From: Gemmatimonadota bacterium | GTDB taxonomy: Bacteria > Latescibacterota > UBA2968 | NCBI GenBank assembly: GCA_026706845.1 | Contig: JAPOXY010000024.1 | Location: 4,468-68,467 of the forward strand | DNA length: 64,000 bases | Direction of reading: 5' to 3' | In this document: positions 1 to 64,000 of the stretch, in pieces | Position numbering within the stretch: the stretch's first letter is position 1 | Layout: every line of letters begins with the position of its first letter | Notes under the pieces: generated by a model | Database searches by the model: none | Told to the model about the DNA's origin: nothing | Seen by the model: only the letters and a program-made list of their open reading frames with translations | Made by a program: the position numbers and the translations under genes

Positions 1-86
1 AAGAAAATGAGCAGCAAAAAAGTAATGTCGGCCATAGATCCAGTCGGAATGCTATGTGAGACACCACCCTTTTTCTTAAAATTCAT
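1..86 (-). CDS. ExbD/TolR-family biopolymer transport protein, N-terminal fragment (gene runs off the window start)
   Basis: Reverse translation from the ATG (complement of 84-86) gives MNFKKKGGVSHSIPTGSMADITFLLLIF. This parallels the N-terminus of the adjacent ExbD paralog (GSMADIVFLLLVFF). A GGAGG RBS lies upstream. It is absent from the ORF track because it is truncated. Confidence 0.6.
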   Translation of the reverse strand, partial: MNFKKKGGVSHSIPTGSMADITFLLLIF

Positions 87-101
87 GAGAACCTCCTGAA
101 C

Positions 102-506
102 TCATTCACTGGGCGAGGCGAGCGAAATTTTATCTGCCCCTGACAATTTAATCTCGTCGAGCACATCGATAAATTGCTCATAGGGCGTTTCTTCGTCTGC
201 CTTTAATGAAATGATCAGCTTATCATTTTGCGCCAATCGCTGCTCAATATCTGCTCGAAGCATATTCAACGGCACACTTTGTTCCAAATTGATGAGAATA
301 TCCCCATTGACATTGACCCAGATGTTGCAAATGTTCTTCTTCTGAATCTTCTTGGACTCACCTGGCGGCGGCAAATGCATACCAATGCCCTTATCCTGGT
401 TCATCGTGGTGGTCACCAGAAAGAACACCAGCAGCAAAAACACGATATCTGCCATAGATCCGGTGGGGATTTCAGGTGAAGATTTTTCGCGTCGCTGAAG
501 GGCCAT
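102..506 (-). CDS. ExbD/TolR-family biopolymer transport protein
   Basis: 134 aa with a single N-terminal TM segment (MADIVFLLLVFFLVTTTM) and a periplasmic domain. It follows a MotA/TolQ/ExbB gene after a 3-nt gap. Confidence 0.85.
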   Translation of the reverse strand: MALQRREKSSPEIPTGSMADIVFLLLVFFLVTTTMNQDKGIGMHLPPPGESKKIQKKNICNIWVNVNGDILINLEQSVPLNMLRADIEQRLAQNDKLIISLKADEETPYEQFIDVLDEIKLSGADKISLASPSE

Positions 507-509
507 GTT

Positions 510-1130
510 TTAGTCCTCCTTGCCGTAGCCCAACTGAATCAGGTCATCGACAAATTGATTGGAGCTTTCCTGGAGATCGATGATGATCTTGTCAATCTTT
601 GACAGGAAGAAGTTGTATGCAGCCTGCACTGGAATAGCAACCACCAGACCCGAAGCTGTTGTAATCAAAGCTTCAGAAATACCGCCAGCCACAACACTGG
701 GATCAACATCGCCAGCAGCGGCAATATCGTTAAACGCCCGGATCATACCCGACACAGTGCCGAGGAAGCCGACGAGGGGTGCCAGATTTGCGACTGTGGA
801 AAGCCACACGAGACCACGCTCGAGAAAAGCCATTTCGATAGCGCCGGATTCTTCAATCGATTTTTCCACATGCTCAATACCGCGATCCAAACGCAACAAC
901 CCTGCATGCAACACCGTGGCGACCGGGCCACGTGTATTGGAACACAACTCGGCAGCACCTTCTGGCCCATTTTGCTTGAGGGCATCCTGAAGCTCTACCA
1001 TAAACTCTTTGGCATTGATATGTGCCTTAAAAAGCGTGTAAAAGCGCTCGATAATCACCACAACGCCAAAAAACAACATCACCAGCAACGGATACATAAA
1101 GTTTCCGCCTTTAATAAAAAGATCAACCAT
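510..1130 (-). CDS. MotA/TolQ/ExbB proton-channel family protein
   Basis: 206 aa with three TM segments and the LAPLVGFLGTVSGMIRAF signature typical of ExbB/TolQ. Confidence 0.9.
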   Translation of the reverse strand: MVDLFIKGGNFMYPLLVMLFFGVVVIIERFYTLFKAHINAKEFMVELQDALKQNGPEGAAELCSNTRGPVATVLHAGLLRLDRGIEHVEKSIEESGAIEMAFLERGLVWLSTVANLAPLVGFLGTVSGMIRAFNDIAAAGDVDPSVVAGGISEALITTASGLVVAIPVQAAYNFFLSKIDKIIIDLQESSNQFVDDLIQLGYGKED

Positions 1131-1189
1131 GCCACATCTCCCAGGTTAGGTTATGAATTGCGAAAAATGGATTAACAACATAAAACCTT

Positions 1190-2386
1190 TTACTTCTTAC
1201 CTTCGGTTTCCACCTCCTCCTTTTTCTTTTTACTGCCTTCAAAAAATTCTCGACGCTTCTTTTCTTCTTCGGTCAGAGGTGGATCAAGTGTTTGGATCAT
1301 TGCGTTGGCATTGCCCCTCCACTGCGGGTCTTTTAACGCCCTTCTATACCATATCAAGGCATTGATCGAATCCTGTTTTGCACTTGAATTTTCCCACCTG
1401 TTAAAATAATGATCGCCCCTCATATAGGGATACCTGCCATTTTGGGGATCTTGTTTCAGCCCCTTATTAACCCACTTGAGACTCCCGGTCAACTCGGCCA
1501 GTTCTTCAATCACGCCCAAATTGTCGGGCTGCATGGCGTATAATTTTTCAAGCCGATCAACCACCCAGCTCTTGGATTTACTCAACCTCTTACCCAATTT
1601 AATGGTCTCTTCCAAAAAGAAAACACTCGAGACATCGTTTTGATACAATTTTTCAAAGGCATCAAAGGCTTTATCATCCTCGCCTCTTCGGTCGTACATA
1701 CCCGCCAATTTTTCCAGCGTAGCATAATCATCGGGATTTATCTCCAGCACTTTTTCCATTTCGGCCAGAGCTTCGTCCTCGCCGCCTGTTCGCAGGTGTA
1801 ATTTACCAATCATATCCCGCACTTCGGGCTCATCGGGAGCCAATTCACCCCACATTTTGGCATAATCCAATGCTTTTTCATAGTCTTCAGTTTCAACATT
1901 CAAACTGACCAGCGCGTGATAATATTTAATTTTTTCCTCTGCCGTGAGGTCAAATGCCAGCAACGCTTCATAATTCTCAATGGCTTTTTCGGGCTGCTCC
2001 TGTATAATATAGATGCGTGCTAATGCAACGTGTGCTCCCCTGGTGTATTTGCTTGTAGGCTCAAGTTCAACAGCTTTTTGAAACCAGGTAATCGCATCTT
2101 CGTACCTTTCTATTTCTTCGTACAATCTGCCCAGGTATCGAGCGGTAGTTGCTCTTTTGGGATTAAAACCCCACGATTTCAAAAATTGCGTTTCGGCATC
2201 TTCGTATTGCTTGCTCTTGAGATATCGAGCACCAAAAGACAGGTGTTGGCCGGCTTTCTTAATAGAATCCGCCTTTGTCATCTCGGGTTCGCCATCTTCG
2301 GCAAAACAAAATGACGCTGTACCCAGAACAAAAAAACCGCACAACAAAGCCAAAAAACCAGATCGGAATTTCAAATCCAAAATCAT
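1190..2386 (-). CDS. Secreted tetratricopeptide-repeat protein
   Basis: Multiple TPR-like repeats (YEDAITWFQKAVELEP, YEKALDYAKMW and others). There is a signal-like N-terminus (FLALLCGFFVLGTASFCFA). I prefer the internal ATG at 2386 with a GGAGA RBS; the ORF track extends to 2440. Confidence 0.75.
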   Translation of the reverse strand: MILDLKFRSGFLALLCGFFVLGTASFCFAEDGEPEMTKADSIKKAGQHLSFGARYLKSKQYEDAETQFLKSWGFNPKRATTARYLGRLYEEIERYEDAITWFQKAVELEPTSKYTRGAHVALARIYIIQEQPEKAIENYEALLAFDLTAEEKIKYYHALVSLNVETEDYEKALDYAKMWGELAPDEPEVRDMIGKLHLRTGGEDEALAEMEKVLEINPDDYATLEKLAGMYDRRGEDDKAFDAFEKLYQNDVSSVFFLEETIKLGKRLSKSKSWVVDRLEKLYAMQPDNLGVIEELAELTGSLKWVNKGLKQDPQNGRYPYMRGDHYFNRWENSSAKQDSINALIWYRRALKDPQWRGNANAMIQTLDPPLTEEEKKRREFFEGSKKKKEEVETEGKK

Positions 2387-2783
2387 GGTTCCAGTCTCCA
2401 TGCTATATGGGATGAAAATTCGCAGAAAACGGCACATCACAGGCCGTTTCCCTTACTTAGCAGGAAAAATATACAACCCACAGCAAAAAATAATGCACAC
2501 AAGTATCGGGGCAGAAGAATCTAATGAATGAAAAAAAACCTGTCAAGCCTAAATCTGCTTCAAATTAAACGAAATACAAATCAATAGAGTTCCCGGTATA
2601 TCCAACACTGCAACAATGTTTTATGAGAAGTGTTAATTATCCCAGCCTTAAAAATTCAAGATGGCTAATCAGTTAATGACGGTATTAGAAGTTTGAGTTG
2701 ATAAAAACTAAAAAATAAAAGCAGCAAAGACCAGTGTCAACTCCTTTTCCAGAGACACTGTAAACAAAATTCTATTTCACGCA

Positions 2784-2812
2784 TTGACAGAACAAAAGAG
2801 AAGCGGTATATT
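2784..2812 (+). promoter_or_regulatory. Sigma-70-type promoter (TTGACA-17 nt-TATATT)
   Basis: TTGACA at 2784-2789 and TATATT at 2807-2812 with an exact 17-nt spacer, in an AT-rich intergenic region upstream of guaB. Confidence 0.55.
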
Positions 2813-2819
2813 TGGCAAA

Positions 2820-2977
2820 TATAGTCGCGATTTGGAGAACCATCATGCACCAGAGGTTTTACACTTATTGTTGTCGGAAAAAACGGCGGATTACACCTCC
2901 GCCAGGCCTCAGAGCGGGGTGTGTAACTGTGCCTGCCTCCTGAAACCCCTTGATGTGTCTGCGTCAAGGGGATTTTT
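2820..2977 (+). ncRNA. Candidate structured leader RNA (riboswitch-like attenuator) or small RNA upstream of guaB, class unknown
   Basis: A roughly 158-nt unit is bounded by the promoter and an intrinsic terminator. It has a 6-bp hairpin GGCGGA/TCCGCC (2885-2903) with loop UUACACC. TTACAC occurs twice (2859-2864 and 2891-2896), and both copies are complementary to GTGTAA (2921-2926). GGGG at 2916-2919 can compete with the terminator 3' arm for CCCC at 2946-2949. Confidence 0.35.
2946..2977 (+). terminator. Rho-independent terminator or attenuator hairpin
   Basis: CCCCTTGA (2946-2953) pairs with TCAAGGGG (2964-2971) and is followed by TTTTT (2973-2977). It lies about 70 nt upstream of the guaB start. 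Confidence 0.6.
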
Positions 2978-3035
2978 GTATTCGACTCAAAAAAGAGAGA
3001 AATAATCCTCATCAACTTTCTCGACTTCACTATAG

Positions 3036-4532
<1,497 letters not shown>

Positions 4533-4543
4533 TACCAAACCCC

Positions 4544-6202
4544 ATGCCAGACCGTCCCAACATTCTCGTCCTCATGACCGATCAGCAGCGAGCCGATGCC
4601 CTGGGTTGCGCTGGAAATACAACAATCCGCACGCCCAACCTCGACGGACTCGCCAATTCGGGTGTACGCTTTACACAGGCCGTCACGCCCACCCCCGTCT
4701 GCGTTGCCGCGCGCATGAGTTTTATCACCGGTCACAGAATGTCCCGGCACCACTGGACAGACAACAGTGCGCTACCTGGGCCCTTACCCGAGCTTCCCAC
4801 CATCATGACGCTTCTTCTCCGCGCCGGGTACTGGACGCAGGGCATTGGGAAAATGCACTTTCGCGGTCGGCACTACGGCTTCCGAAATCTCCTCACAATG
4901 GAAGAATGCATCGATCACCGGGTCGATGACGACTACCTCCGCTATCTGCGAGAAAACGGTGTTCGCACCCGTTTTCCCAAAGGCATCCGCGATCTGCTCT
5001 TCTTCCAGCCCCAAACCTGTGGCATACCCGTTGAACACCACAAAAATACCTGGGTCGCCGACCAGTCCATTGACTTTCTCCGCGAACACACGCGCTATCG
5101 CGCCAATCAACCCTTTTTCCTGTGGAGTTCCTGGATATCACCGCATCCGCCCTTTGCGCCCTGTGAACCGTACGACGACATGTACAACCCCGCCGACATG
5201 GCACTCCCGCCATTTGCCGAGCGCCCTATCGAAACCCTGCCCCCCAATTTTTACGGCAGCCGCGGACGTCTGGATGGAGCTCACCGCGACCCCGACCGTC
5301 TGCGCCGTCTGCGCGCCCTTTACTATGGCCTCATCTCCCATGTTGACGACGGCATCGGTCGCATTTTGAATGAACTCGAAACCCTCGGTCTATCCGATAA
5401 CACCGTCGTCCTCTTTGTCTCAGACCACGGTGAAATGATGGGCGAACACGGCCTTTCGCAAAAAAACTGTCCTTATGAATCCTCCGTCCGCATTCCATAT
5501 CTCCTCCGCTGGCCCGGCAAAACGCGAGCAGGGCAACAACGCGATGACCTCGTCAGCCTGCTCGACTTCTTTCCCACCCTCATAGAAGAACTCGACCTCC
5601 AGTATCCAGAAGAACATGGCCCGTTACCAGGAGCGAATCTCCTCGGCACAACAGGTGGGGGCCTGGCAGAGCCTCGAGAATCCGCGATTATAGACTACGG
5701 CAAGGGCAAAGGACGCTGGATTTCAGCGCGCAACCAGAAACACAAATACGCCTTTTTTGCCCACGGCGGAATCGAAGAACTCTACCACCTTGAAAACGAT
5801 CCACACGAACAGCACAACCTCATCGCCCAAAACCCCGCATTGGTGTCAAAATTTCGCGATCAAATCATCGCCTGGGAACGACAATATGGCCTGAGTAATT
5901 CGCTTGACGGCGATAGACTGCGCTTGTATTCCGGTCCGGCCCGCATACCCACAGAAAAAGAATGCCGCACGGTCATCCTCAACGACGGCCCCTGGCCCAA
6001 GCGCTTGCCCGACGATGAAAAAGACAGCATCGAAACCTTTGCCGAAGCATTTACCCGCGCCATCAGCAAAGAAACCACCTTATCGCCCGACAAATTGAGC
6101 ATCGGAAAATATAAAGAACAAGTACTCAAACGCAGCCCTCGGGATATCGCCGCAGAATCGCTTGAAGGCACACCCTGGGAAGACGCATGGCACAACGCAT
6201 AA
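4544..6202 (+). CDS. Sulfatase-family protein (arylsulfatase-like)
   Basis: PNILVLMTDQQRADALG at the N-terminus and the formylglycine-site variant C-V-A-A-R-MSFITG. The ATG at 4544 is preferred; the ORF-track extension from 4391 overlaps guaB. Confidence 0.9.
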   Translation: MPDRPNILVLMTDQQRADALGCAGNTTIRTPNLDGLANSGVRFTQAVTPTPVCVAARMSFITGHRMSRHHWTDNSALPGPLPELPTIMTLLLRAGYWTQGIGKMHFRGRHYGFRNLLTMEECIDHRVDDDYLRYLRENGVRTRFPKGIRDLLFFQPQTCGIPVEHHKNTWVADQSIDFLREHTRYRANQPFFLWSSWISPHPPFAPCEPYDDMYNPADMALPPFAERPIETLPPNFYGSRGRLDGAHRDPDRLRRLRALYYGLISHVDDGIGRILNELETLGLSDNTVVLFVSDHGEMMGEHGLSQKNCPYESSVRIPYLLRWPGKTRAGQQRDDLVSLLDFFPTLIEELDLQYPEEHGPLPGANLLGTTGGGLAEPRESAIIDYGKGKGRWISARNQKHKYAFFAHGGIEELYHLENDPHEQHNLIAQNPALVSKFRDQIIAWERQYGLSNSLDGDRLRLYSGPARIPTEKECRTVILNDGPWPKRLPDDEKDSIETFAEAFTRAISKETTLSPDKLSIGKYKEQVLKRSPRDIAAESLEGTPWEDAWHNA

Positions 6203-6245
6203 GCACTGACAAAATTCATTCATATTAGATAATCCGATTAATCCC

Positions 6246-6989
6246 ATGCCAGACTACGCCACTTTTGAAAACCGCTTAAAAAATATCGCGCACCCCGACA
6301 TTGCCCATCGCATCATTGGCCATGTTCACGGTTATGCTTTTCATTGCCTCACAATTGGCAAACCCGCGCCATCAAAACCGAATATTCTCCTCTCGGCAGG
6401 TGTACACGGCGATGAACCCGCAGGCGTCGAAGCCATCCTTCAATTTCTCGAACGCGATCTCAAAGATATAATCCATCGCTTTCACATCGTCGTTTTACCC
6501 TGTGTCAACCCTTCTGGATACGTCAACAACCAGCGAGAAAACATTCAGGGTGAAGACATTAATCGCGCTTTCAAAAACGAAGTTCCCGAATCCACCCTTG
6601 TCAAACAGCAGCTTGCGGGATATCGTTTTGACGTCTTTCTCGACATGCACGAAGATTACGACGCAACAGGTACTTATTTTTACGAAGGCAAACGCGATAG
6701 CGCGTGGTTGGCGCCAGCCATCGCGCACCGGACAAAAAAAATCGGTCCCCTGGATGCGGATACCGGTGAAACCGATATCCCACTCGCAGAGGGCGTCTTG
6801 CAAGTCGATCCCGCCTGGGGTGAAAGCGGTTTTACCTCTTATGTCTATATCCATCATGCCGACCATGTCCTGATCACTGAAACATCATCCAATTGGCCTA
6901 TGGATAGGCGAGCTAAAGTACACCTGCTCGCCCTTGATATGATCCTCGATCACTATTCGACGTCACTCAAAGGAGAACCACGTGAATAA
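6246..6989 (+). CDS. M14-like zinc carboxypeptidase or succinylglutamate desuccinylase/aspartoacylase-family protein
   Basis: GVHGDEPAG zinc-binding motif, and a size and layout typical of the AstE/AspA-M14 superfamily. Confidence 0.65.
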
Positions 6990-7596
6990 CCCAGCATTCG
7001 AACCCATTGAAGACGAACCCGGCCTTCCTCGCGTACTGATCATTGGGGACTCCATCTCCATTGGCTATACCGTGCCCGTGCGCGAACTGCTCAAAGGCAA
7101 AGCCAACCTCTACCGCCCGCTCACCAACTGCGGACCGACAAAGCGCGGCGTAGAAGAAATCGAAAACTGGCTCGGTGACGGTTCCTGGGATGTCATCCAC
7201 TTCAACTGGGGATTACACGACATCGTCTATATGACAGAACAGGGTGAACGCGTCGATCCACCGCAGGGCCAACACCAGGTGCGTGCCAACCACTACGAAC
7301 AAAACCTCGACACCCTGGTCAAACGCCTCAAACAAACCGGTGCCAAACTAATCTGGTGCGCCACCACACCGGTTCCAGAAGGCGCATCCATCCGCAAACC
7401 CGGCGACGAAATTGAATACAATGCCATCGCACAAAAAGTCATGGATGCACACGGCATTCCCACACATGACCTCTATACTTATGCTATGGAACGCCTTGAC
7501 GATATACAACTCCCCGCCAACGTGCATTTTTCAAAAGAAGGCTCTGCTGTACTGGCTAAATCTGTTGTGCAACATATCTCGGATATATTGGACTGA
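6982..7596 (+). CDS. SGNH/GDSL hydrolase-family protein
   Basis: Block I motif [10 protein letters not shown] near the N-terminus. 204 aa. Overlaps the upstream gene by 8 nt. Confidence 0.8.
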
Positions 7597-7618
7597 GAAT
7601 TTTTTTCAGGAGTTTTAC

Positions 7619-8617
7619 ATGTCTTATCGCATTGGAATTGTCGGTGCTGGCGGTATCTCGCGTGCTCATGGTCGGGCGGCTGCACAATCTGACCGCGCAG
7701 AAATCGTCGCAGTCTGCGATGTCTTGCCCGAAGCAGTTGAGAGATACCGCGGCGAATTTGACGTCCGAAAAGGTTATACAGATCTCGACCTGATGCTCGA
7801 CAATGAAAATCTCGACATCGCCATCATCTGCACCTGGGGCCGCTATCACGCCAGCCTGAGCAATCAAATTGCAAAATCGCAAAAAGTTCGCGCCATCCTC
7901 TGTGAAAAACCCATCACACAAACCGCTGCAGAATGCCGAGAAATGGTCGCCTGCGCCAAAGCCAACAATATCCTCCTCGCCGAAGCCTTCAAATTCCGAC
8001 ATCACCCCTTACATCTCAAAGCCAAAGAAATTCTCGACAGTGGAAAAATCGGACCTCTGAGCAACATTCGCAGCACCTTTTGCACGGGCGTTTCAGACGA
8101 CCGCCGAAAACCCGAACTCAACTGGCGTTTCAACAAAGAAAAAGGCGGAGGCGCAGTCTATGACCTGGGTTGTTACAACACCCATCACGCCCGCTTCATA
8201 GCCAACGCCGACCCCATCCGCGTCTATGCCACGGGAGAATTTGGTCGAGAAGTGGATGAAACAATTATCGCCATCTACGAATTTCCCAATCACGTCACCG
8301 CCCAACTCACATTTAGCTTCAAAATGGCCTCCTCACAATATTTTGAAATCTCAGGCATCGATGGCATGTTGCGAACAGAACTCGCATGGAACAACGAAAA
8401 CCGGCCCACGACCCTTGAGGTCCGCACCCGCGATGGCATTGAAACCCATGAATTTGAACCCGTCTTTCAATTCCTGAACCAGCTCCATCACCTGTGCGAT
8501 TGCCTTGACACCGGGCAGCCACACCGCATCCCACCCGAAAACAGCATTGGCAATATGAAAACCATGGACGCCATCTACGAGTCCATAAAAACGCAACAAC
8601 CCGTTGACATTTCCTGA
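7619..8617 (+). CDS. Gfo/Idh/MocA-family oxidoreductase
   Basis: N-terminal Rossmann motif YRIGIVGAGGISRAHG and a CEKP motif. The ATG at 7619 is preferred over the ORF-track start at 7412, which overlaps the previous gene. Confidence 0.9.
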   Translation: MSYRIGIVGAGGISRAHGRAAAQSDRAEIVAVCDVLPEAVERYRGEFDVRKGYTDLDLMLDNENLDIAIICTWGRYHASLSNQIAKSQKVRAILCEKPITQTAAECREMVACAKANNILLAEAFKFRHHPLHLKAKEILDSGKIGPLSNIRSTFCTGVSDDRRKPELNWRFNKEKGGGAVYDLGCYNTHHARFIANADPIRVYATGEFGREVDETIIAIYEFPNHVTAQLTFSFKMASSQYFEISGIDGMLRTELAWNNENRPTTLEVRTRDGIETHEFEPVFQFLNQLHHLCDCLDTGQPHRIPPENSIGNMKTMDAIYESIKTQQPVDIS

Positions 8618-8621
8618 AATC

Positions 8622-9317
8622 ATGAAACTGCACTATCTCCAGCATGTACCTTTTGAAGGACTGGGCAGCATTGCATCCTGGGCAAAAGCGCGTCGCGCTC
8701 AAATTTCGCGCACGCGTCTCTTTGCTGGCGAGGCATTGCCATCAGCCGATGAAATTGATCTGTTAGTCGTCATGGGAGGACCCATGGGCGTCTATGACGA
8801 ACGCGACTATCCCTGGCTCATACGAGAGAAGGAATTTTTGAAACAGGCGATGGATTCAAATACACGGATACTGGGCGTCTGCCTGGGTGCCCAACTCATA
8901 GCCGACGTACTCGGAGCCAAAGTCTATCCCAACGACCACAAAGAAATCGGCTGGTTTCCCATTGAAGGCGTGCAAACGCATGAAAAAATCGGGCTGTTAC
9001 TCGCACAGGCTGGCAAAGTCTTTCACTGGCATGGCGATACTTATGACCTCCCCACTGACGCGACTCATCTCGCCAAAAGCCGTGCCTGTAAGAATCAGGC
9101 ATTCTCTGTAGGCGATCAGATACTCGCACTGCAATTTCACCTGGAAACAACGCGCAGCGCAGCCCGGGCATTGGTCGATAACTGTGGGCACGAAATCGTC
9201 GAAGCGCCCTATATTCAGCCCGCCTGCGAAATACTGACAGATCAACGCGAATTTGAACGTATCAACATCCTCATGGCGGAATGTCTCGATCTGTTTGCGG
9301 GAAATATCAAAAAATAA
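8622..9317 (+). CDS. Class I glutamine amidotransferase-like protein
   Basis: Nucleophile elbow GVCLGAQLIA and a downstream LQFHLE (His/Glu of the triad). ATG at 8622, 5 nt after the upstream stop. Confidence 0.8.
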   Translation: MKLHYLQHVPFEGLGSIASWAKARRAQISRTRLFAGEALPSADEIDLLVVMGGPMGVYDERDYPWLIREKEFLKQAMDSNTRILGVCLGAQLIADVLGAKVYPNDHKEIGWFPIEGVQTHEKIGLLLAQAGKVFHWHGDTYDLPTDATHLAKSRACKNQAFSVGDQILALQFHLETTRSAARALVDNCGHEIVEAPYIQPACEILTDQREFERINILMAECLDLFAGNIKK

Positions 9318-9368
9318 AAAAGCGACCCTTAAGGCCGCTTTCTCCATAGATCAAATTGCAGGTTTACC

Positions 9369-10571
9369 TCACTGAGATCCCGTCATCCTCGACACAGTCC
9401 GAAACGCGATCTCCCTCGGGTAAAAGAATCCCCGTATCCGTCCGAGAATCCGCCACTCATTCAAATCCACCACTGTAAGTCCCGGTCCCCCAGCCTGTCG
9501 CACAAGCGTTGCAACATAAGCCCGAGAGCCATCGGGCGAAACCCCGAGTATCGTCGAATCATTCCCCAATCGCAATGTGCGAACAATCAAATTGTGCTCC
9601 ACATCAATTTCCAATAACACGCCCACTGCGCTCACGTATAATAACTTTTTATCGGGCGAAAACTCTGCGCCAAACGAACCCTCCTGATCAATCTGAAGCG
9701 CACCCACCACCTGATTGGTATTGAGATCTAAAACAGAAATCACACCGCGACTCCAATTTGTCACATAAGCGCGCGTGCCATCCTGCGTAATTGAGATCTC
9801 TAACGGAATATCACCGATAATTATCCTCGCCGTAACCGTCATCGTTGCCAAATCAACGACCTCCACATTTCGATCGGTTTGATTTGCCACATACAACTTT
9901 GTGCCATCGGGCGAGAGCGCGACGTCAATTGGTCGGTCGCCCACCAGGATAGAATCCACAGTAACGCCATTCACCACATCCACCACGCGAACCAGGTCCT
10001 GTATTTGATCGGCCACATAAGCCCGCGTCTGATCGGGACTCAACACTGCTTTGCCCCGCGATTCAACGGGCACGCTAAACTCCACCTGATGGCGCGTGTC
10101 CAACTTGAAAAAACCAAACACCTCCGCCACATAAATCGACTGCTGATCCGCAGACACTATAACCCCACCCGGACCGCGATAGGGCATATAATCGAGTATC
10201 AGATGTGAATCGGAATCCAGTGCTATAACCGAACTATCATCTATATCCGCCACATAAATGATATATCGCTCTCCGCTCGGTTCAGCGGGCGTCTGCGCTT
10301 GACCATAAGAAGAACTAAATGCCAAAAAATCGTTAAAATTCGTGACCCCGTCCTCATTTAAATCCGTGCGAGGATCATAGATCTCACCTTCAGTATCCGC
10401 ATTAAAACTATTGACAAAGTACAAAAAATCAGTAAACGTCACCTCGCCATCGCCATCAAAATCCGATGCCATAGGACCGTTAGCCACCCAAAACACCTTC
10501 GTCTCAGCCCGCAGGTCTCCCCCGTTCAGGGCCATAAGCATACAAAGCACAGCGCAAAAGCGTAAATTCAT
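9369..10571 (-). CDS. Secreted YVTN-type beta-propeller repeat protein with dockerin/EF-hand-like repeats
   Basis: Signal peptide. Two DxDxDG-type repeats (DFDGDGEVTFTDFLYF, DLNEDGVTNFNDFLAF). Repeated units of the form SPDGTxxYVAN (SPDQTRAYVAD, SPDGTKLYVAN, QDGTRAYVTN, SPDKKLLYVS, SPDGSRAYVA). Confidence 0.75.
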   Translation of the reverse strand: MNLRFCAVLCMLMALNGGDLRAETKVFWVANGPMASDFDGDGEVTFTDFLYFVNSFNADTEGEIYDPRTDLNEDGVTNFNDFLAFSSSYGQAQTPAEPSGERYIIYVADIDDSSVIALDSDSHLILDYMPYRGPGGVIVSADQQSIYVAEVFGFFKLDTRHQVEFSVPVESRGKAVLSPDQTRAYVADQIQDLVRVVDVVNGVTVDSILVGDRPIDVALSPDGTKLYVANQTDRNVEVVDLATMTVTARIIIGDIPLEISITQDGTRAYVTNWSRGVISVLDLNTNQVVGALQIDQEGSFGAEFSPDKKLLYVSAVGVLLEIDVEHNLIVRTLRLGNDSTILGVSPDGSRAYVATLVRQAGGPGLTVVDLNEWRILGRIRGFFYPREIAFRTVSRMTGSQ

Positions 10572-10685
10572 CGGGATACGTCCTTTCTCAATTGTCGGTA
10601 GCAAAACAAGCGGTCAGTCCCAACCACTCAACCCAACCAGCCTCCTGTCCCCTTTGTGGCTTAGTGTCTTTGTGTGAGTAATTTA

Positions 10686-11186
10686 TCACTCCCTATCTCG
10701 TTGTCCCTCAAAAACGGACAACAATTCATAAAGCATAACCCCTGCAGCTACAGACACATTTAGAGACACTTTTGTTCCCAACATTGGAATATGCACAACG
10801 CCGTCGCACAAACGCAGTGTCTCGGGACGCACGCCCGTCACCTCATGGCCCAAAATCACAGCCACCGGCCAGCGATAACAAAAATTTCGAAAATCGACAC
10901 TATCTGGCGTCTGCTCTAATGCAACCACCTGCACACCTTGTGAGCGCAAATCGCCAATTACCTCTTCCGTATCCCGTTCATAATGCCAGGGCACGGTCTC
11001 TTCTGCGCCCAACGCCACGCGACTGATCTCTTTGCGCGGAGGACACCCCGTAAACCCCGTCAAATAAACCCCCGATGCATTGACCCCATCTGCCGAGCGA
11101 AAAATCGCGCCCACATTAAACAGTGAACGAACATTTTCCACAACCGCATATATGGGATATCCATCGGGTTTGGAAAGCAAATTCAT
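10686..11186 (-). CDS. SpoU/TrmH-family RNA 2'-O-methyltransferase
   Basis: A roughly 165-aa SPOUT-type protein (NVGAIFRSADG, ILGHEVTGV, IPMLGTKVSLNVSVAAG). The ATG at 11186 is preferred to the TTG used by the ORF track. Confidence 0.8.
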   Translation of the reverse strand: MNLLSKPDGYPIYAVVENVRSLFNVGAIFRSADGVNASGVYLTGFTGCPPRKEISRVALGAEETVPWHYERDTEEVIGDLRSQGVQVVALEQTPDSVDFRNFCYRWPVAVILGHEVTGVRPETLRLCDGVVHIPMLGTKVSLNVSVAAGVMLYELLSVFEGQRDRE

Positions 11187-11191
11187 CAGAT

Positions 11192-11233
11192 ACAAAAACG
11201 CAAGAAGTAAAAACGCTCTCGCGTCTTACTTCT
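11192..11233 (-). terminator. Possible intrinsic terminator after the YtxH-like gene
   Basis: An 8-bp inverted repeat AGAAGTAA (11203-11210) / TTACTTCT (11226-11233), followed on the minus strand by a TTTTT run (complement of 11194-11198). Confidence 0.35.
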
Positions 11234-11303
11234 CGCGTCTCACCTTTTATCGGTCAATTACTCGGGTAGTTCAATCCAGAAACTCACCCATCCTGAAATT
11301 CTT

Positions 11304-11522
11304 CTAATCTATATATCCCGCTTCAGCAGGTGATTCCTGAGATTTTGCGGAACCATTAAAGCGGGTGCGCACCCGTTGAACGGCCTCTCCCAGGCGCGAG
11401 CGCGTATTTCGCCCCGCTTCCGTTCCCAAAAACAATCCCAGAATAGCAAGGCCACCAAGAGCAAGGCCTACAACGAGTCCTACCCAGAAAAATTCGCGAT
11501 GCACTTCTTGTCGTCGCCACAT
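11304..11522 (-). CDS. YtxH-like small membrane or stress protein
   Basis: 72 aa, with a Gly-rich TM helix (WVGLVVGLALGGLAILGLFLG) followed by a GRNTRSRLGE amphipathic segment, as in YtxH-domain proteins. Confidence 0.55.
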   Translation of the reverse strand: MWRRQEVHREFFWVGLVVGLALGGLAILGLFLGTEAGRNTRSRLGEAVQRVRTRFNGSAKSQESPAEAGYID

Positions 11523-11691
11523 AACACACTCCTTGGAAATATCTCCCGATTATTTAACCTACAAATTTAAAATGCCCGTCTAATTTCAACCATACACGAC
11601 GCGAAGTCAAGCGGAAATAGGCATTCAGGAGCAGGCGAACCGACCGAAACAATTTATAGCGCAAAAAAAAATTATCCCTATTTTAAGGAAC

Positions 11692-12912
11692 ATGCCCAAC
11701 AAATGGATGCAAAAACTCGACCGTGCCATTGACGCTCAACGCAAAAAAATTGTACGCATCCGCCGCGATCTGCACATGTATCCCGAACCCAGCGGTCGCG
11801 AAGTGGAAACCACGCGCTATCTCGTCAAATTATTACAACAGACCGGATGCCATGTACAGACAGGTCCCAGAGGTTGTGGCGTTATAGCCGACAATACATT
11901 GGAAAAAACGCGTATAGGCATGCGAGCCGATATCGACGCACTTCGCATACAAGATACCAAAAACGTGCCCTACCGCAGCCGCGTACCAGGCGTGATGCAC
12001 GCCTGCGGACACGATGGTCATACAGCCACCGTGCTCGGTGCTGTTCTGGGCCTTCTGGAATGCGACCGGATATTGCCGTGGCCTGTACACTGGCGCGCCA
12101 TCTTTCAACCTGCTGAAGAAACCAACCGGGGTGCCAAAGACATGATTGCCTTTGGTGCCCTCAAAAACGTCTGTGGCCTGCTCAGTCTTCACCTCGACCC
12201 CTCGCGTCCAGCAGGCACAGTGGGCACGCGCAAGGGCGTACTCACAGCCAATTGTGCCGAAATAGAAATTTGCATCCAGGGCCGGGGCGGACATGCCGCA
12301 CGCCCCCGGGAAACGCGAGACCCCATCGTCGCTGCCGCCCAGGTCATCACTGCACTCTATCAATCATTGCCTCGCAATGTAGATGCCCACGACCCGATTG
12401 TCATATCAATTGGGCATATCTCTGCGGGCGAAAATCCCAACGTCATACCCGGCCAGGCTCTGCTTCGCGGCACCCTTCGCACCCTCAGTGACAGATCTCA
12501 AGCCCATGCTATGGATCACATCCTCAAAATTGCCAATGGCATAGCCAATCTCACCGATACGGAAATCGATGTTCGCTTTCTCACCGGTCCCTCATCGGTC
12601 AATAACGACCCCATACTCACCGAACTGATCCGCCAAAATGCCGTCAATTTATTGGGCCAAACACGTGTTCAGACCATTGCCAAACCGAGCATGGGGGGCG
12701 AAGACTTTGCCAATTATCTCGACCATGTGCCCGGCAGCCTGTTTCGACTGGGGTGCATGCCCGCCCGGGGCAGTGCTCCGCCCTTGCATGCACCCGACTT
12801 CGACATTGATGAACGCGCCCTGATCATAGGCGCCAAAATACTCGCACGCAGCGTCGTCAACTATTTCGATCCGTCGCGAAAAAAGAATGGAGATTGCCAT
12901 GACCCGACTTGA
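11692..12912 (+). CDS. M20-family amidohydrolase (N-acyl-amino-acid amidohydrolase/hippuricase-like)
   Basis: MHACGHDGH metal-binding motif, a QPAEE motif and length of about 400 aa. Confidence 0.9.
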   Translation: MPNKWMQKLDRAIDAQRKKIVRIRRDLHMYPEPSGREVETTRYLVKLLQQTGCHVQTGPRGCGVIADNTLEKTRIGMRADIDALRIQDTKNVPYRSRVPGVMHACGHDGHTATVLGAVLGLLECDRILPWPVHWRAIFQPAEETNRGAKDMIAFGALKNVCGLLSLHLDPSRPAGTVGTRKGVLTANCAEIEICIQGRGGHAARPRETRDPIVAAAQVITALYQSLPRNVDAHDPIVISIGHISAGENPNVIPGQALLRGTLRTLSDRSQAHAMDHILKIANGIANLTDTEIDVRFLTGPSSVNNDPILTELIRQNAVNLLGQTRVQTIAKPSMGGEDFANYLDHVPGSLFRLGCMPARGSAPPLHAPDFDIDERALIIGAKILARSVVNYFDPSRKKNGDCHDPT

Positions 12913-14014
12913 ATTTAATCCCAGTACGCAACCCACCCTCGGCGTGGAAATAGAACTGGCTCTGGTCGATGCCAATACCATGGCTTTGTGCAGCAAAAAT
13001 GCCGCGATCCTCAATCGCATTCCCGGCGAATATGCCGACAAAATCAAGCCCGAATTGATGCAGTGCTATGTTGAAATCAACACCGATATATGTGAAAGTG
13101 TCAGCCATGTAGAAGCCGATCTCAAGCCAAAACTCCAGACGCTATCCAGCGTAGCAGCCGCCGAGAAAGTCCAGCTCTACTGGTCGGGCACACACCCATT
13201 TTCCACCTGGCGCGAACAAAAAATCACACCCAATGACCGATACAGGGGCCTCGTCAACCTTCTCCAGGACACCGCCCGACAACTGGTCACATTTGGCCTC
13301 CACGTACACGTGGGCGTCAACAGCGGCGACAAAGCCATAATGATCTGCGACCGAATACTGCGCTATTTGCCCGTCTTGCTGGCGCTTTCTTGCAACAGCC
13401 CATTCTGGGAGGGTCGGGTCACGGGCTTGCACTCGTGGCGATCAAAAGTAATGGAGGGCCTCCCCACTGCTGGGCTGCCCCCCTTAATGCGCAACTGGAG
13501 TGAATACGTCTGGCTGATCAACCACCTCATCGACACCGGCTATATCGAATCCATCCGCGAAATCTGGTGGGACGTGCGTCCCCACCACGCATTTGGCACC
13601 GTTGAAGTCCGCATTTGCGACATTCCCGGCACTCTCGAAGACACATTGGGATTGGTCGCACTCGTACAGTGTTTAATTTGCAACCTGTCCGACGAAATCG
13701 ACCGGGGAATCTATCAACACGACAGCCACCCCATGCTCATCCGCCAAAACAAATGGCACGCCTCGCGATACGGCATCGAAGCACAACTGGTCGATTCCAC
13801 CTCTCACAACCTCAAATCCGTCCCCCAAATAACCGAAGAACTCGTCGAAAAACTGCTCCCCATGGCCGAACAACTCAATTGCGTACCCTATCTCAAACAC
13901 GTCCTCGACATGGCTCACCAACCCACCTGGGCGCAACGGCAAATGGACCTCCTTGCCCTCACTGGCGACCCCGCAGAAGTCGTCCGCCGTCTGATTAACG
14001 ATCCATCTTCTTGA
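12899..14014 (+). CDS. ybdK: Carboxylate-amine ligase, YbdK/GCS2 family
   Basis: N-terminal TLGVEIELALVD plus HVHVG and WWDVRP motifs typical of glutamate-cysteine ligase family 2. ATG at 12899 with a GGAGA RBS. Overlaps the M20 gene end. Confidence 0.88.
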   Translation: MTRLEFNPSTQPTLGVEIELALVDANTMALCSKNAAILNRIPGEYADKIKPELMQCYVEINTDICESVSHVEADLKPKLQTLSSVAAAEKVQLYWSGTHPFSTWREQKITPNDRYRGLVNLLQDTARQLVTFGLHVHVGVNSGDKAIMICDRILRYLPVLLALSCNSPFWEGRVTGLHSWRSKVMEGLPTAGLPPLMRNWSEYVWLINHLIDTGYIESIREIWWDVRPHHAFGTVEVRICDIPGTLEDTLGLVALVQCLICNLSDEIDRGIYQHDSHPMLIRQNKWHASRYGIEAQLVDSTSHNLKSVPQITEELVEKLLPMAEQLNCVPYLKHVLDMAHQPTWAQRQMDLLALTGDPAEVVRRLINDPSS

Positions 14015-14417
14015 CCGAATTGCCAACAGACTGCAGAAACTTCACAACTTCTGCGGCTTCCTTGCCTCCCTTTTTGGCATGGATCATCAGCGCAATCCCG
14101 TGTGGCCCCTTTTCATTTACAACCGCTGGATTGTCGTTCACCACCGCCTGTACGATTTCGAGCTTGCCCAGCATGGCCGCCGCAAACAAATCGATACGCG
14201 CGCCCTTGTTCAGCAAAAACTCGGCAATGTCCTTGCGACCCATGTGTGCTGCCGCGCCCAGTCCTGTTTCCCAGTCGCCGCCTCCCCAATCCCAGGAAGA
14301 ATTGACGAGTGCCGGTTCTTTCTCAAGCAGCTTTTTTACACTGTCGAAGTCGCCGTGCGCATCTTGGACAAATTGGTTGACGAGTTCTGGTGCAATAGCA
14401 GAATTATTTTGTGACAT
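13995..14417 (-). CDS. Ankyrin-repeat protein
   Basis: Ankyrin consensus stretches (AAAHMGRKDIAEFLLNKGARIDL, AAMLGKLEIVQAVV). 140 aa. Convergent 20-nt overlap with the ybdK-like gene. Confidence 0.8.
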   Translation of the reverse strand: MSQNNSAIAPELVNQFVQDAHGDFDSVKKLLEKEPALVNSSWDWGGGDWETGLGAAAHMGRKDIAEFLLNKGARIDLFAAAMLGKLEIVQAVVNDNPAVVNEKGPHGIALMIHAKKGGKEAAEVVKFLQSVGNSVKKMDR

Positions 14418-14577
14418 GTTTTCCTTCCTCTCTTGTCGCGGTGCAGCAAAATATTTTGACGATCTGAAAATTCAACAAATTTTAATAACATTTAACTGCG
14501 GATGCAACGAGAATGAAGAAAAGTTTCAGAGGGAGTTAATTCCTCCTTTGGACCTCTCTCCTCATCCGTGCTATAAT

Positions 14578-16257
14578 CTAAAATGCCCGACGAAACCGCA
14601 CCCAAACCCGCCAATCAACCGGATCATTCGCGTCCAGCGGACGGGCAAAAAACACGCGCAAATTATCGGTCTTTAATCCAAAACCCGCGCTCGTTACAAC
14701 CCGTGTTCCAACAGGCTCCTCATCTGGAAACCACGCCTTACCCGCATCAAAAAATACACCGATGCCAACATCATCCAGGGGCCAGTCATCTCGAAAATGA
14801 GCTTCGCCATCAACCCAATAAATCGCATTAAACAACACCATGCGATCTCCCTCATAAGCATTCAATCCATAACCTCTAAGCGAAGAAGGACCCCCGAGAC
14901 GATAGAGAAATTGCACGGGCACATGTCCTCGTCCAGTACCCGCGCGAACGCGCAAATTCAATTGGGTCCCACGCCCCGCATACTGATAGCGGCGCACATC
15001 CAGGATATAGCGTTCAAAATCAAAATCGCCTCCCAAAATACCACCTGCTTTCTCTGCCTGTGCCATTAAACGCCACCCCTGTCGAGACCGTCGGCTCGCA
15101 CGACTATCTAACTGTAGTGTCCCCATTACACTGCGCATTTGCCCGGACTCAATCTTGGGATTGGGGCGAAAATTCATTCGGCTACCCCATCGATCGCCGA
15201 ATAGATTCCAGGAAACGCTATTGGGCATCGACTCGAAAACATCTACACCCACCTGTCCTCGAACCTCTACCATGCGGTCAAAATCCCGAAAAATATAAGT
15301 ACTGGCCCCCTCCCGACGATAATAGTCTCTAAAATCGCGCCGCAACAAAAAGGCAAAAATCGAATTTTCTATTTCATCAATACGCCAATTATCTTGCGTA
15401 TTTGTCAACCCGTGCAATTCAAAACCCAGCGCAACTATGTTGTCCTTTGACGCACCAGAAAAAGTAAAAAACTCAGCACCAGCCTGATAATCCCATCGAT
15501 TACTTCCAAATCCATAACCCACTTCGCCATAGTGCGCCACCCCGCGCGAAGTGCGATATTTCAATGGCAAGCGCCAGCCAATAAAAACGCCATCCACGCG
15601 ATTGTAACGCACCAAAAAATCTTCGTGATCAACGCGCCAAATATTCGAAAATGGAGCAATACGCGCCTTCCAGGTCCTCAGGCGGTGGTGTGCTATGAGG
15701 GAGACAGGCGGTTTATATCCAGGCAATAAACGAGCAACGCGACCAAACGCCTCCACCTCTAATTCCCGACCAACAGTTCCCATTTTATCAATTTGAACAA
15801 CGCCAACCACATTGACCAGCGTTAAAGTGGCAGCCTTGCGATCATGGACCATTGCAAACAGACCAATAACAGCATCTGCTTCCTTCTGCAAATACACCAA
15901 TACGCGCTCGCGTTTCTTCCATGACTGAACGGTTATCTCCCAACCCATCGCATCTAAATATCGCGCAATTTTATCCATACGCATTGCAATCTCATCAATC
16001 GACAGAACATGTACGCGCACCAGCTTCAGATCTGATAGGGCTTCACCAATTTTTTTATTTTTACTTTTGACCCTTTCAGCGACCTGCTTCAACATCAATT
16101 GTCCAATAGACACATCCGCAGTGACATCTTTGGACTCAAATACATCCAGTGATTTAACCTCCACATAACCCAAATGACTGGAAATATCTTGTTGTGCATT
16201 CGCGATTCCAAAAATCAAAAAACAAATGACACTCGCGCACAAAATCATTCGGCACAT
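14578..16257 (-). CDS. Omp85/BamA-like outer-membrane beta-barrel protein with an unassigned N-terminal periplasmic domain
   Basis: Signal peptide (ICFLIFGIANAQQ), an LGGPSSLRGYG motif and a GVFFDAGKAW motif typical of surface-antigen (D15) barrels. The terminal residue is Phe. Confidence 0.65.
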   Translation of the reverse strand: MCRMILCASVICFLIFGIANAQQDISSHLGYVEVKSLDVFESKDVTADVSIGQLMLKQVAERVKSKNKKIGEALSDLKLVRVHVLSIDEIAMRMDKIARYLDAMGWEITVQSWKKRERVLVYLQKEADAVIGLFAMVHDRKAATLTLVNVVGVVQIDKMGTVGRELEVEAFGRVARLLPGYKPPVSLIAHHRLRTWKARIAPFSNIWRVDHEDFLVRYNRVDGVFIGWRLPLKYRTSRGVAHYGEVGYGFGSNRWDYQAGAEFFTFSGASKDNIVALGFELHGLTNTQDNWRIDEIENSIFAFLLRRDFRDYYRREGASTYIFRDFDRMVEVRGQVGVDVFESMPNSVSWNLFGDRWGSRMNFRPNPKIESGQMRSVMGTLQLDSRASRRSRQGWRLMAQAEKAGGILGGDFDFERYILDVRRYQYAGRGTQLNLRVRAGTGRGHVPVQFLYRLGGPSSLRGYGLNAYEGDRMVLFNAIYWVDGEAHFRDDWPLDDVGIGVFFDAGKAWFPDEEPVGTRVVTSAGFGLKTDNLRVFFARPLDANDPVDWRVWVRFRRAF

Positions 16258-16269
16258 ATTCTCCTCCGA

Positions 16270-17835
16270 TCAGAATAACAACAAACCCAACCCCACGCTG
16301 TACTCCATCCCACTATAATCCGTTTGCCCATCCACCGGCACAGCAAAAGGCTCGACAAACCGATTATAGCCTATGCGTCCACCCAGAACAAAAAACTTCA
16401 TAAACGGCACATCCAGTCCACCACCCCAATACAACCCATTCACTTCATCGACATTCTCATCCAATACTTTACCCGTGTACCGACCAACGCCTCCTTCGGC
16501 ATAAGGGCGCAGAGGTGAACGCCACATATTCAAAGGCATATAAATACGCAGACTGACCAGCTCAGATGACACGCCTGCTTTTTTTTCATCGTCAGCAAAC
16601 GAAAATCCCGAACGAGAATAATTGATCGAAACATGTTCTGTGGGCCAGAATCCAAAAATCCAGGCTTTGCTATCATCCCCCAGTTGCCAGGCACCCCTGC
16701 TGCGTTCAAGACGCCATCTGCCGGATAGCCTGTGTGGATAGCGGGCAGATGTCCCGATTGCTGGCTTCCTCAACGCAGGTCCTCGGCTTGTGGTTTTTTC
16801 GCGCACTTGAGAGCGAAAATGCCGATTCTCAAGCAAAAACCGCTCACCCTTTTTTAACGCGACCTTTGAATGCAACAATTGCATTCGCTGTTCAAAATGA
16901 ATGTCATAAACCTCGGGTTCCAATCCCAACTCGAGCGTTTGCCCGGCGGTCTTGTCCAGCTCTGCTACCAGTTGCTCCTGCGAATTGCGCACAAAAAATC
17001 GGCCATTCAACTCATCCGACAAAATCAAACTCGCCGACGTCTCTCGCACATCGGTCATCACCACATCGCCTGTACCCGTCATTTTAATATCATAAGCCGG
17101 ATGCTGCGCCCCTCCCTGCGTTTTTTCGGTTCGCTTCAGCGTATTGCGAAATGCAAACGCATACGCTTCGCTGAGTGTCACCTTACCATCACCAGTCACA
17201 TCTGCTGCACCCCGCAAGCCAGACACCAGATAATGCGTGAAAAACGATCCGCGAATGCGATCCGATTCTTGTGCAGCCTCATTTTCGGAACTCGAAGTCA
17301 AAAACGCATACCCCCGCATATCCGACGACGTATCGACCATAAAGGCTTTTTGCCTTTGCCCGCCTTTCAGGCGCGTAATAGCGCCCGAAGCACACGCATC
17401 CAGCACAGTAATATGCACATCCGCCTGAACGCTATTCATTGCATCGCGCAAAGCGCGATAGGTCAACCGATCTTCTCCCAACAGCAACCCATTTTCATCG
17501 GCATGCCCCGAATAATACAGGACAACTTCGATGCGACTCGACGATTGGGATGCTTTTATAACCCGAGATTGCAAATCCATCAAAACCCGTTTAAAATTTT
17601 CCAAACTCGGCTCGGCCAACAAAAATTGATCCTCAGATTCAACTCCCCCCATCATCTCTAAAACACGAGCAAAATGTTTTGCATCCGATACGGCATAACG
17701 CAGTGGTGTGCGTTTCACCCCACCAAAATTTGCGCCAGCCGCCAACACAAAACGCCGCACAACCTGTGTTGCCTCAATTCCCTGAGCACATAACAGCAGA
17801 CCGATCCCCAACAGTACTGCCCATCGGCGCAACAT
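16270..17835 (-). CDS. Caspase-like (peptidase C14) protein with a beta-barrel-like C-terminal region
   Basis: Signal peptide. Catalytic His in VVLYYSGHADENG and catalytic Cys in ITVLDACASG. The C-terminal 130 aa are rich in alternating aromatic and Gly residues and end in GLGLLLF. The ATG at 17835 overlaps the upstream stop (TGATG); a GTG at 17838 is also possible. Confidence 0.8.
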   Translation of the reverse strand: MLRRWAVLLGIGLLLCAQGIEATQVVRRFVLAAGANFGGVKRTPLRYAVSDAKHFARVLEMMGGVESEDQFLLAEPSLENFKRVLMDLQSRVIKASQSSSRIEVVLYYSGHADENGLLLGEDRLTYRALRDAMNSVQADVHITVLDACASGAITRLKGGQRQKAFMVDTSSDMRGYAFLTSSSENEAAQESDRIRGSFFTHYLVSGLRGAADVTGDGKVTLSEAYAFAFRNTLKRTEKTQGGAQHPAYDIKMTGTGDVVMTDVRETSASLILSDELNGRFFVRNSQEQLVAELDKTAGQTLELGLEPEVYDIHFEQRMQLLHSKVALKKGERFLLENRHFRSQVREKTTSRGPALRKPAIGTSARYPHRLSGRWRLERSRGAWQLGDDSKAWIFGFWPTEHVSINYSRSGFSFADDEKKAGVSSELVSLRIYMPLNMWRSPLRPYAEGGVGRYTGKVLDENVDEVNGLYWGGGLDVPFMKFFVLGGRIGYNRFVEPFAVPVDGQTDYSGMEYSVGLGLLLF

Positions 17836-18593
17836 CACCTGCCCCCTTTGTAAAGCGTAATGGCAAACTGCTCAAATTCTCTTCCCACCCTCAATGAATC
17901 GGGACCGCCCTCTGCCGCTTGTGCCACATCGCGCACGTCAAAAGACATATCTGCTGTCAAAAAATAAAACCGTTCCCACTTTGGAGCATCATCCAGTTCG
18001 TAAGAATAATCCAGAGACACCGGATCGCCCTGTATCAAGCGCACGGCACTTGTTCCCGATGAGGGCAAATGCCGCGTCACAGTGCCGCGCCCATCCACAG
18101 ACACAATCACCCCAAAAGGCTTGCCCGCCGCGCGATAAAAAATCTGAATCAAATCGCCTGTATAAGCCACACTGCTATCCGACAATTGTTCAATCTCAGA
18201 CGCCCTTTTTCGATATAGCAACAAATCCGGCTTTACGCCTTTTAACCGAATGCCATCCATCCCTTTCCGATCCCAGGGTGGCGGCACTTCAGGCCCCGGT
18301 AAAAAGATCGAAAAAACAACGGCGAGCAAAATCACAGCGGCCAATGCAAAACGCGGACCGAACCGCGATATACTCGACGGCCCTTGCCCCTCCGACCGGC
18401 GCGCAACCTGCCGCGCAACCCACTCAGCCGGATAGGACGCGTGAATTTCTCGATCTGACCCTTCCAATGCCTCCAGGCGCGCTCTCAAATCCGGGTCCTC
18501 ATCCAGCGCCCTTTGAACAGCTCTCATTTCTTCTTCCGGCAATTCATTCAGCCGAAAACGCTCCAGTTTCCAATCACCGCGTTGTCTCCTCAT
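17835..18593 (-). CDS. Anti-sigma factor, single-pass membrane protein with a DUF4384-like extracytoplasmic domain
   Basis: Cytoplasmic helical N-terminus, one TM segment (ALAAVILLAVVFSIFLPG) and a C-terminal domain resembling those that co-occur with caspase genes. ATGA overlap with the ECF sigma stop. Confidence 0.6.
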   Translation of the reverse strand: MRRQRGDWKLERFRLNELPEEEMRAVQRALDEDPDLRARLEALEGSDREIHASYPAEWVARQVARRSEGQGPSSISRFGPRFALAAVILLAVVFSIFLPGPEVPPPWDRKGMDGIRLKGVKPDLLLYRKRASEIEQLSDSSVAYTGDLIQIFYRAAGKPFGVIVSVDGRGTVTRHLPSSGTSAVRLIQGDPVSLDYSYELDDAPKWERFYFLTADMSFDVRDVAQAAEGGPDSLRVGREFEQFAITLYKGGR

Positions 18594-19063
18594 AGATCCT
18601 CCAACTTCTCCAGCGATTCTCGCAACCCCCGCAACCGCTTTCGCACTCCAGAAACCGACATCCCAACCTCCCGAGCGACTTCCGCCAATGTGAAACCATC
18701 CACAAAATGTAAAACCGCAATTGTTCGCGTCGAATCTCTGTGCCGGGCAAAAAGCCGGTCGAGCATCGCCCGAGCATCCAACCGCGATTCCAGATCTTCA
18801 ATCCCAGCAATGTGTATCAACTTCTCATCACCCGGCAGATCGAGCCGCTGATCGCGAATGCGATTCAAACACACATTGGTCGCAATGCGATATAGCAAAC
18901 TCGACGGATAGGTCGCTTTCAGACGATCCCGGCGTTGCAATACCCGCACAAAAACATCTTGCATGGCATCCATGGCGCGATCTTCATCTCGCAACAACCG
19001 CCGACAGCGACGCAACACCATAGGACCGTATTTTTGATATAACAATTCGACATTCATAAACAA
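18590..19063 (-). CDS. ECF-type RNA polymerase sigma-70 factor
   Basis: 157 aa with region 2 (DAMQDVFVRVLQ) and a region 4 HTH (GFTLAEVAREVGMSVSGVRKRLRG). Confidence 0.9.
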   Translation of the reverse strand: MFMNVELLYQKYGPMVLRRCRRLLRDEDRAMDAMQDVFVRVLQRRDRLKATYPSSLLYRIATNVCLNRIRDQRLDLPGDEKLIHIAGIEDLESRLDARAMLDRLFARHRDSTRTIAVLHFVDGFTLAEVAREVGMSVSGVRKRLRGLRESLEKLEDL

Positions 19064-19256
19064 CCCATCGCTTTATTTTTTTAACACATCACACAGACCA
19101 AAATGTTACTTTTTTTTGGCAGGCACAAGATCGAGATGAATTTAAACGCTCGCCTGTGAAGGAAAATTTGGTTGCTTATTTTTTTTATCCTTTATAGATT
19201 ATCTGTTCTGTCTAACAACCCCCGTCCCTCAAAAACGATTCCACAGGTCATAAACT

Positions 19257-20534
19257 ATGAGCACCCCCGAAACAACACGCGAAACGGCTGGCGATACACC
19301 AGCCAATGCCCCTTCAGACGACGCGCCCACTGTCGAAGAACTCGACAAAAAATACGCTGAAGACACACCTGATACCGAATTTGCCGCATTACTCGAAGAA
19401 AGCGATAAGCAGAGTCATCGCGAGGTCTCTACTGGCGATAAAGTCACTGGAACCATCCGCGAAATCGGTGACTCCACAGCTTTTATCGACTTTGGCGGCC
19501 GCAGTGAAGCATCAATAGACATTCAAGAACTGCGCGACGAATCGGGCGAATTGAAATACAAGGCTGGCGATACCATCGAAGCCTTTGTCGCCAGCACCGA
19601 TGGCGAAATACGCCTGGCATTTTCGTTGCGCGTTTCCAGTCGTCAACTCCTGCGTCAAGCACATCAAAACGACATGCCCATCGCCGGCAAAGTCACCGGC
19701 TTCAATACCGGAGGCCTTGTGGTGAATATCGGCGGCCTTCGCGCATTCTGCCCCATGTCGCAAATCGACACGGGATATTGCGACGACCCGGCTTCGTATG
19801 CGGGCCAAACCCACAACTTCAAAATTGTTGAACTGCGAGGCCGCAACAATGTCGTCGTTTCACGCCGCGCTTATCTGGAAGAAGAAAATCGCAAAAAAGC
19901 CGACGAGATGCGCCAAAAACTCTCAGAAGGTGAAGAAAGAACGGGAACCATTACACGCATAGAACGCTTCGGCTCTTTTGTTGACCTCGGAGGAGTTGAA
20001 GGTCTGGTACACGTCTCGGAAATCAGCCACACCCGTGTAGAAAATCCGCGCAGTGTCCTAAAAAAAGGCGAAGAAGTGCGCGTGAAAATAATCGGCCTCA
20101 AGAATCTGGGCAAAAAAAATGAGCGCATATCGCTCTCTATCAAAGCACTGGAAAGAGATCCCTGGGATACGGTAGCAGAGCGCTACCAATCGGGCAGCAT
20201 CATTACCGGCAAAGTCGTTTCAATCCAAAATTTCGGTGCCTTTGTCGAAATTGAACCCGGTATTGAGGGGCTGGTCCACATCTCGCAGTTCGTCTCGGGA
20301 AAACGCATCTCAAACCCCAGCGAAGTCGTTTCAGTCGGTCAAGAAGTCAAAACCTTGATCCGCGAAATCGATTTGGGTAAAAAACGCATTTCACTCTCAA
20401 TGCGCGCCGTTGAAGAACGAGATAGGCAAACGGCTGAAATTGAGGACATGGCCGCATTCAAATCCAAGCAAACGCAAGAGTCTCAAAGCGACAATGCCAT
20501 GGCCGACGCCCTTCGCCGTGCAGGACTCGCCTGA
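19257..20534 (+). CDS. S1 RNA-binding domain protein (ribosomal protein S1-like, four S1 repeats)
   Basis: Four OB/S1 repeats (GDKVTGTIREIG, IAGKVTGFNTGGLVVNI, RTGTITRIERFGSFVDLGG, ITGKVVSIQNFGAFVEI) and an acidic N-terminus. Confidence 0.85.
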   Translation: MSTPETTRETAGDTPANAPSDDAPTVEELDKKYAEDTPDTEFAALLEESDKQSHREVSTGDKVTGTIREIGDSTAFIDFGGRSEASIDIQELRDESGELKYKAGDTIEAFVASTDGEIRLAFSLRVSSRQLLRQAHQNDMPIAGKVTGFNTGGLVVNIGGLRAFCPMSQIDTGYCDDPASYAGQTHNFKIVELRGRNNVVVSRRAYLEEENRKKADEMRQKLSEGEERTGTITRIERFGSFVDLGGVEGLVHVSEISHTRVENPRSVLKKGEEVRVKIIGLKNLGKKNERISLSIKALERDPWDTVAERYQSGSIITGKVVSIQNFGAFVEIEPGIEGLVHISQFVSGKRISNPSEVVSVGQEVKTLIREIDLGKKRISLSMRAVEERDRQTAEIEDMAAFKSKQTQESQSDNAMADALRRAGLA

Positions 20535-20550
20535 GAGGCCGTTAAAATTC

Positions 20551-20616
20551 AGCGGTCAGTTTTGCGCCATCACGTCTCGTTGGGTGATCGTTAAAAACTG
20601 ACCGCTTATTTTTTTA
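20551..20616 (+). terminator. Rho-independent terminator after the S1-like gene
   Basis: A 13-bp stem, AGCGGTCAGTTTT (20551-20563) pairing with AAAACTGACCGCT (20594-20606), followed by a T-run (20609-20615). Confidence 0.7.
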
Positions 20617-20623
20617 TGTTAAA

Positions 20624-20965
20624 ATGTCTAAAAACACCGACAACAACGCGCTCCTGAAGGATGTTCGATTTCAAACCATGCGCGGGTCTGGACCCGGCGG
20701 ACAACACCGCAACAAAGTTGAAACCGCCGTACGCGCTATCCACATACCCACGGGTATAACAGTCATCGCCACAGAACACCGCTCACAGTACCGCAACAAA
20801 CAACTCGCCCTCGAGCGTTTGCAAAACCGCCTGAGCGAACGCAACAAAAAGCGCAAACCGCGCATCAAAACCCGCCCCAACCGATCTTCAATCGAAAACC
20901 GCCTCGAAAAAAAACGACAGCGTGGAGAAAAAAAACGACAGCGACAGCGCGTGGTCAACCGTTAG
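20624..20965 (+). CDS. GGQ-domain peptidyl-tRNA hydrolase (compact release-factor-like or ArfB-like protein)
   Basis: GSGPGGQHRNKVETAVR with an RF-type HIPTGI and SQYRNK, followed by a very basic C-terminal tail (KKRKPRIKTRPNR...KKRQRGEKKRQRQR). Confidence 0.75.
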   Translation: MSKNTDNNALLKDVRFQTMRGSGPGGQHRNKVETAVRAIHIPTGITVIATEHRSQYRNKQLALERLQNRLSERNKKRKPRIKTRPNRSSIENRLEKKRQRGEKKRQRQRVVNR

Positions 20966-21957
20966 CTCCCAAAATGATCATATCCCAACTGCTCCAATAG
21001 CACGCGCTTGCCATCCTCATCTTCTATCATCACACTGCCATCGCCAGCCACGACCTCGCCAATGCGACAAATCGAATACTGCTCTGACAGTGCTTCGACC
21101 TTATCGACCTGTATGTGAGACACAGAAAATAGCAACTCGAAATCTTCCCCTCCAGTGAGAGCAAGATCCAATTTTTTTTCACCACGTACTTCACAAAATT
21201 TTATAAACGCCCGCGACATGGGGATTGCCGCTGCCCGAATCACAGCCGACACGCCACTTTGCCGGCAAACATGACTCAAATCCGAAGCCAATCCATCCGA
21301 CACATCGATCATCGCTGTCACCGCACCTGTCTCCGCCAACGCCTGCCCCAAATCCAACCGCGGCTCAGGTCGATAATGCCTTTGTAACAACGCAGTTCGC
21401 ACCTCGCCCGGCAGATCGACATCACCCAATACCACCCCTAAACCACCCGCAGCATCGCCCAACGTTCCCGATACATAGACGGCATCACCCACCTGTGCGC
21501 CAGACCGATAACACACCTGATCTCGCGCCATCTCACCCGTAAGCGTCAAACTCAAAACCAGCGCACCAGACGTGGCCGTTGTATCACCCCCTACAACAGC
21601 CACATCAAACCGATCTGCACACGCAAAAAGCCCGTTGTAAATACGCTCCACATAACCCGCATCACAATCACCCGACGCGCTAACCGCCACAACCGCATCC
21701 ATCGGTCTCCCGCCCATAGCAGCCACATCGGACAAACTCGCAGCCAGTAATTTGTACCCCACGCCTTCTGGCGGTGCCTGCGGCACAAAGTGTACGCCCT
21801 CAACCATCGCATCAACCGTCACCAATCGCACGCGCTCCTGCCCCGCAGCCATAACCGCGCAATCATCTCCAATCCCACACAGAACCCGATTGCGCTGTGT
21901 TTGTGCGGCAATGCGATCAATAAAACCGAACTCCCCTATATCCTTAAAACGGTCCAT
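20962..21957 (-). CDS. thiL: Thiamine-monophosphate kinase
   Basis: GEFGFIDRI, GIGDDCAV and AIR-synthase-like repeats. The ATG at 21957 is preferred; the ORF-track extension to 22035 overlaps the upstream gene. Confidence 0.88.
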   Translation of the reverse strand: MDRFKDIGEFGFIDRIAAQTQRNRVLCGIGDDCAVMAAGQERVRLVTVDAMVEGVHFVPQAPPEGVGYKLLAASLSDVAAMGGRPMDAVVAVSASGDCDAGYVERIYNGLFACADRFDVAVVGGDTTATSGALVLSLTLTGEMARDQVCYRSGAQVGDAVYVSGTLGDAAGGLGVVLGDVDLPGEVRTALLQRHYRPEPRLDLGQALAETGAVTAMIDVSDGLASDLSHVCRQSGVSAVIRAAAIPMSRAFIKFCEVRGEKKLDLALTGGEDFELLFSVSHIQVDKVEALSEQYSICRIGEVVAGDGSVMIEDEDGKRVLLEQLGYDHFGS

Positions 21958-21958
21958 C

Positions 21959-22723
21959 TCACACTTCCTCCCTCGCCCATGCCACAACATCGCGATACGC
22001 CACATCGCCCCCAAAAATATCCAGCGCACTGCCAATAGTCAGATCTACCCGACCCTGGCCCAACGCATTGACGCGGTACAAATCCGATAGCTCTCGCACC
22101 CCGCCTGCATAAGTTACCGGCACGGGTGACCATCTGCCCAATATTTCCACCAGAGGTTCTTCTACACCTGCGCGTTTGCCCTCTACATCAACCCCGTGCA
22201 CCAAAAACTCAGCACAATAACCGGCCAAAGCAATCAAAGTCTCCTCGCCGACAGTCACATCCGTAAATCTTTGCCAGCGATCCGTTACAACAACATAATC
22301 ATCACCGCGCTTTCGACAACTCAAATCCAGAACCAGACGCTCTCTGCCCACAGCCCGTATCATCTCATCCAACCGACTCATATCAATTTGCCCATCGCGA
22401 AAAACATAAGACGTCACAATCACATGGCTTGCACCCGCGCGCAAAAATTTTTCCGCATTGTGCGGCGTGATACCCCCGCCCATGTGCAGACCCCCGGGAA
22501 ACGCTTCCAGAGCTTCCAACGCCGCCGCTTCATTGCCCGGGCCAAGCGCAATCACATGGCCGCCCCAAAATCCATCCTCGCGATACAGCCGTGCATAATC
22601 CGCAGGAGAGCGTTCGGTCTCAAAATTTGTCACCGTGTGCTGGGCATCCCCATCGCGCAACGTGCCCCCCACGATTTGTACAACCCGGCCATCTTTCAAA
22701 TCGATACACGGTCTAAATTTCAT
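21959..22723 (-). CDS. HisA-family ProFAR isomerase homolog (His6-like long form)
   Basis: MKFRPCIDLKDGRVVQIVGG N-terminus and a TIM-barrel phosphate-binding GGGI motif. 254 aa. Confidence 0.8.
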   Translation of the reverse strand: MKFRPCIDLKDGRVVQIVGGTLRDGDAQHTVTNFETERSPADYARLYREDGFWGGHVIALGPGNEAAALEALEAFPGGLHMGGGITPHNAEKFLRAGASHVIVTSYVFRDGQIDMSRLDEMIRAVGRERLVLDLSCRKRGDDYVVVTDRWQRFTDVTVGEETLIALAGYCAEFLVHGVDVEGKRAGVEEPLVEILGRWSPVPVTYAGGVRELSDLYRVNALGQGRVDLTIGSALDIFGGDVAYRDVVAWAREEV

Positions 22724-22822
22724 GTGATCTACCTGTTTATTTTAATAATGGGGGTTGCTAACATATCATATATTATTTTATTTTTGTATCAACAGCAACC
22801 GCAATCATCCCGAGGAGACCTC

Positions 22823-23941
22823 ATGCAAGACCCCCGCCTTGAAAAACTCGCCGATGTCCTAATTCGCCATTCCACAAAGTTACAAGCAGGTGAAACCGTC
22901 CTCATCCAGGGCTATGACATGCCCGAAGACATGATCATTGCACTCATTCGCAAAGTGCGCGAAGTTGGCGGCATTCCCCTAATATCCATAAAAAATAACC
23001 GCATCCAGCGCGAACTCATTCATGCAGGAGATGTCGCCACCATGCAACAAGCAGGCGATTGCGAAGCCTTCCGAATGAAGCGCGTACAGGCCTATATTGG
23101 TCTGCGCGGCAGCCGCAACATCTCAGAATTATCAGACGTATCCAGCACTGCGATGGATATATACGAAAAACACTGGCTCAAACCCGTGCATTTTGCTATC
23201 CGCGTGCCGCACACCAAATGGGTAGTCTTGCGATGGCCCACACCTTCTATGGCGCAACAGGCGCAACAAAGTACTGAAGCTTTTGAAGATTTTTACTTTG
23301 ACGTCTGCACGCTCGACTATGGTAAAATGGCCGAAGCGGTCGCACCCCTCAAAAAACGCATGGAACAAACCGACCGCGTGCGCATCACAGGCGTCGATAC
23401 CGATCTATCCTTTAGCATCAAAAACATACCAGTCAGACCCTGTACGGGACTTCGCAACATCCCCGATGGCGAGTGTTTCACCGCACCGGTTAAAGACTCC
23501 GTAAACGGTCACATCCATTTCAACGTCCCCACCATCTATCGCGGGACGACATTCTCAGATATCAAATTGACCTTTCAAGCGGGCAAAATCATCGACGCGA
23601 CCTCGAATAATACCGCCAAACTCAACGATATTCTCAACACCGATGACGGCGCGCGTTATATCGGCGAATTTGCCATCGCATTCAACCCCTACATCACATC
23701 GCCTATGCTCGATATTCTCTTCGACGAAAAAATATCGGGATCATTTCACTTTACACCCGGAAATGCCTATCCCGATGACGCCGACAACGGCAACCGATCT
23801 GCCGTACACTGGGACATGGTCTTCATCCAAACCCCCGAATACGGCGGTGGAGAAATCTACTTTGACGACGAATGCATTCGCAAAGACGGGCATTTTGTCG
23901 TAGAGGACCTCAAAGGTCTAAACCCCGAAAACCTCAGATAG
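22823..23941 (+). CDS. M29-family aminopeptidase (AmpS/PepS-like)
   Basis: KLADVLIRHSTKLQAGETVLIQG N-terminus and an FHFTPGNAY region. ATG at 22823 with a GAGGAG RBS. The ORF-track start at 22196 is antisense to the hisA-like gene. Confidence 0.88.
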   Translation: MQDPRLEKLADVLIRHSTKLQAGETVLIQGYDMPEDMIIALIRKVREVGGIPLISIKNNRIQRELIHAGDVATMQQAGDCEAFRMKRVQAYIGLRGSRNISELSDVSSTAMDIYEKHWLKPVHFAIRVPHTKWVVLRWPTPSMAQQAQQSTEAFEDFYFDVCTLDYGKMAEAVAPLKKRMEQTDRVRITGVDTDLSFSIKNIPVRPCTGLRNIPDGECFTAPVKDSVNGHIHFNVPTIYRGTTFSDIKLTFQAGKIIDATSNNTAKLNDILNTDDGARYIGEFAIAFNPYITSPMLDILFDEKISGSFHFTPGNAYPDDADNGNRSAVHWDMVFIQTPEYGGGEIYFDDECIRKDGHFVVEDLKGLNPENLR

Positions 23942-23956
23942 CTTTCACAACTGCCC

Positions 23957-26143
23957 ATGACAAAAACCGAACATCCCATGCAAACCCTGACCCTCTCCAT
24001 CAAAGGCATGAGTTGCGCCGCATGTGTGGCGCGGGTTGAAAATGCCCTCCAAACCATTCCCGACGTCGCAGATGCCCAGGTCAACTTTGCCACCCATCAG
24101 GCCACGGTTCATCACAAAGCCGTCCTGACAGATGTGCTCCTGAACGCCGTCTCCAATGCCGGTTACGAAGCCTCTCTTCATATTTCCGAAGACGCCGAAC
24201 AAATCGAACGCACAATCGAATATCGCAAGTTGCGTTACCTATTCACAGTCGCCGCAATCCTCTCCGCACTCATCATGGCAACCGGCATGACCCGCACCCT
24301 GTGGGGCGCGAACATCCCCCCCTATCACATTCACATATTGCTCTTTGCATTGGCCACACCGGTCCAATTCTTATGTGGCTGGCGTTTTCTCAAAGGGGCA
24401 TGGGCTGCACTGCGCCATCGCACAGCCGACATGAACAGCCTGATAGCTGCGGGAACCCTCGCCGCTTATTTTTACAGCACCGCGGTAACCTTTGCCCCAC
24501 TCGGCACACAGAACATACAGACCTACTTCGACACCTCCGCCATGATCATTACACTCGTCCTGCTCGGTCGTCTGCTCGAAACGCGCGCCAGGGGCCAAAC
24601 ATCGTCCGCCATCCGAAAACTCCTCGACCTGCGCCCCAAAACCGCCCACATCGTTCGCAACGGTCGGGATGTTGAAACACCCGTTGAACACATCCAGGTC
24701 GGCGATCACATTCGCGTTCGGCCCGGGGAAAACATCCCGGTCGATGGCCTCATACAAAATGGACAATCCACAATTGACGAATCCATGCTCACGGGTGAAT
24801 CCCTACCCGTTGACAAACAACAAGGCGACAAAGTCACAGGCGGCACGCGTAACACAACCGGTAGTTTTATCTTCCAGGCAACACAAATCGGTGCCGATAC
24901 AGTCTTGTCTCAAATCATCGACCTCGTGCGCCAGGCACAGGGGTCCAGAGCACCCATACAAAACCTCGCTGACCAGGTTGCTCGCATCTTTGTCCCAATA
25001 ATCTTCGCCATCGCCCTGCTGACCTGTGCCCTATGGTGGATTTCTGGCTCTGGGATCGAAACCGCCCTCATCAATGCCGTGGTCGTCCTCATCATCGCCT
25101 GCCCTTGCGCAATGGGATTGGCCACCCCCACTGCCATCGCAGTCGGCACAGGGCGGGGCGCGCAACTCGGCATCCTCATAAAAGGAGGCGATGTGCTCGA
25201 AAATGCACACCGCCTCAATACCATTGTCCTGGACAAAACAGGCACGCTAACAGAGGGCAAACCCACTGTCACCGATATTATCCCCACAGAAAATTACCAC
25301 CGCGATCACATACTCAAACTCGCAGCCTCTGCAGAAAAAGGATCGGAACACCCCCTCGGAGAAGCCATTGTTCGCGCCGCACAAGAAGCCAACCTCTCCC
25401 TGCATCCAACCACAGATTTTGAAGCCATGCCCGGCGTTGGCATTACCGCTACAATTGACGGACAGCGCGTCGCGCTCGGCAATCCACGCGCCATATCTGA
25501 CCGCGCAAAATATCCAGTCGAAAAACTCGAAGCCGAGGGCAAAACCGCCGTATTCGTCACCATCAATGATCAACTCGCGGGCCTCATCGCCATTTCAGAC
25601 AACCTGAAAGCCGACGCCGCGCAAGCAGTTCAAGACCTCCAGCACCTGAGCCTTGAAGTCTCCCTCGTGACAGGTGACAATGCGCGCACGGCCAAAGCCA
25701 TTGGACAACAACTCAACATCGATCAGGTCTTTGCAGAAGTGCTGCCCCAGGACAAAGCTCACAAAATCGCGCAACTCCAGAAAAAAAATATAAACGTGGG
25801 CATGGTTGGCGATGGCATCAACGACGCACCCGCACTCGCCCAAGCCAACGTCGGCATCGCCCTGAGTTCGGGCACAGACATTGCCATAGAAAGCGCGGGC
25901 ATGATCCTCATGTCGGGCAACCTGTCGGCCATAGCCACATCTATCCGGCTATCGCGGCAAACCATGCGCATCATTCGCCAAAATCTCTTCTGGGCATTTG
26001 CCTACAACACCCTGCTCATTCCCGTTGCTGCCCTGGGTCTGCTCAATCCCCTGGGCGGTCCCATGCTCGCCGCGGCTGCTATGGCCCTCTCTTCTGTCTC
26101 TGTTGTCACCAATGCCCTGCGCTTAAAGCGATTTTGCCCGTAA
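23957..26143 (+). CDS. copA: Copper-translocating P1B-type ATPase
   Basis: N-terminal HMA domain ([12 protein letters not shown]), CPC membrane motif ([13 protein letters not shown]), DKTGTLT phosphorylation site and GDGINDAP hinge. Confidence 0.95.
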
Positions 26144-26149
26144 CCGCTT

Positions 26150-27604
26150 CTAATACCTCTTCGCGTAATTTAATATCCCGCGAAAAATGCGATCCGCATC
26201 GGAGTCGCGTATCTTGTGAGACCGCAACGCCCAGGCTTCGCCTTTATGGTGTACATTGCGTATTTCCACCAGAATTTCTGCCTGCGCCAGATTGCCCCGC
26301 AACACCGCCAGATTGCGCCCCCCAATTTGAGCGGGCACATCTGGCAGATCGAGTGCCCTTTCCATAATCCGCGCAAATGACCGGGACCGAGAATCGATCT
26401 TTCCGCGCCTGCTCCAATAAATAACCAGCGGACCCTTTGGGCGATTGGGCGTGTTGTCCGCATGCAACGATATAAACAGAGTCTTCCCACGCCTTGCGAA
26501 GAAACGGTTGGCTATTTTTACTCTTTGTACAATATTGTCAAGCCCCGGACGCACTGAAAAACTATTTCTCCTGTTGGCACTTGCGTCGTTATAGACTTCG
26601 TTTTGTTCGTGTACAAACGTCCTCGCAGGCGGATTATTTTCCCGAATGAGATGATTTGGACTAATCACCGTCATCTCCACCTCGGCACCTGCAAGCCTCA
26701 GTTTTTGGTACAAACGCAACGCGATATCGTAAACAAATTCGTCTTCAACCACATAAACCGAACGATTATTGCCATCTAAACTGGAAACAATAGCACCCGG
26801 GTCGCGTCCACCGTGCCCCGGGTCGAGCACAATGCGCCAGCCTTTTAATGATCTGCTATCTCGACGCATATCAGAACTAATATTTGCATTGAACACACCC
26901 ATCAAATTTCGGGCACTCCTATAATCTTCAATCGGCTTTTTGGGGGGCACTTCCCGATATCCCCGACTGCGTTGCACAGCGGCTTTGGGACGAGAAAAAT
27001 AATATGGACCATTATCCATCGTGATCTTTTTTAACCGAGTCCGTATCTTTAACCTCTGGCCCACATAAATGCGATCCGACCGGATGCCATTGCTCCGCTT
27101 GAGCTCGGTCAGACCCAGGGAATATTGTGCGGCAATTTTAGAAAGCGTATCCCCCCTCCTCACCACATAGTCCATTTCTACGTAGCCAGAAGATGGACGG
27201 GAGCGAGACGATTGAACAGTATAAGAACGCGTGCGAAGCCTTTGTCCGGGATAAATATTATTCGACCTCAACCCATTGATCCGCTTCAGTTCGGACACAC
27301 TCATAGAAAACCGCGCGGCGATTTTAGAAAGTGAATCTCCCCTCCTCACCACGTATTCTACCCCACTGGAGGAGCGCGTGGGAAGCCTTTGTGAGCGAAT
27401 GAGCAGTCTTTGTCCCGGGTAAATGTGATGCGACTTTAACCCATTGCTCCGCTTGAGTTCGGACACACTCATGGAAAACTGATCGGCAATTTCCCACAGA
27501 GAATCCCCTCTTTGCACCACATAAGTCTCTGTTAAAGCAGGCGCATGTGCCGCACACGACAAAAGGAAGCTGGCCAATAAAAACACTCGGATATATCGAA
27601 GCAT
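26150..27604 (-). CDS. N-acetylmuramoyl-L-alanine amidase with three LysM domains
   Basis: Three LysM repeats (YVVQRGDSLWEIADQF..., YVVRRGDSLSKIAARF..., YVVRRGDTLSKIAAQY...) followed by an Amidase_3 domain (LDPGHGGRDPGA, ISLHAD). Confidence 0.9.
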   Translation of the reverse strand: MLRYIRVFLLASFLLSCAAHAPALTETYVVQRGDSLWEIADQFSMSVSELKRSNGLKSHHIYPGQRLLIRSQRLPTRSSSGVEYVVRRGDSLSKIAARFSMSVSELKRINGLRSNNIYPGQRLRTRSYTVQSSRSRPSSGYVEMDYVVRRGDTLSKIAAQYSLGLTELKRSNGIRSDRIYVGQRLKIRTRLKKITMDNGPYYFSRPKAAVQRSRGYREVPPKKPIEDYRSARNLMGVFNANISSDMRRDSRSLKGWRIVLDPGHGGRDPGAIVSSLDGNNRSVYVVEDEFVYDIALRLYQKLRLAGAEVEMTVISPNHLIRENNPPARTFVHEQNEVYNDASANRRNSFSVRPGLDNIVQRVKIANRFFARRGKTLFISLHADNTPNRPKGPLVIYWSRRGKIDSRSRSFARIMERALDLPDVPAQIGGRNLAVLRGNLAQAEILVEIRNVHHKGEAWALRSHKIRDSDADRIFRGILNYAKRY

Positions 27605-27746
27605 AAAAAATTCAGTATATAAAGTGAAAGGTTATGGCATTTGAGACCGACTTGCGAAAAACCGATAGATAATAGACCTTTTAGAAAAAAAAGACAAGGT
27701 ATGACTCTCTAAAAATGGTAAATTTGGTCTCTTTCGCCAGAACACA

Positions 27747-27761
27747 TGGTAATTTTTACCA
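27747..27761 (+). promoter_or_regulatory. Candidate enhancer (UAS) palindrome TGGTAA-N3-TTACCA
   Basis: A perfect 6-3-6 inverted repeat about 90 bp upstream of the sigma-54 -24 element. A further TGGTAA half-site lies at 27716-27721. Confidence 0.3.
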
Positions 27762-27836
27762 ACTCTATCGACCCATCCCATTTCCCAAAAATATCTATGT
27801 ATATAAAAAACAACATTTAATACCGTATCACACCCC

Positions 27837-27852
27837 TGGCATAGACTTTGCA
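27837..27852 (+). promoter_or_regulatory. Sigma-54 (-24/-12) promoter upstream of pspA
   Basis: TGGCAT-AGACT-TTGCA matches the consensus TGGCAC-N5-TTGCA with correct GG/GC spacing. It lies about 70 nt upstream of the pspA ATG. Confidence 0.6.
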
Positions 27853-27920
27853 TAAAAAGAATGCGACAACAAAAAACATCAGAATCTCATAAATGCAGCA
27901 CCTTGTGAAAGGAGAAGATC

Positions 27921-28598
27921 ATGGCACGCGGAATTTTTTACAGAATGGCCGACATCGTCAAAGCCAACGTCAACGACCTGATTACCCGCGCAGAAGACCC
28001 GGAAAAAATGATCCGCCAGATGATTCTGGAAATGGAAGAAGCCGTCAACAAAGCCACAGCCTCAGTCGGCACGGCTGTAGCCAATGAAAAACGTCTGGAA
28101 AGACAATATCTCGAAAAACAAGATCAGATCGAAGCATGGCAAAAAAAAGCCGAAATGGCCGTTGAGGCTGGCGAAGACGACCTTGCTCGCCGCGCCCTCG
28201 AGCGCAAAGCTGCAAATCAGGAAGCCACGCACGACCTTGAAGTAGCCCTCGAAGAAAGCCGTAAAACCTCATCCCAACTCAAACAGCAACTCACCCAACT
28301 CAAAGCCAAACTCGACGAAGCCCGCACCCGCCAGGGCACCCTGATTGCCCGACGTCGTGCGGCCGAAGCCCGCAAGCAAATCGCCAGAGGCCTCTCAGGA
28401 GTGGGAGAAGACGCTTTTTCGAGCTTTGAGCGATTCCGCCAGCGCATCGAAACAGAAGAAGCAGAAGCAGAAGCCCATCAAGAGATGGCGAGTGTCGATC
28501 CCTCTCTGGAAGAAGAATTTTCCAAACTCGAGCGCAAAAGCACAGTAGAAGACGAACTCAATGCGCTGAAAAAGAAAATGGGCCAAAAAGATGCGTGA
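27921..28598 (+). CDS. pspA: Phage shock protein A (PspA/IM30 family)
   Basis: MARGIFYRMADIVKANVNDLITRAEDPEKMIRQMILEMEE closely parallels the E. coli PspA N-terminus. The rest is long coiled coil. Confidence 0.92.
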   Translation: MARGIFYRMADIVKANVNDLITRAEDPEKMIRQMILEMEEAVNKATASVGTAVANEKRLERQYLEKQDQIEAWQKKAEMAVEAGEDDLARRALERKAANQEATHDLEVALEESRKTSSQLKQQLTQLKAKLDEARTRQGTLIARRRAAEARKQIARGLSGVGEDAFSSFERFRQRIETEEAEAEAHQEMASVDPSLEEEFSKLERKSTVEDELNALKKKMGQKDA

Positions 28599-29262
28599 CC
28601 TGGAAAAACTCGCCGATGAAATCGCCAGCAAAATTGACCGCGCGGTCAACGATGCGGAGCGAAAAATAAAAAAGAAATGGAAGGGAAATTGGGAGGCGCG
28701 CGTTCACAGCGCGAGCAGTGATTTCCAAACCGCAACCAATTCATTCAAGCGCGTACCCGACCGCCTCGCTGACCTCGCCACCGATGGGAGTTGTGCCATG
28801 CGTTACCTCTTCGCTTATGGTTTAATAGGAATGGCTATACTCATGGGATTTAGCGGCCTCCTGCTCGTACTCATTACACTGGTAGAACATCCCCCCTGGG
28901 TCGATGGCACCAACCCATTCAGGCACGAAGAACTCAGTGCTGGCCTCTGTATAATCGTTTTCTCTCAAATTATATGGTGGGCAGGTCGCCGGGTCAAAAG
29001 ATCGGGAGACAAAAAAGCACATGCCAAAAACCAGCACCGCATACTCCGTCTCGCCCGGGAAAAAGGGGGCAACCTCACCGTAACAGAAGCCGCTATGGAC
29101 ACCAGAATAACAGTTGAAAAAACTGAAGAAATCCTGCGAGAATTAACCATAAGTGGTCATGTAGAAATGCGAATCTCAGATTCGGGACTGGTCGTTTACC
29201 ACTTTCCGGAAATCGAACGCTGGGATGAAAAATACCGCGCAAGACCCGTGGATGAACTCTAA
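28591..29262 (+). CDS. PspA-coupled membrane protein with a C-terminal winged-helix-like domain (unknown family)
   Basis: 8-nt overlap with the pspA stop. Helical N-terminus, two TM segments (LFAYGLIGMAILMGFSGLLLVLITL, AGLCIIVFSQIIWWAG) and a soluble C-terminal domain of about 70 aa. Confidence 0.55.
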   Translation: MRDLEKLADEIASKIDRAVNDAERKIKKKWKGNWEARVHSASSDFQTATNSFKRVPDRLADLATDGSCAMRYLFAYGLIGMAILMGFSGLLLVLITLVEHPPWVDGTNPFRHEELSAGLCIIVFSQIIWWAGRRVKRSGDKKAHAKNQHRILRLAREKGGNLTVTEAAMDTRITVEKTEEILRELTISGHVEMRISDSGLVVYHFPEIERWDEKYRARPVDEL

Positions 29263-29283
29263 TGAGTGTGGGAGGGCAAAATA

Positions 29284-29481
29284 ATGTTTGAAATAGGCAT
29301 AATGGTAGCGATAATCATTCTCGCATCAGCGGCATACAAATACGTTGAACAACGCACAAAAGGATCCGTCCCCAGCGATGCGGAAGAACGGATCAACGCC
29401 AGAATGGACGAACTCGACCGCAGGCTCACAGACATTCAGGACGTCATGATCACCATTGACGAAAAACTCAGCAGAAAATAA
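29284..29481 (+). CDS. PspB-like small membrane protein, paralog 1
   Basis: One N-terminal TM segment plus a C-terminal helix (ARMDELDRRLTDIQDVMITIDEKL), the same architecture as E. coli PspB. GGGAGGG RBS 7 nt upstream of the ATG at 29284. Confidence 0.55.
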   Translation: MFEIGIMVAIIILASAAYKYVEQRTKGSVPSDAEERINARMDELDRRLTDIQDVMITIDEKLSRK

Positions 29482-29492
29482 GGGAGGGCACC

Positions 29493-29714
29493 ATGATTGA
29501 TTTCTTTGTTGGCATATCAATGATCATCATTGTAGGAGCCATTGTATCAGCAGCACACAAATTCATCGATCGCCGCACAAAAAGCTCCATTCCCAGCGAT
29601 GCGGAAAAACGCTTGAATGAGCGAATGGACAAACTCGACCGCAGACTCACGGACATTCAAGACGTCATGATCACCATTGACGAAAAATTCGACCGATCGC
29701 CCATTTCTCGCTAA
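29493..29714 (+). CDS. PspB-like small membrane protein, paralog 2
   Basis: Nearly identical C-terminal half to paralog 1 (SDAEKRLNERMDKLDRRLTDIQDVMITIDEKF). GGGAGGGCACC-ATG RBS context. Confidence 0.55.
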   Translation: MIDFFVGISMIIIVGAIVSAAHKFIDRRTKSSIPSDAEKRLNERMDKLDRRLTDIQDVMITIDEKFDRSPISR

Positions 29715-29739
29715 CTTAAACGAACAGGGAGGGCACACC

Positions 29740-30099
29740 ATGCGCATCTTTCTCTCACTCACGGTTGGTATCAGTCTGATTATTCTTGCAGGCGGTACAA
29801 TTGCCTATATCGAAAATCCAACATTTGGAGGTAGTCTCATCCTGGCGGCGGCCTGGGTCGCCATGGCTATCATTACCATTGTCGCCCTCGTATTCGCATT
29901 TGAGTCAGAAAACAAAAAAAGAAACAAATCGACAAAAAACAACAACCTGTCTGAAAAACTTTCAAAACGCGTGAAAGAACTCGAAAAACACCTCATCGAC
30001 CTTCAAGACATCGTCATCACCAACGACGACAAACTCGAGCGTCTCGAAGGCCGCTCACCCGTCAAGTCATCTTCATCTCCGCAGACCATCTCGGATTGA
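29740..30099 (+). CDS. PspB-like membrane protein, paralog 3 (two TM segments, diverged)
   Basis: Same C-terminal helix pattern (RVKELEKHLIDLQDIVITNDDKLERL). The same GGGAGGGCACACC-ATG RBS context supports the ATG at 29740 rather than the ORF-track start at 29677. Confidence 0.5.
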   Translation: MRIFLSLTVGISLIILAGGTIAYIENPTFGGSLILAAAWVAMAIITIVALVFAFESENKKRNKSTKNNNLSEKLSKRVKELEKHLIDLQDIVITNDDKLERLEGRSPVKSSSSPQTISD

Positions 30100-30130
30100 C
30101 GGACAACCTCACAAATAAAAAGGACATCCC

Positions 30131-30301
30131 ATGTTGGCAAAACTCATCGGCATCGTATTCATCGTCATTGGCGGCTATATTGCCTTTACAGTTATCTTCC
30201 CACTCATCGGCTCTCTATTGGAGTCTATCCTTAACCTGATCGGACTCGCCATCGCCGTTGTATGTATTGGGATCGGTTATCGCTTGCTCAAAAGAGACTG
30301 A
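30131..30301 (+). CDS. Small two-TM membrane protein (56 aa), absent from the ORF track
   Basis: ATG at 30131 preceded by AAAAGGA. Translates to MLAKLIGIVFIVIGGYIAFTVIFPLIGSLLESILNLIGLAIAVVCIGIGYRLLKRD with a TGA stop at 30299-30301. A hairpin follows immediately. Confidence 0.45.
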   Translation: MLAKLIGIVFIVIGGYIAFTVIFPLIGSLLESILNLIGLAIAVVCIGIGYRLLKRD

Positions 30302-30360
30302 CGGAAAAAATCCGTCTTGTCACAAACAAAAGAATAGTAATAAACGAATTATCTTAACGA

Positions 30361-30951
30361 ATGGAGAAAAAAGTGAAAACACAGGATCAAACTCTGATTC
30401 GCGCATCCCTCTCGGGCGACTGCCGGGCATTTGAAACGCTCTACCACAAATATCAAAGTCAGATCTACGGCACCCTCGCACAGCGCATCTCGGACCGCGA
30501 CACCATTGACGACCTGATGCAAGACACATTTTTTCGCGCCTATCGCTCGCTCCACACATTCAAAGGCCAGGCAGCATTTTCGACCTGGCTCACGCAAATT
30601 GCCCTCAATGTCTATCGCTCGCACCTGCGCTCGCAGCAAGTCCGGAAAAACTGGATCCATCAAACCGAAGACCCCGAAGTCGTTCACAACGTCATCCGCG
30701 ACCTCATACCCGGCGCGCTCCCAGACCAGATTGTAGAAAAACGCGAACGCATAGAACTGGTTCACCAAAGCATTCAAAACTTACCCGAACGCTATCGCAA
30801 AGCCATGTGGCTGCGCTACGTCATGGACTGGTCCTACGAAGAAATCACACAGGCACTTCGCGTTCCGCTTGGAACCGTAAAAACCTGGCTGTGCCGCGCC
30901 CGCCGCCAACTCAAAAGCGAATTTCGCAAACTCGGTTTACAGCCCGGATGA
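30361..30951 (+). CDS. ECF-type RNA polymerase sigma-70 factor
   Basis: Region 2 (DDLMQDTFFRAYRSL) and a region 4 HTH (WSYEEITQALRVPLGTVKTWLCRARRQLK). Confidence 0.9.
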   Translation: MEKKVKTQDQTLIRASLSGDCRAFETLYHKYQSQIYGTLAQRISDRDTIDDLMQDTFFRAYRSLHTFKGQAAFSTWLTQIALNVYRSHLRSQQVRKNWIHQTEDPEVVHNVIRDLIPGALPDQIVEKRERIELVHQSIQNLPERYRKAMWLRYVMDWSYEEITQALRVPLGTVKTWLCRARRQLKSEFRKLGLQPG

Positions 30952-31083
30952 CCGGATGCGAAATAACCCTTGCTTTTCGCCCCTTGCATGGACAAATTTA
31001 GGAACAACAGGTTCACGCGTCACCAGTTCCTACCACAATACTCAAAATAGTTAATGGAACGTGCAGGATTTCTGGAGGTTAAT

Positions 31084-31692
31084 ATGCAGGCATGGTGGAC
31101 AGAACTCGCGCCTCTCACTCAGGCATTCTATGGCTGTGCCGTCTTCTTCACCCTTTTGTTTCTCTGGCAATTTATTACGACACTCATGGGCCTGGGCGAT
31201 TCCGCAGACGTCATGGACCACGACGACTTCAGTGCCAACGATGCGGGGCCAGATGTCGATAATAGCCCTTATGATCACGGTACCGCCACCTTTCAACTGC
31301 TTTCACTGCGCTCTATAATAGCCTTTGGCATGCTCTTTGGCTGGGCGGGCGCACTCTATCTCGACTCGGGACATTCAACCGAAGATTCGGTCCTCCGCGG
31401 CCTCATATGGGGCGGCGCAGGGATGGTCCTGGTTGCATATTTCTTCTACAAAGTGCAACAACTCTCCGAATCGCATAACCGAAACCTATCGTCCTGCATC
31501 GGCAATGAAGGCGAAGTCTATATCGACATCCCCGAAAATGGTGCCGGTCAAATCCGCGTGATGGAAAGCGGGGCTGTCAACTACATCTCTGCGCGCAGCA
31601 AAGACGGGCAGCCCATCCAGAACAAAACGCCGGTGCGCGTGCTGCGAACACTCGACATAACCACAGTTGAAGTCGAACCCATTCAATCCTGA
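31084..31692 (+). CDS. NfeD/YqiJ-like membrane protein with a C-terminal OB-fold
   Basis: N-terminal TM helices and a C-terminal segment GEVYIDIPENGAGQIRVMESGAVNYISARS...VRVLRTLDITTVEVEPI typical of NfeD OB domains. It lies immediately upstream of a flotillin gene, as in E. coli yqiJ-yqiK. GGAGG RBS before the ATG at 31084. Confidence 0.7.
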   Translation: MQAWWTELAPLTQAFYGCAVFFTLLFLWQFITTLMGLGDSADVMDHDDFSANDAGPDVDNSPYDHGTATFQLLSLRSIIAFGMLFGWAGALYLDSGHSTEDSVLRGLIWGGAGMVLVAYFFYKVQQLSESHNRNLSSCIGNEGEVYIDIPENGAGQIRVMESGAVNYISARSKDGQPIQNKTPVRVLRTLDITTVEVEPIQS

Positions 31693-31708
31693 ACTTAAAG
31701 GAGGTATA

Positions 31709-33229
31709 ATGCCCAACGAATTCATTCTCACCGTCATCCTGGCAGCTGTTGTATTATTGCTGTTCCTCACATTCATCTCGCGTTACAAGCGCTGTCCATC
31801 CAACAAAATCCTCGTCATCTACGGCAAAACGGGAGGTGGCACAGCCGCAAAATGTGTACACGGTGGTGCAGCTTTTGTCCTGCCCCTATTGCAGGACTAC
31901 GACTACCTCGACCTCGAACCCTTTGTCGTACCCATTGACCTGGACAACGCGCTATCACAGGAAAACATCCGCGTATCCGTGCCCACCACAGTCACAGCAG
32001 CGGTCTCCAATCAACCAGGCATCATGCAAAACGCTGCCATCCGACTCTTGGGCCTTTCCCGTGAACAAGTTCAAAGCCAGGCACAGGACATCATCCTCGG
32101 TCAGATGCGCGCAGTCATTGCAACCATGCAAATTGAAGAAATCAATCAGGACCGACAGGCATTCATGACCAAAGTCAATGATGCTGTCTCCACTGAAATG
32201 GAAAAAATTGGTCTGGCTGTTATCAACGTCAACATCAAAGACCTCGACGACGAAAGCGGCTACATCAAAGCCATCGGTCAAAAAGCAGCAGCCGAAGCCG
32301 TGAACCAGGCATCCATCGACGTGGCCGAACAAGAACGACACGGACAAGTTGGCGTGGCCGAACGCGCACGCGATCGGCGTCGGGACGTCGCCGCAGCCGA
32401 ATCAGAAGCCGAAGTTGGCGAAGCCGAAGCTGCGAGAAACAGACGACGACAGGTCGCCGCTCTCGAAGCCGAAGCCGAAATTGGCGAAGCAGAAGCAGGG
32501 CGAGACAAACGCCAAAACGTCGCCGCTCTCGAAGCCGAAGCCGTACAGTCAGAAACAGAAGCAGAAGCAAAAACAGCGGGCTATCGCGCACAACAACGCG
32601 TTGCAGAAGAAGAAGCGCGCCGAAAAGCAGAAGAAGCGGCCAAAGGTGCCGACGGCGCCATTCGCGTTGCCCAGGAAACCGCGGAAAAAGCAGCCGAAGA
32701 AGCCCGAGCACTGCGCGAAGAAGCGCGCCTGCGTGCAGAAATCGTCGTTCAGGCAGAAGCCGAAAAACAACGCCAGGTCGTTCAGGCAGAAGCCGAAAAA
32801 GAACAGCGACGACTTATTGCCGAAGGTGAAGCCGCAGCCATTCTCGCACAAAAACAGGCTGAAGCCCAGGGAACTCAGGCCATTCTCAACGCCAAAGCCG
32901 AAGGATACAGACAACTCGTTGAAGCCTGTGGCGACAACGACCAGGCAGCAGCGGCCTTTCTGATCATCGAACGCCTCACCGAAGTCGCCAATATCCAGGC
33001 AGAAGCCATTAGCAATTTACCCATTGACAAAGTAATGGTCTGGGATAGCGGCAATGGCGAAAGTGGCATGTCCAACCTGGGACAACGCCTCATGGGTGCT
33101 CTGCCTCCCATGCACGATCTGGCGCGTCTGGCAGGACTTGAATTGCCCGAATTTTTGGGCAAAATGAACGGCGAACAAACACCCGGAGAAAACGGCAAAT
33201 CCGACACCTCAAAAGACGCAGAGGCGTAG
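31709..33229 (+). CDS. Flotillin/SPFH (band-7) family protein, YqiK-like
   Basis: N-terminal TM segment, an SPFH domain, then long Glu/Ala-rich coiled-coil repeats. ATG at 31709 with a GGAGG RBS. Confidence 0.88.
   Translation: MPNEFILTVILAAVVLLLFLTFISRYKRCPSNKILVIYGKTGGGTAAKCVHGGAAFVLPLLQDYDYLDLEPFVVPIDLDNALSQENIRVSVPTTVTAAVSNQPGIMQNAAIRLLGLSREQVQSQAQDIILGQMRAVIATMQIEEINQDRQAFMTKVNDAVSTEMEKIGLAVINVNIKDLDDESGYIKAIGQKAAAEAVNQASIDVAEQERHGQVGVAERARDRRRDVAAAESEAEVGEAEAARNRRRQVAALEAEAEIGEAEAGRDKRQNVAALEAEAVQSETEAEAKTAGYRAQQRVAEEEARRKAEEAAKGADGAIRVAQETAEKAAEEARALREEARLRAEIVVQAEAEKQRQVVQAEAEKEQRRLIAEGEAAAILAQKQAEAQGTQAILNAKAEGYRQLVEACGDNDQAAAAFLIIERLTEVANIQAEAISNLPIDKVMVWDSGNGESGMSNLGQRLMGALPPMHDLARLAGLELPEFLGKMNGEQTPGENGKSDTSKDAEA
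32387..32550 (+). repeat. 66-nt (22-aa) tandem repeat inside the flotillin coiled coil, about 2.5 units
   Basis: GTCGCCGC... units start at 32387, 32453 and 32519. They encode VAA(A/L)E(S/A)EAE(V/I)GEAEA.R..R(R/Q). Confidence 0.8.
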
Positions 33230-33251
33230 GTTACAACGCGCAAGTACAGCC

Positions 33252-34508
33252 ATGTCCAACACCCTGAACACACACCTCGACATAGAATCCCGTTTCCAAA
33301 TGGCGCTGCAACACGCACGCGGGGCAGCGCCAGGCTCGGGCGACTACAAAAAAGCGGTTGAACACCTCGAACACATTTTGTCTGTCGATGACCAGGGCGA
33401 AGAAATGGACCGCGTCTGTTTTTTGTTGGGCAGCCTGCTCGATGACTTTCCGGAAAACGTATCTCGAGCCATCGCCGTTTACCGCCGGGGTTTGGAAGCC
33501 GATCCCCTCTTTGCGCCCGGGCATAACAACCTGGGCGTTTTGCTCATGCAAAATGGGCAAATCCTGTCGGCTCTTGGCGAATTTAAAATCGCCATACACC
33601 TCGAACCCGATTACATGCTGCCCTATCGCAACCTCGCCCGATTGCTCTTTCAACACATGAGCCCGGCACAAATGGAACGCGAATACGCAAGCATCACCGA
33701 AGAATTTGGCGTCAGGGCATCGACGAGCATTCTCGCCCGCCTATCTCTCGAACTCATAGACCTTGGGCGAGCACAGGTCTATGAAAGCCTCTACACGCAC
33801 GGCCATCGCATCAAAAACCTGATGGGTCTCTCCGGCAGCCGAATGCGCCGCGCCATACGCAATTTACCGCCACATTCCGATGGCCTGGATGATCTGAAAG
33901 ACATCGCACACGAACAAGAACACATCTACAACCAATGGGTCGCCTACTTGCGGTCTATGAAACAAGACACGATGAACCCCGCGCTGGTCGATGTGTCCCA
34001 ACTCATTGAAAAAATGACCCACAAACTCTCTGCACGAGCGGGGAACAAAGAACTCATCTTTGCCGCCGAACCTCATGTGCCCCAGGTAAAAGCGGACGCA
34101 GGCATGTTATCTGAAGCCGTGACAAACCTGACCCTCAACGCCATCGAAGCCGTTGAAGATAATGGCGTGGTAAGAGTACAGGTCGGCGCCGATACAGAAC
34201 GCAGTTCGGTTTATATTGAAGTGGAAGACAATGGCCCCGGCATTCCGGAAAATTTGCAAACCCGCATATTTGATCCCGGATTTTCAACGCGAGAACGAGG
34301 CAATGGCTATGGGCTGAGTATATGCTCTCGCATTGCAGCGGCACACCGCGGCACGTTGCGCGTAATCAGCCGCCCCGGTGCAGGCGCGGTTTTTCGCATT
34401 GACCTGCCCGTCGATTTTGAAGTCTCAACACAACAAGACAGCATTGGCCTGCAACACAGCGTACCCGACACCTCGCGCGATCCAATAGCTGAAGAATTTA
34501 TTCAATAA
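33252..34508 (+). CDS. Cytoplasmic TPR-domain sensor histidine kinase
   Basis: N-terminal TPR repeats (AIAVYRRGLEADPLFAPGHNNLGVLL...), an H-box region (THGHRIKNLMG) and an HATPase_c domain (IEVEDNGPGIP, GNGYGLSI). No TM segment seen. Confidence 0.8.
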   Translation: MSNTLNTHLDIESRFQMALQHARGAAPGSGDYKKAVEHLEHILSVDDQGEEMDRVCFLLGSLLDDFPENVSRAIAVYRRGLEADPLFAPGHNNLGVLLMQNGQILSALGEFKIAIHLEPDYMLPYRNLARLLFQHMSPAQMEREYASITEEFGVRASTSILARLSLELIDLGRAQVYESLYTHGHRIKNLMGLSGSRMRRAIRNLPPHSDGLDDLKDIAHEQEHIYNQWVAYLRSMKQDTMNPALVDVSQLIEKMTHKLSARAGNKELIFAAEPHVPQVKADAGMLSEAVTNLTLNAIEAVEDNGVVRVQVGADTERSSVYIEVEDNGPGIPENLQTRIFDPGFSTRERGNGYGLSICSRIAAAHRGTLRVISRPGAGAVFRIDLPVDFEVSTQQDSIGLQHSVPDTSRDPIAEEFIQ

Positions 34509-34519
34509 GACCCTCTCCC

Positions 34520-35929
34520 ATGACTGAAATTATCGTTGCTGACGACCAGATAGAAGTCCTCGACATGCTGATTCGAAGCCTGCGGGAAGACACGCGCAAG
34601 ATCCATGCCTTCTCTACCGGACGCGAAGCGCTAACATATCTCCAACAGCATCCCAATCAGATTGGCCTGGCCATTCTCGACCTCGATTACGGGCCCGATG
34701 AACCCGATGGCCTCGAAATTTTACCACAAATGCTCAAATCGGTTCCCGACCTGCCCGTCATCATGCTCACCGGACAGGGCACAATAGATACAGCCGTGGC
34801 TGCATTGCGACTGGGCGCAACAGACTTTATTGAAAAAGACTTTTATATCGAAGACAAAATCGAACTCAGCCTTGAAAAACTCGACCGCGTTTATCAAGCA
34901 CTCAGGGAAAATGCCCAACTGCGGGCAGAAGTTCAGGACCTGGGGCGCGAAAATCAATTCTACCGGGACGAATTTGGCAAACGCTATCAAATCATCGGCT
35001 CCAGCCCCAAACTCCAGCAAATCCTCCAGCGAGCGCAAACCGTAGCTCCCATCCCCAGGCCCGCGCTCATCACAGGCGAACCCGGAACGGGCAAAGAACT
35101 CGTCGCCGCTGCCATCCACTATAACAGCGACCGCAAAGACCGTCCCTTTGTCAAAGTCAATTGCGCCGCCATTGCCGACCAATTGCTCGAAAGCGAACTC
35201 TTTGGACACGAAAAAGGGGCTTATACGGGCGCAACAGAAGCCCGTCCAGGCAAATTTGAAGCCGCGAGTGGCGGCACCCTATTCCTCGATGAAATTGGCA
35301 ACACCACCCCCGAATTTCAGCAAAATGTGCTGCGCGCCATTGAATATAGCGAAATCCAGCGCGTGGGCAGTGCGACACCCATCTTTATCGACGTGCGCGT
35401 TATTGCCGCCACGAATACCGATCTCGAAACGGAAATTGCCGAAGGCCGATTCCGCCAGGACCTCTACGACAGATTGCGCTTTGAAGTCTTGCACATGCCC
35501 CCGTTGCGCGAACGCCGAGAAGACATTCCCGCATTAGCCGATTATTTTGTCGCGCAAATTGTCGAAGAAGTACCCGGCCTTCAAAAACGCGATTTTTCCG
35601 ATGCGGCAATAGAACGCCTGATGACATATCGCTGGCCGGGCAATGTGCGCGAACTCAAATTTGCGGCCGAACGCGCGGCCTGTGTCGCCCGAGGGACAGA
35701 GATTGAACCCGGAGATCTGCCCCCCGAAGTTTCTCAACAAGCGCCCCAATCACCCGAATTGAGCGACGGTTTTGAATCACAAGTGCAATCCTTTGAACTG
35801 AGTCTATTGCGGCGCATCCTCGATAAAGTCTCCTGGAACCAGCGCGAAGCCGCCAAACAACTCAAACTCAGCTACGACCAATTTCGCCACCTGTACCGCA
35901 AATACAAACTCAACAAAGAAAAACCCTGA
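34520..35929 (+). CDS. Sigma-54-dependent response regulator (NtrC family)
   Basis: Receiver domain (LAILDLDYG), AAA+ Walker A (GEPGTGKE), the sigma-54 contact loop ESELFGHEKGAYTGA and a C-terminal HTH. Confidence 0.92.
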   Translation: MTEIIVADDQIEVLDMLIRSLREDTRKIHAFSTGREALTYLQQHPNQIGLAILDLDYGPDEPDGLEILPQMLKSVPDLPVIMLTGQGTIDTAVAALRLGATDFIEKDFYIEDKIELSLEKLDRVYQALRENAQLRAEVQDLGRENQFYRDEFGKRYQIIGSSPKLQQILQRAQTVAPIPRPALITGEPGTGKELVAAAIHYNSDRKDRPFVKVNCAAIADQLLESELFGHEKGAYTGATEARPGKFEAASGGTLFLDEIGNTTPEFQQNVLRAIEYSEIQRVGSATPIFIDVRVIAATNTDLETEIAEGRFRQDLYDRLRFEVLHMPPLRERREDIPALADYFVAQIVEEVPGLQKRDFSDAAIERLMTYRWPGNVRELKFAAERAACVARGTEIEPGDLPPEVSQQAPQSPELSDGFESQVQSFELSLLRRILDKVSWNQREAAKQLKLSYDQFRHLYRKYKLNKEKP

Positions 35930-35934
35930 TTGTT

Positions 35935-37503
35935 ATGGCTCTCGACATCCCCGTTCGGGCAAATCTCCAATACTTTCGCTGTCTCAACGACAGCATATCC
36001 ACCTGGGCGAGTCACCTGCCCTTTTTGTTTCTCGCTTCATTTTTGGCAATACTCCTGAGTGCGATATCGGGCACTTTGCTCCTGGGCAGCTTATATGCGG
36101 GCTTTGCCATCATGATCTTGCGCGCGCAACAAGGGGAACAACCCCGTATGCGAGATCTATTTGGGCAAATCATTCGCTTCGTCCGTTTTTTTTCGATGAA
36201 CATTTTTATCTTCCTGTTCTTTATTCTCGGCTTCGTCCTCATTGTAGCGCTGGTTTTTGTGAACAGTGATTTCTTTGCATTCCTGCTCAATGCATTCAAA
36301 CAGGTCGTCGCCCGGGAAACGACCTGGGATATCCCCGCTGCACCAGAAAACATTGGAAGATTCTTAGAAGACAAAAATATTATTTATTATGCCGTCATTC
36401 CGGCAGCTTGCCTCTTATTTTTACCCGGCCTCATTTTTGTTGTCAAATGCTTCTACATCTATCTTCTGGCAGCAGACAGGGGAGTACACATTGATGAAGC
36501 CTATGTCGAAAGCCGCAAAGCCGTTGAACGCTACGGTTTTTTTCGCCACTGTGCGCTTATACTCACCGCGCTCGGAATTCTTGCAGGCTCAATCGCACTC
36601 ACCAGGGACATCATCGATAATGCCTTCGTCCAGTTCTGTATCTTCGCCCTCTTTCAACCCCTCGCGCTTGGAATTTTCGCATCGGCTTACAACCAGACCC
36701 TTTGCGAAGAAGCGCGACAGTGGGAGAGCTACAAACAACAATTTTCCGAAATGCGCGATGAATTGCAAACAGCGCACGACATGCAAATGGGTCTATTGCC
36801 GCAATCCAGTCCCGACCTGCCTGGTTTTGCAATCGACGGAACCTGTATTCCCGCCAACAGCGTCGGCGGGGATTACTATACGTACCGCTGGTTGGATGAA
36901 GACAAAACAAAACTCGGCATCGTCGTTGCCGATGTTTCTGGCAAAGCCATGGAAGCAGCCGTGACCGCTGTGCGTTTCAATGAAATGCTCCGCTATGAAT
37001 GCCAGAATCGCGTTGCGCCAGCTGATATTCTCGACGGTCTTAATGACTCACTGGAAGGTCAAATTGAACACACGACATTTATCACCTGTTGTATTGTTGT
37101 GCTCGACGTACCCACAGGCGAAGTCACGCTTGCAAGCGCAGGACACTGTCCTCCTATCCACCTATCCAATCAATCTCAATTTATCGACATCACGGGATAT
37201 CCCCTGGGGATCCCGGCACTCGTACGCCCCCAAACGCCATATCGCGTTGAGCATTTAACACTCGCGCCCGGTGATCGTCTCGTACTCTACTCCGATGGTG
37301 TTGTCGAAGCCCAAAATGCCAAACGCAACTTCTTTGACGACGACCGATTTATACGTTGTCTCGAACGCGCATCCATAGATCAGACACCCACAGACCTGAT
37401 TGCCGACCTCGTAGCCAATGTCAAATCCTTTATTGGCAAAGCGCGGCGCACCGACGACATAACCCTCGTTATACTCCAGCGCGATTTATCCCTTAACTCC
37501 TGA
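35935..37503 (+). CDS. Membrane-anchored PP2C/SpoIIE-family serine phosphatase
   Basis: A multi-TM N-terminal half and a C-terminal PPM domain (GGDYYTYRW, VVADVSGKAMEAA, LVLYSDGV, DDITLVIL). Confidence 0.85.
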   Translation: MALDIPVRANLQYFRCLNDSISTWASHLPFLFLASFLAILLSAISGTLLLGSLYAGFAIMILRAQQGEQPRMRDLFGQIIRFVRFFSMNIFIFLFFILGFVLIVALVFVNSDFFAFLLNAFKQVVARETTWDIPAAPENIGRFLEDKNIIYYAVIPAACLLFLPGLIFVVKCFYIYLLAADRGVHIDEAYVESRKAVERYGFFRHCALILTALGILAGSIALTRDIIDNAFVQFCIFALFQPLALGIFASAYNQTLCEEARQWESYKQQFSEMRDELQTAHDMQMGLLPQSSPDLPGFAIDGTCIPANSVGGDYYTYRWLDEDKTKLGIVVADVSGKAMEAAVTAVRFNEMLRYECQNRVAPADILDGLNDSLEGQIEHTTFITCCIVVLDVPTGEVTLASAGHCPPIHLSNQSQFIDITGYPLGIPALVRPQTPYRVEHLTLAPGDRLVLYSDGVVEAQNAKRNFFDDDRFIRCLERASIDQTPTDLIADLVANVKSFIGKARRTDDITLVILQRDLSLNS

Positions 37504-37511
37504 CCCATCTC

Positions 37512-38681
37512 ATGACGACCAACGCCCGCTTCATACTCATACACTATCACGAAATTGGCCTCAAAGGCAAAAATCGGGGCAAATTTGAACGGCATCTGAT
37601 GACCAACATCACCCGCGCACTCAAAGACGTACCCTGTGGAAAGCTCGAGCGTCTATCGGGTCGCATGATGCTCGCACTCACCTCAGAATCGCCGATAGAT
37701 GTCATCCGCGAACGACTCGCAACAGTCTTTGGCATCGCCAACTTTTCCGAAGCTGTGATCGCCAAACGCAATATCGAAGCCATTCGAGAAACAGCCTGGA
37801 CACTCGCACAAAAAACCGACTTTCAATCCTTCAAAATCGTCACCAGACGCGGCGACAAAACCTTTCCGCTCAATTCGGACCAAATCAACCGGGACGTGGG
37901 CAAACATATTCAAACCCTGTCCGGTGCCCGCGTCCTGATGGACAATCCAGACCTCATTTGTTTTATTGAAATTGCCCCACAACGCATATTCATCTACGCC
38001 GAAAAAATCTCGGCACCAGGGGGGTTGCCCGTCGGTTCCAATGAACGCGCTGTAAGCCTCATTTCCTCGGGCATTGACTCACCCGTGGCTTCTTACAAAA
38101 TTATGAAACGCGGTGTCAAACTGACTTATGTGCATTTTCACAGCCAGCCCTATACCAATCGCAACTCCCAGCGCAACACCGAAGACCTCGTGCGACTCCT
38201 CACCCGGCATCAATACGTGTCGGACCTGTACCTGGTGCCATTTGTCGAAATTCAACGCCACATCATGATGCGAGCACCTGCGAGCTATCGCGTCATTCTC
38301 TACCGCCGCGCCATGCTGCGCATAGCAGAAGCCGTTGCCCAAAAAGTCAATGCCCTCGCACTTGTCACTGGCGAAAACGTCGGGCAGGTCGCCTCGCAAA
38401 CCCTGTCGAACATGCGCGTCATCGAAGAAGTGACCCCGCTACCCATCTTGCGTCCATTAGCCGGTGACAACAAAGAAGAAATCATCAATGAAGCACGGCG
38501 CATTGGCACATATCATATCTCCATCGAACCCTATGAAGATTGTTGTTCTGTCTTTGTACCCAAACACCCCGAAACGCGCGCCAATTTGGAAAAAGTCCGC
38601 GAAATCGAATCCGCGCTCAACCTCGCCCCCCTCATCGAACAAACCCTTGAACAAACCGAACGCAAAACGTTTAAGTTTTAG
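37512..38681 (+). CDS. thiI: tRNA 4-thiouridine(8) synthase
   Basis: N-terminal ferredoxin-like plus THUMP region (IHYHEIGLKGKNR) and a PP-loop (LISSGIDSPVASY). No rhodanese domain. Confidence 0.88.
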   Translation: MTTNARFILIHYHEIGLKGKNRGKFERHLMTNITRALKDVPCGKLERLSGRMMLALTSESPIDVIRERLATVFGIANFSEAVIAKRNIEAIRETAWTLAQKTDFQSFKIVTRRGDKTFPLNSDQINRDVGKHIQTLSGARVLMDNPDLICFIEIAPQRIFIYAEKISAPGGLPVGSNERAVSLISSGIDSPVASYKIMKRGVKLTYVHFHSQPYTNRNSQRNTEDLVRLLTRHQYVSDLYLVPFVEIQRHIMMRAPASYRVILYRRAMLRIAEAVAQKVNALALVTGENVGQVASQTLSNMRVIEEVTPLPILRPLAGDNKEEIINEARRIGTYHISIEPYEDCCSVFVPKHPETRANLEKVREIESALNLAPLIEQTLEQTERKTFKF

Positions 38682-38686
38682 CATAC

Positions 38687-39622
38687 TCATTTTACAACCC
38701 CCACTTTCTTATGCCAGACCTCCAGCCCCTGGTACGCTTCAAAAATCGCCTCAATCAAATACCGAATCGCCGCACTAAAATAGCGTCCTCGCCGCCACGC
38801 CACGCCGATCTCTCGGCTAAATGCCACCCCCTCCACATCCACCACCTTTAACGCCCCGGCACTCAGGGACTCCTGCACAGTTAGCAAAGGCAAAAAAGAA
38901 ATCCCAACACCGACCTCTACCAGCTTTCGCATCGCCTCCGGACTTCGCATCTCCATCACCCCGCCGGGGGACACGCCTGCTTCTGCAAAACGCTCATCCA
39001 CAATTTTGCGCGATATGGAATCCGTGTGAAACAGGATCAAAGGCTCTTGCACCACCTCTTGCAAAGTCGCTTTTTTTCGTGCAGCAAAAGGATGAGATGC
39101 CCCCACCACCAGCGGCATAGAATCCCGATAAATCGACACCGTCTCCACCCGCGGATGATCATAAGGCAGTGAAATAACCGCAAACTCAGAGCGATTCATC
39201 AGCAGGTCATCTACCAGATAGCGCGAGGGCGCCACCTGTGCAGACAGAGAAACATCGGGATAAGCACGCCTGTAATCCTTCAAAATATCCGGCAATAAAT
39301 ACGTCACAGCCGCATCAATTGCGCCAAACTGAAACCCCTCTCCCGGCAACACATCGCGCCGCTGCAAGTGGTCTTCTACCTCTTCGACCAGATCCTGAAT
39401 CTGCATCGCATAATTCACCAGCGTGCGCCCTTCCATTGTCAGCGCCACGCGCTTGCCACCCCGGTTAAAAAGCCTCACCCCCATTGTCTTTTCCAATTCC
39501 GCAATACCACTGCTCACCGTTGGCTGGGTCACATGCATCTCCCGTGCTGCCTGGCTAAAACTCCCGGTCTGTGCAACAGATAAAAAATAACGCAAATGAT
39601 AAAGATTCATATCTCGCTCCAA
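38687..39622 (-). CDS. LysR-family transcriptional regulator
   Basis: N-terminal HTH (LYHLRYFLSVAQTGSFSQAAREMHVTQPTVSSGIAELE) and a LysR substrate-binding domain. Confidence 0.92.
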   Translation of the reverse strand: MERDMNLYHLRYFLSVAQTGSFSQAAREMHVTQPTVSSGIAELEKTMGVRLFNRGGKRVALTMEGRTLVNYAMQIQDLVEEVEDHLQRRDVLPGEGFQFGAIDAAVTYLLPDILKDYRRAYPDVSLSAQVAPSRYLVDDLLMNRSEFAVISLPYDHPRVETVSIYRDSMPLVVGASHPFAARKKATLQEVVQEPLILFHTDSISRKIVDERFAEAGVSPGGVMEMRSPEAMRKLVEVGVGISFLPLLTVQESLSAGALKVVDVEGVAFSREIGVAWRRGRYFSAAIRYLIEAIFEAYQGLEVWHKKVGVVK

Positions 39623-39634
39623 TTGTAGAATGCA

Positions 39635-39653
39635 ATCTATAGATTTTATCTAT
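39635..39653. promoter_or_regulatory. LysR-type T-N11-A operator (ATAGA-N5-TCTAT) in the divergent intergenic region
   Basis: Inverted repeat ATAGATTTTATCTAT (39639-39653) overlapping a perfect palindrome ATCTATAGAT (39635-39644). It lies between the lysR start and the inositol-3-phosphate synthase gene. Confidence 0.45.
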
Positions 39654-39750
39654 AAGTAATATAGCAATTATTGATTTGTCTAATAAGAAAAAATCACTGA
39701 CATTTGTCCGACAATATTTTATGAACTCTTTTCACGCAAGGAGAAGACTC

Positions 39751-40836
39751 ATGTCCTCCAAAGTCCGAGTCGCCATCATCGGTGCAGGCAACTGTGCATC
39801 CTCCCTCGTACAGGGCATCGAATACTACAAAAACGCTTCTGAAGATGATTTCATCCCCGGATTGATGCACCCCAACCTGGGTGGCTATCACATCCGCGAC
39901 ATTGAATTTTCCGCAGCCTTTGACGTCAATGCGGAAAAAGTGGGCAAAGACTTGAGCGAAGCCATCTTTGCACATCCCAACAACACCATAAAATTTGCCG
40001 ATGTCCCCCACCTCGACGTTCCCGTTTACCGCGGCATGACCCACGATGGACTGGGCAAATACCTCGATCAAGTCATCACAAAAGCCGAAGGCGACACCGT
40101 TGACATTGCCGAAACCCTCAAAGCCACGCGCACAGACGTCGTCGTCAATTACCTGCCCGTGGGCAGCGAACAGGCCACCAAGTGGTATGTGGAACAAGTC
40201 CTCCAGGCCGGATGTGCCTTCGTCAACTGCATGCCCGTCTTTATCGCCAGTGCCGGACACTGGCCCGAGCGCTTTGAAAAACGCGGCCTGCCCCTCATCG
40301 GCGACGACATCAAATCACAGGTCGGTGCCACCATCACCCACCGCGTGCTCACCCGCCTGTTCCGCGAACGCGGCGTCAAACTCACCAAAACGTATCAGCT
40401 CAATTTTGGCGGCAACACCGACTTTTACAACATGCTCGAGCGCGAACGCCTGGAATCCAAAAAAATCTCCAAAACACAGGCCGTCACCTCTCAACTCGAC
40501 TACGACCTGGGCGAAGACAATATCCACGTTGGTCCCAGCGATCACATCCCCTGGTTGGAAGACCGCAAATGGTGTCATATCCGCATGGAAGGCGAAACCT
40601 TTGGCGGCGTGCCACTCAACCTGGAACTCAAACTCGAAGTCTGGGACTCACCGAACTCAGCAGGCGTGGTCATCGACGCAGTCAGACTCTGCAAACTCGC
40701 CCTCAACCACGGACTCAAAGGTCCCTTGATGGGACCATCGTCTTACCTCATGAAATCGCCCCCCAAACAATTTAGCGACGATCAAGCTCGCGAAATGACG
40801 AGTGACTTTATTCGCCAGTACGGCTTAAAAGAATAA
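39751..40836 (+). CDS. Inositol-3-phosphate synthase (myo-inositol-1-phosphate synthase family)
   Basis: [24 protein letters not shown]-terminus and [16 protein letters not shown] and SKKISK motifs. ATG at 39751 with an AAGGAG RBS. Confidence 0.88.
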
Positions 40837-40864
40837 CGCCAACACAGCGTTTATCTTATATTTA

Positions 40865-40902
40865 AGCGACCCTGGGCTTTGTGCCCCTGGTCGCTTTTTT
40901 AT
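40865..40902 (+). terminator. Rho-independent terminator after the inositol-3-phosphate synthase gene
   Basis: AGCGACC (40865-40871) pairs with GGTCGCT (40889-40895), with inner GGG/CCC pairs, followed by a T-run ending at 40900. Confidence 0.65.
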
Positions 40903-41030
40903 TCTAAAACATTGCAATAAAAACCGTTTGATTTCTATTTCTAAGGGACTAATTTACCCGGTACCTTTCCCGTAATCTCAGAGGGCCAAGAGGAAATCAC
41001 CCCTGAACCATTCAGAACACGAGAAAAATA

Positions 41031-41834
41031 ATGTACGCAAACCCACACCAAATAAGGCGTTTTGAAAATAAGATCGCCCTCATCACAGGCGGTGCTTCTG
41101 GCATTGGTCGGGCAACGGCAAATCGCCTATCGGACGAAGGCGCGCACGCAATCATCGCAGACCTGAATGCAGAGATGGGCAATCGCGCCGTATCTCAGAT
41201 CAAAGAAGCCGGTGGCAAAGCCACATTTTTACAAGTCGATTTGTCAGACGATACATCCGTCAGAAAAGCGGGTCGGATCGTCTCGGAAACATTCTCCACA
41301 CTTCACATACTCGTGAACAACGCCGCCATATTGAGACAAGGCAATATTGAAGACGGCGAATGGCGGCAAAACTGGGAACCTGAAACGAGAATTGTAAGAG
41401 GTTGGGTGCTGCTAACCGAAGTCCTCTTGCCCCTGTTAAAAAAACAGGGCGGCGCAATCGTCAACACCTCCTCGGAAGGGGGATTCCTCGGGCGCAAGAA
41501 CCTGCTGGTCTATGATGCGATCAAAGCAAGCCTGGTTTCGATGACCAAAACAATGGCCTATGAGTTCGTTGACTACGGCATTCGCGTCAATGCCATAGCA
41601 CCGGGCTGGATCGTCACAGAAATGCACTTTGGCAATGCTCCAGATCCGCAGGCGCGCAGAAAAGAACTGGAAGAAACACCGATCTCATCCTGCATCATGG
41701 GGCGGCGCGCACAACCCGAGGAAGTCGCCTCTGTCATCGCCTTCCTACTCAGCGAAGACGCCTCCTATATCACAGCCCAAACCATCCACGTTGACGGTGG
41801 ACGCATGGGCATAAACTTGCCGAAAAAAAAATAA
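41031..41834 (+). CDS. SDR-family oxidoreductase
   Basis: TGGASGIGRA cofactor motif, NNAA, and a catalytic YDAIK (YxxxK). Confidence 0.9.
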   Translation: MYANPHQIRRFENKIALITGGASGIGRATANRLSDEGAHAIIADLNAEMGNRAVSQIKEAGGKATFLQVDLSDDTSVRKAGRIVSETFSTLHILVNNAAILRQGNIEDGEWRQNWEPETRIVRGWVLLTEVLLPLLKKQGGAIVNTSSEGGFLGRKNLLVYDAIKASLVSMTKTMAYEFVDYGIRVNAIAPGWIVTEMHFGNAPDPQARRKELEETPISSCIMGRRAQPEEVASVIAFLLSEDASYITAQTIHVDGGRMGINLPKKK

Positions 41835-41917
41835 AAAATCGCAACTGCCGACGCCATCGTGCGATCTGCTCAGGAGCATAAAACCATCCTCGTCGATATA
41901 TAACAAAGGAGACCGTC

Positions 41918-42508
41918 ATGGACAAAGTTCTCATCATCGTAGGAGACGCCACAGAAACCGTCGATACCCTATACCCATTTCTCAGAATACAGGAAGACGG
42001 ATTTACCCCCGTTGTCGCGGGACCAGACAAGCGGCGCTATCAAATGGTACTCCACGAAATTTCCCCCGGCTGGGACATCACCGAAGAATGGAAAGGGTAT
42101 TCGATCAACGCCGACATCGCCTTTCGAGACGTTGACCCCTCCGAATACGTCGGCATCTTCTTCTCTGGTGGTCGCGCCCCCGAATACATTCGCGACGACC
42201 CCGATCTCATTCGTATCACGCGCTATTTCTTTGAACACAACAAACCCGTTGCCAGCGTCTGTCACGGCGTTGAAATCCCGTGTCGCGCAGGCGTAGTCAA
42301 AGGGCGACGCATGGCCTGCGTTTGGAAATGCCAATTTGACCTCGAAGTCTGCGGCGGCATCTTCGTCGATGAACCGTGCGTCATCGATGGCAATTTGGTC
42401 AGCGGTCGCGTGTGGAACGACCACGGACAGTACATGAAACACTGGATGAACCTGCTCATCGAAGAGCGCGAAAAAATGAAAACCCGCGAAACAGTCGCCG
42501 CCGATTAA
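41918..42508 (+). CDS. DJ-1/PfpI-family protein
   Basis: Nucleophile-elbow ASVCHG, a PfpI-like size and an FFSGGRAPE motif. Confidence 0.8.
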   Translation: MDKVLIIVGDATETVDTLYPFLRIQEDGFTPVVAGPDKRRYQMVLHEISPGWDITEEWKGYSINADIAFRDVDPSEYVGIFFSGGRAPEYIRDDPDLIRITRYFFEHNKPVASVCHGVEIPCRAGVVKGRRMACVWKCQFDLEVCGGIFVDEPCVIDGNLVSGRVWNDHGQYMKHWMNLLIEEREKMKTRETVAAD

Positions 42509-42519
42509 AGGACCCCAAC

Positions 42520-42960
42520 ATGATCATCTCAGACCTGCGCGAGATTGAAGGCCGACAATTTCCCGCACGCAGAAGAACACAGCCATTAGCAGGTGCTGGC
42601 ACCCCCATCCCCACAGAGGAATTCTCCATTGGATACGTCACCTTTGAACCCAACGGAGGGCAGGTACCCTGGCACAATCAGGCACAGGAAGAAATCTACT
42701 TCGTCATCGAAGGCGAAGGCGAAATGTGTCTTGGAACCGAAAGACAAACCCTGAAAGCCGGTCAGGCCGTGTACATTCCCCCGGGAGAATACCATCAACT
42801 CACCAACACGGGTGACGTACCCCTGAAAATGATCTACTGCTGTGCAGCAGGTTTTGTGGCACATCCGCAGCAGGAAATGACCGGCACCCTGCCAAAGGCA
42901 GGCATTGACGTCCCCCCCCTGCCCGATGGCGCACAACCGCAGCGCACAGCCCCCCCATAA
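42520..42960 (+). CDS. Cupin-domain protein
   Basis: Cupin motifs GGQVPWHNQAQEEIYFVIEGEG and GQAVYIPPGEYHQLTN. ATG at 42520, 9 nt after the upstream stop. Confidence 0.8.
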   Translation: MIISDLREIEGRQFPARRRTQPLAGAGTPIPTEEFSIGYVTFEPNGGQVPWHNQAQEEIYFVIEGEGEMCLGTERQTLKAGQAVYIPPGEYHQLTNTGDVPLKMIYCCAAGFVAHPQQEMTGTLPKAGIDVPPLPDGAQPQRTAPP

Positions 42961-42981
42961 ACGCGAACAAGGACGGACCAA

Positions 42982-44562
42982 ATGCCAACTCTACAAACAT
43001 CATCCCCACACCTGGGCCACTTGCAACCCCGTGGCACGCGCCGTCTCATCTACGTCAGCGACCCCTCAAACACCACCAGCCACCTCAGCGTCCCGGCGGC
43101 CAAACCCGAAGAACTGCGCCAGATCGTTCGCAATTACGCCTCCGCGGGCAGTATCGACACCCTCGTACAGGAAATCTTCGCCGAAGCAATGACCATGTTC
43201 TGGCGAACCGACAAATGCCCTTACGACATCCGGCATCAGCACCAGCGCCTGGTACCCATCATGGACACAGGTATCATGCCCGTCGAAGTCTATATCGACG
43301 AATGCCATAAACAGGGTATGGAATTTATCGCTGGCTTTCGAATGAACGACCGCCACGGCCACCACACGGAATTCTTCAAAAAACTCTGCGACGAAAAACC
43401 CGAATGGGTACTCAGAGAATACAAACCCTCCACCAGACGCGCACCGCCCGAAAACCGCAAATACGGGTGCTCCTTAAACTACGCCATACCCGAAGTACGC
43501 GCCTTTCTCCTCGCCATCATGGAAGAAGTCGCCAACCGCTTCGACATCGACGGCATGGAATTTAACTTCACCCGTCTCGCAGAATGTTTTCCCAGAGCTG
43601 AACTATCACACAGCCACAGCACCATGACCGGCTTTATCCGACAAGTCCGCAACATGCTGGACAACGCCCACTCCCCAACAGGCAGAGACCGAAACCTCAT
43701 CCTCGGCGTACGCGTACCCCAGCAAATGGCGGGCTGTAAAAAGCTGAGCTTAGACGTACCCACCTGGATCAAAGAGGGCCTGATCGACTATGTCGCACCT
43801 GGAGATTTCGGATTCACCGACTTCAACGAAAAATACGAAGACTTTGTATCAATAGCCCGGCAACACGACTGCTATGTCTATCCCCAGGTACAACCCAGAC
43901 TCAGTATCGATACAGAAATTCTCATGGACATGCCCCAATACCGCGCAGCATTGCAAAACTTCTATGCCGCAGGCGCCGACGGCTTCTCGACCCAAAATTA
44001 CTTCTTTCACTGGGGACCTCAGTTTGAACCCCCGGGAACTAATGGCGCAAAAATCCCCACAATGTATCCAGCGGCAATGAACGACCTCGTAGAATTAAAA
44101 GACCCGCAAAACATCGGCCCGGACCGACACTACACATTCCGTTCACTCTGGGCAAATAGCAAAAGTTTGGGCGAGGTCTATATCAAAGAAGAACTCGTCC
44201 TCTCCCGCCCAAAAATGGGACAACGAGACACCTTCAGATTTCGCCTGTGTGAACATCTCCCCTCAGAACCCATCCCTTCAGAAAACACCCTGACTTTCTT
44301 TGCACAGGGCTTGTCAAAAGAGGACGCCCTCACAGTTGACATCAACGGCACCAAAATCCCATCTCAAGATCTGAAATGGACTTGGCCCGATAACGACCAA
44401 TTCCCATCGTGTACAATCGCGCTATCAAACCCGCCATTTATTTATGGCGACAACCACCTGGGCCTGACCATCTCAAAATCTGCTGAGAACATCGAAGAGC
44501 ATATCGTCATAGATCACATAGAATGCGGGATACAATCCCATTCCCAGACGGGCAAACAATAG
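42982..44562 (+). CDS. Hypothetical protein, possibly a glycoside-hydrolase-like TIM barrel
   Basis: A 526-aa ORF with coding-like composition. Segments such as GMEFIAGFRMND, DIDGMEFNFTR and DYVAPGDFGF resemble GH-like (GHL10-type) barrels. The assignment is tentative. Confidence 0.4.
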   Translation: MPTLQTSSPHLGHLQPRGTRRLIYVSDPSNTTSHLSVPAAKPEELRQIVRNYASAGSIDTLVQEIFAEAMTMFWRTDKCPYDIRHQHQRLVPIMDTGIMPVEVYIDECHKQGMEFIAGFRMNDRHGHHTEFFKKLCDEKPEWVLREYKPSTRRAPPENRKYGCSLNYAIPEVRAFLLAIMEEVANRFDIDGMEFNFTRLAECFPRAELSHSHSTMTGFIRQVRNMLDNAHSPTGRDRNLILGVRVPQQMAGCKKLSLDVPTWIKEGLIDYVAPGDFGFTDFNEKYEDFVSIARQHDCYVYPQVQPRLSIDTEILMDMPQYRAALQNFYAAGADGFSTQNYFFHWGPQFEPPGTNGAKIPTMYPAAMNDLVELKDPQNIGPDRHYTFRSLWANSKSLGEVYIKEELVLSRPKMGQRDTFRFRLCEHLPSEPIPSENTLTFFAQGLSKEDALTVDINGTKIPSQDLKWTWPDNDQFPSCTIALSNPPFIYGDNHLGLTISKSAENIEEHIVIDHIECGIQSHSQTGKQ

Positions 44563-44714
44563 CCTGTGACCAATACAAAACGCAAAACACCCCGGTAGAA
44601 GTGTTTCTTTTTCTCCGCAAGAGATGTATCTTGACTTCAAGAAATTTTAATAATATCCTGAAGAAAGACCCATAGATCATGTAGTCATCTGCGCCACAAC
44701 AGAAAGGACAAGAC

Positions 44715-45134
44715 ATGGATACACAACCAGGCAGACAAGATCGGACTACATATCCGATACAAGACGATGTGCGATTGGAAGTCTATTGGCGAAATGACCG
44801 CGCCGGTTACGGTCCCGCAGCATCTGTATATGCTTATAACCAGGAAGTTTTGCGTCTGGATTGTTTTGGCGAGGCAAAAAAACACGGCGGGAAAGGCCAT
44901 TGCCACATCAACCTGAAACAGACCCGGGCAAGGCAATGGATGTACCCTCCCGGAACGGTTCGAGACCATATTGAGCACGCGATGCACGACCTGACACACA
45001 ATCTGCGTTTTTGTCTCTCGACAAATGTGGATGAAAGGATACAGCAAATCGAGATCGACCAGAAAACACTACAACCGATTGCCCAGGAGGTTGAAGCAAA
45101 AATGCTGGCATTTGCAGACAAACTCGACTTATAG
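44715..45134 (+). CDS. Hypothetical protein (139 aa)
   Basis: The ORF is preceded by AAAGGA and followed by a hairpin. No recognisable motif. Confidence 0.45.
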   Translation: MDTQPGRQDRTTYPIQDDVRLEVYWRNDRAGYGPAASVYAYNQEVLRLDCFGEAKKHGGKGHCHINLKQTRARQWMYPPGTVRDHIEHAMHDLTHNLRFCLSTNVDERIQQIEIDQKTLQPIAQEVEAKMLAFADKLDL

Positions 45135-45137
45135 GCG

Positions 45138-45175
45138 TTCCTTGCGGCTCTGAGAGGGGCTGCAAGGAATATTTG
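45138..45175 (+). terminator. Possible intrinsic terminator
   Basis: TTCCTTGC (45138-45145) pairs with GCAAGGAA (45162-45169), followed by TATTT. The T-tract is weak. Confidence 0.35.
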
Positions 45176-45228
45176 ATCGAATTCTCGAAACGCTATTGCA
45201 GAAACATCTCGAATAACCGGAGCGTACG

Positions 45229-46674
45229 ATGGGCACCCTGCACGGACATATTATCGACAGCGCGACAGGCGAACCAATCAACGCCAAAGTACACGTCCTG
45301 ACCGCCAACGGTCGTTTTTGCCACCCGCGCGACGCCATGCTCAAACGCGGACCCGGCACACCCTTCTTCTTCTGCGATGGCGAATTTGAAGTTCAAGCCT
45401 CGCGCGGGCGCACCGACATATTGGTCGAACGCGGCACGGAATACGAACCCATCCGCACCGTGGTCGAAATGCCAGAAAACGGCGTCAAAGACGTCGAAAT
45501 CACCCTCAACCGCTGGTATATCCCGCAGGAAAACAACTGGTATCCGGGCAACACACACATCCACTACGACGAAAAAGAAACCCGCCCCGACGACCGACTC
45601 GCCATTGACTGCAGCGTGGAAGGCTACAACGTCACCGTCGTAAGCGTCCTCGACAGAAGACAACTTCCCTACGCCAGCAACAAATATCCCATCGGCGTGA
45701 TGAACGAATTTACCACCGCACATCACGTACTCGACATCGGCGAAGAAAACCGCCACTACGGCGAAAACTCACCCTGGGGGTTTGGATATGGGCACGTCAT
45801 GTTCCTCAACATCCGCAACCTCATCCAACCCGTCAGCCGCGGCCACATCCTAACCGCGCAATTCGACCCCGACTATCCCCCCCTGTGCTTTTGTTGCGAC
45901 GAAGCCCGCGATCAGGGCGGCATCGTGATATGGTGTCACAATGGTCGCGGCATGGAAGCCCCCATAGCCGCGGCATTGGGAAAATTAGACGCCTTCAACC
46001 TATTCGACCCCTTCTGGATGGACCCCGAATACGACCTGTGGTACAAACTGCTCAATTGCGGCATCGCCTTGCCCGCCTCCACCGGCACCGACTGGTTCGT
46101 CTGCTCCAACAACCGCGTCTATGTCAACACCAGAGGCGCGTTCTCCTACGAAAACTGGATAACCGGTATGAAATCGGGCAACACCTTTATCACCAATGGT
46201 CCCGCCATTGATCTAAACGTAAACGATCACCCCATGGGCGCCACGGTCGAATTGCCCTCTGGCGGCTCGCTCGACATAGAATCCACATTCACGTCCTATT
46301 ACCCCATTCACTGCGCCGAAATTGCGATGAACGGTCGCATCATCCACAGAGAAAACTTTCCCGAAGGCAAACGCGAGGGCGCCATTCGCCATCGGGTAAA
46401 TATCGACCGCGACGGCTGGGTCGCTGCCCGGCTCTGGGGCAACCAGCGCGACAGCTTTGACCAATCGATCTACGCGCACAGCAGCCCGGTTTATTTTTCC
46501 TGCGGCCGTCCACCTGCCGAGCGCAACGAATCCGCGCAGTATTTTCTCAACGGCATCGAAGACGCGCTCAAATGGATCGAAACCTATGGCCGCTACAACA
46601 CCGACCAGCAACGCGAAGAAGTCAAAGACCTCTTCCGCCAGGGACGGGAAGCGTATGCGAGTCTGATAAATTGA
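45229..46674 (+). CDS. CehA/McbA-like PHP-family metallohydrolase with a carboxypeptidase-regulatory-like N-terminal domain
   Basis: N-terminal GHIIDSATGEPINAKVHV beta-sandwich-like segment and a GNTHIHYDE metal-binding motif. Confidence 0.6.
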   Translation: MGTLHGHIIDSATGEPINAKVHVLTANGRFCHPRDAMLKRGPGTPFFFCDGEFEVQASRGRTDILVERGTEYEPIRTVVEMPENGVKDVEITLNRWYIPQENNWYPGNTHIHYDEKETRPDDRLAIDCSVEGYNVTVVSVLDRRQLPYASNKYPIGVMNEFTTAHHVLDIGEENRHYGENSPWGFGYGHVMFLNIRNLIQPVSRGHILTAQFDPDYPPLCFCCDEARDQGGIVIWCHNGRGMEAPIAAALGKLDAFNLFDPFWMDPEYDLWYKLLNCGIALPASTGTDWFVCSNNRVYVNTRGAFSYENWITGMKSGNTFITNGPAIDLNVNDHPMGATVELPSGGSLDIESTFTSYYPIHCAEIAMNGRIIHRENFPEGKREGAIRHRVNIDRDGWVAARLWGNQRDSFDQSIYAHSSPVYFSCGRPPAERNESAQYFLNGIEDALKWIETYGRYNTDQQREEVKDLFRQGREAYASLIN

Positions 46675-46701
46675 AAACCCCGAACAAGAAACCACAACAC
46701 C

Positions 46702-47502
46702 ATGACCGAAGATGAAAAATATCTCTTTGACCTCAATGGGTATCTCGTCGTTAAAAACGTCTTGACCGAAGGCGAACTGGCCCTGGCGAACGAAGCGGTT
46801 GACCGCCACCTCGAAAAGGGGCGTATTCGCCCGAGAGAACAGCGTCTTGACGGCGACTCACCAGCCCTTGAAGGCACGCATGGACGCGGCGAATTGGGCA
46901 GCCTCATCCACTGGGACGAACCCTGGTGCAATCCCTTTCGCGACATGCTGGCGCACCCCCTCATAGTGCCCTACCTCAACGAAATACTCGGCAAAGGCTT
47001 TCGCATCGATCACCAGATGTTCCTGCTCTGGATGGATAAAGGAGCCGAAGGCCATCGCTTCCACGGCTCCTCTGGACCTGGATTTGACCCCAACCAGTAT
47101 TATATATTTAAAGATGGCAAAATGCACAACGGCCTCACCGTCGTCTCTATCCAGCTCACCGATGTCAACGCAGGCGATGGCGGCCTCTCCCTCATCCCGG
47201 GATCACACAAAAGCAATTATCCCTGTCCACAAGAAATGCGGCTGTATCAAAAACACCAGGAACACATCCGCCAGATCACCTGTAAGGCAGGCGACGCAAT
47301 CATCTTCACCGAAGCCGTCACACACGGCACCCTGCCCTGGAAAGCGGACCATCCGCGGCGGTCAACGCTCACCCGCTACACCGCCGGCAACATGGCTTAT
47401 GTACGTGCCTATGACATACCCGAATGGGCAAACGAACGGCAACGTGCGGTCATGGAACCACCCTATCACACGCGGCTAAATCGCCCAACACTCGAAGAAT
47501 GA
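46702..47502 (+). CDS. Phytanoyl-CoA dioxygenase (PhyH)-family Fe(II)/2-oxoglutarate oxygenase
   Basis: YLFDLNGYLVVKNVL N-terminus, a candidate His-x-Asp facial-triad segment (IDHQM) and the distal FTEAVTHGTLPW. Confidence 0.75.
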   Translation: MTEDEKYLFDLNGYLVVKNVLTEGELALANEAVDRHLEKGRIRPREQRLDGDSPALEGTHGRGELGSLIHWDEPWCNPFRDMLAHPLIVPYLNEILGKGFRIDHQMFLLWMDKGAEGHRFHGSSGPGFDPNQYYIFKDGKMHNGLTVVSIQLTDVNAGDGGLSLIPGSHKSNYPCPQEMRLYQKHQEHIRQITCKAGDAIIFTEAVTHGTLPWKADHPRRSTLTRYTAGNMAYVRAYDIPEWANERQRAVMEPPYHTRLNRPTLEE

Positions 47503-47536
47503 TCAGACCTGGCATCAGCGAAAGAGCACATCCCGT

Positions 47537-48859
47537 ATGAAACCAATCACGAGAAGAGCACTCATCCGTTCCGGCCTTGCCTGTTGCGCAATCGCTCCAT
47601 GGTTGAAAACTCTGATAGCGGGCGCCAACACCGGCCAGCTTGAACCACAAACAAGGAGGCACACCATGACACGGACATCATCTGGCGTGACCGACACCGA
47701 GATCGTACTCGGCGTGTCCGCCGCGTTCTCCGGTCCATCCCGGGGTTTGGGCATCGAACTGTATCGCGGTGCCAGTGCGTATTTCACACACATCAATCAG
47801 CAAGGGGGTATCGCGGGACGCAAAATAGTTCTCAAAACGTACGACGACGGTTATCAACCTGATCCCTCCGTCAAAAACACCCTGAAATTGATGCTCGAAG
47901 ACGAGGTATTTTTGCTCTTCGGTTACGTCGGAACGCCCACCGTAACCCGCGTGCTCCCCATGCTCAAAAAATTCCAGGACAGAAACATCTTCTTGTTCTT
48001 TCCATTCACCGGCGCGCAACCCCAGCGAGAACCGCCTTATGGCGACTTTGCCTTTAATCTGCGCGCCTCCTACCGCCAGGAAACCGCTGGTCTCGTGGAT
48101 AATTTTGTCCGCATCAACCGAAAACGCATTGCCGTATTCTATCAAGCCGATGCTTATGGTCGCAGTGGATGGGCGGGCGTAAGAAGTGCCCTGAAGAGGC
48201 ACGGAGAACAAATCGTGGGGGAAGCGACGTACCGCCGCGGGGAAAAATTCACCGGCAGCATGCGAAAACAGGTCGAAATACTAAAAGCATCAGACCCAGA
48301 AGCGGTGATCTGCATCGGAGCCTATGCGGCTTGTGCGGCCTTTGCGCGCGACGCCGTTAACCTCGGCCTGCGCGTTCCAATTGCCAACCTGTCCTTTGTC
48401 GGAAGTGAAAACCTCTTGAAACTCCTCACCGAGGGACAGGACAACAGCGACTCATACACGCAACTGCTCGTAAACTCTCAAGTCGTACCCAGTTACGAAG
48501 AAACATCCACGCCAGCCGTCCAGGAATATCGTGAAATGATGCAACAATACGCTCCCCACCCCCCCGAAGAACTGGTGAAAGAAGACTACACACCCTTCGC
48601 TCAGAGCTTTGTCAGCCTCGAGGGATTTCTCAACGCCAAATTAATGGTTGAAATTCTGCGCCGCCTCAGCGACAACCCGCAGCGAAACCAGCTCGAAGAC
48701 GCGGTCTTCAGCATTCAGGATTTCGATCTGGGCATCGGCGAACAGGTCTCTTTTGGCCCAGACCGACGGCAGGGCCTACAGCGAGTCTATTACACAGTTG
48801 TCGAAAACGGCCGTTTTGTCACACTGGATAACTGGGAAGACAGGTTTGGCATAAAATGA
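47537..48859 (+). CDS. Tat-exported periplasmic solute-binding protein (type 1 PBP, LivK-like)
   Basis: Twin-arginine signal (ITRRALIRSGLACCA) and the type 1 PBP pattern (IVLGVSAAFSGPSRGLG, GYVGTP). Confidence 0.8.
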   Translation: MKPITRRALIRSGLACCAIAPWLKTLIAGANTGQLEPQTRRHTMTRTSSGVTDTEIVLGVSAAFSGPSRGLGIELYRGASAYFTHINQQGGIAGRKIVLKTYDDGYQPDPSVKNTLKLMLEDEVFLLFGYVGTPTVTRVLPMLKKFQDRNIFLFFPFTGAQPQREPPYGDFAFNLRASYRQETAGLVDNFVRINRKRIAVFYQADAYGRSGWAGVRSALKRHGEQIVGEATYRRGEKFTGSMRKQVEILKASDPEAVICIGAYAACAAFARDAVNLGLRVPIANLSFVGSENLLKLLTEGQDNSDSYTQLLVNSQVVPSYEETSTPAVQEYREMMQQYAPHPPEELVKEDYTPFAQSFVSLEGFLNAKLMVEILRRLSDNPQRNQLEDAVFSIQDFDLGIGEQVSFGPDRRQGLQRVYYTVVENGRFVTLDNWEDRFGIK

Positions 48860-49572
48860 AAATCAAAAAACTCTTTCAAAAAACGCGGTTCGGCATCTTC
48901 GCGCTATTTGGTATGATCAGCCTGTCAACATCCGCCTTGTGTATTTATACGGTCGATACACACTTGTCGGAAGAATACGAGAACAACAGCAAGAACATCG
49001 CGAAGACCATCGCCGACTCCAGTGTCGATATTCTCTTAAATCGGGACCTCGCAGCTCTGCAATCGCTCATCGATCAATTTGTCGAAATCCAGAGCATCAA
49101 ATACATCTATATTACAGATGAATCAGGTGAATTTCTCGCCCACACATTCGTGCCTGGCATTCCCGAAGTCATTCGAGCAGACGACCCATTCAAGACAGAA
49201 GCCATAGAACGCAATCTACCCGGAATGGGCGATTTCGTGGAAGTTGGCAGTCCGATTCTGGCAGGCATTGCCGGCACGGTTCACGTGGGCATGGACACGG
49301 GGCTGATTGCGCTCAAAATACAACGGGCAATCGGAAGGCAGGTCTATCTCATCTGCATCATACTCGTGATAGGCTTCTTTGCTGCGATATGGCTCGTCAA
49401 CCTCGCGGCGAATCCCCTCGGCGACCTCCTCGCTTATGCAGTGGGTCGCGCGCGCGGTGGAAATGGAGCTTCGGACGACAAACTGCTATCGCGCGACGAC
49501 GAGGTCGGACACCTCGCCAACCTCTTCTTCTATGTTTCTGAGGGTAAAAAAAGCGATCAATCGGACACATAA
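48856..49572 (+). CDS. Membrane sensor stub: periplasmic Cache-like domain, TM segment and HAMP-like segment, with no output domain
   Basis: TM1 (FGIFALFGMISLSTSALCIY), a periplasmic region with IKYIYITDESGEFLAHTF, TM2 (VYLICIILVIGFFAAIWLV) and a HAMP-like ANPLGDLL...RDDEVGHLANLF. The protein ends about 15 aa later. ATGA overlap with the PBP gene. Confidence 0.55.
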   Translation: MKIKKLFQKTRFGIFALFGMISLSTSALCIYTVDTHLSEEYENNSKNIAKTIADSSVDILLNRDLAALQSLIDQFVEIQSIKYIYITDESGEFLAHTFVPGIPEVIRADDPFKTEAIERNLPGMGDFVEVGSPILAGIAGTVHVGMDTGLIALKIQRAIGRQVYLICIILVIGFFAAIWLVNLAANPLGDLLAYAVGRARGGNGASDDKLLSRDDEVGHLANLFFYVSEGKKSDQSDT

Positions 49573-49574
49573 AA

Positions 49575-50876
49575 ATGGCAAAACGGGAAATACAGATTCC
49601 GCGTTCAGTCATCGCGCTCTTATGCACGCTCCTGCAACTCTGTTTCGGCACCGTGTACGCGTGGAGCTTCTTTCAAACGCTTCTGGTCAGACAACTCGGC
49701 TGGACGTTCACAGAAACCGCATGGGCTTTTAGCATCGCGATCTTTTCCCTCGGCACATCTGCGGCCTGGGCAGGTGCGACGCTACCGCGATTTGGACCTC
49801 GCAAACTCGCAGTCGCGGGCAGTGTCATGTTTTCCGGCGGATATATGATCGCGAGCCTCGCCCTTCATCTGGACTTTATCCCACTCTTTTACCTGGGATA
49901 CGGCGTTATCGGCGGTGCGGGAATTGGACTTGGCTATGTAACGCCGGTTGCAACTGCGGCAAAGTGGTTTCCAGATCGCAAGGGTCTGGTGACAGGCATC
50001 GTCGTGATGGGATTTGGCGTGGGTGCATTTCTCTTGAGCAAAGTGCTGGCACCCTTTCTCGTACTGCGAACAGAATCGGATCTGCCCCTTGTCTTCTTGT
50101 GGCTCGGCATAGTATTTGCCTGTATCCTCTTGCCCTCCAGCTTTGTGTTGAGCGATCCCAAAGCCGCAGTTGTACCCGCTGTTGCTGACGATGAACCGAT
50201 GGAATACGAAGACACTGTCGCGCCCTATCTGCGGTCTTCTGAATTTGCCCTCATGTGGATCGTATTTTTTTTCAACATCGCCGCGGGCATCTCCGTCATC
50301 AGCTTTCAGTCGGAACTCCTGCAAGAAGTTTGGGGATTTGCGGATCCATCCCTGGAGCCAGTAACACTCGCCGAATATGGCGCCACGCTCATCGCCGTCA
50401 GTTCCCTGTGCAACGGCGTGGGGCGGCTCTTCTGGGGATTGCTATCGGATCGCATAGGTCGCGTTGGCGTCTTCAGAATCTTACTCGCCAGCCAGATGAT
50501 CGTCTTCGGTATCTTAATGACAGAGCGCAACCCCTGGATCTTTTCCGCGCTCGTCTGTTATGTCCTGTTGTGCTTTGGCGGCGGCTTTGCCACAATGCCA
50601 TCTTTTGTTCTCGACGTTTTTGGCAGCAAAAAAATGTCCACAATCTACGGGGCAATACTAACCGCCTGGGCAGCAGCGGGAATCTTTGGACCGCTCTACG
50701 TAGGATACCTGAAAGACGAATACCCCGACCGCGCAGTCATATATTGCTTCTTGATCGGGATTTTTATGCTCGGCCTCGGCTACGTCTTCTCCTATTTGTT
50801 AAACGACGACCGCATTCGCCTTAGTAGGCCAACACTGGAAAGCACCCTGCGCCAGTATGGCATTTTATCCCAATAA
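49575..50876 (+). CDS. MFS transporter (oxalate/formate antiporter-like)
   Basis: Twelve predicted TM segments and the OFA-type N-terminal motif LCFGTVYAWSFF. Confidence 0.85.
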   Translation: MAKREIQIPRSVIALLCTLLQLCFGTVYAWSFFQTLLVRQLGWTFTETAWAFSIAIFSLGTSAAWAGATLPRFGPRKLAVAGSVMFSGGYMIASLALHLDFIPLFYLGYGVIGGAGIGLGYVTPVATAAKWFPDRKGLVTGIVVMGFGVGAFLLSKVLAPFLVLRTESDLPLVFLWLGIVFACILLPSSFVLSDPKAAVVPAVADDEPMEYEDTVAPYLRSSEFALMWIVFFFNIAAGISVISFQSELLQEVWGFADPSLEPVTLAEYGATLIAVSSLCNGVGRLFWGLLSDRIGRVGVFRILLASQMIVFGILMTERNPWIFSALVCYVLLCFGGGFATMPSFVLDVFGSKKMSTIYGAILTAWAAAGIFGPLYVGYLKDEYPDRAVIYCFLIGIFMLGLGYVFSYLLNDDRIRLSRPTLESTLRQYGILSQ

Positions 50877-50888
50877 TGAGGAATACAC

Positions 50889-51878
50889 ATGTCTGAACTT
50901 CCACAACCAACCGAAGACCTCGCACAGGTCAAAACACAACTCGACACCTGTGGGTATGGCCTGCTCGCCAACGCGCTCAATGCAGAAGACCTCTCAAAAA
51001 TAAAAACCCGTCTAAAAGAACAAGCCCTTGCCGAAAAACAACGCGGGCTTGCATTTGAAGACGGAGGTGCAAAACAAAACTGGGGGGATTTTAGAAATAA
51101 AAACGGGCAGGTACGCGCAGGGGCGTTTACACAATCGGCAGGAGGCGTCAACCAGCGCGTGTGGATGCTGATCAACAAAGGTCGGGTATTTCAAGACATG
51201 CTATTACACTCAGGGGTTCGCAACATCATAGATCACGCACTGGGCAATGATTATTTGCTATCGAGCCATTCGGCCAACATCGCCAAACCCGGCGGCGTTC
51301 CCATGCGCCTGCACACAGACCAGTGGTGGATGCCCATGCCAACGCGCGCAGACCGAACGCATTTGCCCGCAGGCTCTATCAGCCGCGAGCAAACAGACGA
51401 ATCCGATACTGCATCCATCTGGCCCCGCGTCGTCGTCAACGTAGTATGGATGATCGGCGACTTCACAGCAGAAAACGGCGGCACCCGCATCGTTCCCAGC
51501 AGTCACCTGTGGGGACGCCGCCCAGACAATCCCGACGACAACGCCATCGAAACAGTCGCCCTCGAAGGTCCATCCGGCACAATTGGATTCCTCGACGGAC
51601 GCATCTGGCACGGCACGGGAGCCAATATAAGCGATCAACTGCGCTGGGCCATACTCACCACATTTTGCGGACCCCAGTTCCGTCCACAGGAAAATTTTAC
51701 CATAGGCACGGCACCCGAAGTCCTCGCCGAGGCATCGCCCGATCTCCTGTCTTTACTCGGATTCAAAGTGTGGAATGCCTACGGACGTGTCGAAAGCCCA
51801 GCCGTAGAATATATCCAACCCGGCGAACAATCCCTGGGCGAAATGCGTCCTGAACGTACAGTTGGGAGAAACTTTTAA
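50889..51878 (+). CDS. Phytanoyl-CoA dioxygenase (PhyH)-family oxygenase
   Basis: GYGLLANAL N-terminus, LHTDQWW (H-x-D) and the distal IWHGTGAN. Confidence 0.75.
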   Translation: MSELPQPTEDLAQVKTQLDTCGYGLLANALNAEDLSKIKTRLKEQALAEKQRGLAFEDGGAKQNWGDFRNKNGQVRAGAFTQSAGGVNQRVWMLINKGRVFQDMLLHSGVRNIIDHALGNDYLLSSHSANIAKPGGVPMRLHTDQWWMPMPTRADRTHLPAGSISREQTDESDTASIWPRVVVNVVWMIGDFTAENGGTRIVPSSHLWGRRPDNPDDNAIETVALEGPSGTIGFLDGRIWHGTGANISDQLRWAILTTFCGPQFRPQENFTIGTAPEVLAEASPDLLSLLGFKVWNAYGRVESPAVEYIQPGEQSLGEMRPERTVGRNF

Positions 51879-51903
51879 GCATACAGATTTGTCAAAAGTA
51901 GGT

Positions 51904-51989
51904 AGGGGGTGAACGGTCCAAGGGGGCCGCCCGACACTGGTCGGTGGTGCGGGCAACTGCATAGGGTTCGATTCCCTCACCCTCTGCCA
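51904..51989 (+). tRNA. Non-canonical tRNA-like RNA, copy A (8-bp acceptor / 4-bp T stem, long variable arm, G73, encoded CCA; no canonical anticodon loop)
   Basis: AGGGGGTG pairs with CACCCTCT (8 bp, one G:U). D arm CGGTCC-AAGG-GGGCCG. Hairpin CCGAC-ACTG-GTCGG in the anticodon position. Variable arm GTGCGG-GCAA-CTGCAT. T arm AGGG-TTCGATT-CCCT, then G-CCA. Confidence 0.55.
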
Positions 51990-52009
51990 AAAAACAACAG
52001 TATAAATGC

Positions 52010-52098
52010 AGGGGGTGAACACCATTTGGCATGGGGCGGAGCATTCTGGCTTCGTGTGTGGGCAACCACTCAGGGTTCGATTCCCTCACCCTCTGCCA
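52010..52098 (+). tRNA. Non-canonical tRNA-like RNA, copy B (same 8/4 architecture)
   Basis: Acceptor, T arm and GCCA end are identical to copy A. D arm CACCAT-TTGGC-ATGGGG (one A:G mismatch). Hairpin GGAGC-ATTCTG-GCTTC. Variable arm GTGTGG-GCAA-CCACTC. Stem sequences differ from copy A but remain paired. Confidence 0.55.
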
Positions 52099-52100
52099 GC

Positions 52101-52874
52101 CTACCCGAACATCTCTTTTGCAAACGCCAAATTTTTCTTACCCGATGCCACAGGATCAGCACCCCCTGGCGTTTCAAAAATCAGCCAACCCTCGTAACCG
52201 ATCTGTGCAATCGCATCTCGACACGCGGGAAAATCCACATCACCTTCGCCCAGATCAGAACGCCGCGTATCTTTAATATGAATCAATTGTGTGTGTTCAG
52301 GTAAAGTAACGAGCATATCGACCGAATCGTACCCGTATTGCAGCGCATTAGCCGTATCCTGATACACCCCCACCATCTCAGATCCCACACCATCGCAAAT
52401 CGTTCTCAACAATCCCGGAGAAAAACTCGTCTCCAGAGCAACCTTAATACCCTCGTCTTCGGCGACAGGGGCGCATCGCTTCATATCCTCAATCAACAAT
52501 TCTGCATGCGCGCTCGACATATCGAGATTCTCCCCATCGAAATACGGAAGCAAAATACCGACACCTCCCATCCCCTTACACGCGCGGATCGCCTTTTGCA
52601 CAAGCTCCACCACGCGGTCGCGCACAGCCTCATCTTCCTCATTCCCCTTGTATTCTCGAAACAGGGCAAAACTTATTGAACACGCTTGCGCGCCCGTCTC
52701 CTCAACCCATCGCCCAACCTCCTCCCGGCCCGCCGCGCTCAAAAGCCAATCCAACCGCTCCTCCTCTCGCAGTACAATCTCCACCCCATCAAACCCAATA
52801 TCCCCTGCTGTGGCAAAAGCGTCTTTCCCCCAATCCATATTCAGACTCGCATTGCGAATCCCGTACAAATACAT
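52101..52874 (-). CDS. Sugar phosphate isomerase/epimerase (xylose-isomerase-like TIM barrel)
   Basis: 257 aa. The pattern GFDGVEI, ALET and HIKD is typical of the AP-endonuclease-2/xylose-isomerase-like TIM family. Confidence 0.8.
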   Translation of the reverse strand: MYLYGIRNASLNMDWGKDAFATAGDIGFDGVEIVLREEERLDWLLSAAGREEVGRWVEETGAQACSISFALFREYKGNEEDEAVRDRVVELVQKAIRACKGMGGVGILLPYFDGENLDMSSAHAELLIEDMKRCAPVAEDEGIKVALETSFSPGLLRTICDGVGSEMVGVYQDTANALQYGYDSVDMLVTLPEHTQLIHIKDTRRSDLGEGDVDFPACRDAIAQIGYEGWLIFETPGGADPVASGKKNLAFAKEMFG

Positions 52875-52913
52875 AGCAAATCCTTTCGTTGAATGTTGTA
52901 AACAGTATAAGCT

Positions 52914-53825
52914 CTACGCCTCGTACGGCACCCCGGTGCGCCGCAATTCCTTAGGAACCGCAATCTGACACGTAACATAACCACCCATATAGCCCGTAGC
53001 ATAGCCGGGCCGCGCATCGCCAATCGTGCCCACAATCATATTGGCGTATTCGTACGTCGTATCGTAACGGTCAATAATCAGAGCCACCATTTCCAACCAT
53101 GCCAGCCTGAGAGCCTCGCCCCACTCGGTCGCCCGGGCACTGGTCAGATACTCCTCGGCAGCTTCTACCACCGTAGTCGTCTCCACCACCGGACTGCTAT
53201 TGGGAAAACCGGGAGAGCGATCCACCTTTATAGTAACCGCCGCGTCGATCTCCACACCAGCACCTGTCAACTCGCCATCGCCCATCCGCGCATGGACATC
53301 GCCCAGAGAGAGCAAGCCCCCGGGCTTTTGGGCGCGAATATGCACAGTACTGCCCGGCTGAACCGCGTTAAAATCCATATTGCCGCCGTGATCAATCGAA
53401 TGGGCAGCCCACGGTTCCAACTGAACCACGCCAACCATGGGACGCACCGGCACCACAAAATCCGGCGGAAAGTGGATCAACCCATCCCGCACAGGCGCCA
53501 CGCAGCGCCAGTTGCCCCAGTTGGGACCGCCATTGCGATAAAAACCGTAGGGACCCACCTCAATAGCGATAATCTCAATAGCGACCCAGTCATCGGGCGC
53601 AATCCCTTCAATGCGAAAAGGACCACCACGACGGGCATAGCGGCGGTGGCTTTCTCCAGAAGTAATCATCCCCGCACGGACCTCACCAGCAGCCTCAAAA
53701 TCATTATCAGCCCCGCCGATCGTCTCAATAACCACGGTCTCACCCAGGGCAAGCGTACCCCGCACCTCGCCAATAGCCGGATCATCCGGCCCGCTGTAAT
53801 AGGGCGTTCGCGTAAAGCGACGCAT
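52914..53825 (-). CDS. Acetamidase/formamidase-family protein
   Basis: LSLGDVHARMGDGELTGAGVEIDA matches the FmdA/AmdA active-site region. ATG at 53825 with an AAGGAG RBS; the ORF-track start at 53894 overlaps the upstream gene. Confidence 0.8.
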   Translation of the reverse strand: MRRFTRTPYYSGPDDPAIGEVRGTLALGETVVIETIGGADNDFEAAGEVRAGMITSGESHRRYARRGGPFRIEGIAPDDWVAIEIIAIEVGPYGFYRNGGPNWGNWRCVAPVRDGLIHFPPDFVVPVRPMVGVVQLEPWAAHSIDHGGNMDFNAVQPGSTVHIRAQKPGGLLSLGDVHARMGDGELTGAGVEIDAAVTIKVDRSPGFPNSSPVVETTTVVEAAEEYLTSARATEWGEALRLAWLEMVALIIDRYDTTYEYANMIVGTIGDARPGYATGYMGGYVTCQIAVPKELRRTGVPYEA

Positions 53826-53853
53826 AGAAAATCTCCTTATGTAATAGGTACTT

Positions 53854-54975
53854 TTACCGTGGATCCCCCGGCTGCCAGCGGTGTTTCTCAACACCGTCCA
53901 TATCGAGTTCTACACCCCAGCCGGGACCCTCTGGCAACAATATGCACCCACCTTCGATTTTAAGCGGCTCAGTGATAATCTCATCGCGCCAATCAATACC
54001 GGTAACCAGTTCCATAGGCGCGGCATTGGGTATAGACGCCATCAGATGCGTTGCCGCGGCAATGCCCACCGGACCTTTGGTATTGTGCGGCGAAATGGGA
54101 ACGTGGTACGTATCGGCAATCGCGGCAATCTTCCGCACCTCCGTAATCCCCCCGGCATACATCAGATCCGGCTGGGCAATATCGACGCCATCCAGATCTA
54201 ACAACTGGCGGAACTGGCTCCTCGTATTGAGCCGCTCCGACCCCATCACCGGAATATTAATAGCGCGTCGCACCTTGGGATAAGCACTTAAATCGTCTGG
54301 CGGCACCGGATCCTCAAACGCGTACAGATCAAAAGGCTCCAGTATTCGTGCCAGACGAATACAACCGGACACAGTCAAACGCCCGTGACAATCGATAAAC
54401 AGCTTGACATCGGGACCCACCGCCTGGCGCACCGCCTCAAAACGGGCGGCTGTTTTTTTGGGATCGCCCGTCTCGACATACGGATCAAATTGATCATCAC
54501 TATCGCTACCCATACCACCTTTAAGTGCCCGAAAACCGAGTTCCACCAGCCGTTGCGCGTGCGCCGCAGCCGCCTCTGGCGTACTCCCGCCAAAATGGGT
54601 GTACACCTCGACCCGATCGCGGAACACACCGCCCAATAACTCCACAACCGGCATACCCGCCACCTTGCCCTTTATATCCCACAAAGCCTGATCAATACCC
54701 GACAGCGCACTCATCCACACTGGCCCGCTCATGCGCCAGATACCACTGAGAGAAGATTGCCGAAACAAATAGTACCACAGATACTCAATCCGCGCGGGAT
54801 CGCACCCGATGAGTTCTTGCTTCATATGCTCGACCGCCGCACAGACCACGGGTTCCTTATTGGAATACGTGGCCTCACCCAAACCCATAAGCCCCTCATC
54901 GGTATGGACCCGAACAATCGTCCACTTGCGGCCGGGAGAATTAATCATAATAGTATCTATATCGACGATCTTCAT
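53854..54975 (-). CDS. Enolase-superfamily dehydratase (mandelate racemase/muconate lactonizing family, sugar-acid dehydratase-like)
   Basis: GLMGLGEAT capping-domain motif, metal ligands in KLFIDCHG and AFEDP, and HN near the C-terminus. The ATG at 54975 avoids overlap with the upstream gene. Confidence 0.85.
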   Translation of the reverse strand: MKIVDIDTIMINSPGRKWTIVRVHTDEGLMGLGEATYSNKEPVVCAAVEHMKQELIGCDPARIEYLWYYLFRQSSLSGIWRMSGPVWMSALSGIDQALWDIKGKVAGMPVVELLGGVFRDRVEVYTHFGGSTPEAAAAHAQRLVELGFRALKGGMGSDSDDQFDPYVETGDPKKTAARFEAVRQAVGPDVKLFIDCHGRLTVSGCIRLARILEPFDLYAFEDPVPPDDLSAYPKVRRAINIPVMGSERLNTRSQFRQLLDLDGVDIAQPDLMYAGGITEVRKIAAIADTYHVPISPHNTKGPVGIAAATHLMASIPNAAPMELVTGIDWRDEIITEPLKIEGGCILLPEGPGWGVELDMDGVEKHRWQPGDPR

Positions 54976-54997
54976 ACCGCGAACCAAACCTAAAAAA

Positions 54998-55945
54998 TCA
55001 TTCCAATTGACCTTTATGTCCCGCCTCAATCGCTTCGCACAACCTCATCGTCTTGATCGCATCCTCAAGCGTGCTCCACGGCTGCGTATCGTTTTGTATG
55101 CACGCCACGAAATGCCGGGTCTCGTTGAAGTCGGGACCGCCAACCGATTCCAGATCTAACTCGCCCTCAAACGGGCCTCCGTCAGCATAGATCTCACACC
55201 TGGGGCCACTCGTGAGATCCACGTACGCGCTAAAATCTTCCGCATGCGCTTCAAACCGCTGAATGCGGTATCCAACGGCGTAGTGGCTCATCATCACGCC
55301 CCGGCAGCCGCTTTCGAACTTGATCACGGCATTGTGGCGCATCTCGGCAGGGTGGGAAGGCGCAGACCACGCCTCTGAGTAAACCTCGATGGCATCACCT
55401 GCCAGCCACCGCAACAGATCCACATGGTGGATCGCGTCCAATCGGATAAGATGTCCGACATCCCGGACCTTGTCTCCAATATGCGGCTTGTTGTACGTCG
55501 CCGCCACGTGAACGGGACCGCCTCGATCGTGCAGCATGGCCCGAATCGCCAGCACTTCTGGAATGTATCGCCTGTTCACTGAAACAATCGCTCTGGCACT
55601 GGATCGCTGTTCGGCCTCCATCATCCGTCGGGTCTGATCCGAACTGATGCCCGGGGGCTTCTCTACCGAGGTATGCAGCCCGGCCTCCAGACAGTCAATC
55701 ACAATGTCGGGCAGTGGCCCTGGAAAGGTCACAACATAGACCACGTCCAATTGCACCTTCTCGATCATCTCCCGGTAATCCGTAAAAAGGGACGTCACAC
55801 CGTGCGTTTCTCGCGTGTGCGCCAGCCTTTCTGGATCCAGGTCTGCAACCGCAACCAACGCCATTTCCGGCACGTCCTGGATCATCCTGAAGTGGCTCTG
55901 TGCGTGCCCCCCCGCACCGATAATCCCCACTCTTAGCTCTGACAT
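54998..55945 (-). CDS. Gfo/Idh/MocA-family oxidoreductase
   Basis: LRVGIIGAGGHAQSH Rossmann motif and an EKP motif. ATG at 55945 with an AGAGGGGG RBS; the ORF-track extension to 56164 overlaps the upstream gene. Confidence 0.88.
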   Translation of the reverse strand: MSELRVGIIGAGGHAQSHFRMIQDVPEMALVAVADLDPERLAHTRETHGVTSLFTDYREMIEKVQLDVVYVVTFPGPLPDIVIDCLEAGLHTSVEKPPGISSDQTRRMMEAEQRSSARAIVSVNRRYIPEVLAIRAMLHDRGGPVHVAATYNKPHIGDKVRDVGHLIRLDAIHHVDLLRWLAGDAIEVYSEAWSAPSHPAEMRHNAVIKFESGCRGVMMSHYAVGYRIQRFEAHAEDFSAYVDLTSGPRCEIYADGGPFEGELDLESVGGPDFNETRHFVACIQNDTQPWSTLEDAIKTMRLCEAIEAGHKGQLE

Positions 55946-55961
55946 CGTCGTACCCCCTCTT

Positions 55962-56777
55962 TCAAATACAGTGAGACCCAAACTCGCGGTACTCGCGCAC
56001 GGGCAACTCGTGATACTCGCGCACCAGTTTTTCCAGACGTTCACAGGCCAGTTCAAAAATGCGCGCACCCTTTTCCGCACTCGCAGCAAACGCATCGCCC
56101 ATAATACCCGTATCCTTTTTCGTATCGCGTCGCCGCTCGGCAAATTCCGCAAACGACAGATCATCGCTAAACGGCCTCGTCCCCGTCACATCGCTATCAA
56201 TACGGCTCTTATCAACCAGATGTTCGCGCAAATGAAGCTGCACAGCTGTCTCCCACTCCCCGGCATGCCCCACGCCCTCATTTGTCGCGCTCCATTCCCT
56301 CAATTCCTTATCCACCATATCCCACCAGCTAAATGACAGCGTAAAAATATTCTCCTCTGCCACCTGCCACGAAACAGCGCGACAGGGCGCAGCATTGCCC
56401 CCGTGTCCATTGACAGAAATAATCCGCTTGAACCCATTCGCATAAATACTGCGAAAAATATCCGCCAGCAAATTCTGAAACGTCTCCAAACGCAAATTAA
56501 TCGTACCGGGAAATCCCATATTATAATGCGTAAACCCCGACCACACCGGCGGCGCGACAATCACGGGAAAATCATCCACGCGCTGGGCAACAGCCACGGC
56601 CATATAGAACGGCGCCGAAATATCCACATCCATCGGGCAATGCGGCCCGTGCTGCTCCACGGATCCCACCGGCACAATCACCACGGGATCGCGCTCCAAA
56701 GCGTCCTCAAACTCATGCCGCCACATCTCCTGCCACATCACCTTCTTATTACTACCATCATAAGAAGCTCTATACAT
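55962..56777 (-). CDS. Creatininase-family amidohydrolase
   Basis: VPVGSVEQHGPHCPMDVD and VNGHGGN motifs typical of the creatinine amidohydrolase family. ATG at 56777 with a GGGAGG RBS. Confidence 0.85.
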   Translation of the reverse strand: MYRASYDGSNKKVMWQEMWRHEFEDALERDPVVIVPVGSVEQHGPHCPMDVDISAPFYMAVAVAQRVDDFPVIVAPPVWSGFTHYNMGFPGTINLRLETFQNLLADIFRSIYANGFKRIISVNGHGGNAAPCRAVSWQVAEENIFTLSFSWWDMVDKELREWSATNEGVGHAGEWETAVQLHLREHLVDKSRIDSDVTGTRPFSDDLSFAEFAERRRDTKKDTGIMGDAFAASAEKGARIFELACERLEKLVREYHELPVREYREFGSHCI

Positions 56778-56796
56778 GACTAATCCTCCCAGAAAT

Positions 56797-58566
56797 TCAC
56801 CCCATCGCAAACCGCAAACAGAAGTCTTGCGATAGTTTTTCAGGCGTAAAAATCACGCGCGTGACCACCTCATCAGTGCGCCCCTCTTTTGATTCCTCTT
56901 CAAACCGCTTGACCGAAAATGCGCCCGGTGTATCCACTGCAGAAAGTATAATACCCTCGCCTTTGGGACCAATCTGAACCGAATCCCCGGTAACTTGCAC
57001 ATCCTCAAAAGTAATAAACCCCTCCTCCAGCGTCTGCGGCACACTGTCAAACACATAGCGATCTTCCATCGTCAGAACATTCTCATCCAGCACAAAGGTG
57101 CGCGTCAGACCCTTCACCGTACCCTCGGGATACGCCTGCGTCATATCTATCACCGCGCGTTTTTCGTCCTCGCCATTCAAATTCTCCACCTCCAGCGTAC
57201 CGAAATACTCGCCGCCGGGCTGCTGCAACTGCCCATTAATCACGGGCACAGAATGGCCCAGCGCATTGCAAAACAGAATATCGTAGCGATCGGGACCAAA
57301 AGTCTTCTGGCTATAAACAGGACCCGCGGGATCCGTCAACCAGAGCGCATCCCCGCGATGCACAATAAAACTGCCGATATCGTTGTGATTGTGAGGTACC
57401 CCATTATTCCCCGCCAAACACATCAGCGTCAACTGATCTTTCCCGGGCGTCCCCCGCAACTTCGCCTGTCCCAAATCGGGCAAAACATAATCCCGCTCAT
57501 CCGCCTCTGCCTTCACCTCAAACCCGGAATACATCGCCAGACTGTGCATATCCCGCACCTTCAAAGTATTATCCGAATGCTTATCGCACAGGGCGTACAA
57601 TTCGGGCATATTAAAAAACGCATTGACAATCATAGCAGACCGCGCTCCCGTATATCCGTGGCTCGAATCCGCAAACGTCGAACGCAACGCACCCTGAATA
57701 TGCGCCGCAAGCGGGTACTCGCATATCCGCTGGATTTTGCCAGTCTCATCCACCATCAAATTCAATTCCCCATTGGTCTTCAAAAACAGAGCATAGGCAA
57801 CGTACAAAAAATGCCCAAAACCGTATTCCCAATATCCCGGCCCCTCTTCGCACCCGCCATCATCCGTAAAGCCATCTATCGCATACGTCAAATTCACAAT
57901 CGCCGCGTGGGTCATATGAGCCAGCACCACGGGATCCTCAATCTGATACAGCGCGGCGCGGATAATCTCGCCATTGCAAACGTGATTCCAATTCATCCGC
58001 ACAGTCTTCCAGAAATCCAGATGCCTATAATTCCAGAACGGCTCAAAAATATGCTCCTCAATCTTCCGCGAAACGCGCTCTACCACTTCTTCTTCCAGTT
58101 GATCACCCAGAACGTGCAAAATTTCTTCAAACGCAGCACCTAACGCAGCCGATCCCAGATCAATAGCCCGACCTTCGTGTGCAGCCATCACCCACGTGTG
58201 ATCGTCGCAATACGCCCAGAGCAAATCCTGCAAATAATCCACATCGGCATTGGGATGTCCCAGCCACAAAGCCATCGCTGCCCGCTCCAACTCGCGCCTG
58301 CGATTGCCCGCCACAGCCTGTGGCAAATTGCGATCTCCAACCCGCTGATAATTGCGAAAAGCCGACCGCTTCAACACGGGAATCTCCCGGCTCCCATCCA
58401 GATTCTCGCTCAAATCATCCCACACCCCATTCTTCTTCGCCAACCCCCTCGCCCGCTCCACCGCCTCTGCATCTTTGAGATACGGCGCAGGTGACCGATC
58501 TGCATTTCGCTCGTAAATCTCCGCCAGATCGGACATCGCAACATCCCTCAGCAACATCTTCACCAT
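56797..58566 (-). CDS. Heparinase II/III-family protein
   Basis: The C-terminal motif GVPHNHNDIGSFIVH is characteristic of the heparinase II/III-like domain. An alpha/alpha-toroid-like N-terminal half is also present. No obvious signal peptide. Confidence 0.7.
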   Translation of the reverse strand: MVKMLLRDVAMSDLAEIYERNADRSPAPYLKDAEAVERARGLAKKNGVWDDLSENLDGSREIPVLKRSAFRNYQRVGDRNLPQAVAGNRRRELERAAMALWLGHPNADVDYLQDLLWAYCDDHTWVMAAHEGRAIDLGSAALGAAFEEILHVLGDQLEEEVVERVSRKIEEHIFEPFWNYRHLDFWKTVRMNWNHVCNGEIIRAALYQIEDPVVLAHMTHAAIVNLTYAIDGFTDDGGCEEGPGYWEYGFGHFLYVAYALFLKTNGELNLMVDETGKIQRICEYPLAAHIQGALRSTFADSSHGYTGARSAMIVNAFFNMPELYALCDKHSDNTLKVRDMHSLAMYSGFEVKAEADERDYVLPDLGQAKLRGTPGKDQLTLMCLAGNNGVPHNHNDIGSFIVHRGDALWLTDPAGPVYSQKTFGPDRYDILFCNALGHSVPVINGQLQQPGGEYFGTLEVENLNGEDEKRAVIDMTQAYPEGTVKGLTRTFVLDENVLTMEDRYVFDSVPQTLEEGFITFEDVQVTGDSVQIGPKGEGIILSAVDTPGAFSVKRFEEESKEGRTDEVVTRVIFTPEKLSQDFCLRFAMG

Positions 58567-58592
58567 ATTTCACCTCTCAAAAATAACACAGC

Positions 58593-59864
58593 CTACCCAA
58601 ACCGATCCACTATCAGTGCAGACAGATCAATAGAAGGCACTTCATCGGAAACCAGTTCTGCCACCAGCTTTCCGGTAACAGGACCCAGAGAAATGCCGAT
58701 CATCGCATGACCGGCAGCCACGATCACATTCTCAAACCCGGGAGCGCGGCCGAGAAATGGCACACCATCGGGCGTGCAGGGCCGCAAACCGCACCAAATT
58801 TCTATCATCTCGAGATAATCGGGATTCAAATCGGGAAAATAGTCGGGCACAGCTCTGAGAATAGCCTGCACGCGCCGCTGATTGATCGAAAAATCGAGAC
58901 CTGCCAATTCGAGCGTACCCGCAAACCGCAGCATATCACCCATAGGCGTAATACCGACCTTTGCTTCCCCCAGAGAAAATGGCGTCGTCGGACAAACATC
59001 AGGCCGCTTAAAAGTAATACTATACCCCTTGGCAGGTTGAATCGGCAAATCGATATGAAGATCCTTGGCAATCACAGGCGACCACGACCCACCCGCCAAA
59101 ATAACGTGCTCAGCCCGGAAATCCCCCCGATTCGTCTTCACAGCAACCACGCGACCGCGCGAAGTCTTAAACCCCAGAACCTCTGTCTCCCTATGGATCC
59201 GAACACCCTTTCCACCCACGTAATGCGCCAACCCACGCACAAAGCGGTGCGGCACGAGATGGGCATCCTCGGGAAAAAATATCCCACCAATCGCCCGTAT
59301 CCGAATGCCGGAATTTAATCCCACCATCTCATCGGCATCGAGAACCCGCGTCTCAACCCCCACCTCCGACAAAAAACGCGCGTCCTTAACCGCCTTTGCC
59401 AAACCCCTCTCAGTTCTATATGCCGTGATCGTCCCCCTCTTCTCAAACCCAAAATCCATGCCCTCGAGCGCTACCATCTCTTCAAACAACGCCACACTCG
59501 CCATATTCATCGCCCGAATAACAGGCGTTGCCCTCGCAACATGCTTCTCATTACATGCACGGCGAAAATGCCACAACCAGGAAAACAAATCCCGGTCCAA
59601 ACGCGGCTTAATATAAAACGGACTCTCTGGGTTCAACATCCACTTCAGACTTTGAAACACCACCCCCGGAGCTGACAGAGGTATGCTGTGACTCGGCACA
59701 ACAAGCCCCCCATTCCCATACGAACACCCCGAACAAATATCGCCTTTATCAACCAGCGCGACATCTCTACCCGCAGCATTTAAATAATAAGCCGAGCAAA
59801 CACCGATTGCCCCACCGCCAACAATCAATATTTCTGCCTGTTCACTCATCTGTATAGACCTCAA
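58593..59864 (-). CDS. FAD-dependent oxidoreductase (D-amino-acid dehydrogenase-like)
   Basis: ILIVGGGAIGVCSAYYL dinucleotide-binding motif, with a layout parallel to DadA (KWMLNPESPFYIKP). The start may be the internal ATG at 59849. Confidence 0.8.
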   Translation of the reverse strand: MRSIQMSEQAEILIVGGGAIGVCSAYYLNAAGRDVALVDKGDICSGCSYGNGGLVVPSHSIPLSAPGVVFQSLKWMLNPESPFYIKPRLDRDLFSWLWHFRRACNEKHVARATPVIRAMNMASVALFEEMVALEGMDFGFEKRGTITAYRTERGLAKAVKDARFLSEVGVETRVLDADEMVGLNSGIRIRAIGGIFFPEDAHLVPHRFVRGLAHYVGGKGVRIHRETEVLGFKTSRGRVVAVKTNRGDFRAEHVILAGGSWSPVIAKDLHIDLPIQPAKGYSITFKRPDVCPTTPFSLGEAKVGITPMGDMLRFAGTLELAGLDFSINQRRVQAILRAVPDYFPDLNPDYLEMIEIWCGLRPCTPDGVPFLGRAPGFENVIVAAGHAMIGISLGPVTGKLVAELVSDEVPSIDLSALIVDRFG

Positions 59865-61297
59865 CCCGCGCGATGGTCCAAAACGACCTCTCTCAGTTCA
59901 GCCACGACCTCCCCATAGGCGGGATCTTCCACGCAATTATTTAACTCGCCCTGATCTCTCGCCAGATCGTACAACTCACAGGGCGTCCCCGTTGGAACAT
60001 GCAGCGTAAAGCGATAGCCTTCATTCCGCACCCCGGTCCAATCCTCAATCGTCGAAAACACGTACTCATACCTCCCAGAACCGCGTTCCAACATCGGCAA
60101 CAGTGATTGCCCGCGGGCACCCTCCGGCGGTGTCACCTGCCCAATCTCTGCGATTGTCGAAACCACATCAATCAACTGCGTGAGATCGCCACAAACCCCT
60201 CTGTTCTTGCGGTCCGGTGGACTGACAATCAGCGGAACCTGAACCGAGCCCTCGTAAAAACAGTGCTTTGCCCACAAATGGTGTTCGCCGAGCATCTCGC
60301 CGTGGTCCGCGCTGTAAATAATCCACGTATTGTCCAGTTCCCCCAACGCATCCAGCGTATCAATCACCTCGCCAATCTTCTGATCAACCAGAGAAACAGC
60401 ACCCAGATAATGCCTGATGCCCTCGCGCACAAAATCATCCGTCATCGTCTGAACCTGAGAATGCGCCTTGAGCCGTTTGACCTTTTCTGCCCAAACCTCA
60501 TTCGTAGCGCTCGGCATCGTCATATTCGGCAATTCGATATCGGCATCTGCATAATAAGCCGCCCAAATCGGATCATCCATCAGCGGAACATGCGGCTGCA
60601 CAAAACCCAGATGAAGATAAAACGGCTTCTCGGAATCGCGCGATTGCAACCAATCCATCGCGTGATCGGCAATAAAACTGGATAACTCGCATTCCTGGGG
60701 CAACACACTCGTCTCGCCCCGCCAGTGCGTGGGCGTAAGCCTGTAAATCCCCCGGATCTGTTCCTGATGCGCCTTTAGGAGACCCCGTTCCTCAAGAAAA
60801 TCCATATACGGACTTTTCACATGGCTCTGAACATGTCCATACCGGTCGTATTCCTCCATCACATAATCCCACCCAAAACCCTTCACAAAATCTCCAAACT
60901 GCCGCGTATCGAAACGCTCCCCGCGTTCTCCCGCCTCCTGAGAACCGGGCCGACCGTGATAATGCGTCTTGCCAATCGACGCGGTCTCATACCCCCCGCC
61001 CTGCAACTGCTTCATAATCGTCGGCCATGCGGACTTAAAAGGACTATCATCAACCGTATCCCCGCGATCAGCCGTAACATTAGACGTAAACCCCAGTTCA
61101 TGCGTATATCGCCCCGTAATCATCGTAGCCCTGCACGGCATACAAACCGGACACTGCGTCCACGTCCGCTCAAAACGCATACCCCAATCCGTTAGTCGAT
61201 CCAGATTCGGCGTCTGGACTAGCGGATGCCCGGCGCAGCCGAGCACATCGTGACGGTGTTGATCGCTAAAAATGAACAGAATATTTGGTTGTTTCAT
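59861..61297 (-). CDS. Sulfatase-family protein
   Basis: PNILFIFSDQHRHDVLG and the canonical C-M-P-C-R-ATMITG formylglycine motif. ATG at 61297 with a GGGGAG RBS; the ORF-track start at 61417 overlaps the M48 gene. Confidence 0.9.
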   Translation of the reverse strand: MKQPNILFIFSDQHRHDVLGCAGHPLVQTPNLDRLTDWGMRFERTWTQCPVCMPCRATMITGRYTHELGFTSNVTADRGDTVDDSPFKSAWPTIMKQLQGGGYETASIGKTHYHGRPGSQEAGERGERFDTRQFGDFVKGFGWDYVMEEYDRYGHVQSHVKSPYMDFLEERGLLKAHQEQIRGIYRLTPTHWRGETSVLPQECELSSFIADHAMDWLQSRDSEKPFYLHLGFVQPHVPLMDDPIWAAYYADADIELPNMTMPSATNEVWAEKVKRLKAHSQVQTMTDDFVREGIRHYLGAVSLVDQKIGEVIDTLDALGELDNTWIIYSADHGEMLGEHHLWAKHCFYEGSVQVPLIVSPPDRKNRGVCGDLTQLIDVVSTIAEIGQVTPPEGARGQSLLPMLERGSGRYEYVFSTIEDWTGVRNEGYRFTLHVPTGTPCELYDLARDQGELNNCVEDPAYGEVVAELREVVLDHRAG

Positions 61298-61352
61298 AAA
61301 CTCTCCCCAGAACCCTTTAAGACCACCTATAAACAAGTATAAATTGTGTCTC

Positions 61353-62459
61353 CTATTTTGGCCTTCTGGCGCACATCTTCTGAATCTCTGACCAGTCGGT
61401 ATCTGGTAAGAGGGCAACAGATTCGTAATCGCTCTGGTCAGCTATCTGCTTCAACCTTTCAATGCGTTCCTCGGTGCGTGGATGAGTTGATACATAGCTC
61501 AAAAAACGGGGAATATCTCCCACTTCTTTTTTCAGTGTTTCAAAAAACACAACCATGCCTTTGGGATCAATTTTGGCCTTCTGAAGCATTTGCATGCCTT
61601 TTTGATCGGCTTCGGCTTCATCTTGACGGCGGAAGCGCAACCCGCCCAATGTATGCACTGTTTCAAGCGCGTAGTGCAGCCCCCCCGCATCTCCCGACAG
61701 GGCAGAGAGAAGCATGCCAATTGACAATTCGCGGAGAATTGCCCGCGTTGAATGGCGCTGAAGGATGTGTTGAATTTCGTGTGCAAGCACAGCGGCGAGT
61801 TCCTCGGGCGATTTGGTTTTTTTGAGTAATCCATCGTGTATGACAATATATCCGCCAGGCGCTGCAAAGGCGTTGATAATTGGATCTCGCTTTAAAATAA
61901 TATGCATATGGTAGGGGGATGACTGTTCGGTTTTCAGGAGCAAATCGGCAATACCTTCAATGGCTTTCTGACAATCTGGATCGTCAATTCGCCTATTTTC
62001 GGGAGCAAGCAATGAAACGACCTGAGCACCGAGTTCTTCCTCCCAGCGGACGGGCAAATAAACCACCACAAGATCCGTTAGCGTTGGAATGCCACGAAAA
62101 TAGAACACCAGACCGATGACAATAATTGCCACAGCAGATAGCACGGTGAGTGCCGTTCTGTGCCTGCGGAAACGCGGATTGTGAAAACTACTGCGATTCG
62201 GTGCAATATAGTGAATAGCCTGAAGAAAAACGGGATCGTCAACAACGAGCATTTCATCCCCTTTTTCCAGGCGCACCTGTTCACCCGTATAAGTACCCTG
62301 AGACTGCCGGATCTGATGAAAATACCAGTGGAAAACGGTACCATCGATCTTTGCAATCTCAAGTCCCGCATTGGAAATAGTGATGGAAACACGATGGGGG
62401 GTCGTACTATACCCGTCGAAATAGCGACCATCCCATCTGTCCTGTCGCAATGTGTCCAC
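61353..62459 (-). CDS. M48-family zinc metallopeptidase with an N-terminal cytoplasmic domain and a TM segment
   Basis: HEIQH (HExxH) motif, downstream EAEAD, and one TM segment (ALTVLSAVAIIVIGLVFYF). A GTG start shares 1 nt with the upstream stop (TAGTG). Confidence 0.85.
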   Translation of the reverse strand: MDTLRQDRWDGRYFDGYSTTPHRVSITISNAGLEIAKIDGTVFHWYFHQIRQSQGTYTGEQVRLEKGDEMLVVDDPVFLQAIHYIAPNRSSFHNPRFRRHRTALTVLSAVAIIVIGLVFYFRGIPTLTDLVVVYLPVRWEEELGAQVVSLLAPENRRIDDPDCQKAIEGIADLLLKTEQSSPYHMHIILKRDPIINAFAAPGGYIVIHDGLLKKTKSPEELAAVLAHEIQHILQRHSTRAILRELSIGMLLSALSGDAGGLHYALETVHTLGGLRFRRQDEAEADQKGMQMLQKAKIDPKGMVVFFETLKKEVGDIPRFLSYVSTHPRTEERIERLKQIADQSDYESVALLPDTDWSEIQKMCARRPK

Positions 62460-63454
62460 TACAAGAGCCCCAAATCGATATCCAGAAATTCCGTATCCAG
62501 AAAATCAGTCATGCCTTCTCCAGTAGCCGAGGCATCCCGTGCGTCTTGCTCAATGGCATCGAGGTCGAGATCCCCTTCAAGAAGAATCCGTTCAAAAGTG
62601 AATCGCGCACTGCGCACAAGCACCCAGGGCTGCGCCAATCCCAGCGTGAAGATAAGCAACAGACCATTGACGAGGTGAAACACAAAAAGATCACCGCCCA
62701 ACATGGTGGAGCGAAATTGCGCTGTTGAAAATGTCGTGCGTGACCAAAAATATCTGTGCCGAGTGGCAGCATACCAGAAGGGATAAATCCCCAGTGTGGG
62801 AATGGCCAGAACGATGGCCCAAAAATTGCCCCAAAACAAATCTCGACCATTGCCATCAAAGTGGAATTGAGCATTGCCAAAATAAGATTGATTGACCAGG
62901 AATTTTCGAAGGCGCACTTCAAAATAGGGACTGTAAAAGCCCAATGTGATCAGAGTAAGAAACATGCCGGGGAAATAGATGCGGAAAAATTCGCGCGTAT
63001 GGCCTCTAAAAGAAAAGCGAATCCCCCGCCACGACGTACGACTCAACTTGTAACGCCAAGCACCGACAATGGCAACGGGGAAAAGCAAAAAGAAGATACC
63101 AAAATATAAGATAATCGTGCCGATGATCTGTGAGGTAATGCTTTTACCGAAAAGCTGTATGCCAAAGGAGATCCCGCCGATCACAATCATAAAACCCATT
63201 GCTTTCAGCCAGCCTATAAAAAGTTCTTTGCCAATACCGTGATATGCAAAGCGGTCGCCTTCAAATTCGGTCTGGCTGTGCATGTAGTTTCGAACCCTGA
63301 CTTTACCCCAGAAATAGTAGATACCCAGCGTGATGATCGCGAGCAAAATATTCACGATATGAATGCCAAATAAAGAACCGCCCTGACCGTGAAACGATAG
63401 CTGTCGCGTAATGGTCGGTCCCCCACCTAATGATTGTTCGGTTGACTCTGCCAT
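62459..63454 (-). CDS. DUF898/YjgN-family polytopic membrane protein
   Basis: The repeated pattern F.G.G..LF.I...N.LL...TLG.Y..W occurs twice (FHGQGGSLFGIHIVNILLAIITLGIYYFW and FDGNGRDLFWGNFWAIVLAIPTLGIYPFW), typical of YjgN-like proteins. Confidence 0.75.
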   Translation of the reverse strand: MAESTEQSLGGGPTITRQLSFHGQGGSLFGIHIVNILLAIITLGIYYFWGKVRVRNYMHSQTEFEGDRFAYHGIGKELFIGWLKAMGFMIVIGGISFGIQLFGKSITSQIIGTIILYFGIFFLLFPVAIVGAWRYKLSRTSWRGIRFSFRGHTREFFRIYFPGMFLTLITLGFYSPYFEVRLRKFLVNQSYFGNAQFHFDGNGRDLFWGNFWAIVLAIPTLGIYPFWYAATRHRYFWSRTTFSTAQFRSTMLGGDLFVFHLVNGLLLIFTLGLAQPWVLVRSARFTFERILLEGDLDLDAIEQDARDASATGEGMTDFLDTEFLDIDLGLL

Positions 63455-63498
63455 AGTTCCTCCTAAAATAGGTTGAATACACTCACACAGGCATCTTC

Positions 63499-63981
63499 CT
63501 ACCTGAAATTGCGCGACCGATTCGCGCGTGATTCTTCCTGTTTTCGCTTCTCAAGCACCGCTTCAGCGTGATGCACAAAAGCATAAGGGACACTTTCCGT
63601 AAAAATCTGTTCTATACATAGCGGATCTTCCCTGTCATCAAGCAGATAAGGATCGGCGATTTCCAAGATCGCGACAAGTATTGCCCATTGATGTGCTGGC
63701 TTAGCGTATGAAAATTCTTCAAGAAGTGTATAGACCATTTGCTCCCGACGCTGACGTTCTAGCGCATCTAACGCAACGCGGCGGACATTTAACAATCTAT
63801 CATGTTCATGTTCGGCGAGACGGCCCAACGCTTCAGTGATCTCAGGAATGAGTAACCATCCCGCCACCTCGGCTACGGATTCTCGTCCGCTACTCAATGC
63901 AATAGACATTCGCTCGACGATAGATGGAGCAACAATTGTTGGGTCAAGCCGGCGTAATGCCCGTCCCACCGCAGGAATCAA
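63499..63981 (-). CDS. Hypothetical helical-repeat protein (possibly HEAT-like); the N-terminus may lie beyond the window end
   Basis: An ORF with helical-repeat character (AVGRALRRLDP, ITEALGRLAEH, RRVALDALER). No catalytic motif. The upstream boundary is uncertain. Confidence 0.4.
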   Translation of the reverse strand: MIPAVGRALRRLDPTIVAPSIVERMSIALSSGRESVAEVAGWLLIPEITEALGRLAEHEHDRLLNVRRVALDALERQRREQMVYTLLEEFSYAKPAHQWAILVAILEIADPYLLDDREDPLCIEQIFTESVPYAFVHHAEAVLEKRKQEESRANRSRNFR

Positions 63982-64000
63982 GGACTTCCTTTCGATTGTA

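Follow-up and report, generated by a model that had tools for sequence, protein, structure and literature searches.

The (8/4) allo-tRNAs described in 2017 are odd-shaped tRNAs able to misread codons, and a role outside translation was left open for them (PMC5389517). They carry 35 different anticodons, by which they were also described and named, many of them decode in E. coli, some species are translation-inactive and have been proposed to be regulatory, and their hosts are Clostridia, Proteobacteria and Acidobacteria (Mukai et al. 2017, PMC5389517). Here we describe a tandem pair of tRNA-like genes, copies A and B, in a 64-kb window (the whole stretch of DNA that was analysed, 64,000 nucleotides), whose relatives occur in named genomes of Candidatus Latescibacterota. 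Like the allo-tRNAs, whose Ser-type discriminator is G73 or U73, these RNAs have a 12-bp 8/4 acceptor/T branch, a long variable (V) arm, a tRNASec-like D arm whose stem is long and whose loop is small, and G73; they also share the G3:U70 pair present in some allo-tRNAs, and both groups are sub-threshold matches to the tRNASec covariance model (PMC5389517). Unlike the allo-tRNAs, with which they were compared by description, they lack a 7-nt loop that would present a triplet in the anticodon arm, and no toxin-antitoxin genes lie near the present family. Bacterial tRNASec (RF01852) also resembles the family in its 8-bp acceptor stem, 6-bp D stem with a loop of about 4 nt, long V arm and G73, but its T stem has 5 bp, which gives an 8/5 or 13-bp branch instead of 4 bp and a 12-bp branch, and it has a UCA anticodon. 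The tRNA-like domain of tmRNA similarly combines the lack of an anticodon with a G3:U70 acceptor stem and a canonical T loop; however, neither an mRNA-like domain nor pseudoknots occur in the present RNAs, which keep full D, anticodon-position and V arms and carry G73 where tmRNA has A73.

In staphylococci, non-proteinogenic tRNAGly species act off the ribosome as aminoacyl donors for the FemXAB peptidoglycan bridges; their anticodon loop is normal, and weak EF-Tu binding keeps them out of translation. The present RNAs would be similar in concept, as aminoacyl carriers for a non-ribosomal reaction, but they have no anticodon loop and no Fem-type enzyme is encoded in the window. Another tRNA-like RNA, the Bacillus cereus pseudo-tRNA tRNAOther, is charged by a LysRS1/LysRS2 complex. 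Its gene acts outside translation and affects physiology, which makes it a precedent for recruitment, although its sequence is unrelated and it forms a canonical-type cloverleaf at a genomic-island border, with neither an 8/4 branch nor a long V arm (PMC3399842).

Copies A and B are genuine, evolutionarily conserved genes for tRNA-shaped RNAs (Table 1). The coordinates, the lengths and the distance between them given in the initial annotation were exact, and the two copies share, as it had claimed, one 5' end, AGGGGGTGAAC, and one 3' end, AGGGTTCGATTCCCTCACCCTCTGCCA; a 26-mer inside AGGGTTCGATTCCCTCACCCTCTGCCA occurs exactly twice in the window versus 0 expected. Copy B does end 2 nt from the stop of a convergent gene, whose stop codon is at 52101-52103. 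A protein-coding reading of the overlapping ORFs (e.g. 51909-52304 on the + strand) was rejected on the 1-2-nt loop indels and the paired compensatory changes between the copies.

Table 1. Coordinates of the tRNA-like array and its flanks in the window (L numbers are homologous loci, P numbers homologues of the convergent gene).
Feature	Position	Strand	Basis or comment
PhyH-family dioxygenase gene, upstream, co-directional	50889-51878	+	Pfam PF05721; synteny in L001-L003, L135-L139
5' leader, PhyH stop codon to copy A	51879-51903	+	part of ~35-nt conserved block GAAACYCTTGAGCGCGCAGNTTTGTCAAAATAGGT
Copy A (A type), tRNA-like gene	51904-51989, 86 nt	+	sequence, fold, covariance-model match 103.4 bits, orthologues, purifying selection
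Copy A acceptor 5' strand	51904-51911	+	
Copy A AA linker	51912-51913	+	
Copy A D arm, 6 bp + AAGG	51914-51929	+	
Copy A single C	51930	+	
Copy A anticodon-position hairpin, 5 bp + ACUG	51931-51944	+	
Copy A UG linker	51945-51946	+	
Copy A V arm, 6 bp + GCAA	51947-51962	+	
Copy A T arm, 4 bp + UUCGAUU	51963-51977	+	
Copy A acceptor 3' strand	51978-51985	+	
Copy A G73	51986	+	
Copy A CCA	51987-51989	+	
Spacer between copies A and B, A-rich, 20 nt, AAAAACAACAGTATAAATGC	51990-52009	+	sequence
Copy B (B type), tRNA-like gene	52010-52098, 89 nt	+	sequence, fold, covariance-model match 92.6 bits
Copy B acceptor 5' strand	52010-52017	+	
Copy B AA linker	52018-52019	+	
Copy B D arm	52020-52036	+	
Copy B single C	52037	+	
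Copy B anticodon-position hairpin, 5 bp + AUUCUG	52038-52053	+	
Copy B GU linker	52054-52055	+	
Copy B V arm	52056-52071	+	
Copy B T arm	52072-52086	+	
Copy B acceptor 3' strand	52087-52094	+	
Copy B G73	52095	+	
Copy B CCA	52096-52098	+	
Xylose-isomerase-like TIM-barrel gene (sugar phosphate isomerase/epimerase family), convergent	52101-52874	-	Pfam PF01261; homologues P0001-P0027

Using the convergent TIM-barrel gene as a landmark for locating homologous loci, 23 copies (18 distinct sequences, 86-111 nt) were found in 12 syntenic loci, in arrays of one to three copies. Homologues left out of covariance-model building matched the model with E = 1e-9 to 1e-25. A-type orthologues are present in 10 loci besides that of the window, B-type orthologues with an identical AUUCUG loop in L001 and L131, and the family includes a third paralogue type, C, with a large loop. 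The three named genome records with copies are all Candidatus Latescibacterota MAGs and all homologues come from one bacterial clade and one syntenic locus, which limits the number of independent evolutionary events. CCA is encoded in 20 of the 23 copies, and copy 1 of L131 has lost both the cloverleaf fold and G3:U70. In addition, the element is missing beside the orthologues of both flanking genes in one 5.6-Mb genome, and only a truncated 3' fragment is left in L132-L134, so that within the genome it is either dispensable or mobile. For the genome without an array at the TIM-barrel gene, relocation was considered, and the PhyH orthologue there was also found without one. Among complete genomes of the clade, OZ242320 and OZ244960 carry the RNA; s374.ptg000434c has none close to the landmark genes. 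An integration site at the truncated copy of L132-L134 was likewise discarded, the neighbours being metabolic genes with no integrase. In metagenomes, a scan for a V-loop, T-arm and GCCA pattern returned 6 ordinary class I tRNAs and no homologue; in viral contigs, a strict pattern and an acceptor-based gapped pattern gave 0 matches each and a loose one more than 120 ordinary tRNAs, which was uninformative. Blastn found nothing in plasmids, and in phages just 30-nt stretches of T arm and acceptor shared with Vibrio-phage tRNA-Trp. Two complete chromosomes each contain the exact 3' 25-mer a single time.

The modular cloverleaf of the initial annotation, with an 8-bp acceptor stem, an AA linker, a D arm, a single C, a hairpin and a 2-nt linker, was matched arm by arm in RNAfold, where it was the minimum-free-energy and the centroid structure of both copies on the + strand only, and the remaining parts (a 6-bp V stem closed by GCAA, a 4-bp T stem, the loop UUCGAUU, a G and an encoded CCA) were as described. 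RNAfold z-scores for copies A and B were -2.0 and -1.65 on the + strand and +0.15 and -0.85 on the minus strand, which folds poorly, and G.U pairs common on the + strand (e.g. pair 93-108, G.U in 14 of the 18 distinct sequences) also mark it as the RNA strand. RNAalifold, run independently, recovered the same cloverleaf. It had further been claimed that the D, anticodon-position and V stems differ between the copies yet pair; pairing is indeed kept, but copy B has one mismatch each in the D stem (A.G) and the V stem (U.U). Each unit has a 12-bp acceptor/T branch (8+4), a D loop with GG and a canonical UUCRANU T loop, the last two being the parts that form the elbow of a tRNA. Thermodynamics alone favours a 9/3 branch, with A9-U in place of the A-U pair closing the T stem, so that only comparative data decide. 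This closing pair covaries, being A-U in 16 and G-C in 2 of the 18 distinct sequences, and the A9 pairing of the 9/3 alternative is broken in the same 2 sequences that have G-C; where the two readings diverge, covariation therefore prefers the 8/4 allo-tRNA geometry originally proposed. Over the same 18 sequences, the eight acceptor pairs are 98.6% and the four T-stem pairs 100% paired, and 17 have the G3:U70 wobble, while a fifth T-stem pair would be U.C in copy A and C.C in copy B.

The loops in the anticodon position are ACUG or AUUG (4 nt), AUUCUG (6 nt) or 11-12 nt long and starting with AGC, and no copy has a 7-nt loop with U33 or a UCA in a 7-nt loop. Given loop lengths of 4, 6 or 11-12 nt across the family, an anticodon is not assignable, in agreement with the earlier statement that no codon could be assigned. 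ARAGORN found no tRNA or tmRNA in the window and 17 related loci, and Rfam called nothing at its gathering thresholds, so that neither copy was called in the comparison that the initial annotation had proposed. The best Rfam model was tRNA-Sec, in line with the tRNASec-like character first noted, although copies A and B (14.6 and 29.4 bits) and their relatives (29-41) stay below its gathering score of 47. The Rfam tRNA clan match was also below threshold, and the single tmRNA match (10.5 bits, E=8) is at chance level. Membership of tRNASec was rejected on the score below 47 bits, the 12-bp rather than 13-bp branch and the lack of a UCA anticodon. A canonical class II tRNA (Ser, Leu or Tyr, with a 7/5 branch and a 7-nt loop) was excluded by the failing fifth T-stem pair, the negative ARAGORN result and the sub-threshold Rfam scores. 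Lastly, tmRNA was set aside on the lack of an ARAGORN or, beyond that chance-level one, Rfam match and on units of 86-89 nt that are complete cloverleaves.

In a MAFFT alignment of 9 copies, 98.1% of the cells were paired, against 46-53% in slid controls, and 11 of 29 pairs had changed on both sides. In the alignment A2, fitted to the covariance model and containing the 23 copies (18 distinct), 97.7% of the pair cells were paired and 18 of the 29 pairs were compensatory. Thus the homologues, whose collection had been suggested in the initial annotation, carry compensatory changes in all five helices. Furthermore, A-type copies of L131 and the other loci are 92-98% identical whereas the adjacent gene reaches only 54-64% identity at four-fold sites between the same genomes, which indicates that the A type is under purifying selection. 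Both observations bear out the view that this is a selected RNA structure and not a decaying one. By mean pairwise identity, the discriminator is invariant (1.00, G73 in 23 of 23 copies) and is followed by the acceptor strands (0.92-0.96), the T arm (0.85-0.92) and the V stem (0.81-0.91); the D and anticodon-position stems have values of 0.47-0.61, and the loop in the anticodon position has 0.28. Sequence is therefore conserved in the acceptor, T and V modules, and the D and anticodon-position arms are kept as helices only. In every copy the V arm is a 6-bp stem with a 3-4-nt loop and a constant length of 15-16 nt. The D arm of most copies has a 6-bp stem with a 4-6-nt loop always containing GG, the exceptions being two CCA-less first copies (4-5-bp stems with larger loops) and the third copy of L146, with an additional hairpin. 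Loop sequences are kept within each copy type. Five features go beyond the initial annotation, namely the G3:U70 wobble, the large-loop C type, a copy number that varies from 0 to 3, the confinement to a single bacterial clade and the 9/3 alternative.

The upstream PhyH gene serves as a syntenic landmark and is not evidently linked in function to the array. All arrays (L001-L003, L135-L139, L145 and L131) have the GAAACYCTTGAGCGCGCAGNTTTGTCAAAATAGGT block conserved ahead of their first copy, and in L131 it is kept despite a different upstream gene and about 57% identity at the four-fold sites of the neighbour; it may act as a promoter or processing signal. Spacers similar to that between copies A and B (..AACAGCATCAATGC) separate the copies in L001 and L135-L138. 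A consensus scan of 51500-52500 detected neither a terminator-like nor a sigma-70-like site, which agrees with the earlier remark that a terminator was not seen. Candidate -10 boxes read by hand in the leader and the spacers were unconvincing. By Pfam, none of approximately 50 ORFs scanned in the 64-kb window encodes a known aminoacyl-tRNA-using enzyme (Fem, MprF, cyclodipeptide synthase, SelA etc.) or a synthetase paralogue, and the window has no Sec genes. An AIRS-family protein (20962-22035), considered as a link to selenium, is ThiL and not SelD.

The accepting end is kept and a usable anticodon is gone, which suggests that the copies probably carry, or mimic, a charged tRNA off the decoding path. 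We therefore favour, with a probability of about 0.5, a family of non-decoding tRNA-like RNAs, restricted to one lineage, based on an 8/4 allo-tRNA/tRNASec-like scaffold and acting as an aminoacyl carrier or tRNA mimic. These were two of the three options first put forward; the third, an unusual suppressor, is disfavoured by the loops of 4, 6 or 11-12 nt. According to the literature, serylation is anticodon-independent, its main determinants being the long variable arm and G73, and no element is stronger than G73 when E. coli SerRS acts on tRNASec. Bacterial Ala identity is set by A73, G2-C71, G3.U70 and G4-C69 (PMC9976931), and in E. coli natural allo-tRNAs that carry G3:U70 led to insertion of both Ala and Ser, Ser being ascribed to G73 (PMC5389517; PMC7590224). 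Judging from their identity elements, the RNAs described here would probably be charged with Ser and/or Ala; Ala identity in bacteria goes with A73 and not G73, tRNASer does not typically have A1-U72 as its first pair, and 6 of 7 bacterial Trp determinants outside the anticodon are also matched by the acceptor stem, which makes the amino acid identity ambiguous.

In such a family, the RNA would be matured like a tRNA, by an RNase P cut at A1 and with a CCA end, and charged by a synthetase that ignores the anticodon, either SerRS, which could recognise the long V arm and G73, or AlaRS, which could recognise G2-C71, G3:U70 and G4-C69. Because codon pairing is impossible, it would work off the decoding path, donating its amino acid in a non-ribosomal reaction or, as a mimic, occupying a tRNA-binding factor. 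The A, B and C paralogues in tandem may have arisen by duplication, differing mainly in a dispensable lower half. A more specific proposal, which we offer tentatively, is that A-, B- and C-type RNAs are ribosome-excluded carriers that receive Ser and/or Ala from a housekeeping synthetase through anticodon-independent elements and feed a tRNA-dependent non-translational reaction, for which candidates could be cell-envelope or lipid aminoacylation, natural-product synthesis or a tRNA-bound amino acid conversion of the SelA/SepCysS kind.

The same structural and selection evidence would also fit an uncharged mimic or regulatory RNA that titrates a tRNA-recognising factor (a synthetase, EF-Tu, RNase P, a toxin or a stringent-response sensor) or forms a module in a longer regulatory transcript, as proposed for B. 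cereus tRNAOther (PMC3399842). This is a possible though speculative alternative: Mukai et al. proposed some allo-tRNAs as 'regulatory noncoding RNAs' and located inactive species in the vicinity of toxin-antitoxin genes (PMC5389517), and no promoter or terminator of its own was detected for the array in the 51500-52500 scan. However, the invariant discriminator, the CCA of 20 out of 23 copies, the retained G3:U70 and the V arm of fixed length suggest that the 3' end itself matters, and no toxin-antitoxin, Fur-type or other regulatory partner is encoded near the array. The tRNA-like cleavage of mascRNA/MALAT1 is a precedent for defining or protecting an RNA 3' end. The array could likewise be a cis-acting 3'-end module of the upstream operon, in which RNase P/RNase Z cleavage sets or protects the mRNA end and the RNAs are by-products, since it lies 25 nt past a co-directional gene, neither a terminator nor a sigma-70 promoter intervenes, and the arrays of L131 and L146 are also downstream of a co-directional gene. 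We consider this unlikely, as the upstream gene varies (PhyH, SASA esterase or a 126-aa ORF) while the RNA and the leader stay conserved, and a processing signal needs no constant V arm, G73, G3:U70 or one to three diverged paralogues.

The destroyed anticodon loop, the patchy distribution with loss and truncation, the copies without CCA and the lost fold and G3:U70 of copy 1 of L131 are what would be expected of pseudogenes of a former allo-tRNA/tRNASec gene, decaying after loss of a recoding trait. This explanation is nevertheless very improbable, and for the A and B types largely refuted already, by the A-type identity of 92-98% versus 54-64% at neutral sites, by the compensatory changes that maintain the stems, including that in the anticodon position, and by loop sequences conserved within types. 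Genuine decoding (missense, nonsense or frameshift suppression with an abnormal anticodon loop) is hardly tenable: an acceptor branch of the same length, 12 bp, serves allo-tRNAs on EF-Tu and on the E. coli ribosome (PMC5389517) and the 6-nt loop of the B type could in principle expose a triplet, but in the A type, which is universal, a 5-bp stem carries a loop of 4 nt, C types have 11-12 nt, no copy has a 7-nt loop with U33 or is found by ARAGORN, and loop length varies threefold while the remainder of the RNA is constant. It is scarcely credible that the elements are what remains of attachment sites, or a small mobile repeat that originated from a tRNA gene. This would account for a copy number of 0-3 and for the lone 3' fragment of L132-L134, as at integrase target sites, but no integrase or mobile-element gene adjoins any locus, the 3' 25-mer is found once in each of two complete chromosomes, and viral contigs, phages and plasmids gave no matches.

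These genes show that a tRNA-like gene can be conserved and yet escape both Rfam and the standard tRNA finders. The family keeps all parts touched by synthetase, RNase P and EF-Tu and has discarded the anticodon, under clear purifying selection, which makes it a clean natural test case for a non-translational use of a charged tRNA-like RNA. The molecules, of 86-93 nt, can be synthesised and directly assayed for Ser or Ala charging, and for synthetic biology they represent a natural tRNA scaffold tolerant of very different inserts in the anticodon position. If the family does consist of aminoacyl carriers, it would be the first natural tRNA family with its anticodon loop deleted, uncoupling charging from decoding.

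The two tandem elements, copies A and B, lie 20 nt apart, start in common with AGGGGGTGAAC and end in common with AGGGTTCGATTCCCTCACCCTCTGCCA; the 3' 26-mer was found exactly twice in the window and never in 100 shuffles, and the coordinates, lengths, ends and spacing described in the initial annotation were exact. The array is flanked by a convergent gene pair coding for a PhyH-family dioxygenase and a xylose-isomerase-like TIM-barrel protein. RNAfold reproduced the proposed four-arm cloverleaf as both the minimum-free-energy and the centroid structure of the two copies on the + strand (z = -2.0 and -1.65), and the reverse strand did not form it. ARAGORN, one of the checks initially suggested, called 0 tRNA and 0 tmRNA in the whole window, copies A and B included, and Rfam gave no match in the window at gathering scores. 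A permissive Rfam search returned tRNA-Sec as the top family (29.4 bits for copy B, 14.6 for copy A), in line with the tRNASec-like character proposed, yet below the gathering score of 47. Neither a promoter nor a terminator was detected in a scan of the array.

Coordinates of the array, its surroundings and related loci (window positions, except where a handle such as L131 denotes a related locus in another genome)
Feature	Position	Strand	Remark
Sulfatase	4391-6202		
Gene cluster	14578-19063	-	ECF sigma factor, unknown 252-aa protein, caspase-domain (Peptidase_C14) protein, Omp85/DUF4252 protein
PhyH-family dioxygenase paralogue	46702-47502	+	
PhyH-family dioxygenase flanking the array	50889-51878	+	end at 51878
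Upstream block	51866-51903		
Upstream block, L131	~4329-4370	-	
Copy A	51904-51989	+	86 nt; from sequence
Acceptor stem	51904-51911 with 51978-51986		
Copy B	52010-52098	+	89 nt; from sequence
Xylose-isomerase-like TIM-barrel gene	52101-52874	-	stop codon 52101-52103, 2 nt from copy B
Sulfatase	59861-61417		
3' fragment, L132	2362-2394	-	V arm, T arm, acceptor 3' strand, GCCA
3' fragment, L133 and L134	3786-3818	-	V arm, T arm, acceptor 3' strand, GCCA
TIM-proximal copy, L146	644-754	-	7-bp anticodon-position stem, UUGA loop, no encoded CCA

The PhyH and sulfatase surroundings of the array are catabolic in character and show no connection with RNA biology. Both PhyH-family paralogues belong to one + strand gene run, which also codes for a CehA/McbA-type metallohydrolase, a periplasmic binding protein, an sCache protein and an MFS transporter. 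GC skew was negative in all 2-kb bins of the window (1-64000; cumulative -5.4), so that the window contains no skew switch and belongs as a whole to a single replichore arm.

An exact scan for the 3' 25-mer in 185,579 species-representative genomes returned three loci, each in a Candidatus Latescibacterota MAG and each syntenic with the window; two of them are complete chromosomes with one match each. L002 and L003 carry one copy and L001 carries three in tandem. No relative was found in the metagenome scan or in viral, phage and plasmid searches. Further loci were gathered via the flanking TIM-barrel protein and then searched with a nine-copy covariance model, giving a total of 23 copies at 12 loci, in arrays of one to three. 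Copies outside the model-building set matched with E = 1e-9 to 1e-25, including copies from loci where the TIM protein shares only 74-81% identity with that of the window. Next to the TIM orthologues of L130, L140-L144 and L147-L148, the same model found no element. At L132-L134, where the TIM-barrel orthologue is 77% identical, only a 3' fragment is left, adjoining the TIM gene and fused to unrelated sequence; it is surrounded by metabolic genes, and a nearby integrase was not found. The 5.6-Mb genome of L130 also lacks the element beside the PhyH orthologue. L130 and L149 both lie on the 5.63-Mb contig s374.ptg000434c, where the TIM and PhyH orthologues are ~2.2 Mb apart, synteny is broken and the tRNA-like element is next to neither. 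All homologues occupy one syntenic locus of related genomes, with a patchy distribution, and as far as sampled the family is confined to one Latescibacterota clade.

The selected RNA structure proposed initially was borne out by compensatory changes across the helices together with purifying selection on the A-type RNA. In a nine-copy MAFFT alignment, made without fitting to a structure, the cloverleaf paired 98.1% of cells, with both-sided changes at 11 of 29 pairs; when the 3' partners were shifted by 1-3 columns, pairing fell to 46-53%, and RNAalifold independently predicted the same four arms. The 23-copy alignment (18 distinct sequences), which was fitted to the covariance model and is therefore biased towards structure, paired 97.7% of cells and held compensatory changes at 18 of the 29 pairs, with all helices represented. 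The new events, all from sequences outside the model, were a T-stem A-U to G-C change, a G-C to A-U change at the second T-stem pair and another at acceptor pair 6, and RNAfold again gave the cloverleaf for the divergent copies. Because G.U pairs are frequent, the functional strand is the + strand. Overlapping ORFs were excluded as coding by 1-2-nt loop indels between copies. When the locus L131 was compared with the other genomes, the TIM protein was 77-81% identical and its four-fold degenerate sites only 54-64%, whereas the A-type RNA was 92-98% identical. Furthermore, all arrays share a conserved block of ~35 nt ahead of the first copy, GAAACYCTTGAGCGCGCAGNTTTGTCAAAATAGGT, and L131 keeps it although the upstream gene there differs. 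This block may act as a promoter or as a signal for processing; a consensus scan found no sigma-70 promoter in it.

Conservation was distributed by module. Mean pairwise identity among the 18 distinct sequences was 0.96 and 0.92 for the acceptor strands, 0.92 for the T stem, 0.85 for the T loop, 0.91 and 0.81 for the V stem and 1.00 for the discriminator (always G), and 0.52-0.61 for the D-stem strands, 0.47-0.51 for the anticodon-position stem strands and 0.28 for the anticodon-position loop. V-arm length is constant at 15-16 nt, and every D loop holds GG and every T loop reads UUCRANN, the nucleotides that form the tRNA elbow. The anticodon-position loop splits the copies into three types: type A, nearly always the copy closest to the TIM gene, has a 5-bp stem and the loop ACUG or AUUG; type B has the loop AUUCUG, identical across three genomes; and type C has a loop of 11-12 nt starting with AGC. 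None of the copies has a 7-nt loop with U33, which agrees with the earlier inability to assign an anticodon. CCA is encoded in 20 of the 23 copies and G3:U70 is present in 17 of the 18 distinct sequences; the exception, copy 1 of L131, is probably degenerating, since it has A-U at this position, no CCA and no cloverleaf fold. At the more distant locus L146, an extra hairpin in the 30-nt D region of the TIM-proximal copy creates a five-way junction, reminiscent of the 'five-stem-junction' variants of allo-tRNA noted by Mukai et al.

Thermodynamic folding favours a branch of 9 acceptor and 3 T pairs, since the U of the T-stem closing pair is also able to pair with A9. Two distinct sequences, one being the large-loop copy of L135-L138 and the other the third copy at L146, have C in place of this U and G as its T-stem partner, which keeps the 8/4 pair and breaks the 9/3 pair. 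Covariation at this closing pair therefore favours the 8/4 geometry initially described, on the basis of two events only.

The genes are structured, strand-specific and selected, with the 'top half' and V arm of a tRNA intact and a lower half that is a structural strut only. The initial reading was supported as a whole and the finding is real; we put the probability of a selected, non-decoding tRNA-like RNA gene family at about 0.9. Decay into pseudogenes has a very slim chance, being contradicted for types A and B by the compensatory pairing and by A-type conservation above that of four-fold sites, and may apply to individual CCA-less copies. The loop lengths contradict real decoders or suppressors, which we hardly credit, and remnants of integration sites, with neither integrase nor mobile-element support, seem next to negligible. 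A cis-acting 3'-end processing module of the upstream operon would be consistent with the lack of a detected promoter or terminator; it is nevertheless improbable, as the upstream gene changes between loci and identity-type features are conserved. The main rival, unlikely but to be taken seriously, is an uncharged tRNA mimic or regulatory RNA, for which tRNAOther of B. cereus is a precedent (PMC3399842) and regulatory roles have been proposed for inactive allo-tRNAs by Mukai et al. (PMC5389517).

As for a charged RNA, the family features (long V arm, G73, G2-C71, G3:U70 and G4-C69) can be set beside known identity elements. Serylation is independent of the anticodon and depends mainly on the long variable arm and G73; on tRNASec, E. 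coli SerRS relies on G73 more strongly than on any other element, and bacterial Ala identity comprises A73, G2-C71, G3.U70 and G4-C69 (PMC9976931). Natural allo-tRNAs with G3:U70 inserted both Ala and Ser in E. coli, the Ser being attributed to G73 (PMC5389517; PMC7590224). In addition, the acceptor stem presents six of the seven non-anticodon determinants of bacterial tRNATrp (A1-U72, G2-C71, G4-C69, G5-C68, G73, plus A9; list in PMC9976931), and the only phage blastn matches fell in Vibrio-phage tRNA-Trp, at its T arm and acceptor; the CCA anticodon, which is the major determinant for Trp, is missing from the family. Because of these Trp-like matches, the predicted amino-acid identity is ambiguous among Ser, Ala and Trp-like. 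Among the genes of the 64-kb window, none was recognised as a partner enzyme.

The family shares branch geometry, V arm, D arm and discriminator with the (8/4) allo-tRNAs but differs from them in the anticodon loop, and for this reason we do not file it as a translational-adaptor allo-tRNA. It is tRNASec-like, yet falls below the Rfam threshold and lacks the 13-bp branch and the anticodon. No mention of tRNA-like RNAs in Latescibacterota was found in the literature, and an anticodon-less allo-tRNA is apparently undescribed in the allo-tRNA literature surveyed, mostly titles and abstract openings. Detailed accounts of allo-tRNAs (PMC5389517; PMC7590224) characterise them by their anticodons throughout, and this anticodon-less, allo-tRNA-like RNA family is a new form beside them. 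The full reading, with aminoacylation included, has in our judgement an even chance: the RNA would mature as a tRNA does and would be charged by a synthetase blind to the anticodon. Since loops of 4, 6 or 11-12 nt make anticodon presentation impossible, the charged RNA would then function outside decoding, either donating its aminoacyl group or serving as a decoy.
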